From assembly GCA_963819655.1 (NCBI GenBank), contig CAWFXA010000003.1:352001-416000 (forward strand): DNA of 64,000 nucleotides, given 5' to 3'. The stretch's first letter is position 1. Each line of letters starts with the position of its first letter. Both the position numbers and the translations under genes were made by a program. Under the pieces are notes generated by a model. The model worked only from the letters and a program-made list of their open reading frames with translations, had not been told where the DNA came from and did no database searches. The DNA is from an uncultured Chloroflexia bacterium. GTDB lineage: Bacteria > Chloroflexota > Limnocylindria > Limnocylindrales > CSP1-4. Positions 1-64,000 of the stretch are shown in pieces.

Positions 1-141
1 GTCCAACCACGCCGGCATCCCGGCATAGGCCGCTTCGCGCGGCGGGATGACCGCGTGATGGACGACCCCACGCGCCAGCGAGGGCTCGTCGAGGAGGCGC
101 TCGAGGACCGTCGAGGGGTCGGCGGGGGCGTAGGTGCGCAT
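1..141 (-). CDS. N-terminus (partial, runs off window) of a DEAD/DEAH-box helicase, MrfA/YprA(SftH)-like
   Basis: Reverse strand from ATG 141 reads MRTYAPADPSTVLERLLDEPSLARGVVHHAVIPPREAAYAGMPAWLD, resembling the VHH..IP.R.A.Y...P.WL N-terminus of DUF1998-type helicases; SOS-box-like site just upstream. Confidence 0.6.
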   Translation of the reverse strand, partial: MRTYAPADPSTVLERLLDEPSLARGVVHHAVIPPREAAYAGMPAWLD

Positions 142-162
142 CGACGCGACTCCGGCTGTATC

Positions 163-176
163 AGAACGGATGTTCG
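163..176. promoter_or_regulatory. LexA (SOS) box, Gram-positive/Chloroflexi type
   Basis: aGAAC-ggat-GTTCg matches GAAC-N4-GTTC, 21 nt upstream of the putative repair helicase start. Confidence 0.65.
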
Positions 177-214
177 GAATTGTTGGCAGTCTAGAGGGAG
201 CGTCAAGTGCAGGA

Positions 215-233
215 GTGACAGGTTGGCTGTCAC
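215..233. promoter_or_regulatory. Perfect 7-5-7 palindrome, candidate operator in divergent promoter region
   Basis: GTGACAG-gttgg-CTGTCAC, 10 nt upstream of a TTGACA -35. Confidence 0.4.
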
Positions 234-243
234 GACGGCTCGG

Positions 244-273
244 TTGACACCGCAGCTACTCGTCAGCTACGCT
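244..273 (+). promoter_or_regulatory. Sigma70-type promoter for a leaderless transcript
   Basis: TTGACA (244-249), 18 nt spacer, TACGCT (268-273), ATG 7 nt later, no SD. Confidence 0.6.
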
Positions 274-280
274 CCCGGCG

Positions 281-781
281 ATGTCGCGCCCCCACGTCCC
301 CGACGCGCCCGATTCCGAACCCGACGAGCTCCTCGACACGGCCGCGTCCGAACCGGGACGGGCAGTGGCCGTCGACCTTTCCTCGCTGCCGATCGTCGGG
401 CTGACCCGGCGGCGGATGGCCCTCCTGGTCGGCGCGTTGTTGGCCGTGTGGATCCTGATCACGTTTGCCCGCCAGGTCGCCGAGGCGTCCGAATCGGTGA
501 CGCGTGCCGAGGACATCGCGACCGGCAACGCGATCATTCGGCTCGAGGTTGCCGCGATGGAGCGCGAGCTCGAGGCGATCGGGCGGCAGCGCTTCATCGA
601 GCAGCAGGCGCGCGGATACGGGGTCGGGAACTCGCACGAGACCCCGTTCGCGCTGGCGCCGGACGCCCCTCCGCTGGCAGCCGATGCGCCGGGCTCGGCC
701 GCGGTTCGCGTCGGGGCTGACATCGAGGACGTGTCGCCTTTCGAGCGCTGGCTCACGGTGCTGTTCGGGCCGTCGGTCTGA
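281..781 (+). CDS. Septum formation initiator family (FtsB/DivIC/FtsL-like) bitopic coiled-coil protein
   Basis: RRR + single TM + coiled coil ending FIEQQARGYG..ETPF. Confidence 0.65.
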   Translation: MSRPHVPDAPDSEPDELLDTAASEPGRAVAVDLSSLPIVGLTRRRMALLVGALLAVWILITFARQVAEASESVTRAEDIATGNAIIRLEVAAMERELEAIGRQRFIEQQARGYGVGNSHETPFALAPDAPPLAADAPGSAAVRVGADIEDVSPFERWLTVLFGPSV

Positions 782-821
782 CCGGCCGGGTCCACGGCGC
801 GCGTGCGGCCCGTGCCATGGT

Positions 822-1036
822 TTCCTGCCAGATACTCGTGTGGTGAGCCTTGGTCCAAGACCGCGCCTGTGTGGAGCCGCGTCCCTTGAATATCGATGCA
901 CCTGGCCCCGTTTCATGCACCTGTCCCGCGCGACTCCGCCGCGAACAATTCGCACTAGTGCATAGCCATCCATCCTCGGCCGCCAAGCGAGGGCGCGAAG
1001 ATGCCTAAGAACCAGCAGGCGAGTACTTGGCAGGAA
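822..1036. repeat. 215-bp segment bounded by 17-bp imperfect inverted repeats (REP/MITE-like)
   Basis: TTCCTGCCAGATACTCG (822-838) vs CGAGTACTTGGCAGGAA (1020-1036), 15/17 complementary; same core motif recurs at 11.67-11.95 kb. Confidence 0.55.
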
Positions 1037-1186
1037 GTAAGCTGCCCGTTCGGCGTGCCCGGCTTGGGCAGAGCCGGCGCTCAACCGATTTCGATCTGGG
1101 TCAGCCAGTCCTTCGTTTCGGAGGATCGACACGCCTCGGAGGAAGTCTGCGAATTGGCGCCCCAGCCGGTCGACCGCAGCGGATGA
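1001..1186 (+). CDS. Possible 61-aa hypothetical protein
   Basis: GAGGG upstream and ATGA overlap with carbonic anhydrase start; however it overlaps the inverted repeat and has no recognisable motif. Confidence 0.25.
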   Translation: MPKNQQASTWQEVSCPFGVPGLGRAGAQPISIWVSQSFVSEDRHASEEVCELAPQPVDRSG

Positions 1187-1698
1187 CCGAAGCCGACCGG
1201 AGCAGCGAGTACGCCCGCCTCCTGGCGGAGAACCGCCGCTACACGGACGCGTTCGATCGATCCGCGCTGACCGCTGCACCGCTGTCGCGGCTGGTCATCG
1301 TCGCGTGCATGGACGCGCGGCTCGATGTCGAGGAGTCGCTCGGCCTGCGCACCGGGGACGCACACATCATCCGCAACGCGGGCGGTCTCGTGACCGAAGA
1401 CGTCATCCGCTCGCTGATCGTGAGCATGGAGCTGCTCGGCACCGAGGAGATCGTCGTCATCGAGCACACGGGCTGCGGTCTCGACGGCGTCGACGAACCG
1501 GCGCTCCGGACACGCGTGGCCGAGAACACCGGATTGCCGCTCGACGAGGTGCCGACCACCTTCGGCGGCTTCGGCGACCTCGAGGGGAACGTGCGGGCCC
1601 AGGTCGCCATCCTGCGCGCCCATCCGCTTCTGCGGCCCGTGCCCGTGCACGGTCTCGTGTTCGACGTCTCGACCGGTCGGCTGTACGAGGTGGCGTGA
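1183..1698 (+). CDS. Beta-class carbonic anhydrase
   Basis: C-M-D-A-R, RNAGG and H-T-G-C zinc ligands; start reassigned to ATG 1183. Confidence 0.92.
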   Translation: MTEADRSSEYARLLAENRRYTDAFDRSALTAAPLSRLVIVACMDARLDVEESLGLRTGDAHIIRNAGGLVTEDVIRSLIVSMELLGTEEIVVIEHTGCGLDGVDEPALRTRVAENTGLPLDEVPTTFGGFGDLEGNVRAQVAILRAHPLLRPVPVHGLVFDVSTGRLYEVA

Positions 1699-1823
1699 AC
1701 GGGCGGTCGTCCAGAACGGCAATCGATGCAGGTGCAAGGTCGAGCCCTGACCGTGCGAGACTGGCGGGGCCAAGCCGCGCGTATCCTGCCCGGACGTACG
1801 CGTTCTGAAGGGACCCCCAGCTC

Positions 1824-2732
1824 ATGAAGTGGAAGCGCAATACGGGCTTCGATCAGATCGAGGACCGCCGCGGTCAGTCGAGTGGTGGCGGGCTCGGCGA
1901 CGTCCTGGGTGGCGGTGGGGGTGGAAGCGGCATCCCGATCCCGATCCCGGGCGGCAAGGCCGGCGGCGGGCTCGGTGGCATCATCGTGATCGTCGTCCTG
2001 TTCCTGCTGTTCAGCGGCGTACTGGGTAGCAGCGGCGGCATCCCCGGCCTGGGCGGGCTGTCGGGTGGGGGTGGCCCGGTGGAACCGGGCGGCACGCTCA
2101 ACCCGCAAAGCGAGACCGACGAGCAGCTGGCCTACATCGTGTCGAACATCCAGGCGTTCTGGGCGACCACGTTCAGCGCGTCGGGCCGCCAGTACCCGGA
2201 GACCAAGCTCGTGTTGTTCGATGGAGCCACGCAGTCCGCGTGCGGTCCCGCATCCTCGGCGACCGGGCCGTTCTACTGCCCGGCCGACCAGAAGGTGTAT
2301 CTGGACCTCGGCTTCTTCGATGAGCTGAAGTCGCGCTTCGGCGCGTCGGGCGGCGACTTCGCAGTGGCGTACGTCGTGGCGCACGAGTTCGGTCACCACA
2401 TCCAGACCGTGCTCGGCATCGCGGAGAACGTCCAGGAGCTGTCTGCCCAGGATCCGGGCCGCCGCAACGACCTCTCGGTCCGGATGGAGCTGCAGGCCGA
2501 CTGCCTCGCGGGTGTGTGGGCGAATTCGGCGCAAAGCGACCTCGAATCGGGCGACATCGACGAGGCCCTCAGCGCAGCGTCGGCGGTCGGCGACGACCGG
2601 ATCCAGGAATCGACCACCGGACGGATCGAACCGGAGAGTTGGACACACGGCTCGGCCGAACAGCGCGTCGCGTGGTTCACGACGGGCTACCGAAGCGGCA
2701 ACCCGGACGACTGCGACACGTTCGCGCAGTAG
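1824..2732 (+). CDS. Neutral zinc metallopeptidase (YpfJ-like), membrane anchored
   Basis: MKW...IEDRRG N-terminus, GPFYCPAD, AHEFGHH, ELQADCLAG, THGS. Confidence 0.9.
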   Translation: MKWKRNTGFDQIEDRRGQSSGGGLGDVLGGGGGGSGIPIPIPGGKAGGGLGGIIVIVVLFLLFSGVLGSSGGIPGLGGLSGGGGPVEPGGTLNPQSETDEQLAYIVSNIQAFWATTFSASGRQYPETKLVLFDGATQSACGPASSATGPFYCPADQKVYLDLGFFDELKSRFGASGGDFAVAYVVAHEFGHHIQTVLGIAENVQELSAQDPGRRNDLSVRMELQADCLAGVWANSAQSDLESGDIDEALSAASAVGDDRIQESTTGRIEPESWTHGSAEQRVAWFTTGYRSGNPDDCDTFAQ

Positions 2733-2833
2733 GGTCGCCCGCAGTCTTTAGGCCCAACGACCCCCTTTCCACCGCGACGCGCGTGTCGTAGGCTCCCACC
2801 TCGACGCCGGGACCGGCCCCGCGTCCACTCGGG

Positions 2834-4648
2834 GTGATCACGATGGCCGCCACACAACCCGTCGCGACGGAACGCCGCGTCCTCCACCTCTGGCGACCGG
2901 GTCGGGTGACACGCCGGTTCGTGATCGGATCGCTGTTCGGCGTCCTCGTGGTGCTTGGCGCGTTGGCAGCGTTCGGTCAGTCGTACGCGGGCCGGGTCCT
3001 GCCAGGGATCGTGCTCGGTGGCGTCGACATCGGTGGCATGACCGAGCACGAGGCCCGGCTGGCGCTCGATGCCGCGCTCGGCGGGCTCGAGGAGGGCCAG
3101 ATCGAGCTCGTCTCGAGCCGGACCACCGCCGTGATCCCGTACGCCGATGTCAGCCGCGTGATCGACGACGAGGGGATGCTCGCCGGCGCCCTTGGGCACG
3201 GTCGGGACGGCACGAAGCTGGAAGAGGCCGTCGCCGGGATCCGCGGTCTGCTCGAGCCAGTCACGCTGCCGGTCGTCATCGACTACGACCGCGATCGACT
3301 CGCAACCGGGCTTGCCGAGTTCCAGGAGTTGGGCGAGCGGTCGCCCGTCGATGCGAGCGTCGCATTCCAGCGCACGGCATTCATGGCCTTGCCCGCGGCC
3401 GAGGGTGTCACCGTCGACACCACCCGGATCGCCTCGCTGATCGACCAGGCGCTCCTCGACCCAGCGACGCCTTCAGTCGTGCGCGTGGCGGCCGACTCAC
3501 TGCCGATCAGCCCGGCGATCTCGGACGCGGACGCGGCCCGCGCCATCACCGCCGCGGAGCGGATCGCGGCCCCAATCGAGATCACCGCTGGAAAGCGGAC
3601 ATGGTCGATCACCCAGGCGCGTATCGCGTCGTGGATGAGCTTCGTCGGGACGGGCGCCGACTACGGGCCCGTCGTCGACCACGCCGACGCGCCGGCCGCC
3701 CTCAAGTCGATCAAGAAGGCCGTGCTGACCAAACCGCGCGACGCCCAGTACCTGCGCTCGCGATCGGGCGGCATCTTCGGTGTCGCCGCATCGTCGGCCG
3801 GACGCGCGCTCGACGTCGATGCGACGGTCGCCTCGATCATGGCGACCCTCGAGGCCCGCGCAGCCGGGCCGGCTCCGGCCCGGCCGATCAAGGTCGCGAT
3901 GATGGCCGTCGCGCCGGATCTGACCACCGGCGAGGCAACCCGCCGAGCGCCGCTCGTCGAGCGGATCGGCTCGTGGACGACCTACTACCAGCCCGGCCCC
4001 GGGAACGGATTCTCAGCCAACATCACGGTGCCTGCGCGGCGCCTGGACGGCATGGTGGTCAAGCCCGGCCAATCGTTCGACTTCTGGAACGCACTTGGTG
4101 AGATCAGCTTCCGGACGGGCTATCGGATGGGCAACGCCATCGTCGGCGGCCACACGGCCGAGGGCCGGGCACTGGCAGGTGGTATCTGTGCCGCCTCGAC
4201 GACGCTGTTCAACGCCGCCGCCCGTGGTGGCCTGCAGATCACCGCACGGCAGCCGCATTGGTACTACATCAAGCGCTACCCGCTCGGTCTGGACGCGACG
4301 GTGTCGGACTCGCAGACCATGCGCTTCCGGAACGACACGGCGCATCCCGTGCTCATCAAGACGTTCGCCTCGCCGGGCGTCGTCCGGTTCGAGATCTGGA
4401 GCGTCCCCAACGGTCGCACCGTGACCTGGTCGAAGCCACACGTGACGAACGTCGTGCGCGGCTTCGACAGCGTCCGCTACACGTCGGCGCTGGCACCCGG
4501 CCAGACGAAGCGGATCGAGTACCCGGTCGACGGCAAGGACGTGGTCGTCACGCGGACTGTCCGCGACGCCCGGGGTCGCGTCATCAACCGCGACACGTTC
4601 GTGTCGCACTATCACCGAATGGTGGGCATCACCCTCGTGGGTCGCTGA
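2834..4648 (+). CDS. VanW family protein with peptidoglycan-binding repeats
   Basis: N-terminal TM, GRVLPGI..GGVDIGGMT, GGICAASTTLFNAA, GLDATV, FRNDT; G5-like C-terminus. Confidence 0.85.
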   Translation: MITMAATQPVATERRVLHLWRPGRVTRRFVIGSLFGVLVVLGALAAFGQSYAGRVLPGIVLGGVDIGGMTEHEARLALDAALGGLEEGQIELVSSRTTAVIPYADVSRVIDDEGMLAGALGHGRDGTKLEEAVAGIRGLLEPVTLPVVIDYDRDRLATGLAEFQELGERSPVDASVAFQRTAFMALPAAEGVTVDTTRIASLIDQALLDPATPSVVRVAADSLPISPAISDADAARAITAAERIAAPIEITAGKRTWSITQARIASWMSFVGTGADYGPVVDHADAPAALKSIKKAVLTKPRDAQYLRSRSGGIFGVAASSAGRALDVDATVASIMATLEARAAGPAPARPIKVAMMAVAPDLTTGEATRRAPLVERIGSWTTYYQPGPGNGFSANITVPARRLDGMVVKPGQSFDFWNALGEISFRTGYRMGNAIVGGHTAEGRALAGGICAASTTLFNAAARGGLQITARQPHWYYIKRYPLGLDATVSDSQTMRFRNDTAHPVLIKTFASPGVVRFEIWSVPNGRTVTWSKPHVTNVVRGFDSVRYTSALAPGQTKRIEYPVDGKDVVVTRTVRDARGRVINRDTFVSHYHRMVGITLVGR

Positions 4649-4661
4649 ACGGCGCCTTCGC

Positions 4662-5441
4662 TCAGGAGGGCTCCGAAGTCGGCGTTGGCGCAAGCGTGGG
4701 CAACGCGAACTCGGTTGCGATCTTATCTCGCAGGCTGAGGATCCTGTCGACGACCGGGGCATGATCTGCGCCTTCGGCCACGGTTTCCAACATCGCCGTG
4801 AGCTCGTCGACATACAGTCTCAGCGTGCCGTCCTGGTCGAGCGCCGACATATTCTGCGTGACCCACTCAGACTCGTCGATGGCCCACTGCGCCGTCAGGA
4901 GCTCGTCATCCGTGACCGCGAGTTCTGCCAAAGCATCGATGCGACCGATGATCCGCGTGGCAAGGGACGGATCTCTTGTTGGACTCGGCGCGTCCGAGGT
5001 CGAGTCGGTCGGCGATAGGGTCGACTCAGTGGCCGTGACGTCGAATTCGCCGCTCACCGGCGCCATCTGGCCTGGGCTGGTCCCATACGTCATCCGGTAG
5101 TGGCCGACGTCCAGGTCCGGCAGCGTGCCCCAGACACACGGTGCGGGCTCGGTCACGCTGATCGTCTGACGGGCTTCAACGAGCTCGATCCCATCCTTCT
5201 CGAGCTTGACTGTGACCGTTCCCCCGGTCGGCAATGCCGGCGACATCTCCAGCACGGTTCGGATCGGCACGCCGTGCGGGAAGGTCGAGCCGGTGTCTGT
5301 CAGGGAGCATTCGGAACCGCCCGTGCCAAATCCGACCGACATCATGTCGGGACCGCTCGACCCCGACTGGTCCGTGCAGGCCGCCATGAACGGTGTCCCG
5401 ATGGCCAGGAGCAGGATCGCCAAGGCCGGGAGGCGACGCAC
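4662..5441 (-). CDS. Hypothetical lipoprotein
   Basis: GTG 5441, signal peptide MRRLPALAILLLAIGTPFMAAC, beta-rich domain, S/T/P linker, helical domain. Confidence 0.65.
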   Translation of the reverse strand: MRRLPALAILLLAIGTPFMAACTDQSGSSGPDMMSVGFGTGGSECSLTDTGSTFPHGVPIRTVLEMSPALPTGGTVTVKLEKDGIELVEARQTISVTEPAPCVWGTLPDLDVGHYRMTYGTSPGQMAPVSGEFDVTATESTLSPTDSTSDAPSPTRDPSLATRIIGRIDALAELAVTDDELLTAQWAIDESEWVTQNMSALDQDGTLRLYVDELTAMLETVAEGADHAPVVDRILSLRDKIATEFALPTLAPTPTSEPS

Positions 5442-5500
5442 GACGACAGGGTACTCGGCCGCCCGGCGATCACCGTTGGCCGGATAGAGCGCGCTCGGCG

Positions 5501-6529
5501 CTACGCCACCAGCCGCCCGCTGGCCCGCAGTACGGCCAGCGCATCCACCGTGACCCATGGGTTTGAGCGCCGGGCGCTCGTACCGCCCCAGTCGACGTCG
5601 TCGTTGCCGAGCGCGACCGTCGTCGAATGCTTGTAGTAGCGGGCATCGGCCGGCCAGCCGCCGTCGGGCAGGCGCTTCGACTCGAGCAGATCGAGCGCGT
5701 CCGCGCAGCGCGGATCCCCGATCCGCCCGAGCTCGGCCATCGCCCTGAGGCCGGCGAGCACGTCGTAGTGCCAGTACAACGGGTAGTGGAGCTTCGCGAA
5801 CTCCCGATGGATAAGCCGGCCGGTCGATCGACGCTTGAACAGGTGACGCTCCAGGAAGACATCGACTGCCCGATTGGCCGCCTGTCCCGCCTCGACGTCA
5901 CCGATGTGTGCCGACCACGCGGCGAGCGCCCGCATCGGCGGCAGGGTCTCCATGAACGACGACGTGTCGGCCGTCGGGTCCCGGTCGCAGTTCCAGCCGC
6001 CGTCGGGCCACTGCCAGTGAAGCAGGCGCTCGACCAGGCGGGGCGCTCGATCGTCGACCAGGCCCAGCCGGATGACCGCAAGGAGGGCGTTGCCATGCTG
6101 CGACCCGTGCGCGCGGTACCGTCCGTCCATGAGCGGCATGGCTCGCACCTTGTACGCGTCGGCCTTCGTCGCGACCTCGACGTCGAGGAAGAACAGCGGG
6201 TCGAGCCAGGCGTCGACGACCCGATCGCGGAGCGGCTCGAGCGCCTGATCGCCGGCCGGATAGCCGAGATCGGCGAGGGCGTGGAGCACCCAATGGGCGC
6301 CCTGCCACTTCGCATAGGCCGGCGGCGCATGCTCGGCCGCGGCGCCGACATGCCGCTCGAGCAGTCGACGGACCCGCGGCGACTCGCGAACCTCGGTCTG
6401 GAGCGCCCGCATCGATGGCGACGCGGGTTCCTCGCCCAGGACGTTGACCCTCACCTTCCACCGGATCGACGGCTCCTCCGACGCGAGCAGGTCATCGATG
6501 ATCGCGGTGGGCGTGGTCGATGTGGTCAC
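5501..6529 (-). CDS. Prenyltransferase/squalene-cyclase-repeat (alpha-alpha toroid) hypothetical protein
   Basis: QW-like motifs QWPDGGWNC and RLPDGGWP, YPLYWHYD. Confidence 0.7.
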   Translation of the reverse strand: MTTSTTPTAIIDDLLASEEPSIRWKVRVNVLGEEPASPSMRALQTEVRESPRVRRLLERHVGAAAEHAPPAYAKWQGAHWVLHALADLGYPAGDQALEPLRDRVVDAWLDPLFFLDVEVATKADAYKVRAMPLMDGRYRAHGSQHGNALLAVIRLGLVDDRAPRLVERLLHWQWPDGGWNCDRDPTADTSSFMETLPPMRALAAWSAHIGDVEAGQAANRAVDVFLERHLFKRRSTGRLIHREFAKLHYPLYWHYDVLAGLRAMAELGRIGDPRCADALDLLESKRLPDGGWPADARYYKHSTTVALGNDDVDWGGTSARRSNPWVTVDALAVLRASGRLVA

Positions 6530-6632
6530 GTCGTCAGGGTACGTCGACGGCGAGTGTGCTGAGCCGTACCGTCATGCGCCGCAACAGCAGCGGTTGCCGA
6601 CCCCAACTGTGCTCGGTACCCTTGCAAACCGT

Positions 6633-6707
6633 GGCGGAGTAGCTCAGTGGTAGAGCAGGGGACTCATAAGCCCTTGGTCGGTGGTTCGAATCCGCCCTCC
6701 GCTACCA
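6633..6707 (+). tRNA. tRNA-Met(CAT), probably elongator
   Basis: Cloverleaf with acceptor GGCGGAG/CTCCGCT, D arm GCTC/GAGC, loop CT-CAT-AA, TTCGAAT T-loop, encoded CCA; paired 1-72 and G2-C71/C3-G70 favour elongator Met over fMet or Ile2. Confidence 0.93.
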
Positions 6708-6921
6708 CCTTGTTCAGCCATCGATCCCGTGCCCTTCGAAGCGCGTCAGGGTCGTTTCGATTTCTTGACATTTCCCACCGGCGCCATCCGCTCGCGTCGA
6801 CCGTCCGTAGGGATGATCGCGGGCATGACCTCGGTCAGGGGGTCCGACGAGGCCCCGACGGTATACTCGCGCCACGTGGCGGCGCTCGGTCGTCGCTTCT
6901 CTCACCCCCGGAGGCTCCCTT

Positions 6922-8829
6922 TTGAACCCGAAGTTCTTCCGGAACGGCATCGTGATGCTCGTGCTCGTGGTCGGCACGGCAGCGCTGCTGTTCACCTGGA
7001 TCACCACCACAGGTCAACCCACGAATACCGGCTATTCCGCGTTCCTGGCTGAGGTCAGTGAAGGCAAGATCGCCAAGGTCACCCAGCAGGGCACGACGCT
7101 GACCGTCGAACGCGAAGGTGATACGAAAACGACCTACACGGTCATCGTCCCCACGGTCCTCACCCAGGTCTTCCCCGACATGCTCGCGGCGGCCAAGACG
7201 AAAAACCTGACGTTGCCGGCCGACATCTTCCAGGCGACCCCCGCGCCGGACACGTCGTGGTTGGGCCTGCTGCTCACCGCCGTGCTGCCGTTGCTCATCA
7301 TCGGTGGCTTCATCTTCTTCATGATGAGACAGGCGCAAGGCACCAATAACCAGGCGCTCAGCTTCGGCAAGAGCCGGGCGCGCATGTTCCTGGGCAACAA
7401 GACGGTCGTCACGTTCGCCGACGTGGCCGGCGTGGACGAGGCCAAGACCGAGCTCCAGGAAGTCGTCGAATTCCTGAAGTTCCCCGAGAAATTCAACTCG
7501 CTCGGCGCGCGCATCCCGCGTGGCGTCCTGCTCGTCGGCCCTCCGGGCACCGGCAAGACGCTGATGGCCCGCGCGGTCGCCGGTGAGGCGGGCGTGCCGT
7601 TCTTCAGCATCTCGGGCTCCGAGTTCGTCGAGATGTTCGTCGGCGTCGGCGCGAGTCGCGTCCGCGACCTGTTCGACCAGGCCAAGCGCAACTCGCCGTG
7701 CATCGTCTTCGTCGACGAGATCGACGCGGTCGGGCGCCAGCGCGGCGCCGGCCTCGGCGGCAGTCACGACGAGCGCGAGCAGACGCTCAACCAGATCCTG
7801 GTCGAGATGGACGGCTTCGACACCAACACGAACGTGATCGTCGTCGCGGCCACCAACCGACCGGACGTGCTCGATCCAGCGCTGCTGCGCCCGGGTCGCT
7901 TCGACCGGCAGGTCATCCTCGATCGACCCGACATGCGCGGGCGGGTCGAGATCCTGCGCGTCCATACCAAGGGCAAGCCGCTCGACAAGGCCGTCGACGT
8001 CGAAGGCGTCGCGCGCCAGTCGCCCGGCTTCTCCGGTGCCGACCTCGCCAACCTCGTCAACGAGGCGGCGATCCTGTCGGCGCGACGGAACAAGAAGGTC
8101 ATCGGCATGTCCGAGTTCCAGGAGGCCCTGGAGCGGATCGTGGCCGGCCCGGAGCGCAAGTCGCGCATCATCTCCGACGCGGAGAAGGCGATCATCGCCT
8201 ACCACGAGGGTGGTCACGCGGTCGTCCAGCGGATCCTTCCGAAGTGCGACCCCGTCAGCAAGGTGACGATCATCAGCCGCGGTATGGCCCTCGGCTACAC
8301 GATGGCGTTGCCGCAGGAGGATCGCTACCTCCAGTCGAAGACCGAGTTCGAGGACAAGATCGCCGGGTTGCTCGGTGGCAACGTCGCCGAACGACTCATC
8401 TTCGGCGACACGACGACCGGTGCCAGCAACGACATCGAGAAGGCGACCGACCTCGCGCGGCGCATGGTCACCGAGTTCGGCATGAGCGACAAGCTCGGGC
8501 CGCTGTCCTTCGGGAAGCGGGACGAGCTGGTCTTCCTCGGCCGGGAGATCGGTGAGCAGCGCAACTACAGCGACGAGATCGCGAAGCAGATCGACGAAGA
8601 GGTCCGCGCGATCATCGACAAGGCATACGAGCGGGCGACCGACGTCCTGACGACCCACCGGGATCGACTCGTGGCGCTCGCCGAGAAGCTCGTGGCCGAA
8701 GAGACCGTCGATGCCGAGCAGTTCGAGACGTTGTTCACGGACCTGCCACCGAAGTCCACGGACAGTGGGGTCCCGTCGATCGTCGGCCCCGGGCAGCCGA
8801 TCCCGGAACCCAATCCCCAGCCGGCCTGA
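6922..8829 (+). CDS. ftsH: ATP-dependent zinc metalloprotease FtsH
   Basis: Two TMs, [43 protein letters not shown]; GGAGG SD before TTG. Confidence 0.98.
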
Positions 8830-8855
8830 TCCGGCGCTCCTCTCGAGATCCCGAC

Positions 8856-8885
8856 ACGAGCGGGCCGGTTCGCTGGCCCGCTCGT
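8856..8885 (+). terminator. Strong hairpin after ftsH
   Basis: ACGAGCGGGCCGG-TTCG-CTGGCCCGCTCGT 13-bp stem, weak U tail. Confidence 0.55.
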
Positions 8886-8938
8886 TCGATTCCGGGGGCA
8901 CGGCAGCGGCCTCGGGTGCCCGCCGATAGACTCCCGCC

Positions 8939-10363
8939 ATGTCCGACCGAGCCACGACCACACCCGCGCTCGAGGATCATCTCGACGCGACGCACGACAT
9001 GCGGCTCGCCAGTCTCCAGGATTTCCTGCGGATCCCGAGCATCTCGGCGCTGCCGGAGCACGCCGCCGACGCCCGGCGCGCGGCCGATTGGCTGGCCGAT
9101 GCCCTCCGCGCGGCAGGCGTCGAGACTGTCGAGGTCACCGAGACCAACGGCCATCCCGTCGTCTACGGCGACTGGCTCCACGCCGAGGGCGCGCCGACCG
9201 TGATCGTCTACGGCCATTACGACGTCCAGCCGGTCGACCCGCTCGACGAGTGGACCAGCCCGCCGTTCGAGCCGGTCGTCGATGGCGACCGGATCCTGGC
9301 CCGCGGCGCCGCCGACGACAAGGGGCAGATCCACGCGCACGTCGTCGCCGCCACGGCACTCCTCGCGACGCGCGGTCGGTTCCCGATCAACATCAAGTAC
9401 GTCTTCGAAGGGGACGAGGAGAGTTCGAGCGAGCCGCTCGAAGGATGGCTGACAGCCAACCGGCACCGCCTCGGGGCCGACGCCGCGATCATCAGCGACA
9501 CGGGCTTCTTCGACGGCAACGTCCCGGCGATCACGGTCGGCCTGCGGGGGCTGATGTACGCGCAGATCGACGTCGAGCTGTCGCCGGTCGACCTCCACTC
9601 GGGCAGCTACGGGGGCGCCGTCAACAACCCAGCGAATGCGCTCGCCCAGATCATCGCGGCACTCAAGGGCCCCGACGGTCGAATCCGCATCCCCGGCTTC
9701 TACGACGACGTGCTCGAGCTGACCGACCTGGAACGAGCCGCGATGGCCGAACTGCCGTTCGACGAGGAGGCCTACCGAGCGGCAGTCGGTGTCCCGGCGC
9801 TCGTCGGCGAGGCGGGTTACACGACCCTCGAGCGCAAGGCCACCCGCCCGACGCTTGACGTCAACGGGATCTGGGGCGGCTTCCAGGGCGAGGGTTCGAA
9901 AACGATCATCCCGGCACGGGCGCACGCCAAGGTCAGCACCCGGCTGGTGGCGCGCCAGGACCCCCACGACGTGTTCGAGAAGCTGCGGGACTTCGTCATG
10001 GAGATCGCCCCGCCGGGCGTCGCGGCCAGCGTTCACCTGATCGGGACCGGTCGACCGACCGTCACGCCGATCGACCATCCCATCACGCGGGCCGCCGCCC
10101 GTGGGTTGGAAGCCGCGTTCGGGAGAGCGCCCGTCTACCGCCGCGAAGGCGGTTCGATCCCCGTGGCGGCGACGTTCGAGTCGGTGCTGGGGTTGCCGGT
10201 GGTGCTGGAAGGTTTCACCCAACCCCATGAGCGGGCGCACGCTCCGAACGAGTGGCTCGATCTCGGCAACTACGAGAAGGCGATCCGGGCCATCGTCGCG
10301 ACCTTTGACCAGATCGCCGCGCTCGAACGTACGGGAGGGGACTGGCGCAGTACGGATGGGTGA
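8939..10363 (+). CDS. M20 family dipeptidase (ArgE/DapE-like)
   Basis: YGHYDVQP, RGAADDKG, EGDEE, DLHSG, GGSIP, HAPNE. Confidence 0.93.
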   Translation: MSDRATTTPALEDHLDATHDMRLASLQDFLRIPSISALPEHAADARRAADWLADALRAAGVETVEVTETNGHPVVYGDWLHAEGAPTVIVYGHYDVQPVDPLDEWTSPPFEPVVDGDRILARGAADDKGQIHAHVVAATALLATRGRFPINIKYVFEGDEESSSEPLEGWLTANRHRLGADAAIISDTGFFDGNVPAITVGLRGLMYAQIDVELSPVDLHSGSYGGAVNNPANALAQIIAALKGPDGRIRIPGFYDDVLELTDLERAAMAELPFDEEAYRAAVGVPALVGEAGYTTLERKATRPTLDVNGIWGGFQGEGSKTIIPARAHAKVSTRLVARQDPHDVFEKLRDFVMEIAPPGVAASVHLIGTGRPTVTPIDHPITRAAARGLEAAFGRAPVYRREGGSIPVAATFESVLGLPVVLEGFTQPHERAHAPNEWLDLGNYEKAIRAIVATFDQIAALERTGGDWRSTDG

Positions 10364-10399
10364 TACGGGATTCGGCCGGTGCTACCCTAATCTCGCCGC

Positions 10400-11527
10400 A
10401 TGAGCGCCAAGAGCGCCGGCCTCCGGGGAGGATCCGACCGCGTGAGCACCGATCTCGAAGCCAACGTCGTCCAGGCGCCTGCTGCGCGGGACTGGCGACT
10501 CGACACTGCCAACGGGAGCATGGCTCCGAGGTCCGCGCTGGACGTCCTCGTCGATCTCAACGAGCGGGTCACGACCGGTCATCTCGCTGAGTATCAGCCC
10601 GTCCCGCTCGGCTTCACGCCTCTCGACAAGACGATCGGCTCCGGCCTGCGTGCCGGGGAGCTGATGCTGATCGGCGGCGCCCAGGGCACCGGCAAGACCA
10701 CGATGGCCCTGCAGATGGCGCGCAATATCGCCTCGGGCGGTCAGGCCAACGTCCTGTACCTGTGCTTCGAGCACGACGAGGCGTACCTGATGAACCGGCT
10801 CATCGCGATGGAGTCGGCCCTGGCGCACCTCCCGCACAAGACCGGCGCCATCAAGATCCAGGATGTCCGCAAGGAGATCCTCGGGACCTGGATGGCCGAG
10901 GGTGCGGCGACCCCCCAGCTCGCCAACAACCCGCGGCTTCGCCCGTCACTCGACCGCATCGCACGCTACGGCCAGAACCTGTTCCTGCTGCGCGGCTCGC
11001 AGACCGCCAGCACGATCGACAACATCCGCAAGCTCGTCGAACAGCATCGCGCGTTGTCCGGCGAACGGCGCCTGGTCGTGTTCGTCGACTACATGCAGAA
11101 GGTGCCGCAGATCCCCGAGCCCGAGAACGAATCCGAGAAGGTCACGTTCATCGTCAACGGCCTCAAGGACATCGCACTGTCCGAGGACGTGCCGATGGTC
11201 GCGATCGTCGCCGCCGACAAGGAAGGCCTCAAGGCGTCGCGCCTCCGCAACTTCCACCTGCGCGGCTCGTCGGCCATCAACTACGAGGCCGACATCATCC
11301 TGATCCTCAACGAGAAGTACCACATCGTCGCCAAGGTCAACATCGAGTTCAACCCGTACCAGGCGCAGCGGTTCCGCGACTGGGTGGTGGCCTCGGTCGA
11401 GAAGAACCGCGGCGGTCAGGACAACGTCGACCTCGAGTTCGAGAAGCACTTCGAGTTCTCCTGCTTCGACCCGAACGGCCGGACAGTGCAGGAAAAACTG
11501 ATCGAGGAACGCCTCTACAACGACTGA
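10400..11527 (+). CDS. DnaB-like helicase C-terminal-domain-only ATPase
   Basis: GF..LD, GAQGTGKT Walker A, FE, VFVDYMQ Walker B, LRGSSAINYEAD, KNRGG; no N-terminal DnaB domain; alternative start GTG 10442. Confidence 0.85.
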   Translation: MSAKSAGLRGGSDRVSTDLEANVVQAPAARDWRLDTANGSMAPRSALDVLVDLNERVTTGHLAEYQPVPLGFTPLDKTIGSGLRAGELMLIGGAQGTGKTTMALQMARNIASGGQANVLYLCFEHDEAYLMNRLIAMESALAHLPHKTGAIKIQDVRKEILGTWMAEGAATPQLANNPRLRPSLDRIARYGQNLFLLRGSQTASTIDNIRKLVEQHRALSGERRLVVFVDYMQKVPQIPEPENESEKVTFIVNGLKDIALSEDVPMVAIVAADKEGLKASRLRNFHLRGSSAINYEADIILILNEKYHIVAKVNIEFNPYQAQRFRDWVVASVEKNRGGQDNVDLEFEKHFEFSCFDPNGRTVQEKLIEERLYND

Positions 11528-11604
11528 CCTCTCCGAGGCCCGAGGCGGAGCTCCGCGACGCCATCGGCCCGAGGATTCGAGGAACGTCTCTCTACAACGA
11601 CTAG
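11502..11604 (+). repeat. Direct duplication of the 3' end of the DnaB-like gene
   Basis: TCGAGGAACGCCTCTACAACGACT (11502-11525) and TCGAGGAACGTCTCTCTACAACGACT (11577-11602), 51 nt apart. Confidence 0.8.
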
Positions 11605-11661
11605 GGTCGGTGGCTGGCTGAAGCGCCCGAGGCAACCCGGCGGCACACGCCTCGGCGGAGA

Positions 11662-11950
11662 GTCGTCTTGCCAAGTCATGATCGCGACGAGGTCGCCGAG
11701 TCCACCTGACTGGCCAGGCGAAGGGGTCTGACTTTTCGTGCCATATCGCCACTGGGTGACGCTTCGGCGAGATAGGCGAGCGCATCTGGCAAGGCCCCGG
11801 CCATCGCGGCTGGAGGTTCGTGCGGGTCCGACGCCCCCCTCGGCCAAGCCCCGGCCCGATCGCGCCGGATTCGGCCACCGATCGTGCCCAAGCGTCATGG
11901 GGTGACGATTTGGCAGGAAAGCGACGGGTGACGATCTGGCAGGAAGAGAC
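11662..11950. repeat. Cluster of direct and inverted copies of the TTCCTGCCA(G/A)AT motif
   Basis: TTTCGTGCCATATCGCCAC (11734-11752) is complementary (16/19) to GTGACGATTTGGCAGGAAA (11902-11920), which is tandemly repeated at 11928-11945; weaker copies near 11667 and 11784. Confidence 0.65.
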
Positions 11951-12008
11951 TGGCGAACGGGTCGACGAGCCCGCTGCTTGGCCGCGGACACACCCGTACA
12001 CTCCACCC

Positions 12009-12536
12009 ATGCGCAGCCCCGGCGAGTACCCCGATGTCGTCGAGATCGTGGTCGAGATCCCCCGCGGATCGCGCAACAAGTACGAGTACGACGAGGCCGC
12101 CCGCGTCTTCCGGCTCGATCGCGTCCTGAGCAGCGCGGTCTTCTACAACTTCGACTACGGCTTCATCGAGGACACACGCGCCGGTGACGGCGATCACACC
12201 GACGCGCTCCTCGTCATCGATGAGCCGACGTTCACCGGCTGCCACGTGTGGGCCCGCCCGATCGGCGGGCTCGAGATGCGCGACGAGAAGGGTTTCGACT
12301 TCAAGGTGCTGTGCGTTGCGCTGGGCGACGCGCATCAGCAGCACATCGAACGGCTCGAGCAGGTCCGCCCGCACCGCCTCGTCGAGATCGAGCATTTCTT
12401 CCAGACCTACAAGGCGCTCGAGGACAAGGCGGTCGACGTCGTCGGCTGGCGCGACCACGACGCCGCGCTCCAAGTGCTCCGCGACGACCGCACCGCGTGG
12501 CTGCGCGAGCGCGAGGCGTTGGCCGGAGCGCCTTGA
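12009..12536 (+). CDS. ppa: Inorganic pyrophosphatase (family I)
   Basis: EIPRGSRNKYEYD, LDR, YGFI, DGDHTD, DEKGFDFK, HFFQTYK. Confidence 0.95.
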   Translation: MRSPGEYPDVVEIVVEIPRGSRNKYEYDEAARVFRLDRVLSSAVFYNFDYGFIEDTRAGDGDHTDALLVIDEPTFTGCHVWARPIGGLEMRDEKGFDFKVLCVALGDAHQQHIERLEQVRPHRLVEIEHFFQTYKALEDKAVDVVGWRDHDAALQVLRDDRTAWLREREALAGAP

Positions 12537-13162
12537 CGGACCGGCCGGGGAGGCGCTTCGGGGACCCCCACGCCGGCGTGCCGGGGCGACGTCTCTTCGT
12601 CGGGGTGCCGCTCCCCGACGACGCCGCCGCGGTCATCCGGGAGGTGGTGGACGAGGTCCGGGCGATGCCGTTGCCCGACGGCGCCCGTGACGTCCGTTGG
12701 GTCCGACTCGATGGGTTGCACCTCACGCTCCGCTTCCTCGGGCCGACCCCTGAGACGCTCGAGGCCCCGTCCGTGGCAGCCGTCGAGACCGTAGCGAGGG
12801 ACGCGGCCGGCGCGATCCAGATCGAGCTCGCCGGCAGCGGCACCTTCCCGCCAGGTCGCCGGCCTCGCACGCTGTGGATCGGCGTCAGCGACGGGGTCGA
12901 CGCCTTGTCCGAGCTTGCCGCGGCCACCGACGCAGCCCTCGTCGAGGCGGGCTGGCAGCCCGACAGCCGTCCGTTCCGACCGCACCTGACACTGGCTCGA
13001 TCTGACGGCGTCGCAGCGGGTCGGATGGTTGCTGACCGTCTGGCCGCGGCCATGGCGGATCGAAGGATTCGCGCGACGATCGACCAGGTCGGATTGTTCG
13101 AAAGCGTCACTGGCGGAGGCCCGGCCCGCTACGTGCCCGTCACGATAAGGAACTTCGCCTAG
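12533..13162 (+). CDS. thpR: RNA 2',3'-cyclic phosphodiesterase (2H family)
   Basis: RLFVGV, two HLT motifs (LHLTLRFLG, FRPHLTLAR); TTGA overlap with ppa. Confidence 0.9.
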   Translation: MTDRPGRRFGDPHAGVPGRRLFVGVPLPDDAAAVIREVVDEVRAMPLPDGARDVRWVRLDGLHLTLRFLGPTPETLEAPSVAAVETVARDAAGAIQIELAGSGTFPPGRRPRTLWIGVSDGVDALSELAAATDAALVEAGWQPDSRPFRPHLTLARSDGVAAGRMVADRLAAAMADRRIRATIDQVGLFESVTGGGPARYVPVTIRNFA

Positions 13163-13243
13163 GGCAAGGATCGGACCTTCACGTGTACCATCTGATCGCC
13201 CCGGACCCGTCCTGATCGGGTCGACAGGAGTCCCCCCATCGCC

Positions 13244-13954
13244 GTGACCACCGCTCAGCGCGCCCGCCTCGTCCTGAGCCTCGGTGTCCTGAACCTCGTT
13301 CTCGCGACGATCGCCATCGGCATCGGTGGAGTAGGACTCCAGCAGCGGGCCGAAGGGTCAGGGCAGCCCCTGGTTGCCGTCGTAACGACGCCGACGCCTG
13401 GCTCGACGAGCGTCGCGACGCCCAGCCAGGGACCCGGCTCGACGGGCCAGCCGGGCTCCGGCCAGCCGGGTACCGGTCAGCCGATCCCGTCACCCGCCGG
13501 CGCAGTGTCGCCATCCCCGAACGTCGTCCCGGCCGCGTCGCAAGGCCCGACCGTCGGACAAGGGCCAGCCGCGCCACCGACGGACGCGCCGACGGGGCCG
13601 ACCGCAGCGCCGACCGCCGATCCGACGCCGGCCCCGATCCCTGCCAGGACACCGACCCCGACCGCGCGGCCGACGCCGCGCCCCACGCCGAAGGCGACAC
13701 CCAAGCCCACCCCGAAGCCGATCGTCTCGACGCCGAACCCGCCGGCGGTGGCCAAGGTACGGCCGCCATGCCCGACCGAAGGCGGGCCTCCACCCGGGCA
13801 TTCCAAGACTGCCGACCCGCACAAACCGTGCAAGGACAAGAGCAACGGGAACGGCTCCAACAGCGCCTTCTTCCTCGTCCTGCCCCTGTTGGCGACGGGC
13901 ACGGCGTATGTCGTCCGACCCGAGCGGTTGCGTCCCCGGCGGCGCGCGCGCTAG
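13244..13954 (+). CDS. Pro/Thr-rich surface/membrane protein
   Basis: AGGAG SD, N-terminal TM, PT repeats, Cys pair, C-terminal hydrophobic stretch + Arg tail. Confidence 0.65.
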
Positions 13955-14007
13955 GCTCGCCCTCCCGACCGCAGGCGTACCGGCGGCAGGCGCGACTGGA
14001 GGCTTGG

Positions 14008-15381
14008 ATGGCGCCCTCGGATCCCCGTCAGACGAAGTTCGTGCTCGATGAGAGCCGGATCCCGCGGTCCTGGTACAACATCGCGGCGGACCTCCCGGTC
14101 CCGCCCTTCCCGTACCTCCACCCGGCCACGTTCGAGCCGATCGGTCCCGCCGACCTTGCGCCGCTCTTCCCGATGGCTCTCATCGGCCAGGAGGTCTCGC
14201 AGGAGCGCGAGATCGAGATCCCTGAGCCCGTCCGGGACGCCTACCGCCTGTACCGGCCGAGCCCGCTGTACCGCGCCCATCGACTCGAGCGCACGCTCGA
14301 TACGCCGGCGCACATCTATTACAAGTACGAGGGCGTCAGTCCGGCCGGCAGCCACAAGCCCAACACCGCGATCCCGCAGGCGTTCTACAACAAGGAAGAG
14401 GGCGTCGCGCGCATCGCTACCGAGACCGGGGCCGGCCAATGGGGCAGCGCGATGGCATTCGCCGGCGCGCTGTTCGGCCTCGAGGTCAAGGTCTACATGG
14501 TCCGCGCGAGCTATGACCAGAAGCCCTACCGCCGGATCCTGATGGAGACCTACGGCGCCGAGGTCGTCGCAAGCCCGTCGCTGACGACGAACTACGGTCG
14601 CTCGGTCCTCTCGGAGGATCCCGATAGCCCGGGATCGCTCGGCATGGCCATCAGCGAGGCGGTCGAGGACGCGGCGACCCGCGACGACACGAAGTACGCG
14701 CTCGGATCGGTCCTCAATCACGTGCTCCTGCACCAGACCGTCATCGGCCAGGAGGCGATCGAGCAGATGGGCATGGCCGGCGAATCGCCGGACGTCATCA
14801 TCGGCTGCACCGGCGGCGGCTCGAATTTCGCGGGGCTGACTTTCCCCTTCCTTGGGCGGAACCTGCGCGAGGGCGCCTCGCACCGGATCATCGCCGTCGA
14901 GCCCGAGGCCGCCCCGAGTCTCACCCGGGGTGTCTACACCTACGACTTCGGCGATACCGCCAAGATGGCACCGGTGGCGAAGATGTTCACCCTCGGGCAC
15001 GACTTCATCCCGGAGCCCATCCACGCCGGCGGCCTGCGCTACCACGGCATGTCGCCGCTCGTAAGCCTCCTCAAGGAGCACGGCGATATCGAGGCGCGCA
15101 GCGTCCACCAGCGCTCGAGCTTCGAGGCGGGAGTCACGTTCGCCCGGACGGAGGGCATCCTGCCGGCGCCCGAACCGACCCACGCCATCCGCGTCGCCAT
15201 CGACGAGGCGCTCGCAGCCAAGGAGGCCGGCGAGGCCCGGGTCATCCTATTCAACCTGTGCGGGCACGGTCATTTCGATCTTGCCGCGTACGAGCGCTAC
15301 CTCGATGGGACGCTCGAGGACTATGAGTATCCACGCGAGAAGGTCGAGGCGGCGCTCGCAGCGCTGCCCGCCATCGGCTGA
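14008..15381 (+). CDS. trpB: TrpB-like PLP enzyme (tryptophan synthase beta, TrpB2 type)
   Basis: [45 protein letters not shown]; GGAGG SD. Confidence 0.95.
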
Positions 15382-15404
15382 TCGCCCAGGGGGTCATCGG
15401 AACC

Positions 15405-15650
15405 GTGCCGCGTCTCGCTTGTTGGTCATGTGGCCGCCAGATCTATACGGTGTCGCCGCTCGAGTCGCTGTTCGCCGAAGAGCGGCGCTGCCCACGGTGC
15501 GGGGCGTACATGAACATCGAGCGGCGCGAGCGCGAACGGCGTGAGCAGCTTCGGCGGATGAACCCGCCCGATGACCCCGGCCCCCCGTCGGACGACGGGG
15601 AGCGCCGTACGACCGATCGTCGGGTCCGCCGCCGGCGCGCCTCCAGCTGA
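15405..15650 (+). CDS. Small zinc-ribbon protein with ERR/DRR repeats
   Basis: CWSC...CPRC, then ERRERERR and ERRTTDRR; fills the gap between trpB and tyrA. Confidence 0.7.
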   Translation: MPRLACWSCGRQIYTVSPLESLFAEERRCPRCGAYMNIERRERERREQLRRMNPPDDPGPPSDDGERRTTDRRVRRRRASS

Positions 15651-15723
15651 CGGACTGGCATCGGACGGATCGCGCCGCCCGAGAACGGGGCGCCGGCACG
15701 GGCCGGCTGCGATACTCGGGTCC

Positions 15724-16599
15724 ATGCGGATCGCGCTCCTCGGGTTCGGGCTGATCGGCGGATCCATCGCACGTGCACTGCGAGAGCGCGGCGGGGCGTC
15801 GCCCGCCGACCACATCAGCGCATGGACGCCGTCGGGCGACGGGCCGGCAGCGGCCGCGCGCGACGGTGTGATCGATGTCGCGGCTGCGAGCCCGGAAGAC
15901 TCGATCAGCGGCGCCGATCTCATCGTCCTGGCCGGCCCCGCGCCGGTCTGCCTCGCACAGCTCGATGACCTGGCGGGCGCGTGGCGGGGCGCTCTCGCGC
16001 CGGGTGCCGTCATCACCGACGTGGCCAGCACCAAGACAGCCATCGTGCTTCGGGCGACCGCGCTCGGTCTCCGGTTCGTGGGTGGCCATCCGATGGCGGG
16101 GCGCGAGACCAGCGGCTACGCCGCGTCGACCGCGGACCTGTTCGTCGACCGGCCGTGGGTCATCGTCCCGAGCGCCGACGAGGCGGCCGTCGAGCGTTTG
16201 GAGGCACTCGCGACGGCCACCGGGGCGCGACCTCTGCGGATGACCGCGGCCGTCCACGATGAGGCGGTCGCCGCGATCTCGCACCTGCCACTGGTCGTCG
16301 CCGCCGCCCTGGTGGAGACGGTCGCCGGTGGCAGCTCGGCCGATCGCGAGGACTGGGCGATCGCGACTCATCTTGCGTCCAGCGGCTGGCGGGACATGAC
16401 AAGGCTTGCTCGCGGCGACGTCGCGATGGGCGCGGGGATCGTGTCGACCAACGCCCCGGCGATCGCCTCGAGGATCCGCGACCTCATCGGCGTGCTCGAG
16501 GCATGGCTCGCTGACCTCGAAAGGCCTGGTGGGCCGGATGAAGGCGACCTGACCGAGCGCCTGCGCGCAGCACGCGATCGCCTCGAGGCGATGGCGTGA
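15724..16599 (+). CDS. tyrA: Prephenate/arogenate dehydrogenase
   Basis: GFGLIGGS, DVASTK, GGHPMAG, HD...A.ISHLP, GWRDMTRLA. Confidence 0.92.
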   Translation: MRIALLGFGLIGGSIARALRERGGASPADHISAWTPSGDGPAAAARDGVIDVAAASPEDSISGADLIVLAGPAPVCLAQLDDLAGAWRGALAPGAVITDVASTKTAIVLRATALGLRFVGGHPMAGRETSGYAASTADLFVDRPWVIVPSADEAAVERLEALATATGARPLRMTAAVHDEAVAAISHLPLVVAAALVETVAGGSSADREDWAIATHLASSGWRDMTRLARGDVAMGAGIVSTNAPAIASRIRDLIGVLEAWLADLERPGGPDEGDLTERLRAARDRLEAMA

Positions 16600-17204
16600 G
16601 TCCGGCGCCGTCCGGCGAGCGCGTCCTCGTCGTGCCGCGTCGTCTCGTCCCCGACGACGCCGGCTGGTACGGCCTCCGCACGCACGACATCGACGACTTC
16701 CTCGAGATCGTCGCAGCACATGCTCGCTACGAGCTGCGCACCGAGATGGAACAGGATCCCGAGTTCAAGCAGATCATCCCGTACCTCGTCCTGCGCGACG
16801 GCGACCGCTACTTCCTGATGCGCCGCACACGCGCCGGTGGCGACGTGCGACTTCACGACCGCTGGTCGATCGGTGTCGGAGGTCACCTGAACCCGGGCGA
16901 TGACGGGCTATCGGGCGGGCTGCAGCGGGAATGGCGCGAGGAGCTCGTCGCCGATTTCGAGCCGGCATTCACGCCGTTCGCGCTCCTCAACGACGACACG
17001 ACCGACGTCGGGGCGGTCCATCTCGGCGTCGTCGTCCTGGCCGACGCCGGCGGGCGGCCGGTCGCCGTCCGCGAGACCGACAAGCTGTCGGGCGCATTCG
17101 CCGCGCCGGCCGAGGTCGCGGACGGCTCCGAGCATCTCGAAACGTGGAGCCGCATCGTGTTCGACGCGCTCGAGGCGACCTCGGTCGGTCCGGGGCGCGC
17201 GTGA
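16596..17204 (+). CDS. NUDIX-family predicted phosphoesterase (YmaB/COG4112-like)
   Basis: EQDP..KQIIPY, SIGVGGH.N, REWREEL, VGAVHLG. Confidence 0.85.
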   Translation: MSPAPSGERVLVVPRRLVPDDAGWYGLRTHDIDDFLEIVAAHARYELRTEMEQDPEFKQIIPYLVLRDGDRYFLMRRTRAGGDVRLHDRWSIGVGGHLNPGDDGLSGGLQREWREELVADFEPAFTPFALLNDDTTDVGAVHLGVVVLADAGGRPVAVRETDKLSGAFAAPAEVADGSEHLETWSRIVFDALEATSVGPGRA

Positions 17205-18211
17205 TCCGACGCCTCGCGGGTGCCGCGGGTGCGGCGCTGGTCTCCGGCGTGACGCTCCGGTTCGTCGGGCGACGCGCCGCGGAGGAGTTGCTCACGGCTC
17301 CCCGCGTCGGGCCCGATGAGGCCCGACTGGCGCCAGACCTCGACGCGCTCGGGGGCGAGGTCATCCGGTTCCGGTCCCGCGATGGGCTGCGTCTCGCGGG
17401 CCGCTGGGTTCCGGCCGACGCCGTGGACGCGTCGTGGACAACGGATCCGCACGAAGCGATCCTTCTGCTCCACGGCTACACGGGGTCGATCGCGCCGGAT
17501 CTGGTCGAGTACGGACCGTTCCTGCGCCGCACAGCGAACGTGCTGGGCATCGACTTCCGCGGCCACGGGGACTCCGATCCCGGCCCCTCGACGTTCGGGA
17601 TGCTCGAGGTCGAGGACGTTGCCGGTGCCCTGTCATGGCTCGGCGAGCGGGGCGTCACACGCGTGGCGCTGATGGGGACATCGATGGGCGGCATGGCGGC
17701 GATCGCCTCGGTGGCCATCCTGGGCGACGGCAGCTTCGCTGCCGCGGACGTGGATCCGTCGCCGACGCACGCGCCGGTGGATGCCCCACGGCCGGCGATC
17801 GTGGCGGTCGTCGCCGATGCGACGCCGCCGGAAGCCGAGATCCCTGTCGCCAATCGCATGCGGACGCCGTTCCGCCGCTTCCTGGCGGCCCGCATCTTCG
17901 ACGCTGCGGCGCGGCGATTGGGCGCCGATCCGCGCGAGATCGAGCCCGGACGAGTGATCGGCCTCGTCGAACCGGTGCCGCTCCTGCTCATCCACGGCGA
18001 CGCGGACACGACCGTCCCGCTCGCCGACGGCCAGCGATTGGCCAGCCTGGCCGGTCCGTCGGCCCGGCACTGGGTCGTCGCGGGTGCCGATCACAGTCAG
18101 GCACATGCCACGGCGGGGCAGGACTATGAGCGCCGGGTCGTGGACTTCTTGCGGGTGGCGTTCCGAAGCTCGCGCGGGGACGATCTGCGCAACCAGGGAG
18201 GCGACCTATAA
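17201..18211 (+). CDS. Alpha/beta hydrolase
   Basis: LLHG, DFRGHGDS, GTSMGG nucleophile elbow, HGDADTTVP, GADH. Confidence 0.9.
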   Translation: MIRRLAGAAGAALVSGVTLRFVGRRAAEELLTAPRVGPDEARLAPDLDALGGEVIRFRSRDGLRLAGRWVPADAVDASWTTDPHEAILLLHGYTGSIAPDLVEYGPFLRRTANVLGIDFRGHGDSDPGPSTFGMLEVEDVAGALSWLGERGVTRVALMGTSMGGMAAIASVAILGDGSFAAADVDPSPTHAPVDAPRPAIVAVVADATPPEAEIPVANRMRTPFRRFLAARIFDAAARRLGADPREIEPGRVIGLVEPVPLLLIHGDADTTVPLADGQRLASLAGPSARHWVVAGADHSQAHATAGQDYERRVVDFLRVAFRSSRGDDLRNQGGDL

Positions 18212-18274
18212 TCGCGACGCCGGGGTGGCTGTCGGTGTCCCGGTGACCGGCGCGATGCTTCCCGTGGAGGACTG

Positions 18275-19444
18275 ATGGCCGCCAAGATCCTCGTCGTCGA
18301 TGACGATCCAAACGTCCAGCGACTCCTGCAGTACACGCTAAAGCAGGAGGGGTACGACGTCGTCATCGCCGGGGACGGCGCCGAGGGGTTCCGACTGTGG
18401 GGCGCGGAATCGCCCGACCTCGTTCTGCTCGACGTCATGCTGCCCAAGCTCGACGGCTATCAGGTCGCGCAGAAGATCCGCGAGCAGGAGGCCGGCGCCT
18501 CCCACGTCCCGATCATCATGCTCACCGCCGAGCGGGAGGTGGAGCAGAAGGTCCGCGGGCTCCGTGCGGGTGCAGACGATTACCTCATCAAGCCGTTCCA
18601 CCCGGCCGAGCTGCTGGCCCGGATCAAGAGCCTGCTCGCCCGGTTCGCGCCGCGCGACACACTGCTCGCCCGGCCGCCGATGGGGCGGATCCTCGCGTTC
18701 TACGGCGCCAAGGGCGGCGTCGGGACGACGACCATCGCCATCAACGCGGCGATCGCGTTCCACCGCGAGCTCGGGCGCAAGGTCTGCCTCGTCGATGGCA
18801 ACCTGCAGTTCGGCGACCACCGCGTGTTCCTCGACCTCGGGCTCGACAAGAAGAGCATCGTAGACATCGTGACCGCGCCGTCGATCGACGCGGACCTCAT
18901 CCGGAACGTCATCGTCAAGCACGAGTCCGGGGTGGACCTGCTCCTGGCGCCGCCGTCCCCGGAGACTGCCGAGCTGGTCCGGCCCGAGCATCTGCCGTTC
19001 ATCGCCGACCAGCTCTCGTCGATGTACGACTACATCATCCTCGACGTCGACAAGCGACTCGACGACGTCAACCTCGGCGTGTTCGAGGCGGCCGAGGTGG
19101 TCTTCGTCGTGATGACGGCCGACCTGTCGTGTCTCAAGAACGTCCGCCTGATCCTCGAGACGATGCATCACCTCGGCTATCCACCGGACAAGGTCCAGCT
19201 GGTGCTCAACCGCTCGAATGCGTTCACCGGCATCAACGTCAAGAACGCAGAAGGCGCGTTGCGGCGGACCATCGACCACCAGGTCGTGAACGAATACCGC
19301 GGCGCCATCAGCGCCCTCAACTCCGGCGCCCCGTTCATGTTCACCAAGGCCGATTCCCCGCTCGGCGCGTCGCTGCTGCAGTTCGTGCGCGGCGTCGACA
19401 AGGTCGCGGCGGCGGCCCTGGCGCAACCGGTCGGCGCCCGCTGA
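18275..19444 (+). CDS. Response regulator receiver fused to MinD/ParA-type ATPase (CpaE/TadZ-like)
   Basis: VVDD, LLDVMLP, LTA, KPF receiver; GAKGGVGTTT deviant Walker A; LVLNR. Confidence 0.9.
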   Translation: MAAKILVVDDDPNVQRLLQYTLKQEGYDVVIAGDGAEGFRLWGAESPDLVLLDVMLPKLDGYQVAQKIREQEAGASHVPIIMLTAEREVEQKVRGLRAGADDYLIKPFHPAELLARIKSLLARFAPRDTLLARPPMGRILAFYGAKGGVGTTTIAINAAIAFHRELGRKVCLVDGNLQFGDHRVFLDLGLDKKSIVDIVTAPSIDADLIRNVIVKHESGVDLLLAPPSPETAELVRPEHLPFIADQLSSMYDYIILDVDKRLDDVNLGVFEAAEVVFVVMTADLSCLKNVRLILETMHHLGYPPDKVQLVLNRSNAFTGINVKNAEGALRRTIDHQVVNEYRGAISALNSGAPFMFTKADSPLGASLLQFVRGVDKVAAAALAQPVGAR

Positions 19445-19551
19445 TCGAGAGATCTCGACGGCTCGTGGCGGCTCGCCGGTCGTTCCTCGTGGTGCGCCGC
19501 AGGTGATCGCCCGATAAGTCAGGGGTGAGCGGCCGCCGGTAGGGTGCCGGC

Positions 19552-21129
19552 ATGCTGGCTGTCGTCCCGTCCGCCACGTTGCATGGTCTCGACGGCCGGT
19601 CCATCCGCGTCGAGGTCGACGTCGCGCCCGGCCTGCCGGGCTTCACCGTCGTCGGCTTGGGCGACACAGCCGTGCAGGAAGCGCGTGAGCGCGTCCGTGG
19701 CGCGATCCGCAACGCCGGGTTCGCCTTCCCGCCGCGCCGCCTCACGGTCAACCTGGCACCGGCCGAACTGCGCAAGACGGGTGCGTCGCTCGACCTGGCC
19801 ATCGCCATCGGGATCCTTCTCGGCTCCGAGCAGGTGCGCGCCGGGCCACTCCCCATCGCCCTCCTCGGCGAGCTCGGCCTCGACGGTGAGGTGCGTCCGG
19901 TGCCGGGCATCCTGCCGATGGTCGCGGCGCTCGCCGGGCGCCGGATCGGGCGGGTCGTGGTCGCCCCGTCGGCCGTCGACGAGGGGCGTCTCGTGGAGGG
20001 CATCGACGTCGTCGGCGCTGCCAGCCTGGCCGATGCCGCGGATCTCGTTCGCGGCCGCCGGCCACGCCGCGTGCCGGTCGCGATGCCGCGCGTGACGATC
20101 ACCGGACCGGCAGGCGCCTCCGCGGATCTCGGGGTGCGACCGGCAGCGACCGTGCCGACCCCAGCGGTGCCCGACCTCGCAGAGGTGCGCGGGCAGGTCG
20201 AGGCGCGCCGCGGACTCGAGATCGCCCTCGCCGGCGGGCACGGCCTGCTGCTCACGGGGCCGCCGGGCGTGGGCAAGACGCTGCTGGCGCGGACGATCCC
20301 CGGTCTTCTGCCGCCGCTCGACGACGCGGCGGCACTGTCGGTGTCGATCGTGGCCTCGGCGGCAGGCGAGGGTCCGATCACATCGCTCCGCCGGCAGCCG
20401 CCGTTCCGCACGCCGCACCACACGCTGTCCTACGCGGCCATGGTGGGTGGTGGGCCGACGCTGTCCCCGGGCGAGATCACACGCGCCCATCAGGGCGTGC
20501 TTTTCCTCGATGAGCTGGCTGAGTTCGATCGGGATGTCCTCGAGGCGCTCCGTCAGCCGCTGGAGGAGGGCCGGATCCTCATCGCGCGGGCCGGCCGGGT
20601 CATGACGTTCCCCGCGCGCTTCCAGCTCGTGGCTGCGATGAACCCGTGTCCGTGCGGGTTCGCCGGGTCGTTGCCCGAGGATCGCTGCCGGTGCACGATC
20701 GCCGAGATCGATCGCTACGCGCGGCGGGTCTCGGGGCCGTTGCGTGACCGCCTCGACCTGTGGGTGTCGATGCCGCGCGTGCCGGCCGCGACGCTCGTCG
20801 GCGCCACCGACCCTGAGGACTCGGCGACCGTCGCGGGCCGGATCGCCGTGGCGCGAGCGTGGGCCGCGCTCGACCGCGGCCGGTCGAACGGTCGGCTGCG
20901 CGGGCCGCTCCTGCGTCGAGCGTGTCGCATGTCGGAGGTGACGACGCGACGCGTCGCCGAGCTCGCCGACGCAGAGTCGGCCAGCGGGCGTGGCACGGAG
21001 CGGATCATGCGGGTGGCCCGCACGATCGCCGACCTCGCCGGTTCACCGACGGTCGAGATCGGTCATCTCGATGAGGCAGCCTGGTATCGATCGCCCGCCC
21101 GACGACCGGTCGGGGCGCTGGCGTCCTGA
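19552..21129 (+). CDS. comM: ComM/YifB Mg-chelatase-like AAA+ ATPase
   Basis: VGLGDTAVQEARERV, NLAPA, GPPGVGKT, PFRTPHH, LFLDE, AMNPCPCG, SGPLRDR. Confidence 0.95.
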   Translation: MLAVVPSATLHGLDGRSIRVEVDVAPGLPGFTVVGLGDTAVQEARERVRGAIRNAGFAFPPRRLTVNLAPAELRKTGASLDLAIAIGILLGSEQVRAGPLPIALLGELGLDGEVRPVPGILPMVAALAGRRIGRVVVAPSAVDEGRLVEGIDVVGAASLADAADLVRGRRPRRVPVAMPRVTITGPAGASADLGVRPAATVPTPAVPDLAEVRGQVEARRGLEIALAGGHGLLLTGPPGVGKTLLARTIPGLLPPLDDAAALSVSIVASAAGEGPITSLRRQPPFRTPHHTLSYAAMVGGGPTLSPGEITRAHQGVLFLDELAEFDRDVLEALRQPLEEGRILIARAGRVMTFPARFQLVAAMNPCPCGFAGSLPEDRCRCTIAEIDRYARRVSGPLRDRLDLWVSMPRVPAATLVGATDPEDSATVAGRIAVARAWAALDRGRSNGRLRGPLLRRACRMSEVTTRRVAELADAESASGRGTERIMRVARTIADLAGSPTVEIGHLDEAAWYRSPARRPVGALAS

Positions 21130-22424
21130 TGACGCTCGGTGTCGGACGGATGCTCGACCAGACGCCGGCTCTGGACGCGGACCCGTACGCGCCTGAGCGC
21201 GACGCGTGGGCGGTCCTTGCGTCGGTGCACGGTCTCGGGCCGATCGGCTTCGCAGCCCTGCTGGCGTGTTACGGCTCGGCGCGGGGCGTGCTCGCGGTCG
21301 CGTCCGAGCCGGCCGGCGTAGAGCGGCTGATCGCGACGCCGGGTGCCGAGATCGGCCGCCGCGATCGGCCGATCCTCGAACCAGTCGCGCAGGCCATCGC
21401 CGATGCCGCGCAGGTCGCGGATCGCATCGTGGGACGGCTTCGCGCGCTCGGCGTGGGCGTGGTCACGGTCGAGGAACCGTCATACCCGACCCGCCTCGCG
21501 GCGATCGCGATGCCGCCGCACGTCCTGTACCTCCGCGGCCGGCACGCCGCGATGTCCCGCGCACGAGCGGTCGCGGTCGTCGGCACGCGACGAGCGACCG
21601 GCACTGGACGGTCAACGGCCGTCCGGATCGCCACGGCGCTCGCGGCCGCCGACGCGGCGGTCGTGTCCGGACTGGCGTTCGGGATCGACGGAGCCGCTCA
21701 CGAGGCGACGCTACGGGCGAGCGGCACGACCGTCGCGGTCATCGGTGGCGGCCACGCCCGCGTGGGTCCCGCGGCGCACGCCCGGTTGGCGGAGGCGATC
21801 GTCGCCAGCGGCGGCGCCGTCGTGTCCGAGCTGGCGCCCGACACCCCGCCGTCGGCGGGCACCTTCCCGCGGCGGAACAGGATCATCAGCGGGCTGACCG
21901 ACGCGACGGTCGTGGTCGAGGCGCCCGCCAAGTCCGGAGCGCTCATCACCGCGTCCTGGGCGCTCGAGCAGGGTCGGGCCTGCTTCCTCGTGCCCGGCCC
22001 CATAGACAGCCGAACGGCAGCCGGCTGTCTGGCGTTCCTACGCGAATTCCCGGAGGTCACCCATATCGTGGCGGGGATCCCCCAGCTCATCGCCGATCTC
22101 GGCTACGTGAGTGCCGCAGAGCCGGATCGCGACGCATTGGCTGCAGCGACATCGCAGGACCTCGGCCGCACGGAAGCGGCGGTTGCGCGCGGTCTCGTCG
22201 ACGGCCACGCCACGGTCGATGAGCTCGTCGCGACGACGGATCTGCCGGTCGCGACCGTCCTCGCCGCGCTCACACTGCTCGAGCGCCGAGGGCTCACGAG
22301 CGGGGCTCACGGTCGTTACAGGCCGGCCGGTACGCTCATCGGCGAGCAGACCGCGTTCTGGGCGGGAGCCACTGGAGGCCGGTCCGGTGCGGTTGCCCGT
22401 GCTGGACACCCGGTGCTACCCTGA
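21129..22424 (+). CDS. dprA: DNA-processing protein DprA
   Basis: AVVGTR, VSGLAFGIDGAAH, FPRRNRIISGL, VEA..KSGALIT, C-terminal winged helix. Confidence 0.95.
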   Translation: MTLGVGRMLDQTPALDADPYAPERDAWAVLASVHGLGPIGFAALLACYGSARGVLAVASEPAGVERLIATPGAEIGRRDRPILEPVAQAIADAAQVADRIVGRLRALGVGVVTVEEPSYPTRLAAIAMPPHVLYLRGRHAAMSRARAVAVVGTRRATGTGRSTAVRIATALAAADAAVVSGLAFGIDGAAHEATLRASGTTVAVIGGGHARVGPAAHARLAEAIVASGGAVVSELAPDTPPSAGTFPRRNRIISGLTDATVVVEAPAKSGALITASWALEQGRACFLVPGPIDSRTAAGCLAFLREFPEVTHIVAGIPQLIADLGYVSAAEPDRDALAAATSQDLGRTEAAVARGLVDGHATVDELVATTDLPVATVLAALTLLERRGLTSGAHGRYRPAGTLIGEQTAFWAGATGGRSGAVARAGHPVLP

Positions 22425-22446
22425 CCGGCGCATCCGCCCCAGCGTG

Positions 22447-24147
22447 ATGCGGGCGACCGTTCGGGACCCCCATCCCCGTCGCTCCCCAGGACTGCAGCTG
22501 AGTTCTGTATTGCGGAAGTACCTCATCGCGATCCTGGCCGTCCCGGTCCTGCTCGGCGTGTACGCAGCAGCGCTGCTCGGCCGGTCACGGTACGTCCGTG
22601 GCGGTGTGGCGATCGGGCTCGGCGCAGTGGTGGCCCTCGGAGCGATGTCCTTCGCCCGGCCGACGCTCACGACGGCCTCGCCGGTCAGCGACATCGTCCC
22701 CCTGACCCAGGCGGCATTCCGGACGGCGGTCAGCACGAATTTCGACCTCCTGTCGCCGGCGACGATCGTGTTCAGCACGCCGATGGAGCGTGAATTGGTC
22801 GAGGCCGCGGTATCCGTCCAACCCGCCGTCGGGGTATCGCTCCAGTGGAACGCCGACGGCACCACCGTGGAGATCGTCCCCACGGAACATTGGGCGCCGT
22901 CGACGTACTACACGGTCACTGTCGGCTCGGGCGCACTCGCGACCACTGGACGGCCGATGACCCAGCCGGCCCGCGCCGCGTTCCTGACCCGGGAGGCGGC
23001 GTCTGCCGCGGTCGCGGCGACGTCGAAGGTGGAGAAGCGCGTCGCGATCGACTCATCGTTCACGGTGGCCTTCGATCAAGCGGTCGACCTCGGGTCGGTC
23101 GCCGGAGCGATCAAGATCGAGCCGGCCCTCAGCGGCGCCCTGACGCGCATCACCAACGCGGCCGGCCTGCCGACGTATACGTTCACGCCGGCCCAGCCAC
23201 TGCTGCCCGATACGCGCTACCAGCTGGTCGTGGCCGGTGCCCGGGACGCGGCCGGCGTCGAGGTGCCACCGATCGCGATGGCTCTCCGCACCGTGAAGGC
23301 GCCGGCGGTCGTCCGTTTCCGGCCTCAGGCGTCCACGACCAACGTCGCCCGTGATGCCGCGATCTCGGTGCGGTTCACCCAGTCGATGAACCGGGTCGCG
23401 ACGAAGAACGCGTTCCGCGTCACGATCGACGGCAAGGCGATCGCCGGCAAGGTCACGTTCGCGGAGAACGACTCGGTCCTCATCTTCGACCCGTCGTCGA
23501 ACCTCCCGTACGGCGCCTCGGTCGTGGCCACCGTTGCCGCGACGGCCAAGAGCGCCGATGGTGTGTCGATGGGTGTCGTCAGGAACGGAACGTTCAAGGT
23601 GGTCAGGAAGCCGGCAGTCAAGCGAGCGATCAGCTCCGGTGGCGGCGGGGGCGGTGGCGGCGGTGGAGGCGGCGGGTCCGTGGGCGGCGGCACATGGGGT
23701 GCCGTCGAGCGCTACTACCTCGACCTGATGAACTGCACACGGACGGGCGGCCTCGTGACGACCGGCGGAGACTGCAGCAGCCCGGGTGGGCGCAGTGTGG
23801 CCCCCCTCAAGCTCGACGCCGGGATCAGCACCAAGGTCGCGCGCCCGTACGCCAAGAAGCTGGCCGTCAACAACATGTGCACCCACTTCAGCGGCGGCAA
23901 CCCGGGCGATCGCCTGCGCCGCGCGGGGTACAGCAGCTATCGCTGGGCGGAGAACCTCGGGTGCCGGTCGGGCAACCCGTACAGTGCGGTCCTGGGCAGC
24001 CATCGCTACTTCCAGAGCGAGCGGTCGTGGAGCCCGCCGGGCGGCCATTACGTGAACCTGATGAACAGCGCGTACGACCGTGTCGGGATCGGCGTGTGGG
24101 TGTCGGGCGGCCGAGTGCGCCTGGTCGTCGACTTCTACCACCCGTAG
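22447..24147 (+). CDS. Membrane-anchored protein with Ig-like (Big_5) repeats and C-terminal CAP/SCP domain
   Basis: Two N-terminal hydrophobic segments, three F(S/D/T)..(M/V) Ig-like repeats, poly-Gly linker, DRLRRAGY..WAENL...GHY.NLM...YDRVGIGV; start could be TTG 22510. Confidence 0.8.
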   Translation: MRATVRDPHPRRSPGLQLSSVLRKYLIAILAVPVLLGVYAAALLGRSRYVRGGVAIGLGAVVALGAMSFARPTLTTASPVSDIVPLTQAAFRTAVSTNFDLLSPATIVFSTPMERELVEAAVSVQPAVGVSLQWNADGTTVEIVPTEHWAPSTYYTVTVGSGALATTGRPMTQPARAAFLTREAASAAVAATSKVEKRVAIDSSFTVAFDQAVDLGSVAGAIKIEPALSGALTRITNAAGLPTYTFTPAQPLLPDTRYQLVVAGARDAAGVEVPPIAMALRTVKAPAVVRFRPQASTTNVARDAAISVRFTQSMNRVATKNAFRVTIDGKAIAGKVTFAENDSVLIFDPSSNLPYGASVVATVAATAKSADGVSMGVVRNGTFKVVRKPAVKRAISSGGGGGGGGGGGGGSVGGGTWGAVERYYLDLMNCTRTGGLVTTGGDCSSPGGRSVAPLKLDAGISTKVARPYAKKLAVNNMCTHFSGGNPGDRLRRAGYSSYRWAENLGCRSGNPYSAVLGSHRYFQSERSWSPPGGHYVNLMNSAYDRVGIGVWVSGGRVRLVVDFYHP

Positions 24148-24198
24148 GGGGACCATCGGGCTAGTCCCGTCCAGGCGGACGCGGCGCACGATGCGCCC

Positions 24199-24546
24199 AT
24201 GCTCCGCAACGCCGTCCTGCACCTCGCCAACGAGCAACCGCTTCTGGCCGACCTGTTCGAGATGCCGACCTCGGGCGACGTGACCGTGCGCCTCACGAAT
24301 CTTCGGACGCTCGATGGCAAACGGCCGATCTTCGTCGACGATCTGAAGTCGGTCTTCGTGTTCCCGTACCACCGCGTCACGTTCATCGAGATCCCCCCGC
24401 AGGCGGCCCTCACCGCCGAGATGGGCGACGCCCTCCCGGTGCCCGTGGCGGTCGGTGCCTCCGGGCGGGATGACGCGGCAGACACCGCCGACGACGGCGA
24501 GCTCGAGATCGACGAGGACTTCCTGCGCCGGATCCGCGAGGTCTGA
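24199..24546 (+). CDS. Hypothetical small beta-rich protein with acidic tail
   Basis: Clean codon usage, 65-aa globular part ending VFPYHRVTFIEI, acidic linker, LEIDEDFLRRIREV. Confidence 0.75.
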   Translation: MLRNAVLHLANEQPLLADLFEMPTSGDVTVRLTNLRTLDGKRPIFVDDLKSVFVFPYHRVTFIEIPPQAALTAEMGDALPVPVAVGASGRDDAADTADDGELEIDEDFLRRIREV

Positions 24547-24565
24547 ACGCGCCCTTCGGGCGCGT
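24547..24565 (+). terminator. GC hairpin after hypothetical gene
   Basis: ACGCGCCC-TTC-GGGCGCGT directly after the stop codon. Confidence 0.4.
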
Positions 24566-24635
24566 CCCTGAGCTCCCTTCGACCGTCGCCCGCCAGATAC
24601 GGGGACGTGAAGGACCCGGTGCTACACTCCCGGCC

Positions 24636-27059
24636 GTGTCCAAGAACCTCGTGATCGTCGAGTCGCCTGCCAAGGCGCGGACGATCGAGCGCTATCTGGG
24701 CGACGACTACCGTGTCCTCGCCTCCTATGGCCATGTTCGCGATCTGCCCGAGAACCCGGGCAAGGGCAAGTTCGGCGTCGACGTCGACCATGATTTCGAA
24801 CCCGAGTACGTCATCAACGAGGACCGCCGCAAACAGGTCAACGACATCGCCAAGGCCGCCAAGGGGTCGGATCTCGTGTACCTCGCCACCGACCTCGACC
24901 GTGAGGGTGAGGCGATCGCGTGGCATGTCGCCGAAGCCGCGCACGTCCCATCCGAGAAGACGCGCCGGGTGACGTTCAGCGAGATCACCGAGCCGGCCAT
25001 CCGCGAGGCGTTCGCCCACCCGCGTGGGATCGACCAGAACCTCGTCGATGCGCAGCAGACCCGCCGGATCGTCGATCGCCTGGTCGGCTACACGCTCAGC
25101 CCGCTGCTCTCGCGCAAGGTCCGCGGCGGGCTGTCGGCAGGCCGCGTGCAGTCCGTGGCGGTCCGTCTGGTCGTCGAGCGCGAGCGCGAGATCGAGGCGT
25201 TCACCGCACGCGAGTACTGGACGATCGAAGCGATCCTCGCCACGGCCGCCGGCGACACGTTCGCCGCCGAACTCGTCCGGATCGACGGCGAGCCACTCGC
25301 CCTGGCCGACGAAGCCACGACCGAACGGCATGCCACCGCGCTCCGCGACGCCCATCCGGTCGTCCGGAAGGTCGGTGTCCGGACCCAGAAGCGGTCGCCC
25401 GCGCCGCCGTTCACGACGTCGACCCTCCAGCAGGAGGCCAGCCGCAAGCTGTCGTTCAGTCCCAAGCGGACGATGTCGATCGCGCAGCGGCTGTACGAGG
25501 GCGCAGACACGCCGGACGGCCACGTCGGGTTGATCACCTACATGCGGACCGACTCGACGGCGATGGCCGGCATCGCGATGGGCGAGGCGCGCGAGGTCAT
25601 CGCAGCGCGCTATGGCGACCCGTTCACGATGCCCAAGGGTCGGGTCTACAAGACGACCTCGAAGGGCGCCCAGGAGGCGCACGAGTCGATCCGGCCGACG
25701 AGCTTCCAACGGGACCCGGACTCGCTCGAGGGCACGCTCAAGCCCGAGGAGCTGCGGCTCTACCGGCTCATCTGGCAGCGTGCGCTCGCCTCGCAGATGG
25801 CGCCCAAGGAGCTCGAGACCACGACAGTCGACCTGGCCGACGGCCCGTATGAGCTGCGGGCGACCTCCACCCGGACCTTGTTCGAAGGGTTCGCCCGGGT
25901 ATACACGGAAGGTCGCGACGACGCCGATGCCGACGACGACGACGTGACGCGGCGCCTCCCGACGCTTGCCGACGGCGACCCCACCGATGTCCGCGAGGTC
26001 ACGCCGACCCAGCACTTCACCGAGCCGCCGCCGCGCTTCACCGAGGCGACGCTGATCAAGGCGCTCGAGGAGCACGGCATCGGCCGGCCGTCGACCTACG
26101 CGGCGACGATCTCGACGATCATCGATCGCGGCTATGTCCGGGTCGAGGAGCGTCGGCTGCGGCCGGAGCCGGTCGCCGGGATCGTAACCGACCTGCTGGT
26201 GGAGCATTTCGGCGACTACGTGGATCTGGCCTTCACGGCCCGGATGGAGGAGGAGCTCGACGAGATCGCGCGCGGGGAGCGCGCCTGGGTGCCGCTGCTG
26301 CAGGCGTTCTATGCGCCGCTCCGCGATCGAGTGGCCGAGAAGCGACGCGAGCTGCGTCGCAGCGACTTCACGACCGAGGAGACCGACGAGGTCTGCTCCG
26401 AAGGTCATCCGATGGTCATCCGGCTCGGGCGCAACGGCCGGTTCCTGGCGTGCTCGATGTACCCCGAGCACAAGGAGACGCGGCCACTCCCCGGGGAGGA
26501 GCCGCCGCCCCAGGAGGGGACCGGCGAGGTCTGCCCGAAGTGTGGCGAAGGCACGCTGGTGGGCCGGCGCGGCAAGTTCGGCCCGTTCCTCGGCTGCTCC
26601 CGCTATCCCGAGTGCGACTACATCAAGCGCGAGGGTCCACCGCCGCCTGAGCCGCTGCCGTTCGAGGTCACCTGCCCCAAGAACAACGACGGCCACCTCG
26701 TCCCGCGTCGCGCGCGACGGACCGGGAACGTCTTCTGGGGGTGCTCGAACTACCCACGCTGCGATTTCACGACCAACTACGAGCCGCTCGGTGGCCTGCA
26801 CGACATCGACGACGGGCCGCTCGCGCGCAAGGGCGACGCGGCGATCTGCCTGAAATGCGGCTCGTCGAGCGAGACGGCGCCCGACGCCATCGTCCCGGGC
26901 GAGAAGTACGCGGGTGGGCCACCCGATCCGGAGGCCCTGGCGCGACCCGCGCGTGGCCGGGGAGGTGCACGCACGGGCCGTCCCCGCGGTGGCACCCGCT
27001 CCGGTGGCCGCGGCTCGTCCCGCACGACGCGTTCCGCAGAGCCGGCCTCCGAGGCGTGA
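24636..27059 (+). CDS. topA: DNA topoisomerase I (type IA)
   Basis: IVESPAKA, D.DREGEAI, SAGRVQS, ITYMRTDS, GIGRPSTY, zinc ribbons, basic tail. Confidence 0.98.
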   Translation: MSKNLVIVESPAKARTIERYLGDDYRVLASYGHVRDLPENPGKGKFGVDVDHDFEPEYVINEDRRKQVNDIAKAAKGSDLVYLATDLDREGEAIAWHVAEAAHVPSEKTRRVTFSEITEPAIREAFAHPRGIDQNLVDAQQTRRIVDRLVGYTLSPLLSRKVRGGLSAGRVQSVAVRLVVEREREIEAFTAREYWTIEAILATAAGDTFAAELVRIDGEPLALADEATTERHATALRDAHPVVRKVGVRTQKRSPAPPFTTSTLQQEASRKLSFSPKRTMSIAQRLYEGADTPDGHVGLITYMRTDSTAMAGIAMGEAREVIAARYGDPFTMPKGRVYKTTSKGAQEAHESIRPTSFQRDPDSLEGTLKPEELRLYRLIWQRALASQMAPKELETTTVDLADGPYELRATSTRTLFEGFARVYTEGRDDADADDDDVTRRLPTLADGDPTDVREVTPTQHFTEPPPRFTEATLIKALEEHGIGRPSTYAATISTIIDRGYVRVEERRLRPEPVAGIVTDLLVEHFGDYVDLAFTARMEEELDEIARGERAWVPLLQAFYAPLRDRVAEKRRELRRSDFTTEETDEVCSEGHPMVIRLGRNGRFLACSMYPEHKETRPLPGEEPPPQEGTGEVCPKCGEGTLVGRRGKFGPFLGCSRYPECDYIKREGPPPPEPLPFEVTCPKNNDGHLVPRRARRTGNVFWGCSNYPRCDFTTNYEPLGGLHDIDDGPLARKGDAAICLKCGSSSETAPDAIVPGEKYAGGPPDPEALARPARGRGGARTGRPRGGTRSGGRGSSRTTRSAEPASEA

Positions 27060-28039
27060 ACGCGGTCGCGGGTGACCCCCCGACCCACCTCGCTCTGGAC
27101 CGGTTCCTCCGGTCGCTGGCCGCGCGCGACGCTTCGCCGCACACGATCCGTGCCTACGACACCGCGATCGGTGCCTATCTCGATTGGCTCGCCGCGCGCG
27201 GCGTCGACTGGACCCGCCCGACCAGGCCGGAGCTGCGCGGCTATCTCGCGAGGCTCGGCAGCGGTGGCGCCCGTTCGACCGTCGCCCAACGTCTTGCCGC
27301 CATCCGCTCCTTCCACCGCTGGGCGGCACGCGAAGGTCTCGCTGCCGGCGACCCGTGGGGCGCGATCGCGACGCCGCGCCTGCCCAGGCGCCTGCCCCGC
27401 GTTCTCGAGGTCGACCAGGTGGCGCGGCTCCTCGCGGTCGTCGAGGCGGACCTCGAGGCGGCGGAGGCGGCCAGCCCCGACGGGATGGCGCTCGCGACGG
27501 CCCTCGCGATGCGGGACCGGGCCCTGGTCGAGACGGCCTACGCAGCCGGGTTGCGCATCAGCGAGCTTGCCGCGGCCGATCTCGCGTCGCTCGACCTGCG
27601 ACGGGGTGAGATCCGCGTCATCGGCAAGGGCCGCAAGGAACGGATCGGGTTGCTGGGGCGACCGGCGGTCTCGGCACTGACGTCGTACCTGGATCATGGC
27701 CGGCCGCTGCTCGCTGAGCGCCGCGCAGCGAGCGCATCCGTGCCGACCGCGGTGTTCCTGAACCACGCCGGTGCGCCACTCGGGGTGCGCGGACTGCGCT
27801 ACCGGCTGGACCGCCTGTGCCGTGCCGCCGGCCTGCCGGAAGGGGTCTCGCCGCATACGCTCCGCCACTCGTTCGCGACCCACCTGCTCGACGGGGGCGC
27901 CGACCTGCGGGTGGTCCAGGAGCTGCTCGGCCACGAGAATCTCGCGACGACACAGGTGTACACGCACGTGTCGCCCGGCCGGCTGGCGGCCGCCTACCGC
28001 GACGCGCACCCACGAGCGCGGCGGGTCGACAAGGGGTGA
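27056..28039 (+). CDS. xerC: Tyrosine recombinase XerC/XerD
   Basis: SPHT.RAY, GLRISEL, GKGRKER, HTLRHSFATHLL, LLGH...TTQVYTHV; follows topA. Confidence 0.9.
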   Translation: MNAVAGDPPTHLALDRFLRSLAARDASPHTIRAYDTAIGAYLDWLAARGVDWTRPTRPELRGYLARLGSGGARSTVAQRLAAIRSFHRWAAREGLAAGDPWGAIATPRLPRRLPRVLEVDQVARLLAVVEADLEAAEAASPDGMALATALAMRDRALVETAYAAGLRISELAAADLASLDLRRGEIRVIGKGRKERIGLLGRPAVSALTSYLDHGRPLLAERRAASASVPTAVFLNHAGAPLGVRGLRYRLDRLCRAAGLPEGVSPHTLRHSFATHLLDGGADLRVVQELLGHENLATTQVYTHVSPGRLAAAYRDAHPRARRVDKG

Positions 28040-29619
28040 CCACCGCCCGCACGCTGGCCCGGGCCGGCCTGATCGTCTCGGCGTTCTTCCTGGTCTCCCG
28101 CGTGCTGGGCTGGATCCGCCTCGTTGTCATCGCCAACGCGGTCGAGGATCCGGCCCAGCTCGATGCGTTCTTTGCGGCGTTCCGGATCCCCGACCTGCTG
28201 TTCCAGCTCGTCGCCGCCGGAGCGCTGTCCTCGGCGCTCATCCCGGTCGTGGCCGGTCTGCTGGCATCCGACGGCGAGGGTCGCGCGTGGCGGGTCGTGT
28301 CGACCGTCACGAACCTGATGCTCGGCGCGCTGCTCGTCCTCGCGGGATTCGTGTTCGTGTTCGCGGACCGACTGGTGCCGCTGTACACGAGCGGCTTCGA
28401 CGCGGCCACGATGGCCCAGACCGTGGAGCTGACGCGGATCATGGTCCTCAGCCCGATCTTCCTCGCGCTGGGCGCGGCCGCCACCAGCGTGCTGAACACG
28501 AAGGGGCGGTTTGCCGCGGCGGCCTTCGCGCCGGTCTTCTACAACCTCGCGATCATCGGCGCCGCCCTGCTGCTGACGCCTCGGTTGGGTGTCACAGGCC
28601 TGGCGATCGGGGTGGTCGCCGGGTCGGTCGGCCACCTCCTCGTCCAGCTGAAGCCCTTACAGAGGATCGGCTTCCGCTACACGCCACGCATCGACACCGA
28701 CGATCCGGCGGCGCGCACGGCGATCCGGTTGATGGTGCCCCGTGCCGTGGGGCTTGGGGCGAGCCAGATCACGTTCGTGGTCGTCACATCACTCGCCACC
28801 ACCGTCGGGATCGGGGCGGTGACGGCCTTGACGATCGCGTTCACGCTACTGCAGATTCCCATCGGCGTGATCGGCGTCCCGCTCGGGGTAGTGCTGTTCC
28901 CGTCGCTGTCCCGCGAGGCCGCCGCGGGCGACCACGCCGAGTTCGTCGCCCTGCTGACGCGGGCCATGCGCGTCCTGGCGTTCGTGATGCTGCCCGTCGC
29001 TGTCCTCGCCGCGATCCTGCGCGTAGAGACCGTCGCGCTGCTTTTCGGCGGGTTCGATCCGGCGGCCATCCAGCTCACGGCCGACACGTTCCTAGCGTTC
29101 CTGCCGGGTCTCCCGGCGCACGCCCTGATCGCCGTCCTCGCTCGCGCGTTCTATGCGCGGCAGGACACGCTGACGCCGGTGCTCGCCGCGATCGGCGCGG
29201 TGGTCATCAATACGACGCTCGCCACGGTCCTGGTCGGGCCGTACGGGCTGCCCGGCATCGCCTTCGCCATCGCGATCGCGGCCTGGCTCGAGGCGGCGGC
29301 CCTGCTGGTGCTGCTCCGCCGGCGCGAGGGTCCTCTCGGCCTCGCCACCGTCGCGTGGGTGGCGGTCCGGACGTTGCTGGCGTCGGCGATCGCCGGAGCC
29401 GCCGCGATCTTCGTCCGCGGGATCGTCGGACCGGCGCTCGCGCCCGATCCGGCCACGCTCGGACGAGGGGGCATCCCGGGCATCGTGGCCGTCATCCTCG
29501 TGGTCTCCACGGTCATGGGCGCGACGTTCGTCGTCGCGGCGCTCGCCTTGCGGATCGGGGAACTGCGCTCTATCGTCGCGATCATGGTCGACGCCCTTCG
29601 CCGGCCATCCCGGCTGTGA
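28036..29619 (+). CDS. murJ: Lipid II flippase MurJ (MviN)
   Basis: SRVLGWIR, DAFFAAFRIPD, GALSSALIP, RAFYARQDT.TP, many TMs. Confidence 0.95.
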   Translation: MTTARTLARAGLIVSAFFLVSRVLGWIRLVVIANAVEDPAQLDAFFAAFRIPDLLFQLVAAGALSSALIPVVAGLLASDGEGRAWRVVSTVTNLMLGALLVLAGFVFVFADRLVPLYTSGFDAATMAQTVELTRIMVLSPIFLALGAAATSVLNTKGRFAAAAFAPVFYNLAIIGAALLLTPRLGVTGLAIGVVAGSVGHLLVQLKPLQRIGFRYTPRIDTDDPAARTAIRLMVPRAVGLGASQITFVVVTSLATTVGIGAVTALTIAFTLLQIPIGVIGVPLGVVLFPSLSREAAAGDHAEFVALLTRAMRVLAFVMLPVAVLAAILRVETVALLFGGFDPAAIQLTADTFLAFLPGLPAHALIAVLARAFYARQDTLTPVLAAIGAVVINTTLATVLVGPYGLPGIAFAIAIAAWLEAAALLVLLRRREGPLGLATVAWVAVRTLLASAIAGAAAIFVRGIVGPALAPDPATLGRGGIPGIVAVILVVSTVMGATFVVAALALRIGELRSIVAIMVDALRRPSRL

Positions 29620-30674
29620 CGGCCCCGATCGACGCCGACGCATGGGACGCCCTCGTCGAAGCGAGCGACCCAGGCTCGTATCTCCAGCTGAGCCCTTGGG
29701 CGCGGGTCAAGGCCGTCAACGGCTGGTCGGCGCACCGATTGTCGGCCACGGATCGCGTCGGGGCACAGGTCCTCGTCCGACGTCCCCGGCCATTGCCGTG
29801 GGGATTCGCCTACGCGCCGCGCGGCCCGGTCGGCGGGGACTGGTCGCCAGACGAGATCGGGGCGTTCTCGGCGGCAGTCCGTGACAGGCTCACGGGGATG
29901 ACCGGTCGCGTGTCGCATCTGCGGATCGACCCCGAGATCGAGATCGACGGCCCACACGACCCCGACGGCGCGACGCGCAGTGCCCTGGCCGCCGAGGGCT
30001 GGCGGCCCGCCCCGCCGATCCAGCCGTCGTCGACGCGCATCATCGACCTCGCCGCGGACGAGGGGGCGCTGTGGGGCGACTTGCGCAAGAAATGGCGCCA
30101 GTACGTGAACAAGGCACGCGCGGCGGGCGTCGTGGTCGTCGACGTGGACGGCGATCGACTCGGGGACTTCTATCGCATCTACCGCGAGACGGCCGATCGG
30201 GCCGGATTCCTCATCCGGACCGAGGCCGCCTACCGCGACGTCTGGGACGCCTACCGGCCGGGTGGTCGGGCCCGGCTGCTCTTCGCCCAGGGGCCGGACG
30301 CCGAACCCCTGGCGACGCTGTTCCTCGTGCGCAGCGGGAACCGCGTCGTCGAGCCATACGGTGGCATGACCCAGACCGGCGCCGATACCCGCGCGAATTA
30401 CCTGCTCAAGTGGGAGGCGATCCGTTCGTCGCGCGAGGCTGGTGCGGCCACGTATGACCTGTGGGGCCTGGCGACCGGTGGCATCGCCCATTTCAAGACC
30501 GGCTTCGGCGGTCGTGAGGTGCGCTATATCGGCGCCTGGGACCTCGTGCTCGACCGGCTCGGTCGGACGGTGTACGGCGCGGCGGGCACGGCCAGGACGT
30601 GGTGGGCGCGCCGGAGTCACGGACTCCGTGGCGGCGGGACCGCGGCGGGTTTCGCCGGCGAGGGTGCGGAGTGA
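29616..30674 (+). CDS. FemAB/FemX family peptidoglycan bridge aminoacyltransferase
   Basis: YLQ...WA.VK, YAPRGP, LRIDP, LRKKWRQY, NYLLKWEAI, YDLWG, FKTGFGG. Confidence 0.9.
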   Translation: MTAPIDADAWDALVEASDPGSYLQLSPWARVKAVNGWSAHRLSATDRVGAQVLVRRPRPLPWGFAYAPRGPVGGDWSPDEIGAFSAAVRDRLTGMTGRVSHLRIDPEIEIDGPHDPDGATRSALAAEGWRPAPPIQPSSTRIIDLAADEGALWGDLRKKWRQYVNKARAAGVVVVDVDGDRLGDFYRIYRETADRAGFLIRTEAAYRDVWDAYRPGGRARLLFAQGPDAEPLATLFLVRSGNRVVEPYGGMTQTGADTRANYLLKWEAIRSSREAGAATYDLWGLATGGIAHFKTGFGGREVRYIGAWDLVLDRLGRTVYGAAGTARTWWARRSHGLRGGGTAAGFAGEGAE

Positions 30675-31789
30675 CCGGACCCGCCTGGCCGCGCGAGGCC
30701 ACCTGGGCGGAGCGCGCCGACTGGGACCAGCGCACCGTCCGCACGCCGGGCGGTCACGTGTACCAATCGACGGCCTGGGCGGAACAGCGCGCGCATCTCG
30801 GCTGGCGGCCGCTCTTCGTCCTGCTCGACGAGGACCACGCGGCGCTCGTCCTGCTGCGCCCGTTCCCCGTGATCGGTGGGGCCAGCGCGTACATCCCACG
30901 CGGGCCCGTCAACGCCCCCGAGGAGGACGCCGAGGCCGCGGCAGCCCGCGTCGCCACGCTGACCGAGTGGCTGGCGCGGCGTGGCGTGGCGGTCGTCGCG
31001 ACCGATGCCGAGATCCCGATCGCCGACGCCGCCTACGGCCGCGGCCTTCGGTCGGCCGGATTCCGTCCCATCCCCGAGATCCAGCCGTCGCGCCATCGGG
31101 TGAGTCTCGAGCTGGCTCGGGACACGGATGACGCTGCGGTCCGAGCCGGTTTCACCAAGAGCACGCGCCAGCGGATCGCGGGCGCCGAGCGGGACGGCGT
31201 CATCGTCGAGCGCCACGACACGGGCGGCTGGTCGGGCGCGCACCCCTTGTTCGAGGCGCCTGCCCGGTCGTTCGACGAGTCGATCGGCAGCTTCGCGACG
31301 CTCCTCGAGGGCACAGGCGAGCGGCGCGGCTTCCGGTTCGGGCCGCGGCAGGTCTTCATCGATTGGTGGACCGCCGCGCATGCGGCCGGCCTGCTCGTCT
31401 ACCTGGATGCCCGGGACGGCGCCGATCCGACCCATTCGCTCGGCGGGCTCGTCCTGTACCGCCACGGCGGCCGCCTGTCGACGGTCCACTCCGGTGACCC
31501 GCCAGGGGTCCGCGACACCCATCCGGGCGTGATGCACCTCCTGCGCTGGCGCGCGATCCAGCTCGCCATCCGCGAGGGCTGCACCGAGATGGACCTCGGC
31601 GGCGTCGACGTCGGACCCGACCACCGCGAACCAGGGGAGGGCGATCCGATGGCCGGGTTGTATGAGCACAAGCGGTCGTTCGGGGCGCGCTGGGTCGAGA
31701 TGACCGGGGCGCACGAGCGCGTCACGAAGCCGCTGCCCTACGCGCTCGGGCGCCTGATGGCGCGGGCGGCGCGCATCCTTCAGCGATGA
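30671..31789 (+). CDS. Second FemAB/FemX family (GNAT) protein
   Basis: VYQS.AW, YIPRGP, TKSTRQRI, HLLRWRAI, DLGG, GLYEHKRSFG. Confidence 0.85.
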   Translation: MTGPAWPREATWAERADWDQRTVRTPGGHVYQSTAWAEQRAHLGWRPLFVLLDEDHAALVLLRPFPVIGGASAYIPRGPVNAPEEDAEAAAARVATLTEWLARRGVAVVATDAEIPIADAAYGRGLRSAGFRPIPEIQPSRHRVSLELARDTDDAAVRAGFTKSTRQRIAGAERDGVIVERHDTGGWSGAHPLFEAPARSFDESIGSFATLLEGTGERRGFRFGPRQVFIDWWTAAHAAGLLVYLDARDGADPTHSLGGLVLYRHGGRLSTVHSGDPPGVRDTHPGVMHLLRWRAIQLAIREGCTEMDLGGVDVGPDHREPGEGDPMAGLYEHKRSFGARWVEMTGAHERVTKPLPYALGRLMARAARILQR

Positions 31790-33393
31790 CCGGTCAGCTG
31801 GCGACGCGTCGACTCGAGGGGCTGGTGCAGCGCCTCGCGGCGGAGGACAGCCTGCGCGGCACGCGGCGCGACGGCCGGGCCGTCCCCTCTGCCGATCTGG
31901 CCGGCATCGACGTGACGGGCGTGACGCACGACTCACGCGGGGTGCGGCCGGGGATGCTCTACGTCGCGATCGAGGGTCAACGCGTCGACGGGCACGACTT
32001 CGTGCCGGCGGCGATCGAGGCGGGCGCGGCGGGTGTGATCGTCGAGCGGCCGCTGGCCGGGGTCGCCGCCGCGCAGATCGTCGTGGCCGCCGCGCGACCC
32101 GCGTTGGCCAGTGCCGCCGCGTGGTGGTACGGCGATCCGTCGCACGAGCTCACGGTGGTCGGCATCACCGGCACCGACGGCAAGACGACGACGGCCTATC
32201 TCGCCGTTGCGGCCCTGGAGGCCGCCGGGCTCCCGACCGGCATGATCGGCACGATCGCGACGCGCGTCGGAGGGCGGACCGAGGACCATGCCGTCCACGC
32301 CACCACCCCCGAAGCGCCGGATTTGCAGGCCACCCTGCGCGCGATGGCCGATGCCGGCGATCGCGTCGCGGTCGTGGAGACGACGTCGCACGGGCTCACG
32401 CTCGAGCGGGTGGCGAGCGTCGCCTACGACGTGGCCATCCTCACCAACGTGACCCACGAGCATCTCGAGCTGCACGGCTCGTGGGAGGCCTACCGCGACG
32501 CCAAGCTGTCGCTGTTCGAGCGGTTGCGCGCTCCGCGCGGCGTGGTCAAGCCCCATCCCATCGCCGCCACGGCGATCGTCAATCTGGACGATCCGTCGGC
32601 CGGTCTGTTCGTGGGGACCGCTCGAGGTGCCGGCGCCACCGTGATCACGTACGGCACGGAGCCCGCCGCGGACGTCCGGGCGACACGCGTCGCCGAGGAC
32701 TCGGGGGGTCTGCACGCGGACGTGGCGGCACCGTCGGGCGAGGCGACGCTCGACCTCCGCCTCGCGGGTCGGTTCAACGTCCACAACGCTCTTGCGGTGG
32801 TGGCACTCGGCGAGGCGCTGGAGCTGGACCCGGAACCGGTCCGGGCGGGCATGGCCGCGCTGGAGGTCGTGCCGGGGCGGATGGAGCGCATCGACGCCGG
32901 GCAGCCGTTCGGTGTCGTGGTGGACTTCGCGCACAGCCCGGCGTCGCTTGCGACCGTGCTCGACCTCCTCGCGCCGGCCGCGGCCGCGCGCGGCGGGGGC
33001 CTGATCGCGGTGTTCGGCTCTGCAGGAGAGCGCGATACGGCAAAGCGGCCGCAGATGGGCCGCATCGCTGCGGAACGCGCCCGCCTGGTGGTGGTGACCG
33101 ACGAGGACCCGCGCGGCGAGGACCGCGATGCCATCCTCGAGGAGATCGCGCGGGGCGCCGAGGCTGCGGGTCGACGGCGGGGCCAGGACCTCCTGCTGAT
33201 CGCCGATCGGCGCGAGGCGATCGCCGCCGCATTCGAGGCCGCCCGGCCCGGCGACATCGTCCTGCTCGCCGGCAAGGGCCACGAGCGGTCGATCATCGGC
33301 CGCGACGGGGAACAGCCGTGGGACGAGCGCACGGTCGCCGAGGAACTGCTCCACGCGATGGGTCACGCCGGTTCCGGAGCCGCCCCCGCCTGA
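31786..33393 (+). CDS. murE: UDP-MurNAc-tripeptide synthetase MurE
   Basis: DSR, DGHDF, GITGTDGKTTT, TTPE, HLELHG, VPGRME, DFAH, KRPQMG, EDPR, AGKGHE. Confidence 0.95.
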   Translation: MTGQLATRRLEGLVQRLAAEDSLRGTRRDGRAVPSADLAGIDVTGVTHDSRGVRPGMLYVAIEGQRVDGHDFVPAAIEAGAAGVIVERPLAGVAAAQIVVAAARPALASAAAWWYGDPSHELTVVGITGTDGKTTTAYLAVAALEAAGLPTGMIGTIATRVGGRTEDHAVHATTPEAPDLQATLRAMADAGDRVAVVETTSHGLTLERVASVAYDVAILTNVTHEHLELHGSWEAYRDAKLSLFERLRAPRGVVKPHPIAATAIVNLDDPSAGLFVGTARGAGATVITYGTEPAADVRATRVAEDSGGLHADVAAPSGEATLDLRLAGRFNVHNALAVVALGEALELDPEPVRAGMAALEVVPGRMERIDAGQPFGVVVDFAHSPASLATVLDLLAPAAAARGGGLIAVFGSAGERDTAKRPQMGRIAAERARLVVVTDEDPRGEDRDAILEEIARGAEAAGRRRGQDLLLIADRREAIAAAFEAARPGDIVLLAGKGHERSIIGRDGEQPWDERTVAEELLHAMGHAGSGAAPA

Positions 33394-33425
33394 GCGACGG
33401 AGCCCCGCTGCTATCCTTGCGGCCC

Positions 33426-35777
33426 ATGGCGACGCCCCGCACGAAGACTTCGACGACCACATCCGCGACTCCCGCCGCGAGCGCGGAACGCGCCGCCGCG
33501 CCCGCACGCCATGCCGCGTCGGCCGCATCCGTCGCACCCACTGCGCCCGCCAAGAAGGCGGCGAAGACCCCGGCCCGCCGCGGCCCCCGGCGCACGCCGG
33601 CGATCCGCCCCGGCGGACCCGGCGAGATCGATCTCGAGGTGCTGCGCTCCGCGCTCAAGGCGACGATCGCCGAGCACCACCCCACGGCCGACCTGTCCGG
33701 CGTCGACCGGGCGTTCGACCTCGCGGTCGATGCGCACAAGGGCCAGCCACGGGCCACCGGTGAACCGTACGTGACCCACCCGATCGCGTCGGCTCAGATC
33801 GTGGCCGACCTCGGCATCGATCCGGTCGCGGTCGAGGCCGCGCTGCTGCACGACGTCCCCGAGGACACCGAGTACAGCCTGACCGACATCGAGGAGCAGT
33901 TCGGCGCGGAGGTGGCCCACCTCGTCGACGGCGTGACGAAGCTGTCCCGCTTGTCGACCCACAGCCACGAGCAGCAGCAGGCGGAGAACATCCGCAAGAT
34001 GCTGCTGGCGATGGCGGAGGACATCCGGGTCGTCCTCATCAAGCTGGCCGACCGGCTGCACAACATGCGCACGCTGTACGGCCTCCCGTCGGAGAAGCAA
34101 TTCCGTATCGCGCGCCAGACCATGGAGATCTACGCGCCGCTCGCCGAGCGCCTCGGAATCTGGCAGATCAAGTGGGAGCTCGAGGATCTCGCGTTCAAGG
34201 TGCTCGAACCCGAGCGCTTCCGGGAGTTGGCGAAGCTGCTGGACACCCGCCGCAAGGGCCGCGAGTCGTACATCGACCGCGCCATCGCCGAGCTCAAGCC
34301 GCGGCTCGAAGCTTCCGGCATCGACGCCGACCTGCAGGGCCGCCCGAAACACATCTACAGCATCTGGAAGAAGATGCAGCGCAAGGGCGCGGAGTTCGGC
34401 GAGATCTACGACGTCTACGCCATCCGCGTCCTCGTCGACGACGTCCGCGACTGCTACGCGGCGCTCGGCATCGTGCACAGCCTGTGGCGGCCGATCCCGG
34501 GCCAGTTCGACGACTACATCGCGGTCCCCAAGAACAACCTCTACCAGTCGCTCCATACCGCGGTCATCGCGCTCGACGGCAAGCCGCTCGAGATCCAGAT
34601 CCGGACCACCCAGATGCACCAGATCTCCGAGGTCGGGATCGCCGCGCACTGGCGCTACAAGGAAGGCACCAAGTCCGACCGCGAGTACGACGCCAAGCTC
34701 GCCTGGCTGCGCCAGCTCATGGATTGGCAGCGCGAGGTGTCAGAGTCGGACGCGACGGAGTTCGTCGAGGGCATCAAGCTCGACATCTTCCAGGACCAGG
34801 TCTTCGTGTTCACGCCGAAGGGCGACATCAAGGACCTGCCGGCCGGAGCGACGCCGCTCGACTTCGCGTACCGCATCCACACCGACGTCGGTCACCGGAC
34901 CATCGGCGCGAAGATCAACAACCGGCTCGTCCCGCTCGACTATCGACTCAAGAACGGCGACATCGTCGAGATCGTCACGACCAAGGGCGAGCACGGCCCG
35001 TCGCGCGACTGGCTGAACGTCGTGCGGACCTCGCATGCGCGCGAGAAGATCCGCCAATGGTTCAAGCGCAAGGATCGCGACGAGAACATCGTCCACGGCA
35101 AGGAATCGCTGGAGCGCGAGCTCCGGCGTCTGGCGCGGACGACGATCGCTGCGGTCGGGCACGACAAGATCGGCGAGGTGGCGCGCCAGCTCAATTACGA
35201 CACCCCCGACGACTTCTACGCCGCGATCGGCTACGGGGCGGTCGGTCCCCAGACGGTCGTCATGCGCCTCGGTGTCGTCGACGACGGCCAGAGCCAGCTC
35301 CCGACGGTCGCCCCGCCGCAGCACGTCGCCCGTGCCGGCGGCGTGCGGGTCAAGGGTGTCGGCGACCTGCTCGTCCGCTTCGCGAAGTGCTGCCATCCGA
35401 TCCCGGGTGACCCGATCGTCGGCTTCATCACGCGCGGCAAGGGTGTCACCGTCCATCTGCGGTCCTGTCCGACGGTGGCCAACGAGCGTGAGATCAGCCG
35501 GCTGATCGAGGTCGAGTGGGAGGCCGCTCCGACCCAGACCTACCCGATCGCGATCCGCGTCGAGGCGTACGACAGAACGGGCCTCCTCAACGACATCACC
35601 CAGGTCGTCGCCGAGAACAAGGTCAACATCGTGGCCGCCTCGGTCGGCGTCACACCGGACCACACTGCCGTCGTCACGGCCACTCTCCAGGTCGCCTCTG
35701 TGTCGCAGCTCGCCCGGGTGATGGGCCGGATCGAGAACCTCAAGGACGTCATCAGCGTGCAGCGCGACCTGGGGTAG
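33426..35777 (+). CDS. relA: Bifunctional (p)ppGpp synthetase/hydrolase Rel
   Basis: GEPY..HP, LLHDVPED, KLADRLHNMRT, RPKH, YQSLHT, EIQIRT, TGS, KCC.P, ACT. Confidence 0.97.
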   Translation: MATPRTKTSTTTSATPAASAERAAAPARHAASAASVAPTAPAKKAAKTPARRGPRRTPAIRPGGPGEIDLEVLRSALKATIAEHHPTADLSGVDRAFDLAVDAHKGQPRATGEPYVTHPIASAQIVADLGIDPVAVEAALLHDVPEDTEYSLTDIEEQFGAEVAHLVDGVTKLSRLSTHSHEQQQAENIRKMLLAMAEDIRVVLIKLADRLHNMRTLYGLPSEKQFRIARQTMEIYAPLAERLGIWQIKWELEDLAFKVLEPERFRELAKLLDTRRKGRESYIDRAIAELKPRLEASGIDADLQGRPKHIYSIWKKMQRKGAEFGEIYDVYAIRVLVDDVRDCYAALGIVHSLWRPIPGQFDDYIAVPKNNLYQSLHTAVIALDGKPLEIQIRTTQMHQISEVGIAAHWRYKEGTKSDREYDAKLAWLRQLMDWQREVSESDATEFVEGIKLDIFQDQVFVFTPKGDIKDLPAGATPLDFAYRIHTDVGHRTIGAKINNRLVPLDYRLKNGDIVEIVTTKGEHGPSRDWLNVVRTSHAREKIRQWFKRKDRDENIVHGKESLERELRRLARTTIAAVGHDKIGEVARQLNYDTPDDFYAAIGYGAVGPQTVVMRLGVVDDGQSQLPTVAPPQHVARAGGVRVKGVGDLLVRFAKCCHPIPGDPIVGFITRGKGVTVHLRSCPTVANEREISRLIEVEWEAAPTQTYPIAIRVEAYDRTGLLNDITQVVAENKVNIVAASVGVTPDHTAVVTATLQVASVSQLARVMGRIENLKDVISVQRDLG

Positions 35778-35860
35778 TCCCCAGGCGGAACGAGGAGGTC
35801 GGGAGGGATGACCGACATCTCCACGGCGATCCACACCCGGACCCAAGCTGACCGACGGTC

Positions 35861-36664
35861 GTGAACGCGCGGCGTCTCTGGGGGATCGCTATCGCCGTGG
35901 GTCTCCTCATTCTGGTGGCAGCCGGGACGTGGGCGTGCCTGTACGCCTCAGTCGACCAAGCGAGCGCATCGACGTCGGTCGTCGTGGCCATTGGGGCCGC
36001 CGTGCTGGTGGTCGTGGGGATCCGTGCCCGAGGGCAGGGGCGTGCCGCGGTCGCGAAGGTTCGGCAGGTGATCGGCGCCCTCGGACTGTTCCTGACGCCG
36101 GTGTTCGCCGCGATGACCGTATTCGCCCTGGCCGATCCGCCCATGATCTTTCGCTTCCTCTTGCTTACCGTCCTGGCCCTGCTTGCTTGGATGCAGGGGA
36201 TCGCCGCCCAGTCCGGATTGTCGTTTCGAGTCCTGATCCAGTGGTTCGCCACGCTTGCCGTCGTCGGCGCCCTCGCCATCGTCGTTGGCGGCTTCGTCGC
36301 CGTGATGCTCGTTGGCGTGCTCGGCACGATCGGTTTGGACGCCGACCAGGGAACGAGGGTCGCGTTCGGCATGGTCGTGGCGTCGATGGCGGCCTTCCTT
36401 TTCGTGTGGGCCAGGGGTCGGCGCGACCGCCAGACGCTGGGTCGGGCCGTCGTTCGTGCCGCATTCGGCCGTGCGCGGACCGGAGACATCGCACTCCTTG
36501 GCGCAGGACCCGGGCCGATCCTTCGGGGCCTCGCGATGCAGGAAGACGAACGTGCGGAACTCGATGCTCGACGTGCGGCCTGGGATGCGCGACTCGCGGT
36601 GAGCGATGCCAAGTTGGCCGATCCAGTCGCGGGCGATCGCGATACGCCGGCGGGTGACCGGTAG
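35861..36664 (+). CDS. Hypothetical multi-pass membrane protein
   Basis: About six hydrophobic segments; start uncertain. Confidence 0.65.
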   Translation: MNARRLWGIAIAVGLLILVAAGTWACLYASVDQASASTSVVVAIGAAVLVVVGIRARGQGRAAVAKVRQVIGALGLFLTPVFAAMTVFALADPPMIFRFLLLTVLALLAWMQGIAAQSGLSFRVLIQWFATLAVVGALAIVVGGFVAVMLVGVLGTIGLDADQGTRVAFGMVVASMAAFLFVWARGRRDRQTLGRAVVRAAFGRARTGDIALLGAGPGPILRGLAMQEDERAELDARRAAWDARLAVSDAKLADPVAGDRDTPAGDR

Positions 36665-36674
36665 ACTCCGCCCG

Positions 36675-37967
36675 ATGCCCACCTTCCGCGCTGCCCGCGG
36701 CACGCGCGACCTCCTGCCCGACGAGACCCCGACGTGGACGCGGATCGAGCGCCTGGCCGCCGACCTTGCGAGCCGCTACGGCTACAGGCGCATCGAGACG
36801 CCGATGCTCGAGCAGGTCGCGCTCTTCGAGCGCGGCGTCGGGGAGGTCACCGACATCATCGAGAAGGAGCTCTTCCGGATCGTACCCCGCAGCGACGAAG
36901 CCGAGGCCTGGGCCCTCCGACCCGAACCGACCGCCGGCATCGTCCGGGCGTACGTCCAGCACGGGATGCAGACCTGGCCGCAGCCGGTCAAGGTCTACGA
37001 GATCGGGCCGATGTTCCGCTACGACCGGCCGCAGGCGGGGCGCTACCGGCAGTTCTGGCAGTTCGATATCGAGGCGATCGGCGACCCCGGCCCGGCTGTC
37101 GACGCCGAGATCATCGAGCTCGGTCTGCGCTTCTACGCCGACGCGGGGGTGGCGGGTGTGGAGGTTCTGCTCAACTCCATCGGCGACAGCGCCTGCCGGC
37201 CGGCATACATCGAGGCGCTGACCGCCTACTACCGGACCCGGGCCGCGGAGCTGCCGGCGCTCGAGCGGGGTCGCCTCGAGCGGAACGTCCTGCGGCTACT
37301 CGACTCGAGAGACCCGGCGATGGCCGCCATCAACGCCGATGCCCCGCGGCTCATCGATCGGCTGTGCGACGCGTGCGCTGCGCATTTCGCTGCCGTCCGT
37401 GCGCACCTCGACGCGATCGGGGTGACCTACCGCCTGGAGCCCGGGCTCGTGCGAGGGCTCGATTACTACACGCGCACGGCGTTCGAGTTCTACGTGCGCG
37501 GTCGCGAAGGCCAGCAGCAGGCGCTCGGCGGGGGCGGCCGCTACGACGGCCTCGTCGAGCTGCTCGGCGGTCGACCGACGCCGGGCATCGGGTTCGGGAT
37601 CGGGCTCGACCGTCTCATCCTCGCGCTCGCCGAGGGGGGAGCCGAGGTGACATCGGCCAGGGACGATGCACCTGCAGCGGTCGTCGTCGGGGCCGACCCG
37701 GAGGCGACCGCGGAACGCCTAAGGATCGCCACGACACTGCGCGCTGCCGGCGTCGCGGCTCGCGCGGAGCTCGGGCATAGGAAGCTCGGGAAGCAGCTCG
37801 AGGCGGCCGCCCGCGACCAGGCCCACTTCGCGATCATCGTCGGCGACGAGCTCGCGAACGGAGAGGTCCAGGTGAAGGACCTGCCGGCCGGGACGCAGAA
37901 GCTCGTCGGCGTCGACGATCTCGCTCGCGAAGTCGCCCGCGCGCACGCCGCCCACCGGCACGGATAG
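36675..37967 (+). CDS. hisS: Histidine--tRNA ligase
   Basis: RGTRD, LRPEPTA, FRYDRPQAGRYRQF, RGLDYY, GGGRYD, GFGIGLDR. Confidence 0.98.
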   Translation: MPTFRAARGTRDLLPDETPTWTRIERLAADLASRYGYRRIETPMLEQVALFERGVGEVTDIIEKELFRIVPRSDEAEAWALRPEPTAGIVRAYVQHGMQTWPQPVKVYEIGPMFRYDRPQAGRYRQFWQFDIEAIGDPGPAVDAEIIELGLRFYADAGVAGVEVLLNSIGDSACRPAYIEALTAYYRTRAAELPALERGRLERNVLRLLDSRDPAMAAINADAPRLIDRLCDACAAHFAAVRAHLDAIGVTYRLEPGLVRGLDYYTRTAFEFYVRGREGQQQALGGGGRYDGLVELLGGRPTPGIGFGIGLDRLILALAEGGAEVTSARDDAPAAVVVGADPEATAERLRIATTLRAAGVAARAELGHRKLGKQLEAAARDQAHFAIIVGDELANGEVQVKDLPAGTQKLVGVDDLAREVARAHAAHRHG

Positions 37968-37971
37968 GCGC

Positions 37972-38250
37972 GTGGCCGATACGCTCGGGGTCGCCGCCGC
38001 GGGGTGGGGACTCCTGATGGCGATCTCCCCGATACTCCAGATCCACCGCATGGTCGAACGTCGTTCGTCGGCCGATGTCTCGATCGCCTACCTAGCCGTG
38101 TTGCAGTTCGGCTTCGTGCTGTGGATCGGCTATGGCATCGCCCTCGGGAACCCGGTGATCGCGATCCCCAACACGGTCGCTGCGCTCGTCGGTGCCGTGA
38201 CGATGATCGTCGCGTGGTTCCTGCGCCACGGGCCGCGCCCGGCAGGCTGA
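37972..38250 (+). CDS. SemiSWEET/PQ-loop-like small transporter
   Basis: Three TMs, P..Q....RRSSADVS, LWIGYG, N..I..PN. Confidence 0.8.
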   Translation: MADTLGVAAAGWGLLMAISPILQIHRMVERRSSADVSIAYLAVLQFGFVLWIGYGIALGNPVIAIPNTVAALVGAVTMIVAWFLRHGPRPAG

Positions 38251-38347
38251 TCATGCCCAGAGCGCGCGGCCAGGACTGAGGCCCGATCGCCCGCCGGAGG
38301 CCCATCCGCCTTCCTCGGCGTGACGGTTCCCGTACGATACGCCGGCC

Positions 38348-40222
38348 ATGACCGACGTCCGCCCTAGCCTCGCCACGCCCTATCGGACGCACACCGCGGG
38401 GCAGTTGCGAGGATCGGACGCGGGCACCCAAGCTCGTCTCGCCGGTTGGGTGCATCGGCGTCGGGACCACGGTCAGCTGATCTTCCTGGACGTGCGCGAC
38501 CGCCGCGGGATCACCCAGGTCGTCATCGACAAGACCAATTCTCCAGAGGCGCACGCGATCGCGAGCCGTGTCCGGATCGAGTTCGTCGTGACCGTCGCCG
38601 GGGAGGTCGCCAGGCGACTTCCGGGCACGGAGAACCAGCGGATGCCGACGGGCGAGATCGAGCTCCGCGCCACCGATATCGAGATCCTGTCCGAGGCGAA
38701 GACGCCGCCCTTCTACATCAACGAGCCCGACAAGCCCGTCGACGAGAGCGTGCGGCTCAAGTACCGCTACCTCGACATCCGTCGCCAGCCGATGATCGAC
38801 CGGCTGCTGCTCCGCAGCCGGATGGTCCAGGCGATCCGGCAGGTGCATCACGCGTACGATTTCGTCGAAGTCGAAACGCCCACGCTGATCAAATCGACCC
38901 CGGAGGGCGCGCGCGACTTCATCGTCCCGTCGCGGCTCCAGCCAGGTAGCGTTTACGCGCTCCCGCAGAGTCCGCAGCAGCTCAAGCAGCTGCTGATGGT
39001 CGCCGGCGTCGACCGCTATTTCCAGATCGCTCGCTGCTACCGCGACGAGGACCTGCGCGGCGACCGCCAGCCGGAGTTCACGCAGCTCGACCTCGAGATG
39101 AGCTTCATCGACGAGGCGACCGTGATGGCCTTCGTCGAATCGATGGCGATCGAGGTTTCGGGGGCGACGACGCCCGACCGTCCGATCGCGTCCGACCCGT
39201 TCCCGCGCTTCACCTACGACGAGGCGTTGGAGCGGTTCGGCTCCGACAAGCCGGACGTCCGATTCGGGATGGAGCTCGTCGACATCGCCCCCGCCCTCCT
39301 CGGTGAGGGCGGCCAGCCTGCATCCGGCTTCCGCGTGTTCGACGAGGCGCTGGCCGCCGGTGGACGCGTCAAGGCGATCGTCGCGCCCGGGCAGGCGACC
39401 ATCACGCGTCGGGAGATCGACGGACTCACCGAGCTCGCGAAGCGGTTCGGCGCGAAGGGCCTGGCCCACCTCGCTTTGGAAGATGGCGAGGTCAGGGGTC
39501 CCATCGCCAAGTTCCTGCCGGACGATGTCCAGCGGGCGATCGTCGAGCGTACCGCCGCCGCCGAGGGTGATCTGATCCTGATCGTCGCCGATACGCCCGC
39601 CGTGACCGCCGAGGCCCTCGGCCGTCTCCGGGTCGAGCTCGGCGACCGGCTGCAACTCGCGGACCCGACGGTCCTCGCGTATGCCTGGGTGCACCGTTTC
39701 CCGATGTACCAGTGGGATGCCGAGAACGGCCGCTGGGACGCCACCCACAACCCGTTCAGCGGCGTCTTGCCCGAGGACGAGGAGCTGCTCGTCACGGCCT
39801 CAGGCGATCCAGCCAGGCCGTCGCCGGATGATCCCGCCGGTCGGGCGAGGGCGATGCAGTACGACCTCGTGCTCAACGGGTGGGAGCTGGGCGGCGGCTC
39901 CGTGCGCATCCATCGTCGCGACCTGCTGGAACGCAGCTTCCTGCTGCAGGGCCAGACGATCGACGGTATGCGCGAGAAGTTCGGGGCGATCCTCGACGCG
40001 TTCGAGTACGGCGCGCCGCCGCACGGCGGCATCGCCCTTGGCATCGACCGCTGGGCGGCGCTGTTCGCGAGCCAGACCAACATCCGCGAGGTGATGGCTT
40101 TCCCCAAGACCCAGTCGGGGAGTGACCCGATGCTCGACGCTCCCTCGCCGCCGGACCCGGAGCAATACGAGGAGCTCGGCCTGCGATTCGTCGGGCAGCC
40201 GTCGAAGGCGCCGCCCGGGTGA
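38348..40222 (+). CDS. aspS: Aspartate--tRNA ligase, probably non-discriminating (Asp/Asn)
   Basis: RRDHG, RLKYRYLD, EGARDF, LPQSPQ, RDED.R.DRQPEFTQ, PPHGG; His in RDHG and Gly in PGTEN match ND-AspRS signatures. Confidence 0.97.
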   Translation: MTDVRPSLATPYRTHTAGQLRGSDAGTQARLAGWVHRRRDHGQLIFLDVRDRRGITQVVIDKTNSPEAHAIASRVRIEFVVTVAGEVARRLPGTENQRMPTGEIELRATDIEILSEAKTPPFYINEPDKPVDESVRLKYRYLDIRRQPMIDRLLLRSRMVQAIRQVHHAYDFVEVETPTLIKSTPEGARDFIVPSRLQPGSVYALPQSPQQLKQLLMVAGVDRYFQIARCYRDEDLRGDRQPEFTQLDLEMSFIDEATVMAFVESMAIEVSGATTPDRPIASDPFPRFTYDEALERFGSDKPDVRFGMELVDIAPALLGEGGQPASGFRVFDEALAAGGRVKAIVAPGQATITRREIDGLTELAKRFGAKGLAHLALEDGEVRGPIAKFLPDDVQRAIVERTAAAEGDLILIVADTPAVTAEALGRLRVELGDRLQLADPTVLAYAWVHRFPMYQWDAENGRWDATHNPFSGVLPEDEELLVTASGDPARPSPDDPAGRARAMQYDLVLNGWELGGGSVRIHRRDLLERSFLLQGQTIDGMREKFGAILDAFEYGAPPHGGIALGIDRWAALFASQTNIREVMAFPKTQSGSDPMLDAPSPPDPEQYEELGLRFVGQPSKAPPG

Positions 40223-41202
40223 CCGGCCGGGACCAGGCGCTGACGACCGCCCCAGGTCTCGGCATCCCACCGCTCGACGCGATGGCCGCGCGACCGCGCC
40301 TGGCGGCCCTGGCCGGCGCGCTGTGCATCGCGTTCTCCGGGATCTTCTACAGCTTTGCAGAGGTGTCGCCGTCGACCGGGACGGTCTTCCGGGCATTGTT
40401 CGGGCTGCCGCTGCTCGTCATCGTCGCGATCGCTGAGCAGCGGCGCTACGGCCCGCTGCCGATGCGCTCGATACGGCTCGCGGCCGTGGCCGGCGTGTTC
40501 TTCGCTGGGGACCTCACTTTCTGGCACCACGCGATCGAGTACGTCGGCGCCGGGCTTGCGACGGTGCTCGGCAACCTGCAGGTGCTGATCGTCGGCGTCG
40601 TCGCGTGGCTGGTCTTCGGGGAGCGACCGTCGCGCGCGATCCTGCTCGCTGTCCCGATCGTGCTCGTCGGCGTCGTCCTCATCAGCGGGGTCGTCGGTGC
40701 GGGCGCCTACGGTGCAGATCCGGCACTCGGCGTCATCCTGGGCGTCGCGACCGCCCTGTGCTACGCCGGCTATCTGCTGATCATCCGCCTCGGCGGTCGC
40801 GACCCGCGCAGACCGGCGGGTCCGGTGGCGGTCGCGACGCTGAGCACGGCGATCGTCGCGGCGGCGGTCGGGCTGGTCGTCGGCGACCTCGACCTGACAC
40901 CGCCGCTCGCCAGCCTCGCCTGGCTCGCCCTCCTGGGCCTGACGTCGCAGTCACTCGGCTACCTGTTCATCTCGATGTCCCTGCCACGCCTTCCCGCCGT
41001 CGTGACCTCCATCATCCTGCTCGTACAGCCGGTGGTCACGATCGGCCTGGCCGTCGTGCTGCTCAACGAGCATCCGTCGATCGCCCAGCTCGCGGGTGTC
41101 GTCCTGGTCGTCGGTGGGATCGCGGTCGCGACGGTGCCGGTCGCCCGTGTCCGCGACGCACTCCGTGCCGGGAACGGGGAGCCGCTCAGCGCAGCCGACT
41201 AG
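40219..41202 (+). CDS. DMT/EamA family transporter
   Basis: About ten TMs, duplicated EamA halves, GERPS and L.E motifs. Confidence 0.9.
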   Translation: MTGRDQALTTAPGLGIPPLDAMAARPRLAALAGALCIAFSGIFYSFAEVSPSTGTVFRALFGLPLLVIVAIAEQRRYGPLPMRSIRLAAVAGVFFAGDLTFWHHAIEYVGAGLATVLGNLQVLIVGVVAWLVFGERPSRAILLAVPIVLVGVVLISGVVGAGAYGADPALGVILGVATALCYAGYLLIIRLGGRDPRRPAGPVAVATLSTAIVAAAVGLVVGDLDLTPPLASLAWLALLGLTSQSLGYLFISMSLPRLPAVVTSIILLVQPVVTIGLAVVLLNEHPSIAQLAGVVLVVGGIAVATVPVARVRDALRAGNGEPLSAAD

Positions 41203-41211
41203 GATGCCGGC

Positions 41212-41799
41212 ATGACCGTCGAGCAAGGGGAGCCGCACCAGGGAGACCCGGCGCAGGCGGACCGCCTGCAGGCCGACGCCGCCCGGCAGCAGGCCGGCGC
41301 CGCCCGGCAGCAGGCCGACGCGGCGAGCCGCCTCGACCAGTACCGCCGCTGGGCGAGGTTCCTGTTCGTCCTGCTTGCGATCGTAGCCGGCGTCGGTTTC
41401 GTGCTTCTCCTCGCCACCGCCCCGCTCGACCTGGATCGACTGCGGGCGTCATGGCCGCTCGTCGTGGTGATCGCGATCAACGTCGTGGCGACGCTCATCG
41501 TCTTGCTGAGCCTCATCCGGGGACTCGGCGATGGCGCGCCATGGGCCCTCCACGCGGTCGCACCCGTGTGCTACGTCCTCATCGCGGCCGGCCTGGTGCG
41601 GTTGCTGCTCTCTCTCGCGGGCGGCGGGCTGCTGATCCCGCTGGAGGCGCTCGCGGCCCTCCTGGTGCTGAGCCGTCCGCACGGCCCCGAGCTGCTGCCG
41701 ATCGCGAGCGATGACGACCGCCGCCGGGCCCGGCTCATCACCGTCGTGCTGTTCATCGTCTACCTCATCCCGTTGCTCATCGAGCTGGCCGGACGCTAG
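41212..41799 (+). CDS. Hypothetical membrane protein
   Basis: Five hydrophobic segments; 21-bp in-frame tandem duplication at 41278-41319 (AARQQA twice). Confidence 0.7.
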   Translation: MTVEQGEPHQGDPAQADRLQADAARQQAGAARQQADAASRLDQYRRWARFLFVLLAIVAGVGFVLLLATAPLDLDRLRASWPLVVVIAINVVATLIVLLSLIRGLGDGAPWALHAVAPVCYVLIAAGLVRLLLSLAGGGLLIPLEALAALLVLSRPHGPELLPIASDDDRRRARLITVVLFIVYLIPLLIELAGR

Positions 41800-41802
41800 C
41801 CG

Positions 41803-42222
41803 GCCAGAGCGTCACTGTGAGTGACGTTGTCACTGTGAGTGACACGATCGGCACAGCCGTGCACGATCGATCGCCCAGACGACGTCCATCTGCATCCTGG
41901 GCGATCGGCGCGTGCTCGTTCATCGCCAGAGCGTCACTGGGAGTGACGTTGTCACTGTGAGTGACACGATCGGCACAGCCGTGCACGATCGATCGCCCAG
42001 ACGACGTCCAACTGCATCCTGGGCGATCGGCGCGTGCTCATTCATCGCCAGAGCGTCACTGGGAGTGACGTTGTCACTGTGAGTGACACGATCGGCACAG
42101 CCGTGCACGATCGATCGCCCAGACGACGTCCACCTGCATCCTGGACCATCGGCGCGTGCTCGTTCATGGCCAGGACGTCACTCACCGCGACATCGTCACT
42201 GAGGGCGACAGCGGCACAGCCG
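41803..42222. repeat. Non-coding tandem array of 122-bp palindrome-rich units (3 full + 1 degenerate)
   Basis: Units start 41803, 41925, 42047, 42169; each has 2x GTCACT-nnn-AGTGAC and a CGATCGCCCAG...CTGGGCGATCG stem; between convergent genes. Confidence 0.95.
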
Positions 42223-42245
42223 TTTCCGACACGGACACGCGGACA

Positions 42246-42968
42246 CTAGCCCAGGTCGACGGCCGTATCGTCGGCGGCCTGCGGGAACGGGGCGAGACCT
42301 CGCCCCTCGCCCGGGACGTCTTCGTCGACGCCGCTCCCCGCGATGTCGTCGCCCCACTCATGGGTGTGACCGGCGGGCGGCTGCGGCGGCCCTTCGTACG
42401 GCGGCAGGTCGGCATAGGGCGTGTCGGCGTCGTACTGCACGCCCGGGTCGCCGACCTCGACAGTCCGCGTCCGAACCGCATCGGCAAGATCCGCGATGAC
42501 GTCGGGTGGCATGCGATCGGTGCCGATGGCGCGCAGGTGGTCGAGCGCCGACACCGGCACCAGCACCGGCCAGCCGGCTTCGCCCTGCCAGCCCGGTCGC
42601 AGGACCGTCGACGGATCCGTCCCGTGCGCCTCGATCAACGATGTGATCGTCTCGGGGCCGACCCAGACCATCCGTGCGGGCCACAGGAGCACGGCCGAGG
42701 TGTCCACGACCTCGGCACGGGCAAGTTCGGCGCCGTGCAGCATCTGCCCCGTGGGCCCGGACTCGTCTGGGGCAGGGGAGCCGTAGGTGGCCTCACTGCC
42801 GGTCAGCGACCGGGCCACGGCCCCGTCCGGATCCGGCGCGACGACCACGACCGGCAACGCGCCGCCCGACCACGCGACGTCGACCAGGCGGCGCACGCGC
42901 GGCTGCCCGAGCGTGTCCGCGACGGCACCCTCGGCGGTCGCGGACAGGATCACGGCGGCGACGGTCAT
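42246..42968 (-). CDS. MobA/MocA-like NTP transferase domain protein (divergent)
   Basis: MTVAAVILSA, G.P.VRR, G.AGWPVL, DADTP.D; lacks the LAAG.S.RM loop. Confidence 0.65.
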   Translation of the reverse strand: MTVAAVILSATAEGAVADTLGQPRVRRLVDVAWSGGALPVVVVAPDPDGAVARSLTGSEATYGSPAPDESGPTGQMLHGAELARAEVVDTSAVLLWPARMVWVGPETITSLIEAHGTDPSTVLRPGWQGEAGWPVLVPVSALDHLRAIGTDRMPPDVIADLADAVRTRTVEVGDPGVQYDADTPYADLPPYEGPPQPPAGHTHEWGDDIAGSGVDEDVPGEGRGLAPFPQAADDTAVDLG

Positions 42969-43027
42969 GGTGGGGTCGATGCTAGCAGGGGAGCCACCCG
43001 CCGACCGATGTGCGACACTCCGTCGCC

Positions 43028-44941
<1,914 letters not shown>

Positions 44942-44951
44942 CGTGGTGGCG

Positions 44952-46211
44952 ATGAGGCCGCGAGGCGTGCGAACGGCCACCTGGCGGCTGGGCGCCATCG
45001 CCTGCCTGGTCGCCTCCCTCGGGGTCATCGTGCCGCCCACGCCGGCGGCCGCCGCCAGCGATCGCTTGCCGGACCTGCGCTCGGCCGCGATCCGGGACCT
45101 GCGCATCGTGCGGTCCTCGAGCGGCCGCAAGCTGCTCCGCTTCACGAGCGAGATCCGCAACTACGGCGCCGGACCCTTCGAGGTCCGCGGCAACCGGCCC
45201 AACCCCAACGTCGCGTTCGACATCGACCAGATCCTGTACCGGACCGACGGCACGACCCGGCGGGTCGAGACGAATGCGAGCGTCGCGTACGCCGGGGACG
45301 GGCACAACCACTACCACGTCCGGCGGATGATGAGCTACCACCTGTGGTCGACGCGCGGGACCCTGCGCGACAGCAAGATCGGGTTCTGCTTCTTCGACAC
45401 GACCCCCCGGTGGCTGTCGTTGCCGGGCGCGCCAGGCAGCGCGCGCTATCGGGAAGCGACCTGCGGCACCCGGTCCTCGACCAGCACGCGGAGTGGCATC
45501 TCGGTCGGCTGGGGCGACCGCTATCCGTGGAACTTCGCGTACCAGTGGATCGACATCACGGGGTTGCCGTCCGGGACGTACACCCTGCGGTCGGCGGTCG
45601 ACCTGTTCGGCCTTTTCGTCGAGTCGTCCGAGACCAACAACTGCTCCTACGTCCGGCTGTCCATCAGCGGCAGCAGTGTTCGGGTCGTGGGCAGCGGTTC
45701 GTCGTGCGTCAACGACTACACCGGTACGCCCTACGCGGCCGACGTCCAGTGGGCGCTCGGGGCCGGGCTCGCGGCCGGCTGCGACCCGCTGCTGTTCTGC
45801 ACGTACAACGCGACCCTGCGCGACGAGCTGGCCGTGTTCATGTCGCGCCTGCTCCAGCTGCCGGCGACGACGGAGGACCTGTACGACGACGATGACGGCT
45901 CGCGCTTCGAGACCTACAACAACCGGGTCGGGGCCGCCGGGATCATGAGCGGCTGCGGCGTGCGCCGGTTCTGCGCGGGCGTCCGCGTGTCGCGCGCGCT
46001 GGCCGCTGTGACGCTGTCCCGGGCGCTCCAGCTGCCGCCCAGCTCGACCGACCATTTCACCGACGACGACGGCAGCGCGTCCGAGCCCGCTATCAACGCG
46101 GTCGCCGACGCGGGCCTCATCCCGCGCTGCGGGACCGGCCTCTTCTGCCCGTCCTCGACGGTCCTGCGCGGGCCGATGGTTCGCTATCTGCGGAGCGGCT
46201 TCGAGCCATAG
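44952..46211 (+). CDS. Secreted lysyl-oxidase-like protein with C-terminal SLH-like repeats
   Basis: Signal peptide, LPDL, LLRF, HNHYH, SKIGFCFFD, GISVGWGDRY, QWIDITGL..GTY, ESSETNN; three S-layer-homology-like repeats. Confidence 0.8.
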   Translation: MRPRGVRTATWRLGAIACLVASLGVIVPPTPAAAASDRLPDLRSAAIRDLRIVRSSSGRKLLRFTSEIRNYGAGPFEVRGNRPNPNVAFDIDQILYRTDGTTRRVETNASVAYAGDGHNHYHVRRMMSYHLWSTRGTLRDSKIGFCFFDTTPRWLSLPGAPGSARYREATCGTRSSTSTRSGISVGWGDRYPWNFAYQWIDITGLPSGTYTLRSAVDLFGLFVESSETNNCSYVRLSISGSSVRVVGSGSSCVNDYTGTPYAADVQWALGAGLAAGCDPLLFCTYNATLRDELAVFMSRLLQLPATTEDLYDDDDGSRFETYNNRVGAAGIMSGCGVRRFCAGVRVSRALAAVTLSRALQLPPSSTDHFTDDDGSASEPAINAVADAGLIPRCGTGLFCPSSTVLRGPMVRYLRSGFEP

Positions 46212-46278
46212 TGGCCGACGGTCCGACGAGCATCGTCAGGGGTGACGCGGGTCGGCGTGCCGATGTAGGGTGGGGCAC

Positions 46279-47445
46279 ATGACACATCGAACCGCCCGCC
46301 GACGCCTCCCGATCGTCGTCATCGCGGCCATGCTGCTGGCGTTGATCGTCCCCATGACAGCGGCGAGCGCCGCGTCGTTCACGCTCTCGTTGCCGCTCAT
46401 CACGAGCGGCTTCAGCAGCCCGACCCAGGTGACCAATGCCGGCGACGGCACGAACCGGTTGTTCGTCGTGGAACGGCGCGGCACGGTGCGCGTAGTCAGC
46501 GGTGGTGCGATCCAGGCGGGTTTCTTCATGGACATCCGCGGGCTCGTCCAGGACAGCGGCGGTGAGCAAGGCCTTCTGGGCCTCGCCTTCCATCCGAGCT
46601 TCGAGACCAACCACCGACTGTTCGTCTACTACACGCGCAACGGCGGCGACATCGTGGTCGCGCGCTATCTGACGAACGTCGCGGGCACGGCCGTTCGCCA
46701 CGAGACCGGCCAGAACATCATGGCGATCGAGCACAGCGCCGCGTCGAACCACAACGGTGGCGCCATGGCGTTCGGTTCGGACAGCTTCCTCTACATCGGG
46801 ACCGGCGACGGGGGCGGGTCGAACGATACGTATCGCAACGGTCAGAGCAAGACCAAGAACCTGCTCGCCAAGATCCTGCGCATCAACGTCAACGGGACCG
46901 GCGCCGGCTCGTACGGCCGATATTCCATCCCGACCACCAACCCGTTCCGCGGCTCGATCGCCGGCCGCGACGAGGTCTGGGCGTGGGGCCTGCGCAACCC
47001 GTGGCGGATCTCGTTCGACCGCGTCGGCGGGTCGCTGTTCATCGCCGACGTCGGCCAGAACCGCTGGGAAGAGATCAACCGCGAGCCAGCCGGCTACCGC
47101 GGCGGCCGCAACTACGGCTGGAGCGTCATGGAGGGCAAGCACTGCCTCCGCAGCGGCTGTTCGCTGTCCGGTGACACGCTGCCGGTCGCGGAGTACTCGC
47201 ACTCGTTCGGCTGTTCCATCACCGGCGGATACGTGTACCGCGGACCGACGCAGCCCAAGCTCGCCGGCTCGTACTTCTTCGCCGACTTCTGCAGCGGCCG
47301 GATCTGGTCCATGGCAGCCAACGGCTCGAGCCTGTGGCTCCGCCGCGACACGGCGCTCCAGATCACGTCCTTCGGCGAAGCCGAGGATGGCGAGCTGTTC
47401 GCGGTGACGATCGACGGGAAGCTGTACCAGCTCAAGCAGACCTAG
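46279..47445 (+). CDS. PQQ-dependent glucose/sorbosone dehydrogenase family protein
   Basis: Signal peptide, GEQGLLGLAFHP, NHNGG, GDGG, GLRNPWR, DVGQ...EE, NYGW, SITGG. Confidence 0.92.
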   Translation: MTHRTARRRLPIVVIAAMLLALIVPMTAASAASFTLSLPLITSGFSSPTQVTNAGDGTNRLFVVERRGTVRVVSGGAIQAGFFMDIRGLVQDSGGEQGLLGLAFHPSFETNHRLFVYYTRNGGDIVVARYLTNVAGTAVRHETGQNIMAIEHSAASNHNGGAMAFGSDSFLYIGTGDGGGSNDTYRNGQSKTKNLLAKILRINVNGTGAGSYGRYSIPTTNPFRGSIAGRDEVWAWGLRNPWRISFDRVGGSLFIADVGQNRWEEINREPAGYRGGRNYGWSVMEGKHCLRSGCSLSGDTLPVAEYSHSFGCSITGGYVYRGPTQPKLAGSYFFADFCSGRIWSMAANGSSLWLRRDTALQITSFGEAEDGELFAVTIDGKLYQLKQT

Positions 47446-47477
47446 CGTCCACCGACCGGACGTACAATCCGGCAGCG

Positions 47478-48662
47478 ATGCCGATCTACCTGGACCATGC
47501 CGCGACGACGCCTGTCCGGCGCGAGGTCCTCGACGCGATGCTCCCGTTCCTCACGGAGTCCTTCGGGAACCCGTCATCGGCGCACACGTACGGTCGGGTC
47601 GCCCGTGCGGGTCTCGATGACGCCCACGACCGGTTGGCGGCGAGCCTCGGCGTCGAGCCACGGGAGGTGGTCTTCACCTCGGGCGGGACCGAGGCGAACA
47701 ACCTCGCCCTGAAGGGCGCCGCGTGGGCGGGCAAGGCGCGCGGCCATCGGATCGTGACGTCGTCGATCGAGCACCACGCGGTCGGCCATGCCCTCCGCTA
47801 CCTCGAGAAGTTCGGGTTCGAGATCGTCGAGCTGCCGGTCGACCGCTACGGGCGGGTCGACCCGGACGAGCTGGAGGCCGCACTGACCGACCGGGTGATC
47901 CTCGTGTCGATCATGCTCGCCAACAACGAGGTCGGGACGATCCAGCCGATCGCCGAGATCGCCAAGCGCGTGCGCGGTCGGAAGGGGGTCCTCCTCCACG
48001 TCGACGCGGTGCAGGCGGCCCCGTACGTCGATCTGCAGCTTGCCGAACTCGGTGCGGACCTCGTCTCGATCAGCGGACACAAGTTCGAGGGGCCCAAGGG
48101 CATCGGCGCGCTGTACGTGCGCCACGGGACCCACATCCTCGCCCAGCAGCACGGCGGCGAGCAGGAGCGACATCGACGGGCCGGCACCGAGAACGTGGCC
48201 GGCGCGGTGGGCCTCGCGACGGCGTACGAGCTGTCGGTCGCGGAGCGTCCGGTCACCGTGAAGCGCCTGCGCTCCGGTCGTGAGCGACTGCGGAAAGCCG
48301 CGCTCGCCGTCCCCGAGACCGAGCTGACCGGCCACCCGACCGAGCGCCTGCCGGGCCTGTTGTCGATCATCGCCCGTGGAACCGACGGGGCAGCCGTCAG
48401 CCTGTCGCTCGACCTCGAGGGGATCGCGACCTCGGTCGGGTCCGCGTGTACGACCGGTTCGACCGAGGTGAGCCACGTGCTCTCCGCGATGGGTTATCCC
48501 GATGACGAGGCGCGGGGCGCGCTCCGACTGTCCCTCGGCCGGACCACCACCGACGACGAGATCGCCACGGCCGTCGAGGTCGTCCCGCGGGTCGTCGCCT
48601 CGATGCAGGTCGGATCGGCGTCGGTGGCGCGGGACCCGCTGGGCCAGGGAGTCGGCGTGTGA
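47478..48662 (+). CDS. iscS: Cysteine desulfurase (IscS/NifS family)
   Basis: [41 protein letters not shown]. Confidence 0.93.
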
Positions 48663-49807
48663 GCCGGATCCTGGTCGCGATGTCGGGCGGTGTCGATTCG
48701 TCGGTCGCCGCGGCGATCCTGCACGACGAGGGCCACGAGGTCGTCGGCGTGTGGATGCGCCTGCACGACGTCGCCGACAGCTACTCGGAGTTCAAGAAGA
48801 GCTGCTGCTCGCTGGACGCAGCCGATGACGCGCGCCGCGTGGCCGGCCAGCTCGGGATCCCGTTCTACGTCATGAACCTCGAGCGCGAGTTCGATGCCGG
48901 CGTCCTTCAGCCGTTCCTCGACGCGTACCTCGACGGACGAACGCCGAGCCCGTGCGTCGATTGCAATACCTACGTCAAGTTCGGTGCGTTGCTCGGCCGG
49001 GCACGCCACATGTACGAGTGCGATGCCGTCGCGACCGGTCATTACGCGCGACGCCTGGTCGGCGACGACGGTCGCGCCCGCCTCTATCGGGCGCGGGACG
49101 AGGACAAGGATCAGACCTATTTCCTGTACGGCCTGCGCACGGACCAGCTCGAGCACGCCCGGTTCCCACTCGGCGAGCTGACCAAGCCCGAGGTGCGCGC
49201 GGTCGCACGATCGCTCGACCTCGTGACGGCCGACAAGCCCGAGAGCCAGGAGATCTGCTTCGTGCCCGGCGGCGACTATCGGGACGCGTTGCGCACGCGA
49301 GCCGGCTGGCGGCCGCAGCCCGGACCGTTGCTGGACGGCGATGGGACGCCTGTCGGCGAGCACGCCGGCACCCCGGCGTATACGGTCGGGCAGCGCCAGG
49401 GTCTCGGGGTGGCGCTTGGGCAGCCGCGCTACGTGTCGCGCATCGACCCGCTCACGAACACCATCCAGCTGGGCCGCCGCGAGGATCTCGAGACGCGAAC
49501 GTTCACGGTCGAGCGGGCATCGTTCATCGCGCCGGAGACGCCGGTCGGCGCGTTCCGCGCCTCGGTGCGGATCCGGCACCGGGCCGCGCCGATCGAGGCG
49601 ACGGTCAGCCCGCTCGGTGATCGGCGCTGGACCGTTCGCACGGACACGCCGGTGTGGGCCGCGGCGCCGGGCCAGGCGGCCGTGTTCTACGACGGCGATG
49701 AGGCGCTCGGCGGTGGGCGGATCGCCGTCCCGGCTCGCCCCTCGATCGACCCGGAGCCGGCGCATCCGGAGCAGGCCCATCCGGAGCCCGCGCTCGCCGG
49801 CGCGTGA
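48659..49807 (+). CDS. mnmA: tRNA 2-thiouridine(34) synthase MnmA
   Basis: [45 protein letters not shown]. Confidence 0.97.
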
Positions 49808-50085
49808 CGATCGAGCCGTCGCTGGTGCTATCCGTGCTGGTCGGCCTCTTCCACGCCGCCGTCTCGGTGGCCATCCGCGGTTCGGCGGGCGGTCGGCTTC
49901 CGGCACTCGTCGCGGCCGCGATCCTCGGCGCCTGGGCCGGCGATGCGATCTTCGGGCGGCTAGGCATCGGGATCGTCACGCTCGGTGACTACAACCTTGT
50001 CGGGGCGTCGATCGTGGCCTGGCTCGGGATCGCGATCGTGTCGGTCATCGCGGTCCTGGGCCCGAACCCGGAACGACCCGCGTGA
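49804..50085 (+). CDS. Small membrane protein (3 TM)
   Basis: Hydrophobic, LGAWAGD motif, GTGA overlap with mnmA. Confidence 0.7.
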
Positions 50086-50228
50086 ACCCCGAGGATCGAT
50101 CCACCGCGAAGTTCCTGCGCGGCCTCACGATCGGAGCGATCCTCGGCGCACTGATCGCCGGATCGCGCATCTGGCGGATGCTCGAGCGTCGCGACCCGAA
50201 GACCCAGGGGCGCCGGCCGCAGGGCTGA
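50082..50228 (+). CDS. 48-aa single-TM protein (YtxH-like N-terminus), missing from ORF track
   Basis: [48 protein letters not shown]; GTGA overlap with upstream gene. Confidence 0.6.
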   Translation: MNPEDRSTAKFLRGLTIGAILGALIAGSRIWRMLERRDPKTQGRRPQG

Positions 50229-50263
50229 GCCACGGCGGCTCCGGAGCGCGGTGTTGCTCCGCG

Positions 50264-51121
50264 TCAGCTCAGCTGGACCGCGATCGGGAAGGTCGCACGG
50301 TAGGCGTCGCCGTCCTGGGTCACCGCCAGGAGCGTCGCGCCGCCGCTCTGGTTGAAGATCTGGTCTGACGCGTTCGGCTGGTCCTGCGGCCCCTTCTGCG
50401 CATAGACGCCGGTCGCGTACACGTCGCGGCTCAGGTCATCGTCGAAGAACAGCTGCGACGTGAACTCGAAGCCGGCTTCGGCCTCCGGATCCGTGCGGAT
50501 CTTGAAGTGGATGTGGACGGCGCGGCCCTGATACCAGCCGGGATAGATGGTCGTGAATGACGCCCGCCCGGTGGCATCGGTGCGCTGGAAGCCGCGCAGG
50601 AAGTTGCCCGTGTTCCCGCTCACGCCCGAATAGTCGCCCAGCGCGTCGCAATGCCACACATCGACGACGACGCCTTCCAGCGGCACGCACGCGGAGCCGT
50701 TCGCCTGCGACACGATCCAGTCGAGGGTCAGCGTCGCCCCCGCGGAAACGGCGTTGTCCGCGGTGTTCACGCGGATATCGGATCGATCGAGATTCACATC
50801 GAGGTAATACGGACCCTCGGTCAGCTCGGGCGCGACCACGCAGGCTGGCAGGGCTGTCGCGATAGCCGCTGACGCGCTGGCCGACGCCTCCGCGCTCGCA
50901 GCGGCGGTGGCTGCGGCGGATGGTGCCGCCGACGCCTCCGCCGAGGCGGACGAGGATGCCGATCCGCCCGGCACGCACGCTGCGAGGAATGTCGCGGCGC
51001 CACCCGCGCCGATGAGCGCGAGGACCTCGCGCCGGGAGAGGATCCGACCGATCAGTCGGTCATCGTCGTCGAGATCGTCGAGCGACGGCGGCGAGGTCGG
51101 CGAGGGCGCTGGAGAGGTCAT
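50264..51121 (-). CDS. Intradiol ring-cleavage dioxygenase-like Tat lipoprotein
   Basis: SRREVL + FLAAC, TEGPYY, DVWHCDA.G.YS, LRG.Q.TD, TIYPGWY.GRAVHIH, TSQLFF. Confidence 0.88.
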   Translation of the reverse strand: MTSPAPSPTSPPSLDDLDDDDRLIGRILSRREVLALIGAGGAATFLAACVPGGSASSSASAEASAAPSAAATAAASAEASASASAAIATALPACVVAPELTEGPYYLDVNLDRSDIRVNTADNAVSAGATLTLDWIVSQANGSACVPLEGVVVDVWHCDALGDYSGVSGNTGNFLRGFQRTDATGRASFTTIYPGWYQGRAVHIHFKIRTDPEAEAGFEFTSQLFFDDDLSRDVYATGVYAQKGPQDQPNASDQIFNQSGGATLLAVTQDGDAYRATFPIAVQLS

Positions 51122-51209
51122 GAGGGAGGCTCCGAGCGGGTCGATCAGGTCGATAAGGCTCGGCGCCGGACGTGAGAGCCGTCTGAGACCGCGCTGAGGT
51201 GCGACCCGG

Positions 51210-51386
51210 TCAGTGCGTCGGTTGCGCCTCCGCCTCGGCCTCCTCGACCAGGTCGAATTCCGTCCACGCGCACGACGGGCAGGTCCACTTCTCGAAAGCG
51301 CCTTTGTCCGCGGCCTCGGTGGCCGACGACCATGACTCGCGGCTGTCGATGCTGCCGCATTTCTCGCATTTCCTGACGAAGGCCAT
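51210..51386 (-). CDS. 58-aa CPxC zinc-finger micro-protein
   Basis: GAGGAG SD; MAFVRKCEKCG...WTCPSCAWTEFDLVEE. Confidence 0.75.
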   Translation of the reverse strand: MAFVRKCEKCGSIDSRESWSSATEAADKGAFEKWTCPSCAWTEFDLVEEAEAEAQPTH

Positions 51387-51524
51387 CGGTTCTCCTCGTC
51401 TTCGCTCGTTCCAACGCCCATCACCGTGGGCCGACGGCGGGCACGACCGCATCACGTCCCCTGCGTGGCGACTTGCGGTCCCATTGCATAGCCGCGCCGC
51501 GTCGGTTCGGTACCATTGCGGCCG

Positions 51525-54290
51525 ATGTCGACCCCACCCGTCACCCCGGATCCCCGGATCGTGTCGCGGCCTGCGTCGGAGCTCCGTCAGCGCTTCATCG
51601 AGTTCTTCGCCGAGCGCGGCCATATGGTCGTCCCGAGCGCGAGCCTCGTGCCGGCCGGCGACCAGACGCTGCTGTTCACGAACAGTGGGATGGTCCAGTT
51701 CAAGGATGTCCTGACCGGCGCCGAGACGCGCAGCTACGCGCGCGCCGTCGACTACCAGCGCTGCCTGCGCGTCGCCGGCAAGCACAACGACTTCGAGGAG
51801 GTCGGGCGCACGCCACGCCACCACACCCTCTTCGAGATGCTCGGCAACTGGAGCTTCGGCGACTATTTCAAACGCGATGCCATCCATTACGCGTGGGACT
51901 TCCTGACGCGCGATCTGGGGCTGCCGGGCGAGCTGCTCGCCGCCACCACGTACACCACCGACGACCTCGCCCACGAGATCTGGCGCGACGAGATCGGGCT
52001 GCCGCCGGAGCGCCTGGTCCGCTGGGGCGACTTCCCCAACGGCGATGAGAAGAACTGGTGGCGGATGGCCGACATCGGGCCGTGCGGGCCGTGCAGCGAG
52101 ATCCATTTCGATCGCGGGTCGCACCTGAGCGAGGGTCCCGAGTGCATCCCGGACCACAGCGAGACGTGTCCTCGCTGGCTCGAGATCTGGAACCTCGTGT
52201 TCATGGAGTTCGAGCTCCATCCCGACCGCTCGCTGACCCCGCTGCCGGCGCCCGGCGTCGATACCGGGATGGGCCTCGAGCGCCTCGCCAGCGTCGTCCA
52301 GCAGGTGCCCACCAACTACGACACCGACCTGTTCACGCCGATCCACGCACGGATGCGCGAGCTGCTCGGGCACGATCCCGACGCGTTCGAGCAGGAGCGC
52401 TTCAGCTACCAGGTCATCGCCGATCATTCACGCGCCGTCACGTTCCTCATCGGTGACGACGTCCTTCCCAGCAATGAGGGGAGGGGCTACGTCCTGCGAC
52501 GGATCCTGCGGCGCGCCGTCCGCCACGGCCGTCTGCTGGGGCGGCGTGAGCCGTTCATGGCCGCCACGGCCGAGGTGGTCATCGACGTCATGGCCGACGC
52601 GTACCCCCACCTCGTCGAGAAGCGGGACGTGATCCTCGCCACGATCGCGCGCGAGGAGGCGCAGTTCGCGCGCACGCTCGATGCCGGGACGGCTCAGCTC
52701 GAGGAGGCGCTCGATGCCCTGTCAAGGGCTGAGCGCGTCATCGGCCGGGGACCCGAGGACCTGCCTGCGGACGCCCCGCGACTCCCCGGCGACGTCGCCT
52801 TCCGGCTGCACGACACGTACGGCTTCCCGGTCGACCTGACCGCGGAACTCGCGGCCGAATACGGGGTGGCCATCGATCGCGAGGGCTTCGACGCCGCGCT
52901 CGCCGAGCAGCGCGAGCGCAGTCGATCGGGCAAGAAGGCCGAGCTCGCCAAGCACGCCGAGTCGACGTCGCTGTACAGCGCCATCCAGGCGCGCAGCGGC
53001 GACACCGAGTTCCTGGGCTACGAGACGACGACCGCCGAGGGCCGCGTCGTCGCGATCGTCCGCGACGGGATGGAGTACGACGAGCTGACCGGTCTCGGTG
53101 AAGCCGAGGTCGGGCTCGACCGGACGCCGTTCTATGCCGAGGGCGGCGGACAGGTCGGCGATCAGGGAGTGCTGCGCGAGCCCGGCGGCGGAAGCCCGCT
53201 GTTCACGGTCGAGGACACCCAGCGTCCGGTCGGTGGCTTGATCGTCCACCGTGGCACGCTCCGGGGTCGGCTCAACGTGGGCGCGACCGTCGAAGCCGTC
53301 GTCGACGCATCGCGGCGCGCCGACACGATGCGCAACCACACGGGGACGCATCTCCTGCATCGGGCGCTCCGCAACGTGGTGGGCAACCGGGCGCGTCAGG
53401 CCGGCTCGCTCGTGCACCCCGACTACTTGCGCTTCGACTACCCGTTCGACCGGGCGCTCACCGATGACGAGAAGCGGGCGATCGAGGACGAGGTCCGCGC
53501 GGTCATCCGCGACGATCGCCCTGTGACGGTCCAGTTCATGCCGATGGCCGAGGCCATCGAGCAGGGTGCGGACGCGTTCTTCGACGAGAAGTATGGCGAG
53601 ACCGTGCGCACGGTCCGCGTCCAGGACTACAGCTTCGAGCTGTGCGGTGGGACACACTGCCGGGCCACTGGCCAGATCGGCGGATTCGTGATCACCGGCG
53701 AGCGGAGCATCGGGTCCGGCCAGCGGCGGATCGAGGCCGTCACGGGCGCCGGTGCGGACAGGCTCATCCGCGAGAGTCTGGAGACGCTCGATCGGCTTGC
53801 CGACACGGTCGGGGTGCCATCCCTGGACCGGCTCGAAGACCGCGTGACCGCATTGCAGGAGGAGCTGCGCGAGGCGCGTCGTCGCCTGCGGGCCGGCGCG
53901 GGCAGCTCGGTCCCCAAGCCGGCCGAATTGGCCGCCCGAGCCGAGGAGGTCGCGCCCGGTGTTCGGCTGGTCGCTGCGACGGTGCCTTACGAGTCGATGG
54001 ATGCGCTCAAGGCCGCCTCAAAAGAGGTGCGGGCCGTCCTCGGGAATGGCGTCATCGCGATGTTCCTCGATGCCGAGGCGCCGGGGGTATGGGTGACGGT
54101 GTCTGACGACCTGGTCGGCCGCGGGTTGTCGGCGGGTGACCTCGTCAAGGTCGCGGCGGGGCCGATCGGGGCCAAGGGCGGCGGCCGGCCGCAGATGGCC
54201 CAGGGCATGGGCACGCGACGCGAAGGACTGTCGGAGGCAGAGGCCGCGCTCCGCAGCTCGATCGCCGAGCGGCTCGGCGCGGGGGGCTGA
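51525..54290 (+). CDS. alaS: Alanine--tRNA ligase
   Basis: LLFTNSGM, FEMLGNWSFGDYFK, GPCGPCSE, DTGMGLER, editing HTGTH...CGGTH, GGGRP. Confidence 0.98.
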   Translation: MSTPPVTPDPRIVSRPASELRQRFIEFFAERGHMVVPSASLVPAGDQTLLFTNSGMVQFKDVLTGAETRSYARAVDYQRCLRVAGKHNDFEEVGRTPRHHTLFEMLGNWSFGDYFKRDAIHYAWDFLTRDLGLPGELLAATTYTTDDLAHEIWRDEIGLPPERLVRWGDFPNGDEKNWWRMADIGPCGPCSEIHFDRGSHLSEGPECIPDHSETCPRWLEIWNLVFMEFELHPDRSLTPLPAPGVDTGMGLERLASVVQQVPTNYDTDLFTPIHARMRELLGHDPDAFEQERFSYQVIADHSRAVTFLIGDDVLPSNEGRGYVLRRILRRAVRHGRLLGRREPFMAATAEVVIDVMADAYPHLVEKRDVILATIAREEAQFARTLDAGTAQLEEALDALSRAERVIGRGPEDLPADAPRLPGDVAFRLHDTYGFPVDLTAELAAEYGVAIDREGFDAALAEQRERSRSGKKAELAKHAESTSLYSAIQARSGDTEFLGYETTTAEGRVVAIVRDGMEYDELTGLGEAEVGLDRTPFYAEGGGQVGDQGVLREPGGGSPLFTVEDTQRPVGGLIVHRGTLRGRLNVGATVEAVVDASRRADTMRNHTGTHLLHRALRNVVGNRARQAGSLVHPDYLRFDYPFDRALTDDEKRAIEDEVRAVIRDDRPVTVQFMPMAEAIEQGADAFFDEKYGETVRTVRVQDYSFELCGGTHCRATGQIGGFVITGERSIGSGQRRIEAVTGAGADRLIRESLETLDRLADTVGVPSLDRLEDRVTALQEELREARRRLRAGAGSSVPKPAELAARAEEVAPGVRLVAATVPYESMDALKAASKEVRAVLGNGVIAMFLDAEAPGVWVTVSDDLVGRGLSAGDLVKVAAGPIGAKGGGRPQMAQGMGTRREGLSEAEAALRSSIAERLGAGG

Positions 54291-55552
54291 TGGCGTTCTG
54301 GCGCCGCATCTGGCAGCGCGATGGCGCCGACAGTCTCGCGGCGTGCACAGCACTCGACGTCGGGACGGAGTTCGCCAAGGCGCTCGTGTTCGAGATCGAC
54401 GATGAGGGGCTGGGCACTGTGCGCGGGGTGGGCAGGAAACGGCAGGGCCTATCGCACATGCAGTCGGGGACCGTCGCGGACATCGCGGCGGTCGTCGATA
54501 ACTGCGCCGTCGCGCTCCAGGAGGCCGAGGAGATGGCCGGCTTCCGGCCGAGCCAGGTCGTGATCGGCATCGCCGGAGAGCTCGTCAAGGGGTTCACGAC
54601 GACCCACAGCCAGGAACGCAGGAAGCCCGACCAGCCGATCTCCGAGGCGGAGCTCCAGAAGCTCATCGACGGCGTCCAGCGCGAGGCGCTGGGCGAGGCG
54701 GAGCGGGCGATCACCTGGGAGACAGGTCTGCCCCACGTCGACGTGCGGCTCGTCCACGCCGCGGTGACCGGCGCCTCGATCGACGGCTACGCCCTCACGA
54801 ACCCGGTCGGCTTCCAGGGTCGTCACGTCAAGATCGGGATCTTCAACGCCTTTGCGCCGCTCGTTCACCTCGGGGCGTTGCAGAGCGTCGCGTCGCAGCT
54901 CGACCTCGAGCTGCTCGAGATCGTCGCCGAGCCCTATGCCGTGGCCCGCGTCCTCGGCACGGAGCAGATCCGCCAGTCCGGGGCGCTATTCGTCGATGTC
55001 GGCGGCGGCACGACGGACGTCGCGCTCGTTCGCCAGGGCGGGATCGAGGGCACGCGCATGTTCGCGCTCGGCGGTCGGGCCTTCACGAAGTCGCTGGCCG
55101 ACCGGCTCGACCTACCGTTCCCACGAGCCGAGTCGCTCAAAGTCGACTATGCGCGCGGCATCCCGATCGAGCGCCGGGAGGACATCGCGAACATCATCGG
55201 CGAGGATGTCAGGGTGTGGGCCGCCGGTGTCGAGCTCGTGATGGAGGAATTGTCGGGTGGTGACCTGCTGCCCGGCCGGATCTACCTGTGCGGCGGCGGG
55301 TCCCGCCTGCCGGAGATCCGCGAGGCCCTGGCGGCCGAGACATTCTGGAAGCGCATGCCGTTCGCACGGCCGCCCGAGGTGGCCGTCCTGTCTCCCGACC
55401 AGATCGACACGGTCGTCGATGCGACCGACCTGCTCGTCGACCAGCAGGACGTGACGCCGCTAGGGCTGGCGTACCAGGCGATCGAGCTCCAGACCACGGC
55501 AGATCCACTCGAGGTCGCGCTCCGACGGGTGTTGCGCGCGATGAAGGTCTGA
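54290..55552 (+). CDS. FtsA-like actin-fold ATPase (orphan paralog)
   Basis: ALDVGT, M.SG.V.DI, AEPYA, DVGGGTTD, GGRAFT, AE.LK, LCGGGS.LP; no ftsZ nearby. Confidence 0.88.
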   Translation: MAFWRRIWQRDGADSLAACTALDVGTEFAKALVFEIDDEGLGTVRGVGRKRQGLSHMQSGTVADIAAVVDNCAVALQEAEEMAGFRPSQVVIGIAGELVKGFTTTHSQERRKPDQPISEAELQKLIDGVQREALGEAERAITWETGLPHVDVRLVHAAVTGASIDGYALTNPVGFQGRHVKIGIFNAFAPLVHLGALQSVASQLDLELLEIVAEPYAVARVLGTEQIRQSGALFVDVGGGTTDVALVRQGGIEGTRMFALGGRAFTKSLADRLDLPFPRAESLKVDYARGIPIERREDIANIIGEDVRVWAAGVELVMEELSGGDLLPGRIYLCGGGSRLPEIREALAAETFWKRMPFARPPEVAVLSPDQIDTVVDATDLLVDQQDVTPLGLAYQAIELQTTADPLEVALRRVLRAMKV

Positions 55553-55555
55553 CCC

Positions 55556-56320
55556 ATGGAGGTCCGCATCCTCTACCTCGACATCGACGACGAGATCACG
55601 ACGGCGGCTGCGCGCGTCCGCGGCGCCGAGGGCACCCGGATCTCGATCGTTCTGCCCAACGGATCGCGGTTGGCGACCTCGCGGATCAATTTCCGGCTCC
55701 TGGCACGCGACGCGACGCTCAACAGCAAGCAGCTCTCGATCATCTCCGGCGATGCCGCCACGCGGGCATTGGCCGCATCCGCCGGGTTGCCGATCTTCGC
55801 GTCGGTCGCTGAATACGAGTCGGCACTCGAGGCCGAGCGTGGCGCCAAGGGTGCGGGCTCGACCGAGCCCGCGGTGAGCGCCGAGTCCGGAGACACCGCC
55901 GGCGCCGTCGGTGCGGCCGCCGCCGCAGGAGCGGCCGCCGCAGGAGCGGCCGCCGTGGAGGGTGCTGCCGGCGTGACCGGCGCGTCCGAGCCCGAGAGGG
56001 CGCCCTCCGTCCGGTCGGCCCGGTCGAGGCGCAAGCCGCGAGCGCCGATCGAGACCGGCGACGAGACGATGGGTCTGTTCCCGCCACCCGTGCAGGCTGG
56101 AGACGTGACCACAGGTACGGCGGCCGCCGGTACGGCCGCGGCAGTGGCGGCCGCGCCGGTGCCCCCGGACCGTGGCAGAGGGCTGAGGTCGCCCCGCCGC
56201 CCTTCGTGGCCGCGACACGCAGCCAGGTCGGCGTCCCGCGTGGCCCCGCAGCCATTCCCGCGGCCCGGGTCATGGCCGACACGCCCCCCGATGTCGTGCC
56301 CGCGGCGCCGTCCCGCGTGA
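55556..56320 (+). CDS. N-terminal part of a frameshift-split membrane protein (small alpha/beta cytoplasmic domain + Ala-rich linker)
   Basis: ILYLDIDDEITT...LVLP-like...NFRLLAR...D...RALA..AG; translation turns Arg/Pro/Ser-biased after about 56165. Confidence 0.7.
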   Translation: MEVRILYLDIDDEITTAAARVRGAEGTRISIVLPNGSRLATSRINFRLLARDATLNSKQLSIISGDAATRALAASAGLPIFASVAEYESALEAERGAKGAGSTEPAVSAESGDTAGAVGAAAAAGAAAAGAAAVEGAAGVTGASEPERAPSVRSARSRRKPRAPIETGDETMGLFPPPVQAGDVTTGTAAAGTAAAVAAAPVPPDRGRGLRSPRRPSWPRHAARSASRVAPQPFPRPGSWPTRPPMSCPRRRPA

Positions 56321-57525
56321 CTGGTTCGCGCGTCCTGCCCGCACCGATGGGGCGGCAACTCCTGCCGGCCACGCTGCGCACGCCACTGGTCATCGGGCTG
56401 GCCGTCCTCGCGCTCGCTCTCGTCGTCGGCGGCGTGGGCGCCTACGTGTTCCTGCCGACAGCCACCGCGGTCATCACGCCCCGTGAGGCGGCGATCGGAC
56501 CGCTTCCACTGCGGATCGTCGCTAGCCCATCCGCCACCGAGCCCGATCCGGTCGCCAGGACGGTTCCGGCCCAGACCAAGACGTTCGACGTCGAGACGAG
56601 CCAGACCTTCACCGTCACGGGCAAGCGAGTCGAAGAGACCGAAGCCAAGGGCACTGTCCGGTTCCGCAACAAGGACTTCACGTCCACGAACACGATCCCG
56701 CGCGGCAGCATCGTGAGCACCCAGTCGGGCGTCCGCTTCCGGACCGATCGCGCGGTGACGGTGGCACGCGCCGAGCTCGTCGGGCTCCAGGTCTTCCCCG
56801 CGTCCGCGACGGTCAAGGTGACGGCCGTGAAGGCCGGCACCGCCGGGAACGTCGAACCGAACACGATCCTGGTGATCCCGCGCGGCGAGGACCCACTGAC
56901 GCTCGACGTCACGAACCCGGACCAGACCAGCGGCGGCAAGCGGGACGAGTTCCCACAGGTCAAGCAGGCCGACATCGATGCCGCGACCAAGGCGCTCGGA
57001 GAGGGACTCGCGACCGCCTTCCAGGAGAAGCTCGCCGACCCGGCGCTCGTCGCCGATGGGTCGACCGTCTTCGGCGAGACCGCGTCCCTCGGCACGCCGA
57101 CGTACACGGTCGACCCGGCGACACTGCTCGGCGACGAGATCGAGACGTTCGATCTGGGCGCCTCGGCCAGCGGCACCGTCCTGACGGTCGACGAGGCCTC
57201 GGTGCAGGTCGTCGCGGAGGCGAACATCGCAAGCCAGGTCCAGTCGGGCTACGCCCTGGTCGATGGCTCCAGCACCATCGACGCGTCGCGCGGCGAGGTC
57301 CAGGACGGCGTCATCTCGTTCCCGGCGATCATCACCGCCCGCCAGGTCCTGTTGCTCGACCCGACGGCGATCGAGGCCGAGATCCGCGGCAAGTCGTTGG
57401 CCGACGCAAAGTCGATCCTCGACGGATACGGCCGCGCCGAGCTCGCGGTCTGGCCGGACTGGGTGGCCACGGTCCCGACGCTCGATGCTCGCGTCGATGT
57501 CCGCACGACCGAGGCAACGCCATGA
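56206..57525 (+). CDS. C-terminal part: TM + baseplate J/gp47-like extracytoplasmic domain
   Basis: TM ending LP.ATAVITP; AKGTVRFRN, IPRGSIV, G.RFRT, V.A...G.AGNV, VTN....SGG.DE motifs typical of baseplate J. Confidence 0.8.
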   Translation: MAATRSQVGVPRGPAAIPAARVMADTPPDVVPAAPSRVTGSRVLPAPMGRQLLPATLRTPLVIGLAVLALALVVGGVGAYVFLPTATAVITPREAAIGPLPLRIVASPSATEPDPVARTVPAQTKTFDVETSQTFTVTGKRVEETEAKGTVRFRNKDFTSTNTIPRGSIVSTQSGVRFRTDRAVTVARAELVGLQVFPASATVKVTAVKAGTAGNVEPNTILVIPRGEDPLTLDVTNPDQTSGGKRDEFPQVKQADIDAATKALGEGLATAFQEKLADPALVADGSTVFGETASLGTPTYTVDPATLLGDEIETFDLGASASGTVLTVDEASVQVVAEANIASQVQSGYALVDGSSTIDASRGEVQDGVISFPAIITARQVLLLDPTAIEAEIRGKSLADAKSILDGYGRAELAVWPDWVATVPTLDARVDVRTTEATP

Positions 57526-58019
57526 CGGGATTCCTCGGCATCGACCTCGGGGAGCGGCGGATCGGCATCGCCATCTCCGACGGCCCGGACGTGGGCGCGC
57601 GCCCGCTCGCGACGATGCCCCGTGGACGCTCGATCGACGCGGACGCGTCGGCGCTCGGATCCCTGATCGACACGCACGCGATCGACGAGCTCGTCGTCGG
57701 ACTGCCGCTCGACGCGGCCGGGCACGAGGGCTCGCAGGCGGCCGCGACCCGCGCCTGGGTCGACGCGCTCAGGACAGTTCTCGGAGAACGGGTCAGAATC
57801 GGGTTTCGAGACGAGCGCCTGACCAGCCACGTCGCGGAGACGCGGCTCGGTCCGATGCCGCGCGGCCGCTCGGGCGGACCGCCGTCGCGCCAGCAGCGCG
57901 ACGCGTACCGGGCCCGGGTCGACCGTGAGGCCGCGTCGATCATCCTGCAAGATGAGCTGGACAGCCGCCGGGCGACCGGGTCCGCTCCGACCCGACCGAC
58001 GATGGAGAGCCGACCATGA
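57522..58019 (+). CDS. ruvX: YqgF/RuvX RNase H-fold nuclease
   Basis: LGIDLGERRIGIA.SD, VVGLP, DERLTS, VD..AA.IILQ. Confidence 0.93.
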   Translation: MTGFLGIDLGERRIGIAISDGPDVGARPLATMPRGRSIDADASALGSLIDTHAIDELVVGLPLDAAGHEGSQAAATRAWVDALRTVLGERVRIGFRDERLTSHVAETRLGPMPRGRSGGPPSRQQRDAYRARVDREAASIILQDELDSRRATGSAPTRPTMESRP

Positions 58020-59407
58020 CGATCCGCTCCGGCGGACGCCCGCGCGACCAACGACCCCCGCACGCCCGCCGCTACGAGGCCGATGCCTATGCGACGGACT
58101 ACGTGCCCGAGGACTTCGAGCCGTCGCGCCGGTACGGCCCCGGTGGCGGCAACGGGCGGCGGCGGGGTGGCGGTGGCAGCGGCCTCGGCGGGGTGGTCAA
58201 GTTCCTGCTGTTCGCGCTGCTGCTGGGCGGGCTCGTCCTCATCGTGGCGCTCACGGCACTCCGGCCGGTCGTCAACAACGCGATCCTGTCGTGGGCCGAG
58301 GACAGCCCGGCCGCCCTGAGCCTGCCCTTCGTCGCCGATATCGTCCGCGAGGACATCGGCACGTCGCTGACGCAGCCCGTCTCGAGCGACCCGGAACAGG
58401 TCGAGTTCGTCATCGCGGAGGGGGATACTGCGTCGTCGATCGCGGCGCGACTCGAGGTCGAGGGGCTGATCCGTGATCGCCGGGCGTTCATCTTCATCGC
58501 GAGCGAGCGTGCGCTGACCGGGTCGCTTCAGCACGGGACCTTCGTGCTGCGCAAGAACATGACACCCGATCAGGTCGTCACTGCGCTGCTCGCTCCGCCG
58601 GAGGACCCCTACGTCGAAGTCGACCTACGAACGGGACTCCGCCTCGAGCAGATCACGGCCAAGCTGCAGACCCTTCCACTCGAGATGGATGTCCGTGCGT
58701 TCTACGAGCTGGCCAAGGAGCCGCCGGCGACGCTCCTCGCGGATTACCCGTGGCTCCGCCGCGCCCTGGCCGACGCGCCCGAGGGCGCGTCACTGGAAGG
58801 CTTCCTGTGGGCCGGCAATTACCGGGTGCTGCCCGATACGACGCCCGAGGAGCTGCTTCGCAAGATGCTCGACGCGTTCCACGAAGCGATCGGCGACGAC
58901 AAGATGAAGGTCCCGGCCGAGCGCGGGATGTCGTTCTACCAGGTGCTGAGCCTGGCATCGATCGTCGAACGCGAGGCCGCGCTCGACGAGGAGCGGCCGC
59001 TGATCGCTGGCGTGTACCAGAACCGACTGAACGGGATACCTGGCATCAAGAACAAGATCCTCAATGCCGACCCGACGGTCATCTACGCCAACGACACGGT
59101 CCAGCTGGCCGCGCTCGACTTCGAAAAGTGGCAGGACTACCGCTTCTGGACTGTGCCCGAAGGCGTCGCTCTCCGGGACGTCCCGCTGCCCGAGGAGTTG
59201 ATGGGCTACCAGACGTACACCCAGCCGGGTCTCATCCCGGGACCGATCGTTACCCCGACGGTCGCCTCGATCGACGGGGCGCTGCACCCCGACACGGCCG
59301 ATAAGTACATCTACTTCCTGGCCATCCCCGACACCAAGCAGCATGCGTTCGCCAAGACCGCCAAGGAACACGAGGCAAACCGGAAGAAGTACGGCTACAT
59401 CCAGTGA
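58016..59407 (+). CDS. mltG: Endolytic transglycosylase MltG
   Basis: TM, LEGFL, LASIVERE, IAGVY.NRL, ADPT, GL.PGPI, YIYF. Confidence 0.92.
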   Translation: MTIRSGGRPRDQRPPHARRYEADAYATDYVPEDFEPSRRYGPGGGNGRRRGGGGSGLGGVVKFLLFALLLGGLVLIVALTALRPVVNNAILSWAEDSPAALSLPFVADIVREDIGTSLTQPVSSDPEQVEFVIAEGDTASSIAARLEVEGLIRDRRAFIFIASERALTGSLQHGTFVLRKNMTPDQVVTALLAPPEDPYVEVDLRTGLRLEQITAKLQTLPLEMDVRAFYELAKEPPATLLADYPWLRRALADAPEGASLEGFLWAGNYRVLPDTTPEELLRKMLDAFHEAIGDDKMKVPAERGMSFYQVLSLASIVEREAALDEERPLIAGVYQNRLNGIPGIKNKILNADPTVIYANDTVQLAALDFEKWQDYRFWTVPEGVALRDVPLPEELMGYQTYTQPGLIPGPIVTPTVASIDGALHPDTADKYIYFLAIPDTKQHAFAKTAKEHEANRKKYGYIQ

Positions 59408-60654
59408 CGGTGGCCCGCGCCGGCTGGCCGTCGCCGGCCGATTTCGGGGTCGCGCCCAGCGCCGCCGACATCACTCGTTGGGAGGACGCCGACCGCTCAG
59501 CCAGGCCGGCCAGGCTCGCCCGTCTGCGCGCCCGATTCGCGGATGCGGGCATCGACGCCTACTACGGCGTCCGCCGCGAGCACATGCGTTATCTCACCGG
59601 TTTCACGCTCGCGGAGGGCGAGGAGAGGATGGCCGGAAACTCGGGCCAGTTCCTCGTCGGGGGCGACGACGTCGTGGTCTTCGCCGATTCGCGGTACGCG
59701 ATCCAGGCCCGACGCGAGGCGCCGGAGGCCCGCCTCGAGGCCGTCTACGGCGACCTGCCGTCGCGCTGGCGGGACCTCGTCGGCTCGATCGGGGCGCGGC
59801 GGGTCGGGGTCGAGGCCGGGTTCGTCCCGCACGCCGTGTGGGCCCGGCTCGCGGCCGCGGCTCCGGACGTCGACCTCGTCCCGATCGAGGGTTGGATCGA
59901 AGGCGACCGGGCGACGAAGGAGCCGTCCGAGATCGAGCGCATCGCGGCCGCCTGTGCGGTCGCCGACCGTGCCCTGGCGACGCTGCTCCCTGACATCGTG
60001 CCGGGCGCGACCGAGGCCGCTCTCGCACTTCGCCTGGAGTGGCTGATCCGCACCGGCGGAGCCGAGGCGCTGGCCTTCGACGTGGCCTGTCTGTCCGGTC
60101 CGGAAGCGGCGCTGCCGCACGGCGCCCCGGGCGATCGACCCGTGCGCGACGGCGCGGTCCTGCTGTTCGACTTCGGGGCGCAGGTCGCCGGTTACCGGAG
60201 CGACATGACGCGAACGCTGTTCGTCGGTGAGCCCCTCGCGCGCGATCTCGACGTGTACGAGCTCGTCGCACGGGCACAGGCAGAGGCGATCGGGGCGCTC
60301 CAGGAGGCGGTCGAGCGGGTCGGGGCCGGGGTAGGGGAATTACCCTCCGGTCGGGCTGTGGACGGGGTGGCCCGAGACGTCATCGCCGCCGGCGGACACT
60401 TCGACCACTTCGGCCACGGTCTGGGCCACGGCATCGGGCTCGCGACGCACGAAGCTCCCTCGCTGAGCGTGCGAGCGCCCGAGACGCCGCTCCCGAGCCC
60501 GACCGTGTTCTCGATAGAGCCGGGCGTCTATCTCGACGGCGAGACCGGCGTCCGGATCGAGGATCTGGTCACCATCGACACGGGCGCCGGGCGCCTCGAG
60601 CGCCTCACCCGTTTCCCCCGCGAGGTCGTGGTGGTGGGCGGGGACGTCCGCTAG
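59404..60654 (+). CDS. Xaa-Pro aminopeptidase (M24 family)
   Basis: YLTGF, DSRY, ALPHG, DFGA...GYRSDMTRT, HGLGHGIG...HE, EPGVY, GVRIED. Confidence 0.93.
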   Translation: MTVARAGWPSPADFGVAPSAADITRWEDADRSARPARLARLRARFADAGIDAYYGVRREHMRYLTGFTLAEGEERMAGNSGQFLVGGDDVVVFADSRYAIQARREAPEARLEAVYGDLPSRWRDLVGSIGARRVGVEAGFVPHAVWARLAAAAPDVDLVPIEGWIEGDRATKEPSEIERIAAACAVADRALATLLPDIVPGATEAALALRLEWLIRTGGAEALAFDVACLSGPEAALPHGAPGDRPVRDGAVLLFDFGAQVAGYRSDMTRTLFVGEPLARDLDVYELVARAQAEAIGALQEAVERVGAGVGELPSGRAVDGVARDVIAAGGHFDHFGHGLGHGIGLATHEAPSLSVRAPETPLPSPTVFSIEPGVYLDGETGVRIEDLVTIDTGAGRLERLTRFPREVVVVGGDVR

Positions 60655-62975
60655 GCTGGCCCGCGTCCGCTACTGGCGCCGAGCTCGACGAGGGTCGCCT
60701 CGAGGGCGGACACGAAGACCGGCACCTCGGCCGTGGTGAAGCCCAGCGGTGGGCGGACCTTGAGCACGTTCCCGTTCCGGCCGCATGTGCCGATCAGCAC
60801 GCCGTGCCGGCGCAGACCCTCCTTGATCGCCGACGCGGACGGGGCGTCGGCCACCTCGACGCCGATCGCCAGACCCGCGCCGCGCACGTCGACGATGACG
60901 GGGTCGTCCCCGGCCTTCTCGCGGAGCGCGTCACGCAGCGCTCGGCCTGTTTTGGTGACCCGCTCGAGGACTCGCTCGTCCTCCAGCACGTCGAGCACCG
61001 CGAGCGCCGCTGCCGCCGACACGGGATTGCCGCCGAACGTGCTGAAGAACACGGTCTCGTCCGCGAAGCGCGCCGCGATCTCGCGCCGTGTGATGACCGC
61101 CCCGACCGGATGTCCGTTGCCCATCGGCTTGCCGAGCGTCACGAGATCCGGGGTGATGCCGAGGCGCTGGAACGACCACATCGCCTCGCCGACCCGCCCG
61201 TGACCGCCCTGGACCTCGTCGGCGATCCACAGCCCACCGGCGGCATGGGTCCGCTCGACCCACGCGGCGGCCAGCGCGGGCTCGACGTCCAGGAAGCCAT
61301 CGCTCGTGAGGACGCTGTCGAGGATGACCGCCGCCGGTGCGAGTCCGCGGCCGGCCAGCCGCTCCAGGGCGTCCGCGAACGGGGCCTCGTCGAGATCCGT
61401 CCCGTGCAGTCGATCGGGTGGTGACCACGTCTCGACGTGGTCCGGCCTTCGCCGTGCCTGCCACGACTCGGGCGACAGGGCGGCCGTTGCTTCGGTCACG
61501 CCGTGATACGCGAAGACCGTGCACAGCGCGCCGTCGTTGCCTGTCTGCGCCGTCGCCAGGCGCCAGGCCATGTCGTTCGCCTCGGACCCGGAGTTGACGA
61601 ACATGACCGTGTCGAGGCCCGAATCGGGCGGCATCAGCGCGATGAGCCGCTCGGCGAGCTCGATGGCCGCGGGGTGCAGATAGCGCATGTTGGTGTTGAG
61701 TCGGCGACCCTGTCGCGCGATCGCCTCGGCCACCCGCGGGTGGCCATGCCCGACACACGGCACGTTGTTGTAGGCATCGAGGTAGCGCCGCCCGTCGGCG
61801 GCGGTCATCCACACGCCACTGGCGCTGACGACGTGGATCGGCTCGGCGTAGGTGAGTGGCTCGATCGCCGGACCGAGCGCAGCTTCCCGCCGAGCGGCCA
61901 GGCCGGCGTCGGGGAGGTCCCCGACATCCGCCCCGAGTCGCCGCGCCACCTCGTCCCAGCCGACCGCGAGCAGCGTCTCGATCGTCCGCGCGACGGGGCC
62001 GTTGTAGCGCTCCGCGAACGTCGCGTCCTCGAGTCCACGTTCCGAGCGCCACGACGAGATCGCGATCGTGACGGCCGCCCGCGCGGCCAGCAGCTCCCCG
62101 AGGAGCCGCAGTTCGACCGGTTCGAGCGGCGTCACGCGCTGATAGCCGTCGAGGATCAGCCGCGCCGCGCGGAAGAGCTCGTCGCCGTCCCGGTCGTTGA
62201 GTAGCGAATCGAGGAGCGACGCGAGGTCGGTGACGAGCGCGCTGTGGCTCATGTCGCCGAAGTCGACCACCCCACTGATGAGGCCGGTGTCGTCGGCGAG
62301 GGCGTTGTCGGTGGTCAGGTCGCCGTGAACGACCTGGGCGCGGAGCGACGGCCAGACGGGCACGACCGTCGTTTCGAATCGGTCCAGGACCTCTTCGACC
62401 AATCGCCGGTGGCGTTCGTCGCGGATCGAGCCGAGCAGCTCGCGTGACTGCGCGGCGTGCTGGACATCCCACAGCATCGTCCGCTGGGCGGCGGGATGGA
62501 AGAAACCGCGCAGCGCGCGACCGATGCGGGCCGCCATCTCGCCCCAGCCTGCAAGCGCCGCGTCGGACAGGTCCAGGGCGTCGATGCGAGCGCGGCCCGG
62601 CAGAACCGAATACATCCGCACGTGGTGCTCGCCATCGTCGGCGCGGACGCTCGCCCGCCGCGCACTCGGGTCACCGGATCCGGGAGACGCTCCGGGGATC
62701 AGCCGCGGGATGGCCAGCGGCAGCTCCGGATCGACCCGCGTGGCGTGGAGGACCGCCAGTGCCTCCATGTCGAGGGTCGCTGGGTCTTCGGCGGCATTCG
62801 ACACCTTCATGACCGCCAGCGGCGTGTCGTCGGGGCCGCGTAGGAGGAACGTCTGGTCGCGTTCACTGCCCAGGTCACGCGCGGCGGCGGCCTCGACATC
62901 GAAGGTCTGCCGGGCGATGTCGACGGCAGCGGCGGCATCGAACGCCGGGCGGGCAGCGGCGAGGACAGGGTCCAT
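60651..62975 (-). CDS. APH-like phosphotransferase fused to class III PLP aminotransferase/phospho-lyase
   Basis: SERDQ, HGD.T.DN, DFGD kinase motifs; [36 protein letters not shown]. Confidence 0.9.
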
Positions 62976-63076
62976 GGTCAGCGCATGGTAGCGGCTAGAA
63001 TGGGCGCCTCATCCCGAACGACCAGCGGTCCGTCTGCCCCTGCGCGGCGGACCGAGCCCAGGAGCCATCCACCGAC

Positions 63077-63634
63077 ATGATCAGCACCGGAGAACTGCGA
63101 AAGGGCGTCACCATCGAGCTCGACGGCGAGCTCTGGCAGATCCTCGATTACCACCACATCAAGATGGGTCGCGGGTCCGCCCAGGTTCGCATCACGCTGC
63201 GCAACGTCAAGCGCGGCCAGACCATCGAGCGCTCGTTCCAGGCAGGGACGAAATGGCCACGCGCGCAGCTCGAGCAGCGCCCCGTCCAGTTCCTGTACCG
63301 CGATGGCGATGACTTCCACTTCATGGACAACGACACCTACGATCAGTTTCACCTCACCGCGAGCCAACTGGGCGACACCACGCAATTCCTCAAGGACGGC
63401 ATGACACTCGACCGCACGAGCTACCAGGGCGAGACCATCGGCGTCGAGCTGCCTGTGACCGTGGACCTGTCTGTCATCGACACGGAGCCCGGGTTCGCCG
63501 GGGACACCCAGACCGGCGCCCGCAAGCCGGCGACGACGGAGACCGGCCTCGTCGTCCAGGTCCCGATCTTCGTGGAGAGCGGCGACACGATCCGTATCGA
63601 CACGCGGACCGGGGAGTACCAGACGCGGATCTGA
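63077..63634 (+). CDS. efp: Elongation factor P
   Basis: KMGRGSAQV, FLY.DG, FMD..TYDQ, TEPG..GDT, KPATTETG, DTRTGEY; AGGAG SD. Confidence 0.97.
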   Translation: MISTGELRKGVTIELDGELWQILDYHHIKMGRGSAQVRITLRNVKRGQTIERSFQAGTKWPRAQLEQRPVQFLYRDGDDFHFMDNDTYDQFHLTASQLGDTTQFLKDGMTLDRTSYQGETIGVELPVTVDLSVIDTEPGFAGDTQTGARKPATTETGLVVQVPIFVESGDTIRIDTRTGEYQTRI

Positions 63635-63714
63635 TGGCCGGCCACCGCGGCATCGAAGCTGACCTGCTCGACGGCGACGACCGCTGGCGCTACATCCAGC
63701 AGGGGTTCGGATGA
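63634..63714 (+). CDS. 26-aa micro-ORF bridging efp and xseA
   Basis: TGATG overlap with efp stop and ATGA overlap with xseA start; MAGHRGIEADLLDGDDRWRYIQQGFG. Confidence 0.45.
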   Translation: MAGHRGIEADLLDGDDRWRYIQQGFG

Positions 63715-64000
63715 GCGACCGCGAGCGCAGCGCGCCACCCGACTGGGCCCTGCCGGGTTGGGACGCGGTCGATCCCGACGAGCCGGTCGTCGGGTCGCCC
63801 TCCGCGCCTCGGCGGACGGCGGGCGGCCGGCCCGCGGAAGCCGGCCCGCCCCCGGGACCGCCCTCGGGCCCGCTCGCGGCTCCCGGCACGTTCGGTCTGC
63901 GGATCCTCCAGGTCAGTGAGGTCACCCGAGCGGTCAGGACCGCGATCCGCCAGGACCCGCGCCTGGTCGACCTGTGGGTGGAAGGCGAGATCGGCCGCGT
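63711..64000 (+). CDS. xseA: Exodeoxyribonuclease VII large subunit (partial, runs off window)
   Basis: Pro-rich extension then ILQVSEVTRAVR....DLWVEGEIG. Confidence 0.8.
   Translation, partial: MSDRERSAPPDWALPGWDAVDPDEPVVGSPSAPRRTAGGRPAEAGPPPGPPSGPLAAPGTFGLRILQVSEVTRAVRTAIRQDPRLVDLWVEGEIGR

Follow-up and report, generated by a model that had tools for sequence, protein, structure and literature searches.

Results

The locus

The window, a stretch of 64,000 nucleotides from an uncultured Chloroflexia bacterium, contains an operon in which two genes—one for an FtsA-family ATPase and one for a single-pass membrane protein, here called the partner—are placed between alaS and ruvX, followed by mltG and a peptidase gene:

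51516..54290, forward strand: alaS, alanine-tRNA ligase (Pfam PF01411, PF07973, PF02272); context gene
54290..55552, forward strand: FtsA-family actin-fold ATPase paralogue, 420 aa
55556..55840, forward strand: partner, cytoplasmic STAS-like alpha/beta domain, residues 1-95
55841..56380, forward strand: partner, disordered Ala/Pro-rich linker; contains a +2 nt frameshift near 56177-56183
56381..56455, forward strand: partner, single transmembrane helix, predicted N-in
56456..57525, forward strand: partner, outer domain (about 355-360 aa), nested, with a beta-rich stalk and a removable beta-barrel of ~100 aa at about 56630-56940
57522..58019, forward strand: ruvX/yqgF (PF03652, TIGR00250); context gene
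58016..59407, forward strand: mltG, endolytic transglycosylase (PF02618, TIGR00247, synteny); possible functional partner
59404..60654, forward strand: Xaa-Pro peptidase M24; context gene that sits after mltG in Limnocylindria-like loci

The junctions are TGATG between alaS and the ATPase gene, TGA-CCC-ATG between the ATPase and partner genes, and then ATGA, ATGA and GTGA, exactly as the original prediction had read them from the window, but the 3-nt gap between ATPase and partner gene is not general, as it measures 2 nt in the loci L008 and L009. Pfam and NCBIfam bear out the identities given to alaS, RuvX, MltG and the M24 peptidase, and the locus has neither ftsZ nor ftsQ as a neighbor, as had been stated. 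The alaS-ruvX-mltG arrangement is a common gene cluster regardless of the pair.

The operon is real, and the partner gene is frameshifted in the window. The original prediction had treated this gene as uninterrupted and was silent on the split: two extra bases near 56177-56183 leave its N-terminal part (55556-56320) and its C-terminal part (56206-57525) in different frames. These bases are absent from the closest relatives, L008 and L009, and from two independent short-read contigs of 1,600 bases (run X1) and 200 bases (run X11). Among 80 related loci, 6 stop ahead of the second half, and in 66 of the 74 that hold both halves the partner is in a single frame, the other 8 being broken at various positions. 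As most of these relatives are intact and both short-read contigs lack the extra bases, the frameshift probably arose during assembly.

The ATPase is a separate FtsA-family paralogue

The best profile match of the ATPase is FtsA (TIGR01174), at 106 bits and thus below the cut-off of 175.85, its identity to FtsA is about 21-25%, and its actin fold includes subdomain 1C. The cut-offs for PilM were not reached (PF11104, 20.3 vs 27 bits; TIGR01175, 29.5 vs 133 bits). Subdomain 1C carries a 14-aa insert, and 2B is shortened by a hairpin of about 20 aa; the missing part of 2B may alter filament contacts. An FtsA-family protein outside the divisome operon had been predicted, and both the genome and the phylogeny agree with this: a canonical ftsA-ftsZ pair is present elsewhere in the genome, which makes the ATPase a second FtsA-family protein, the dcw cluster holds another gene and not the ATPase gene, and in a quick, unfinished tree search the ATPase family formed a clade on a separate side from canonical FtsA. 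Relatives whose ATPase is 98-99% identical belong to Candidatus Limnocylindrales or are listed as 'uncultured Chloroflexia', which makes the host probably a member of Limnocylindria.

The claimed retention of the actin-family nucleotide motifs held up in a comparison of 90 family members, in which D23, G25, K284 and G335 are invariant, D236 is kept in 89 and E281 in 88, and from these motifs ATP binding is predicted. At the position of E. coli R300, the FtsA residue of the FtsZ-tail site in 2B, 16 of 16 FtsAs have Arg, which none of the 90 family members has; Asp is often found there, and it is D306 in the window. Of the amphipathic helices postulated at both ends, the C-terminal one (residues 406-418) receives some support, with a moment of 0.79, internal windows of the protein reaching up to 0.76, and a family median of 0.60 (at least 0.6 in 48 of 90), whereas the N-terminal one does not: its pLDDT is 53-73, and the median moment in the family is 0.45. 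The prediction is therefore that ATP and the membrane are bound by the ATPase, and FtsZ is not.

A membrane protein with a partly baseplate-like outer domain

The transmembrane helix comprises residues 291-313 in the partner model, and in 105 of 112 family members the sequence before it is richer in K/R than the sequence after it, which predicts the N-in orientation. Baseplate J/gp47 motifs had been noted in the external domain; they are present in the barrel and the following helix, but not in the rest of the outer domain. They span about 100-130 of ~360 outer residues and cover positions 17-109 of the 255 of the baseplate J profile, of which true baseplate J covers 2-253. The barrel (~100 residues, rmsd about 2 A) and the following helix match baseplate J, GlxA of Streptomyces ties as the best structural match, and the barrel is deleted in some paralogues. 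Long structural alignments of the whole outer domain fail to superpose, with an rmsd of 30-46 A. The last subdomain has a separate match, and the 30-46 A come from the long alignments and not from that subdomain alone. The noted absence of phage tail genes is correct, as other tail or baseplate genes are lacking in the operon, and in the genome, which is 91% complete, neither a second baseplate J nor a sheath was matched, the partner being the sole baseplate-J match.

Distribution of the pair

Of 60 genomes of the family, 57 have the ATPase. In a single sample of 301 Chloroflexota genomes, with a threshold of E <= 1e-45 for the ATPase profile, the ATPase was present in 94, the partner N-domain in 209 and mltG in 265. 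By lists matched by eye, in which kin are not independent and some weak partner matches are included unchecked, all 94 ATPase-bearing genomes have the partner, 206 of the 209 partner-bearing genomes have mltG, the partner occurs in 3 of the 36 genomes without mltG, and 59 of the 265 mltG-bearing genomes have no partner. Another 20 N-domain loci were examined, all but one of them in genomes that fall short of the ATPase threshold; 17 have a full partner before mltG and no ATPase, often straight after alaS; the remaining three are a locus with a degenerate ATPase below the threshold (L220), a barrel-less paralogue, and a stand-alone N-domain whose genome has an ATPase-partner pair elsewhere.

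In 80 metagenome loci, the partner is directly downstream of the ATPase gene in 58, 17 end too soon, 3 have the partner inverted nearby and 2 have another gene after the ATPase gene. Many of these loci appear to be from Patescibacteria, because of their low GC and their grouping with a Peregrinibacteria protein. The synteny of partner and mltG persists where the ATPase or alaS has been lost and, in one case, where ruvX has; within 4 kb past the partner mltG was not found in one locus (L103), and within 1.5 kb it was not found in 8 of 38 metagenome loci.

The pairing is thus conserved in relatives across Chloroflexota and the ultrasmall Patescibacteria, as predicted, but the pair is not obligate, as more than half of the partner-bearing Chloroflexota genomes have no ATPase. 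The partner often occurs without the ATPase and the ATPase never without the partner, which makes the membrane protein the core component and the ATPase an optional one.

Fusions and surface residues point to a probable docking domain

We found 37 fusion proteins in which an actin domain without 1C and without the nucleotide motifs is joined to the same transmembrane helix and outer domain. The fused actin domain derives from the ATPase family (HH 98.3%, E 1.7e-14, compared with 2.4% for canonical FtsA), and the STAS-like domain is kept in none of the 37. The inner domain is therefore dispensable once the ATPase is covalently attached, which fits the role of a dock. Neither ATP nor an FtsA-type polymer is required in the fusions, since their actin domain lacks both 1C and the ATP motifs. 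In addition, five polar or aromatic positions of the inner domain, Y7, T15, S42, N45 and K58, have a conservation of 43-98% among the 84 partners with an ATPase, compared with 0-24% among the 17 that lack one, in a comparison of related, non-independent lineages without phylogeny correction and with a profile built from ATPase-bearing partners, whereas the core positions of the STAS-like domain are unchanged between the two groups. The STAS-like domain is thus likely the dock of the ATPase, with these five residues as the putative contact, and the postulated physical link between ATPase and partner across the membrane is likely in view of the fusions and of the surface residues that disappear together with the ATPase.

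The pair in Southlakia epibionticum

The available tables for Southlakia epibionticum ML1 give the gene order mnmA-alaS-'pilM'(K03590)-'baseplate J'-ruvX-mltG, and the two genes of interest, SEML1_0656 and SEML1_0655 (427 and 556 aa), are labeled 'PilM' and 'baseplate J/gp47 family protein' (PMC10633639). Being alike in gene order, sizes and domain calls, they are almost surely the same pair, judged by order and annotation and not by sequence. The organism has separate ftsA, ftsZ and pilM genes, with no table row named MreB, and the pair is core and Patescibacteria-enriched (PMC10633639). In the Tn-seq data of that study, the partner (reads 373, 34, 24; NE/ES/ES) was scored essential, the ATPase (2427, 660, 221; NE/NE/GD) showed a late growth defect only, a pattern equal to that of mnmA, the directly downstream ruvX (112, 0.75, 0.9), which overlaps the partner's end, was essential, and mltG was non-essential at all three time points. 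Since the transposon cassette includes a terminator and the essential ruvX overlaps the end of the partner, polarity could explain the calls for both partner and ATPase. In the available portion of the main text the terms FtsA, baseplate, PilM and MltG do not occur and the pair figures only as table rows, and our literature search, in which sources were available in part, yielded no paper describing the pair.

Discussion

The explanation that we favor, with about even confidence, is a membrane-spanning envelope scaffold, in which a wall-linked rod takes its position from an FtsA paralogue that is independent of FtsZ and sits on the STAS-like domain inside the cell. The ATPase would, with high probability, bind this domain of the partner. 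It may also—a step of which we are only slightly more confident than doubtful—lie on the membrane via its C-terminal helix when ATP-bound and form short FtsA-type oligomers that cluster and position the partner. The outer domain, shaped like a rod, would extend into the peptidoglycan layer, where it would contact cell-wall glycan or a wall enzyme. By analogy, the ATPase could be an optional organizer of a core wall-linked protein, as PilM is for PilN, and lineages would dispense with it by deletion or swap in a fused, ATP-blind copy.

A wall role of the pair is probable. MltG is the best candidate for the wall enzyme that is contacted, and we name it tentatively. The original prediction that the partner works with MltG is possible on grounds of synteny, but mltG is dispensable in S. 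epibionticum, in which the partner was scored essential (PMC10633639). The partner-mltG synteny and the non-phage relative of the barrel, which acts in wall-glycan deposition (PMC8892547), speak for a function at the wall, and the generic nature of the cluster, the mltG-bearing genomes without partner and the dispensability of mltG speak against it. A bolder version, which we consider speculative and rather doubtful, is an ancient and so far unrecognized system that would connect cytoskeleton and wall in the Chloroflexota-Patescibacteria group and would be neither divisome nor elongasome. In it, an FtsZ-independent FtsA-type filament would steer a rod that places glycan processing of the MltG type, for instance where Saccharibacteria bud at the pole, for which the S. 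epibionticum rows have no annotated MreB (PMC10633639); the outer domain would then be a new wall-binding module reused by kinases.

A different function of the pair would be a transmembrane signal relay. Here the outer domain would sense the wall or a surface ligand in the way that PASTA domains do for StkP/PknB kinases, output would come from the STAS-like domain, and the ATPase would not polymerize but act as a nucleotide switch or an adaptor. Among 8 paralogues scanned in two family f23 genomes, 5 carry the outer domain joined through a transmembrane helix to a Ser/Thr kinase domain, and an Atlas cluster of 52 kinases also carries it; it is therefore an autonomous extracytoplasmic module, which favors sensing. 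The inner module is exchangeable across variants (STAS-like, dead actin or kinase), many lineages have the partner without the ATPase, and the N-domain was assigned as SpoIIAA-like by Wang et al. (PMC10633639). We nevertheless regard a relay as unlikely. A subcomplex that aligns a surface appendage or a secretion machine, like PilM-PilN or GspL, is less probable still: no pilus or secretion cluster was recognized beside the pair in the loci listed, whose annotation covered few query genes, the only PilM matches in the window's genome are the two FtsA-family genes, the ATPase family is nearer FtsA in sequence and fold, and S. epibionticum has its own essential pilM, SEML1_0104, within a pilus locus (PMC10633639).

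The domesticated baseplate ring of the original prediction, a baseplate-J wedge protein forming an envelope ring templated by an actin-like polymer, fares worse and is a weak reading to which we assign a very low probability: only the barrel and one helix match, GlxA matches the barrel equally well, the whole domain cannot be superposed, and some paralogues lack the barrel. Most improbable is that the ATPase serves the divisome as another FtsA and tethers FtsZ, possibly the genome's two extra FtsZ paralogues. FtsA is the best fold and sequence match, the ATPase has a putative C-terminal amphipathic helix, and each of the three tubulin/FtsZ genes in the genome encodes the conserved C-terminal peptide; however, the FtsZ-binding Arg is absent throughout the family, the ATPase gene is beside ftsZ in none of the loci listed, the extra FtsZs have hydrophobic N-termini of their own, and S. 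epibionticum has one annotated ftsZ and a canonical ftsA that is essential despite the paralogue (PMC10633639).

The pair brings to light an actin-family clade that has so far gone unstudied, together with a family of membrane proteins, in a gene order conserved from Chloroflexota to Patescibacteria, two very large groups about whose envelopes little is known. For these chromosomal housekeeping-cluster genes, the database labels 'PilM' and 'baseplate J' are misleading and are corrected here. As the pair is core in the transformable S. epibionticum, the question is directly testable, and natural variants with a lost, degenerate or fused ATPase, a lost barrel or a fused kinase can serve as controls, together with the named residues as targets for mutation.

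Among known systems, the pair likely works like PilM-PilN or FtsA-FtsN, an analogy with clear limits. In comparison with FtsA and FtsN (PDB 7q6f, 7q6i; TIGR01174, PF14450), the ATPase is below the FtsA cut-off, in a separate clade and outside dcw, it has lost the FtsZ-binding Arg and the 2B hairpin and has the 14-aa 1C insert, and the partner would dock by a folded domain where FtsN docks by a short peptide. MreB with RodZ/MreC differs, as the ATPase has 1C and another partner, and the window's genome has two mreB genes besides it. Baseplate J/gp47 (PF04865, phrog_6) and the GlxA barrel (PF21110) share the ~100-residue beta-barrel and the following helix, but the partner, in contrast to baseplate J, is membrane-anchored, has no tail genes beside it, and has a removable barrel in an otherwise not superposable domain. 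In PilM-PilN and GspL/EpsL (PDB 2ych, 5eou), as here, the gene for an FtsA-fold cytoplasmic protein lies just before that of a bitopic partner. Unlike PilM-PilN, our pair has no recognized pilus cluster, the ATPase gene is followed by partner, ruvX and mltG and not by pilN-pilO, the partner domains are unrelated to PilN, and the ATPase can be lost. In GspL, too, a fusion that occurs in nature includes an actin domain that is stripped and blind to ATP, an analogue of the 37 fusion proteins.

Degeneration and absence of the ATPase

Between alaS and the gene of the bitopic partner, one related locus carries a degenerate version of the FtsA-family ATPase:

L220:5353-6651, degenerate ATPase

In profile scans, this protein scored 155 bits against the ATPase family and had no Pfam match; it is still in place and likely represents an intermediate in the loss of the ATPase. 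Profile searches of the Chloroflexota sample found neither ATPase nor partner in family f2 (0/3 genomes) or genus g53 (0/2), and the genomes of both groups retain mltG. These are small-genome relatives from the same order or class.

Two ATPase copies, P0024 and P0035, each a single sequence, have long N-terminal extensions, which on visual inspection appear caspase-like and TIR-like. In the metagenome loci L148, L150, L151 and L157, which form one clade, ATPase and partner genes are mutually inverted or separated.

Partner domains and FtsZ paralogues elsewhere

The STAS-like domain of the partner also occurs alone, and genomes of family f23 often have two to three copies of it:

L230:5683-5991, stand-alone STAS-like domain, 103 aa

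An expanded set of Ser/Thr kinases in genomes G162 and G188 has the partner-type outer domain as extracytoplasmic part:

L252:1452-17305, L254, L255 and L256, Ser/Thr kinases with outer domain

In G162, a stretch of 17 kb holds a cluster of four outer-domain genes. The barrel is missing from two paralogues.

The genome of the window encodes two extra FtsZ paralogues outside the window:

G000:C3:251870-253123, (-), stand-alone FtsZ paralogue
G000:C2:984434-985729, (+), stand-alone FtsZ paralogue

Both have an intact C-terminal peptide and a hydrophobic N-terminal segment, possibly a membrane anchor; clpX adjoins one of them.

Neighbors of the cluster

In the window, the mnmA-alaS run is interrupted by a divergent gene 5' of alaS, whose product is presumably dioxygenase-like:

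50264-51424, (-), exported protein

Elsewhere, loci in one family have a small gene between ruvX and mltG:

L098:5044-5277 and L100:4843-5079, small gene, 78-79 aa

We assume that it occupies the position of DUF1292/YrzB in Firmicutes.
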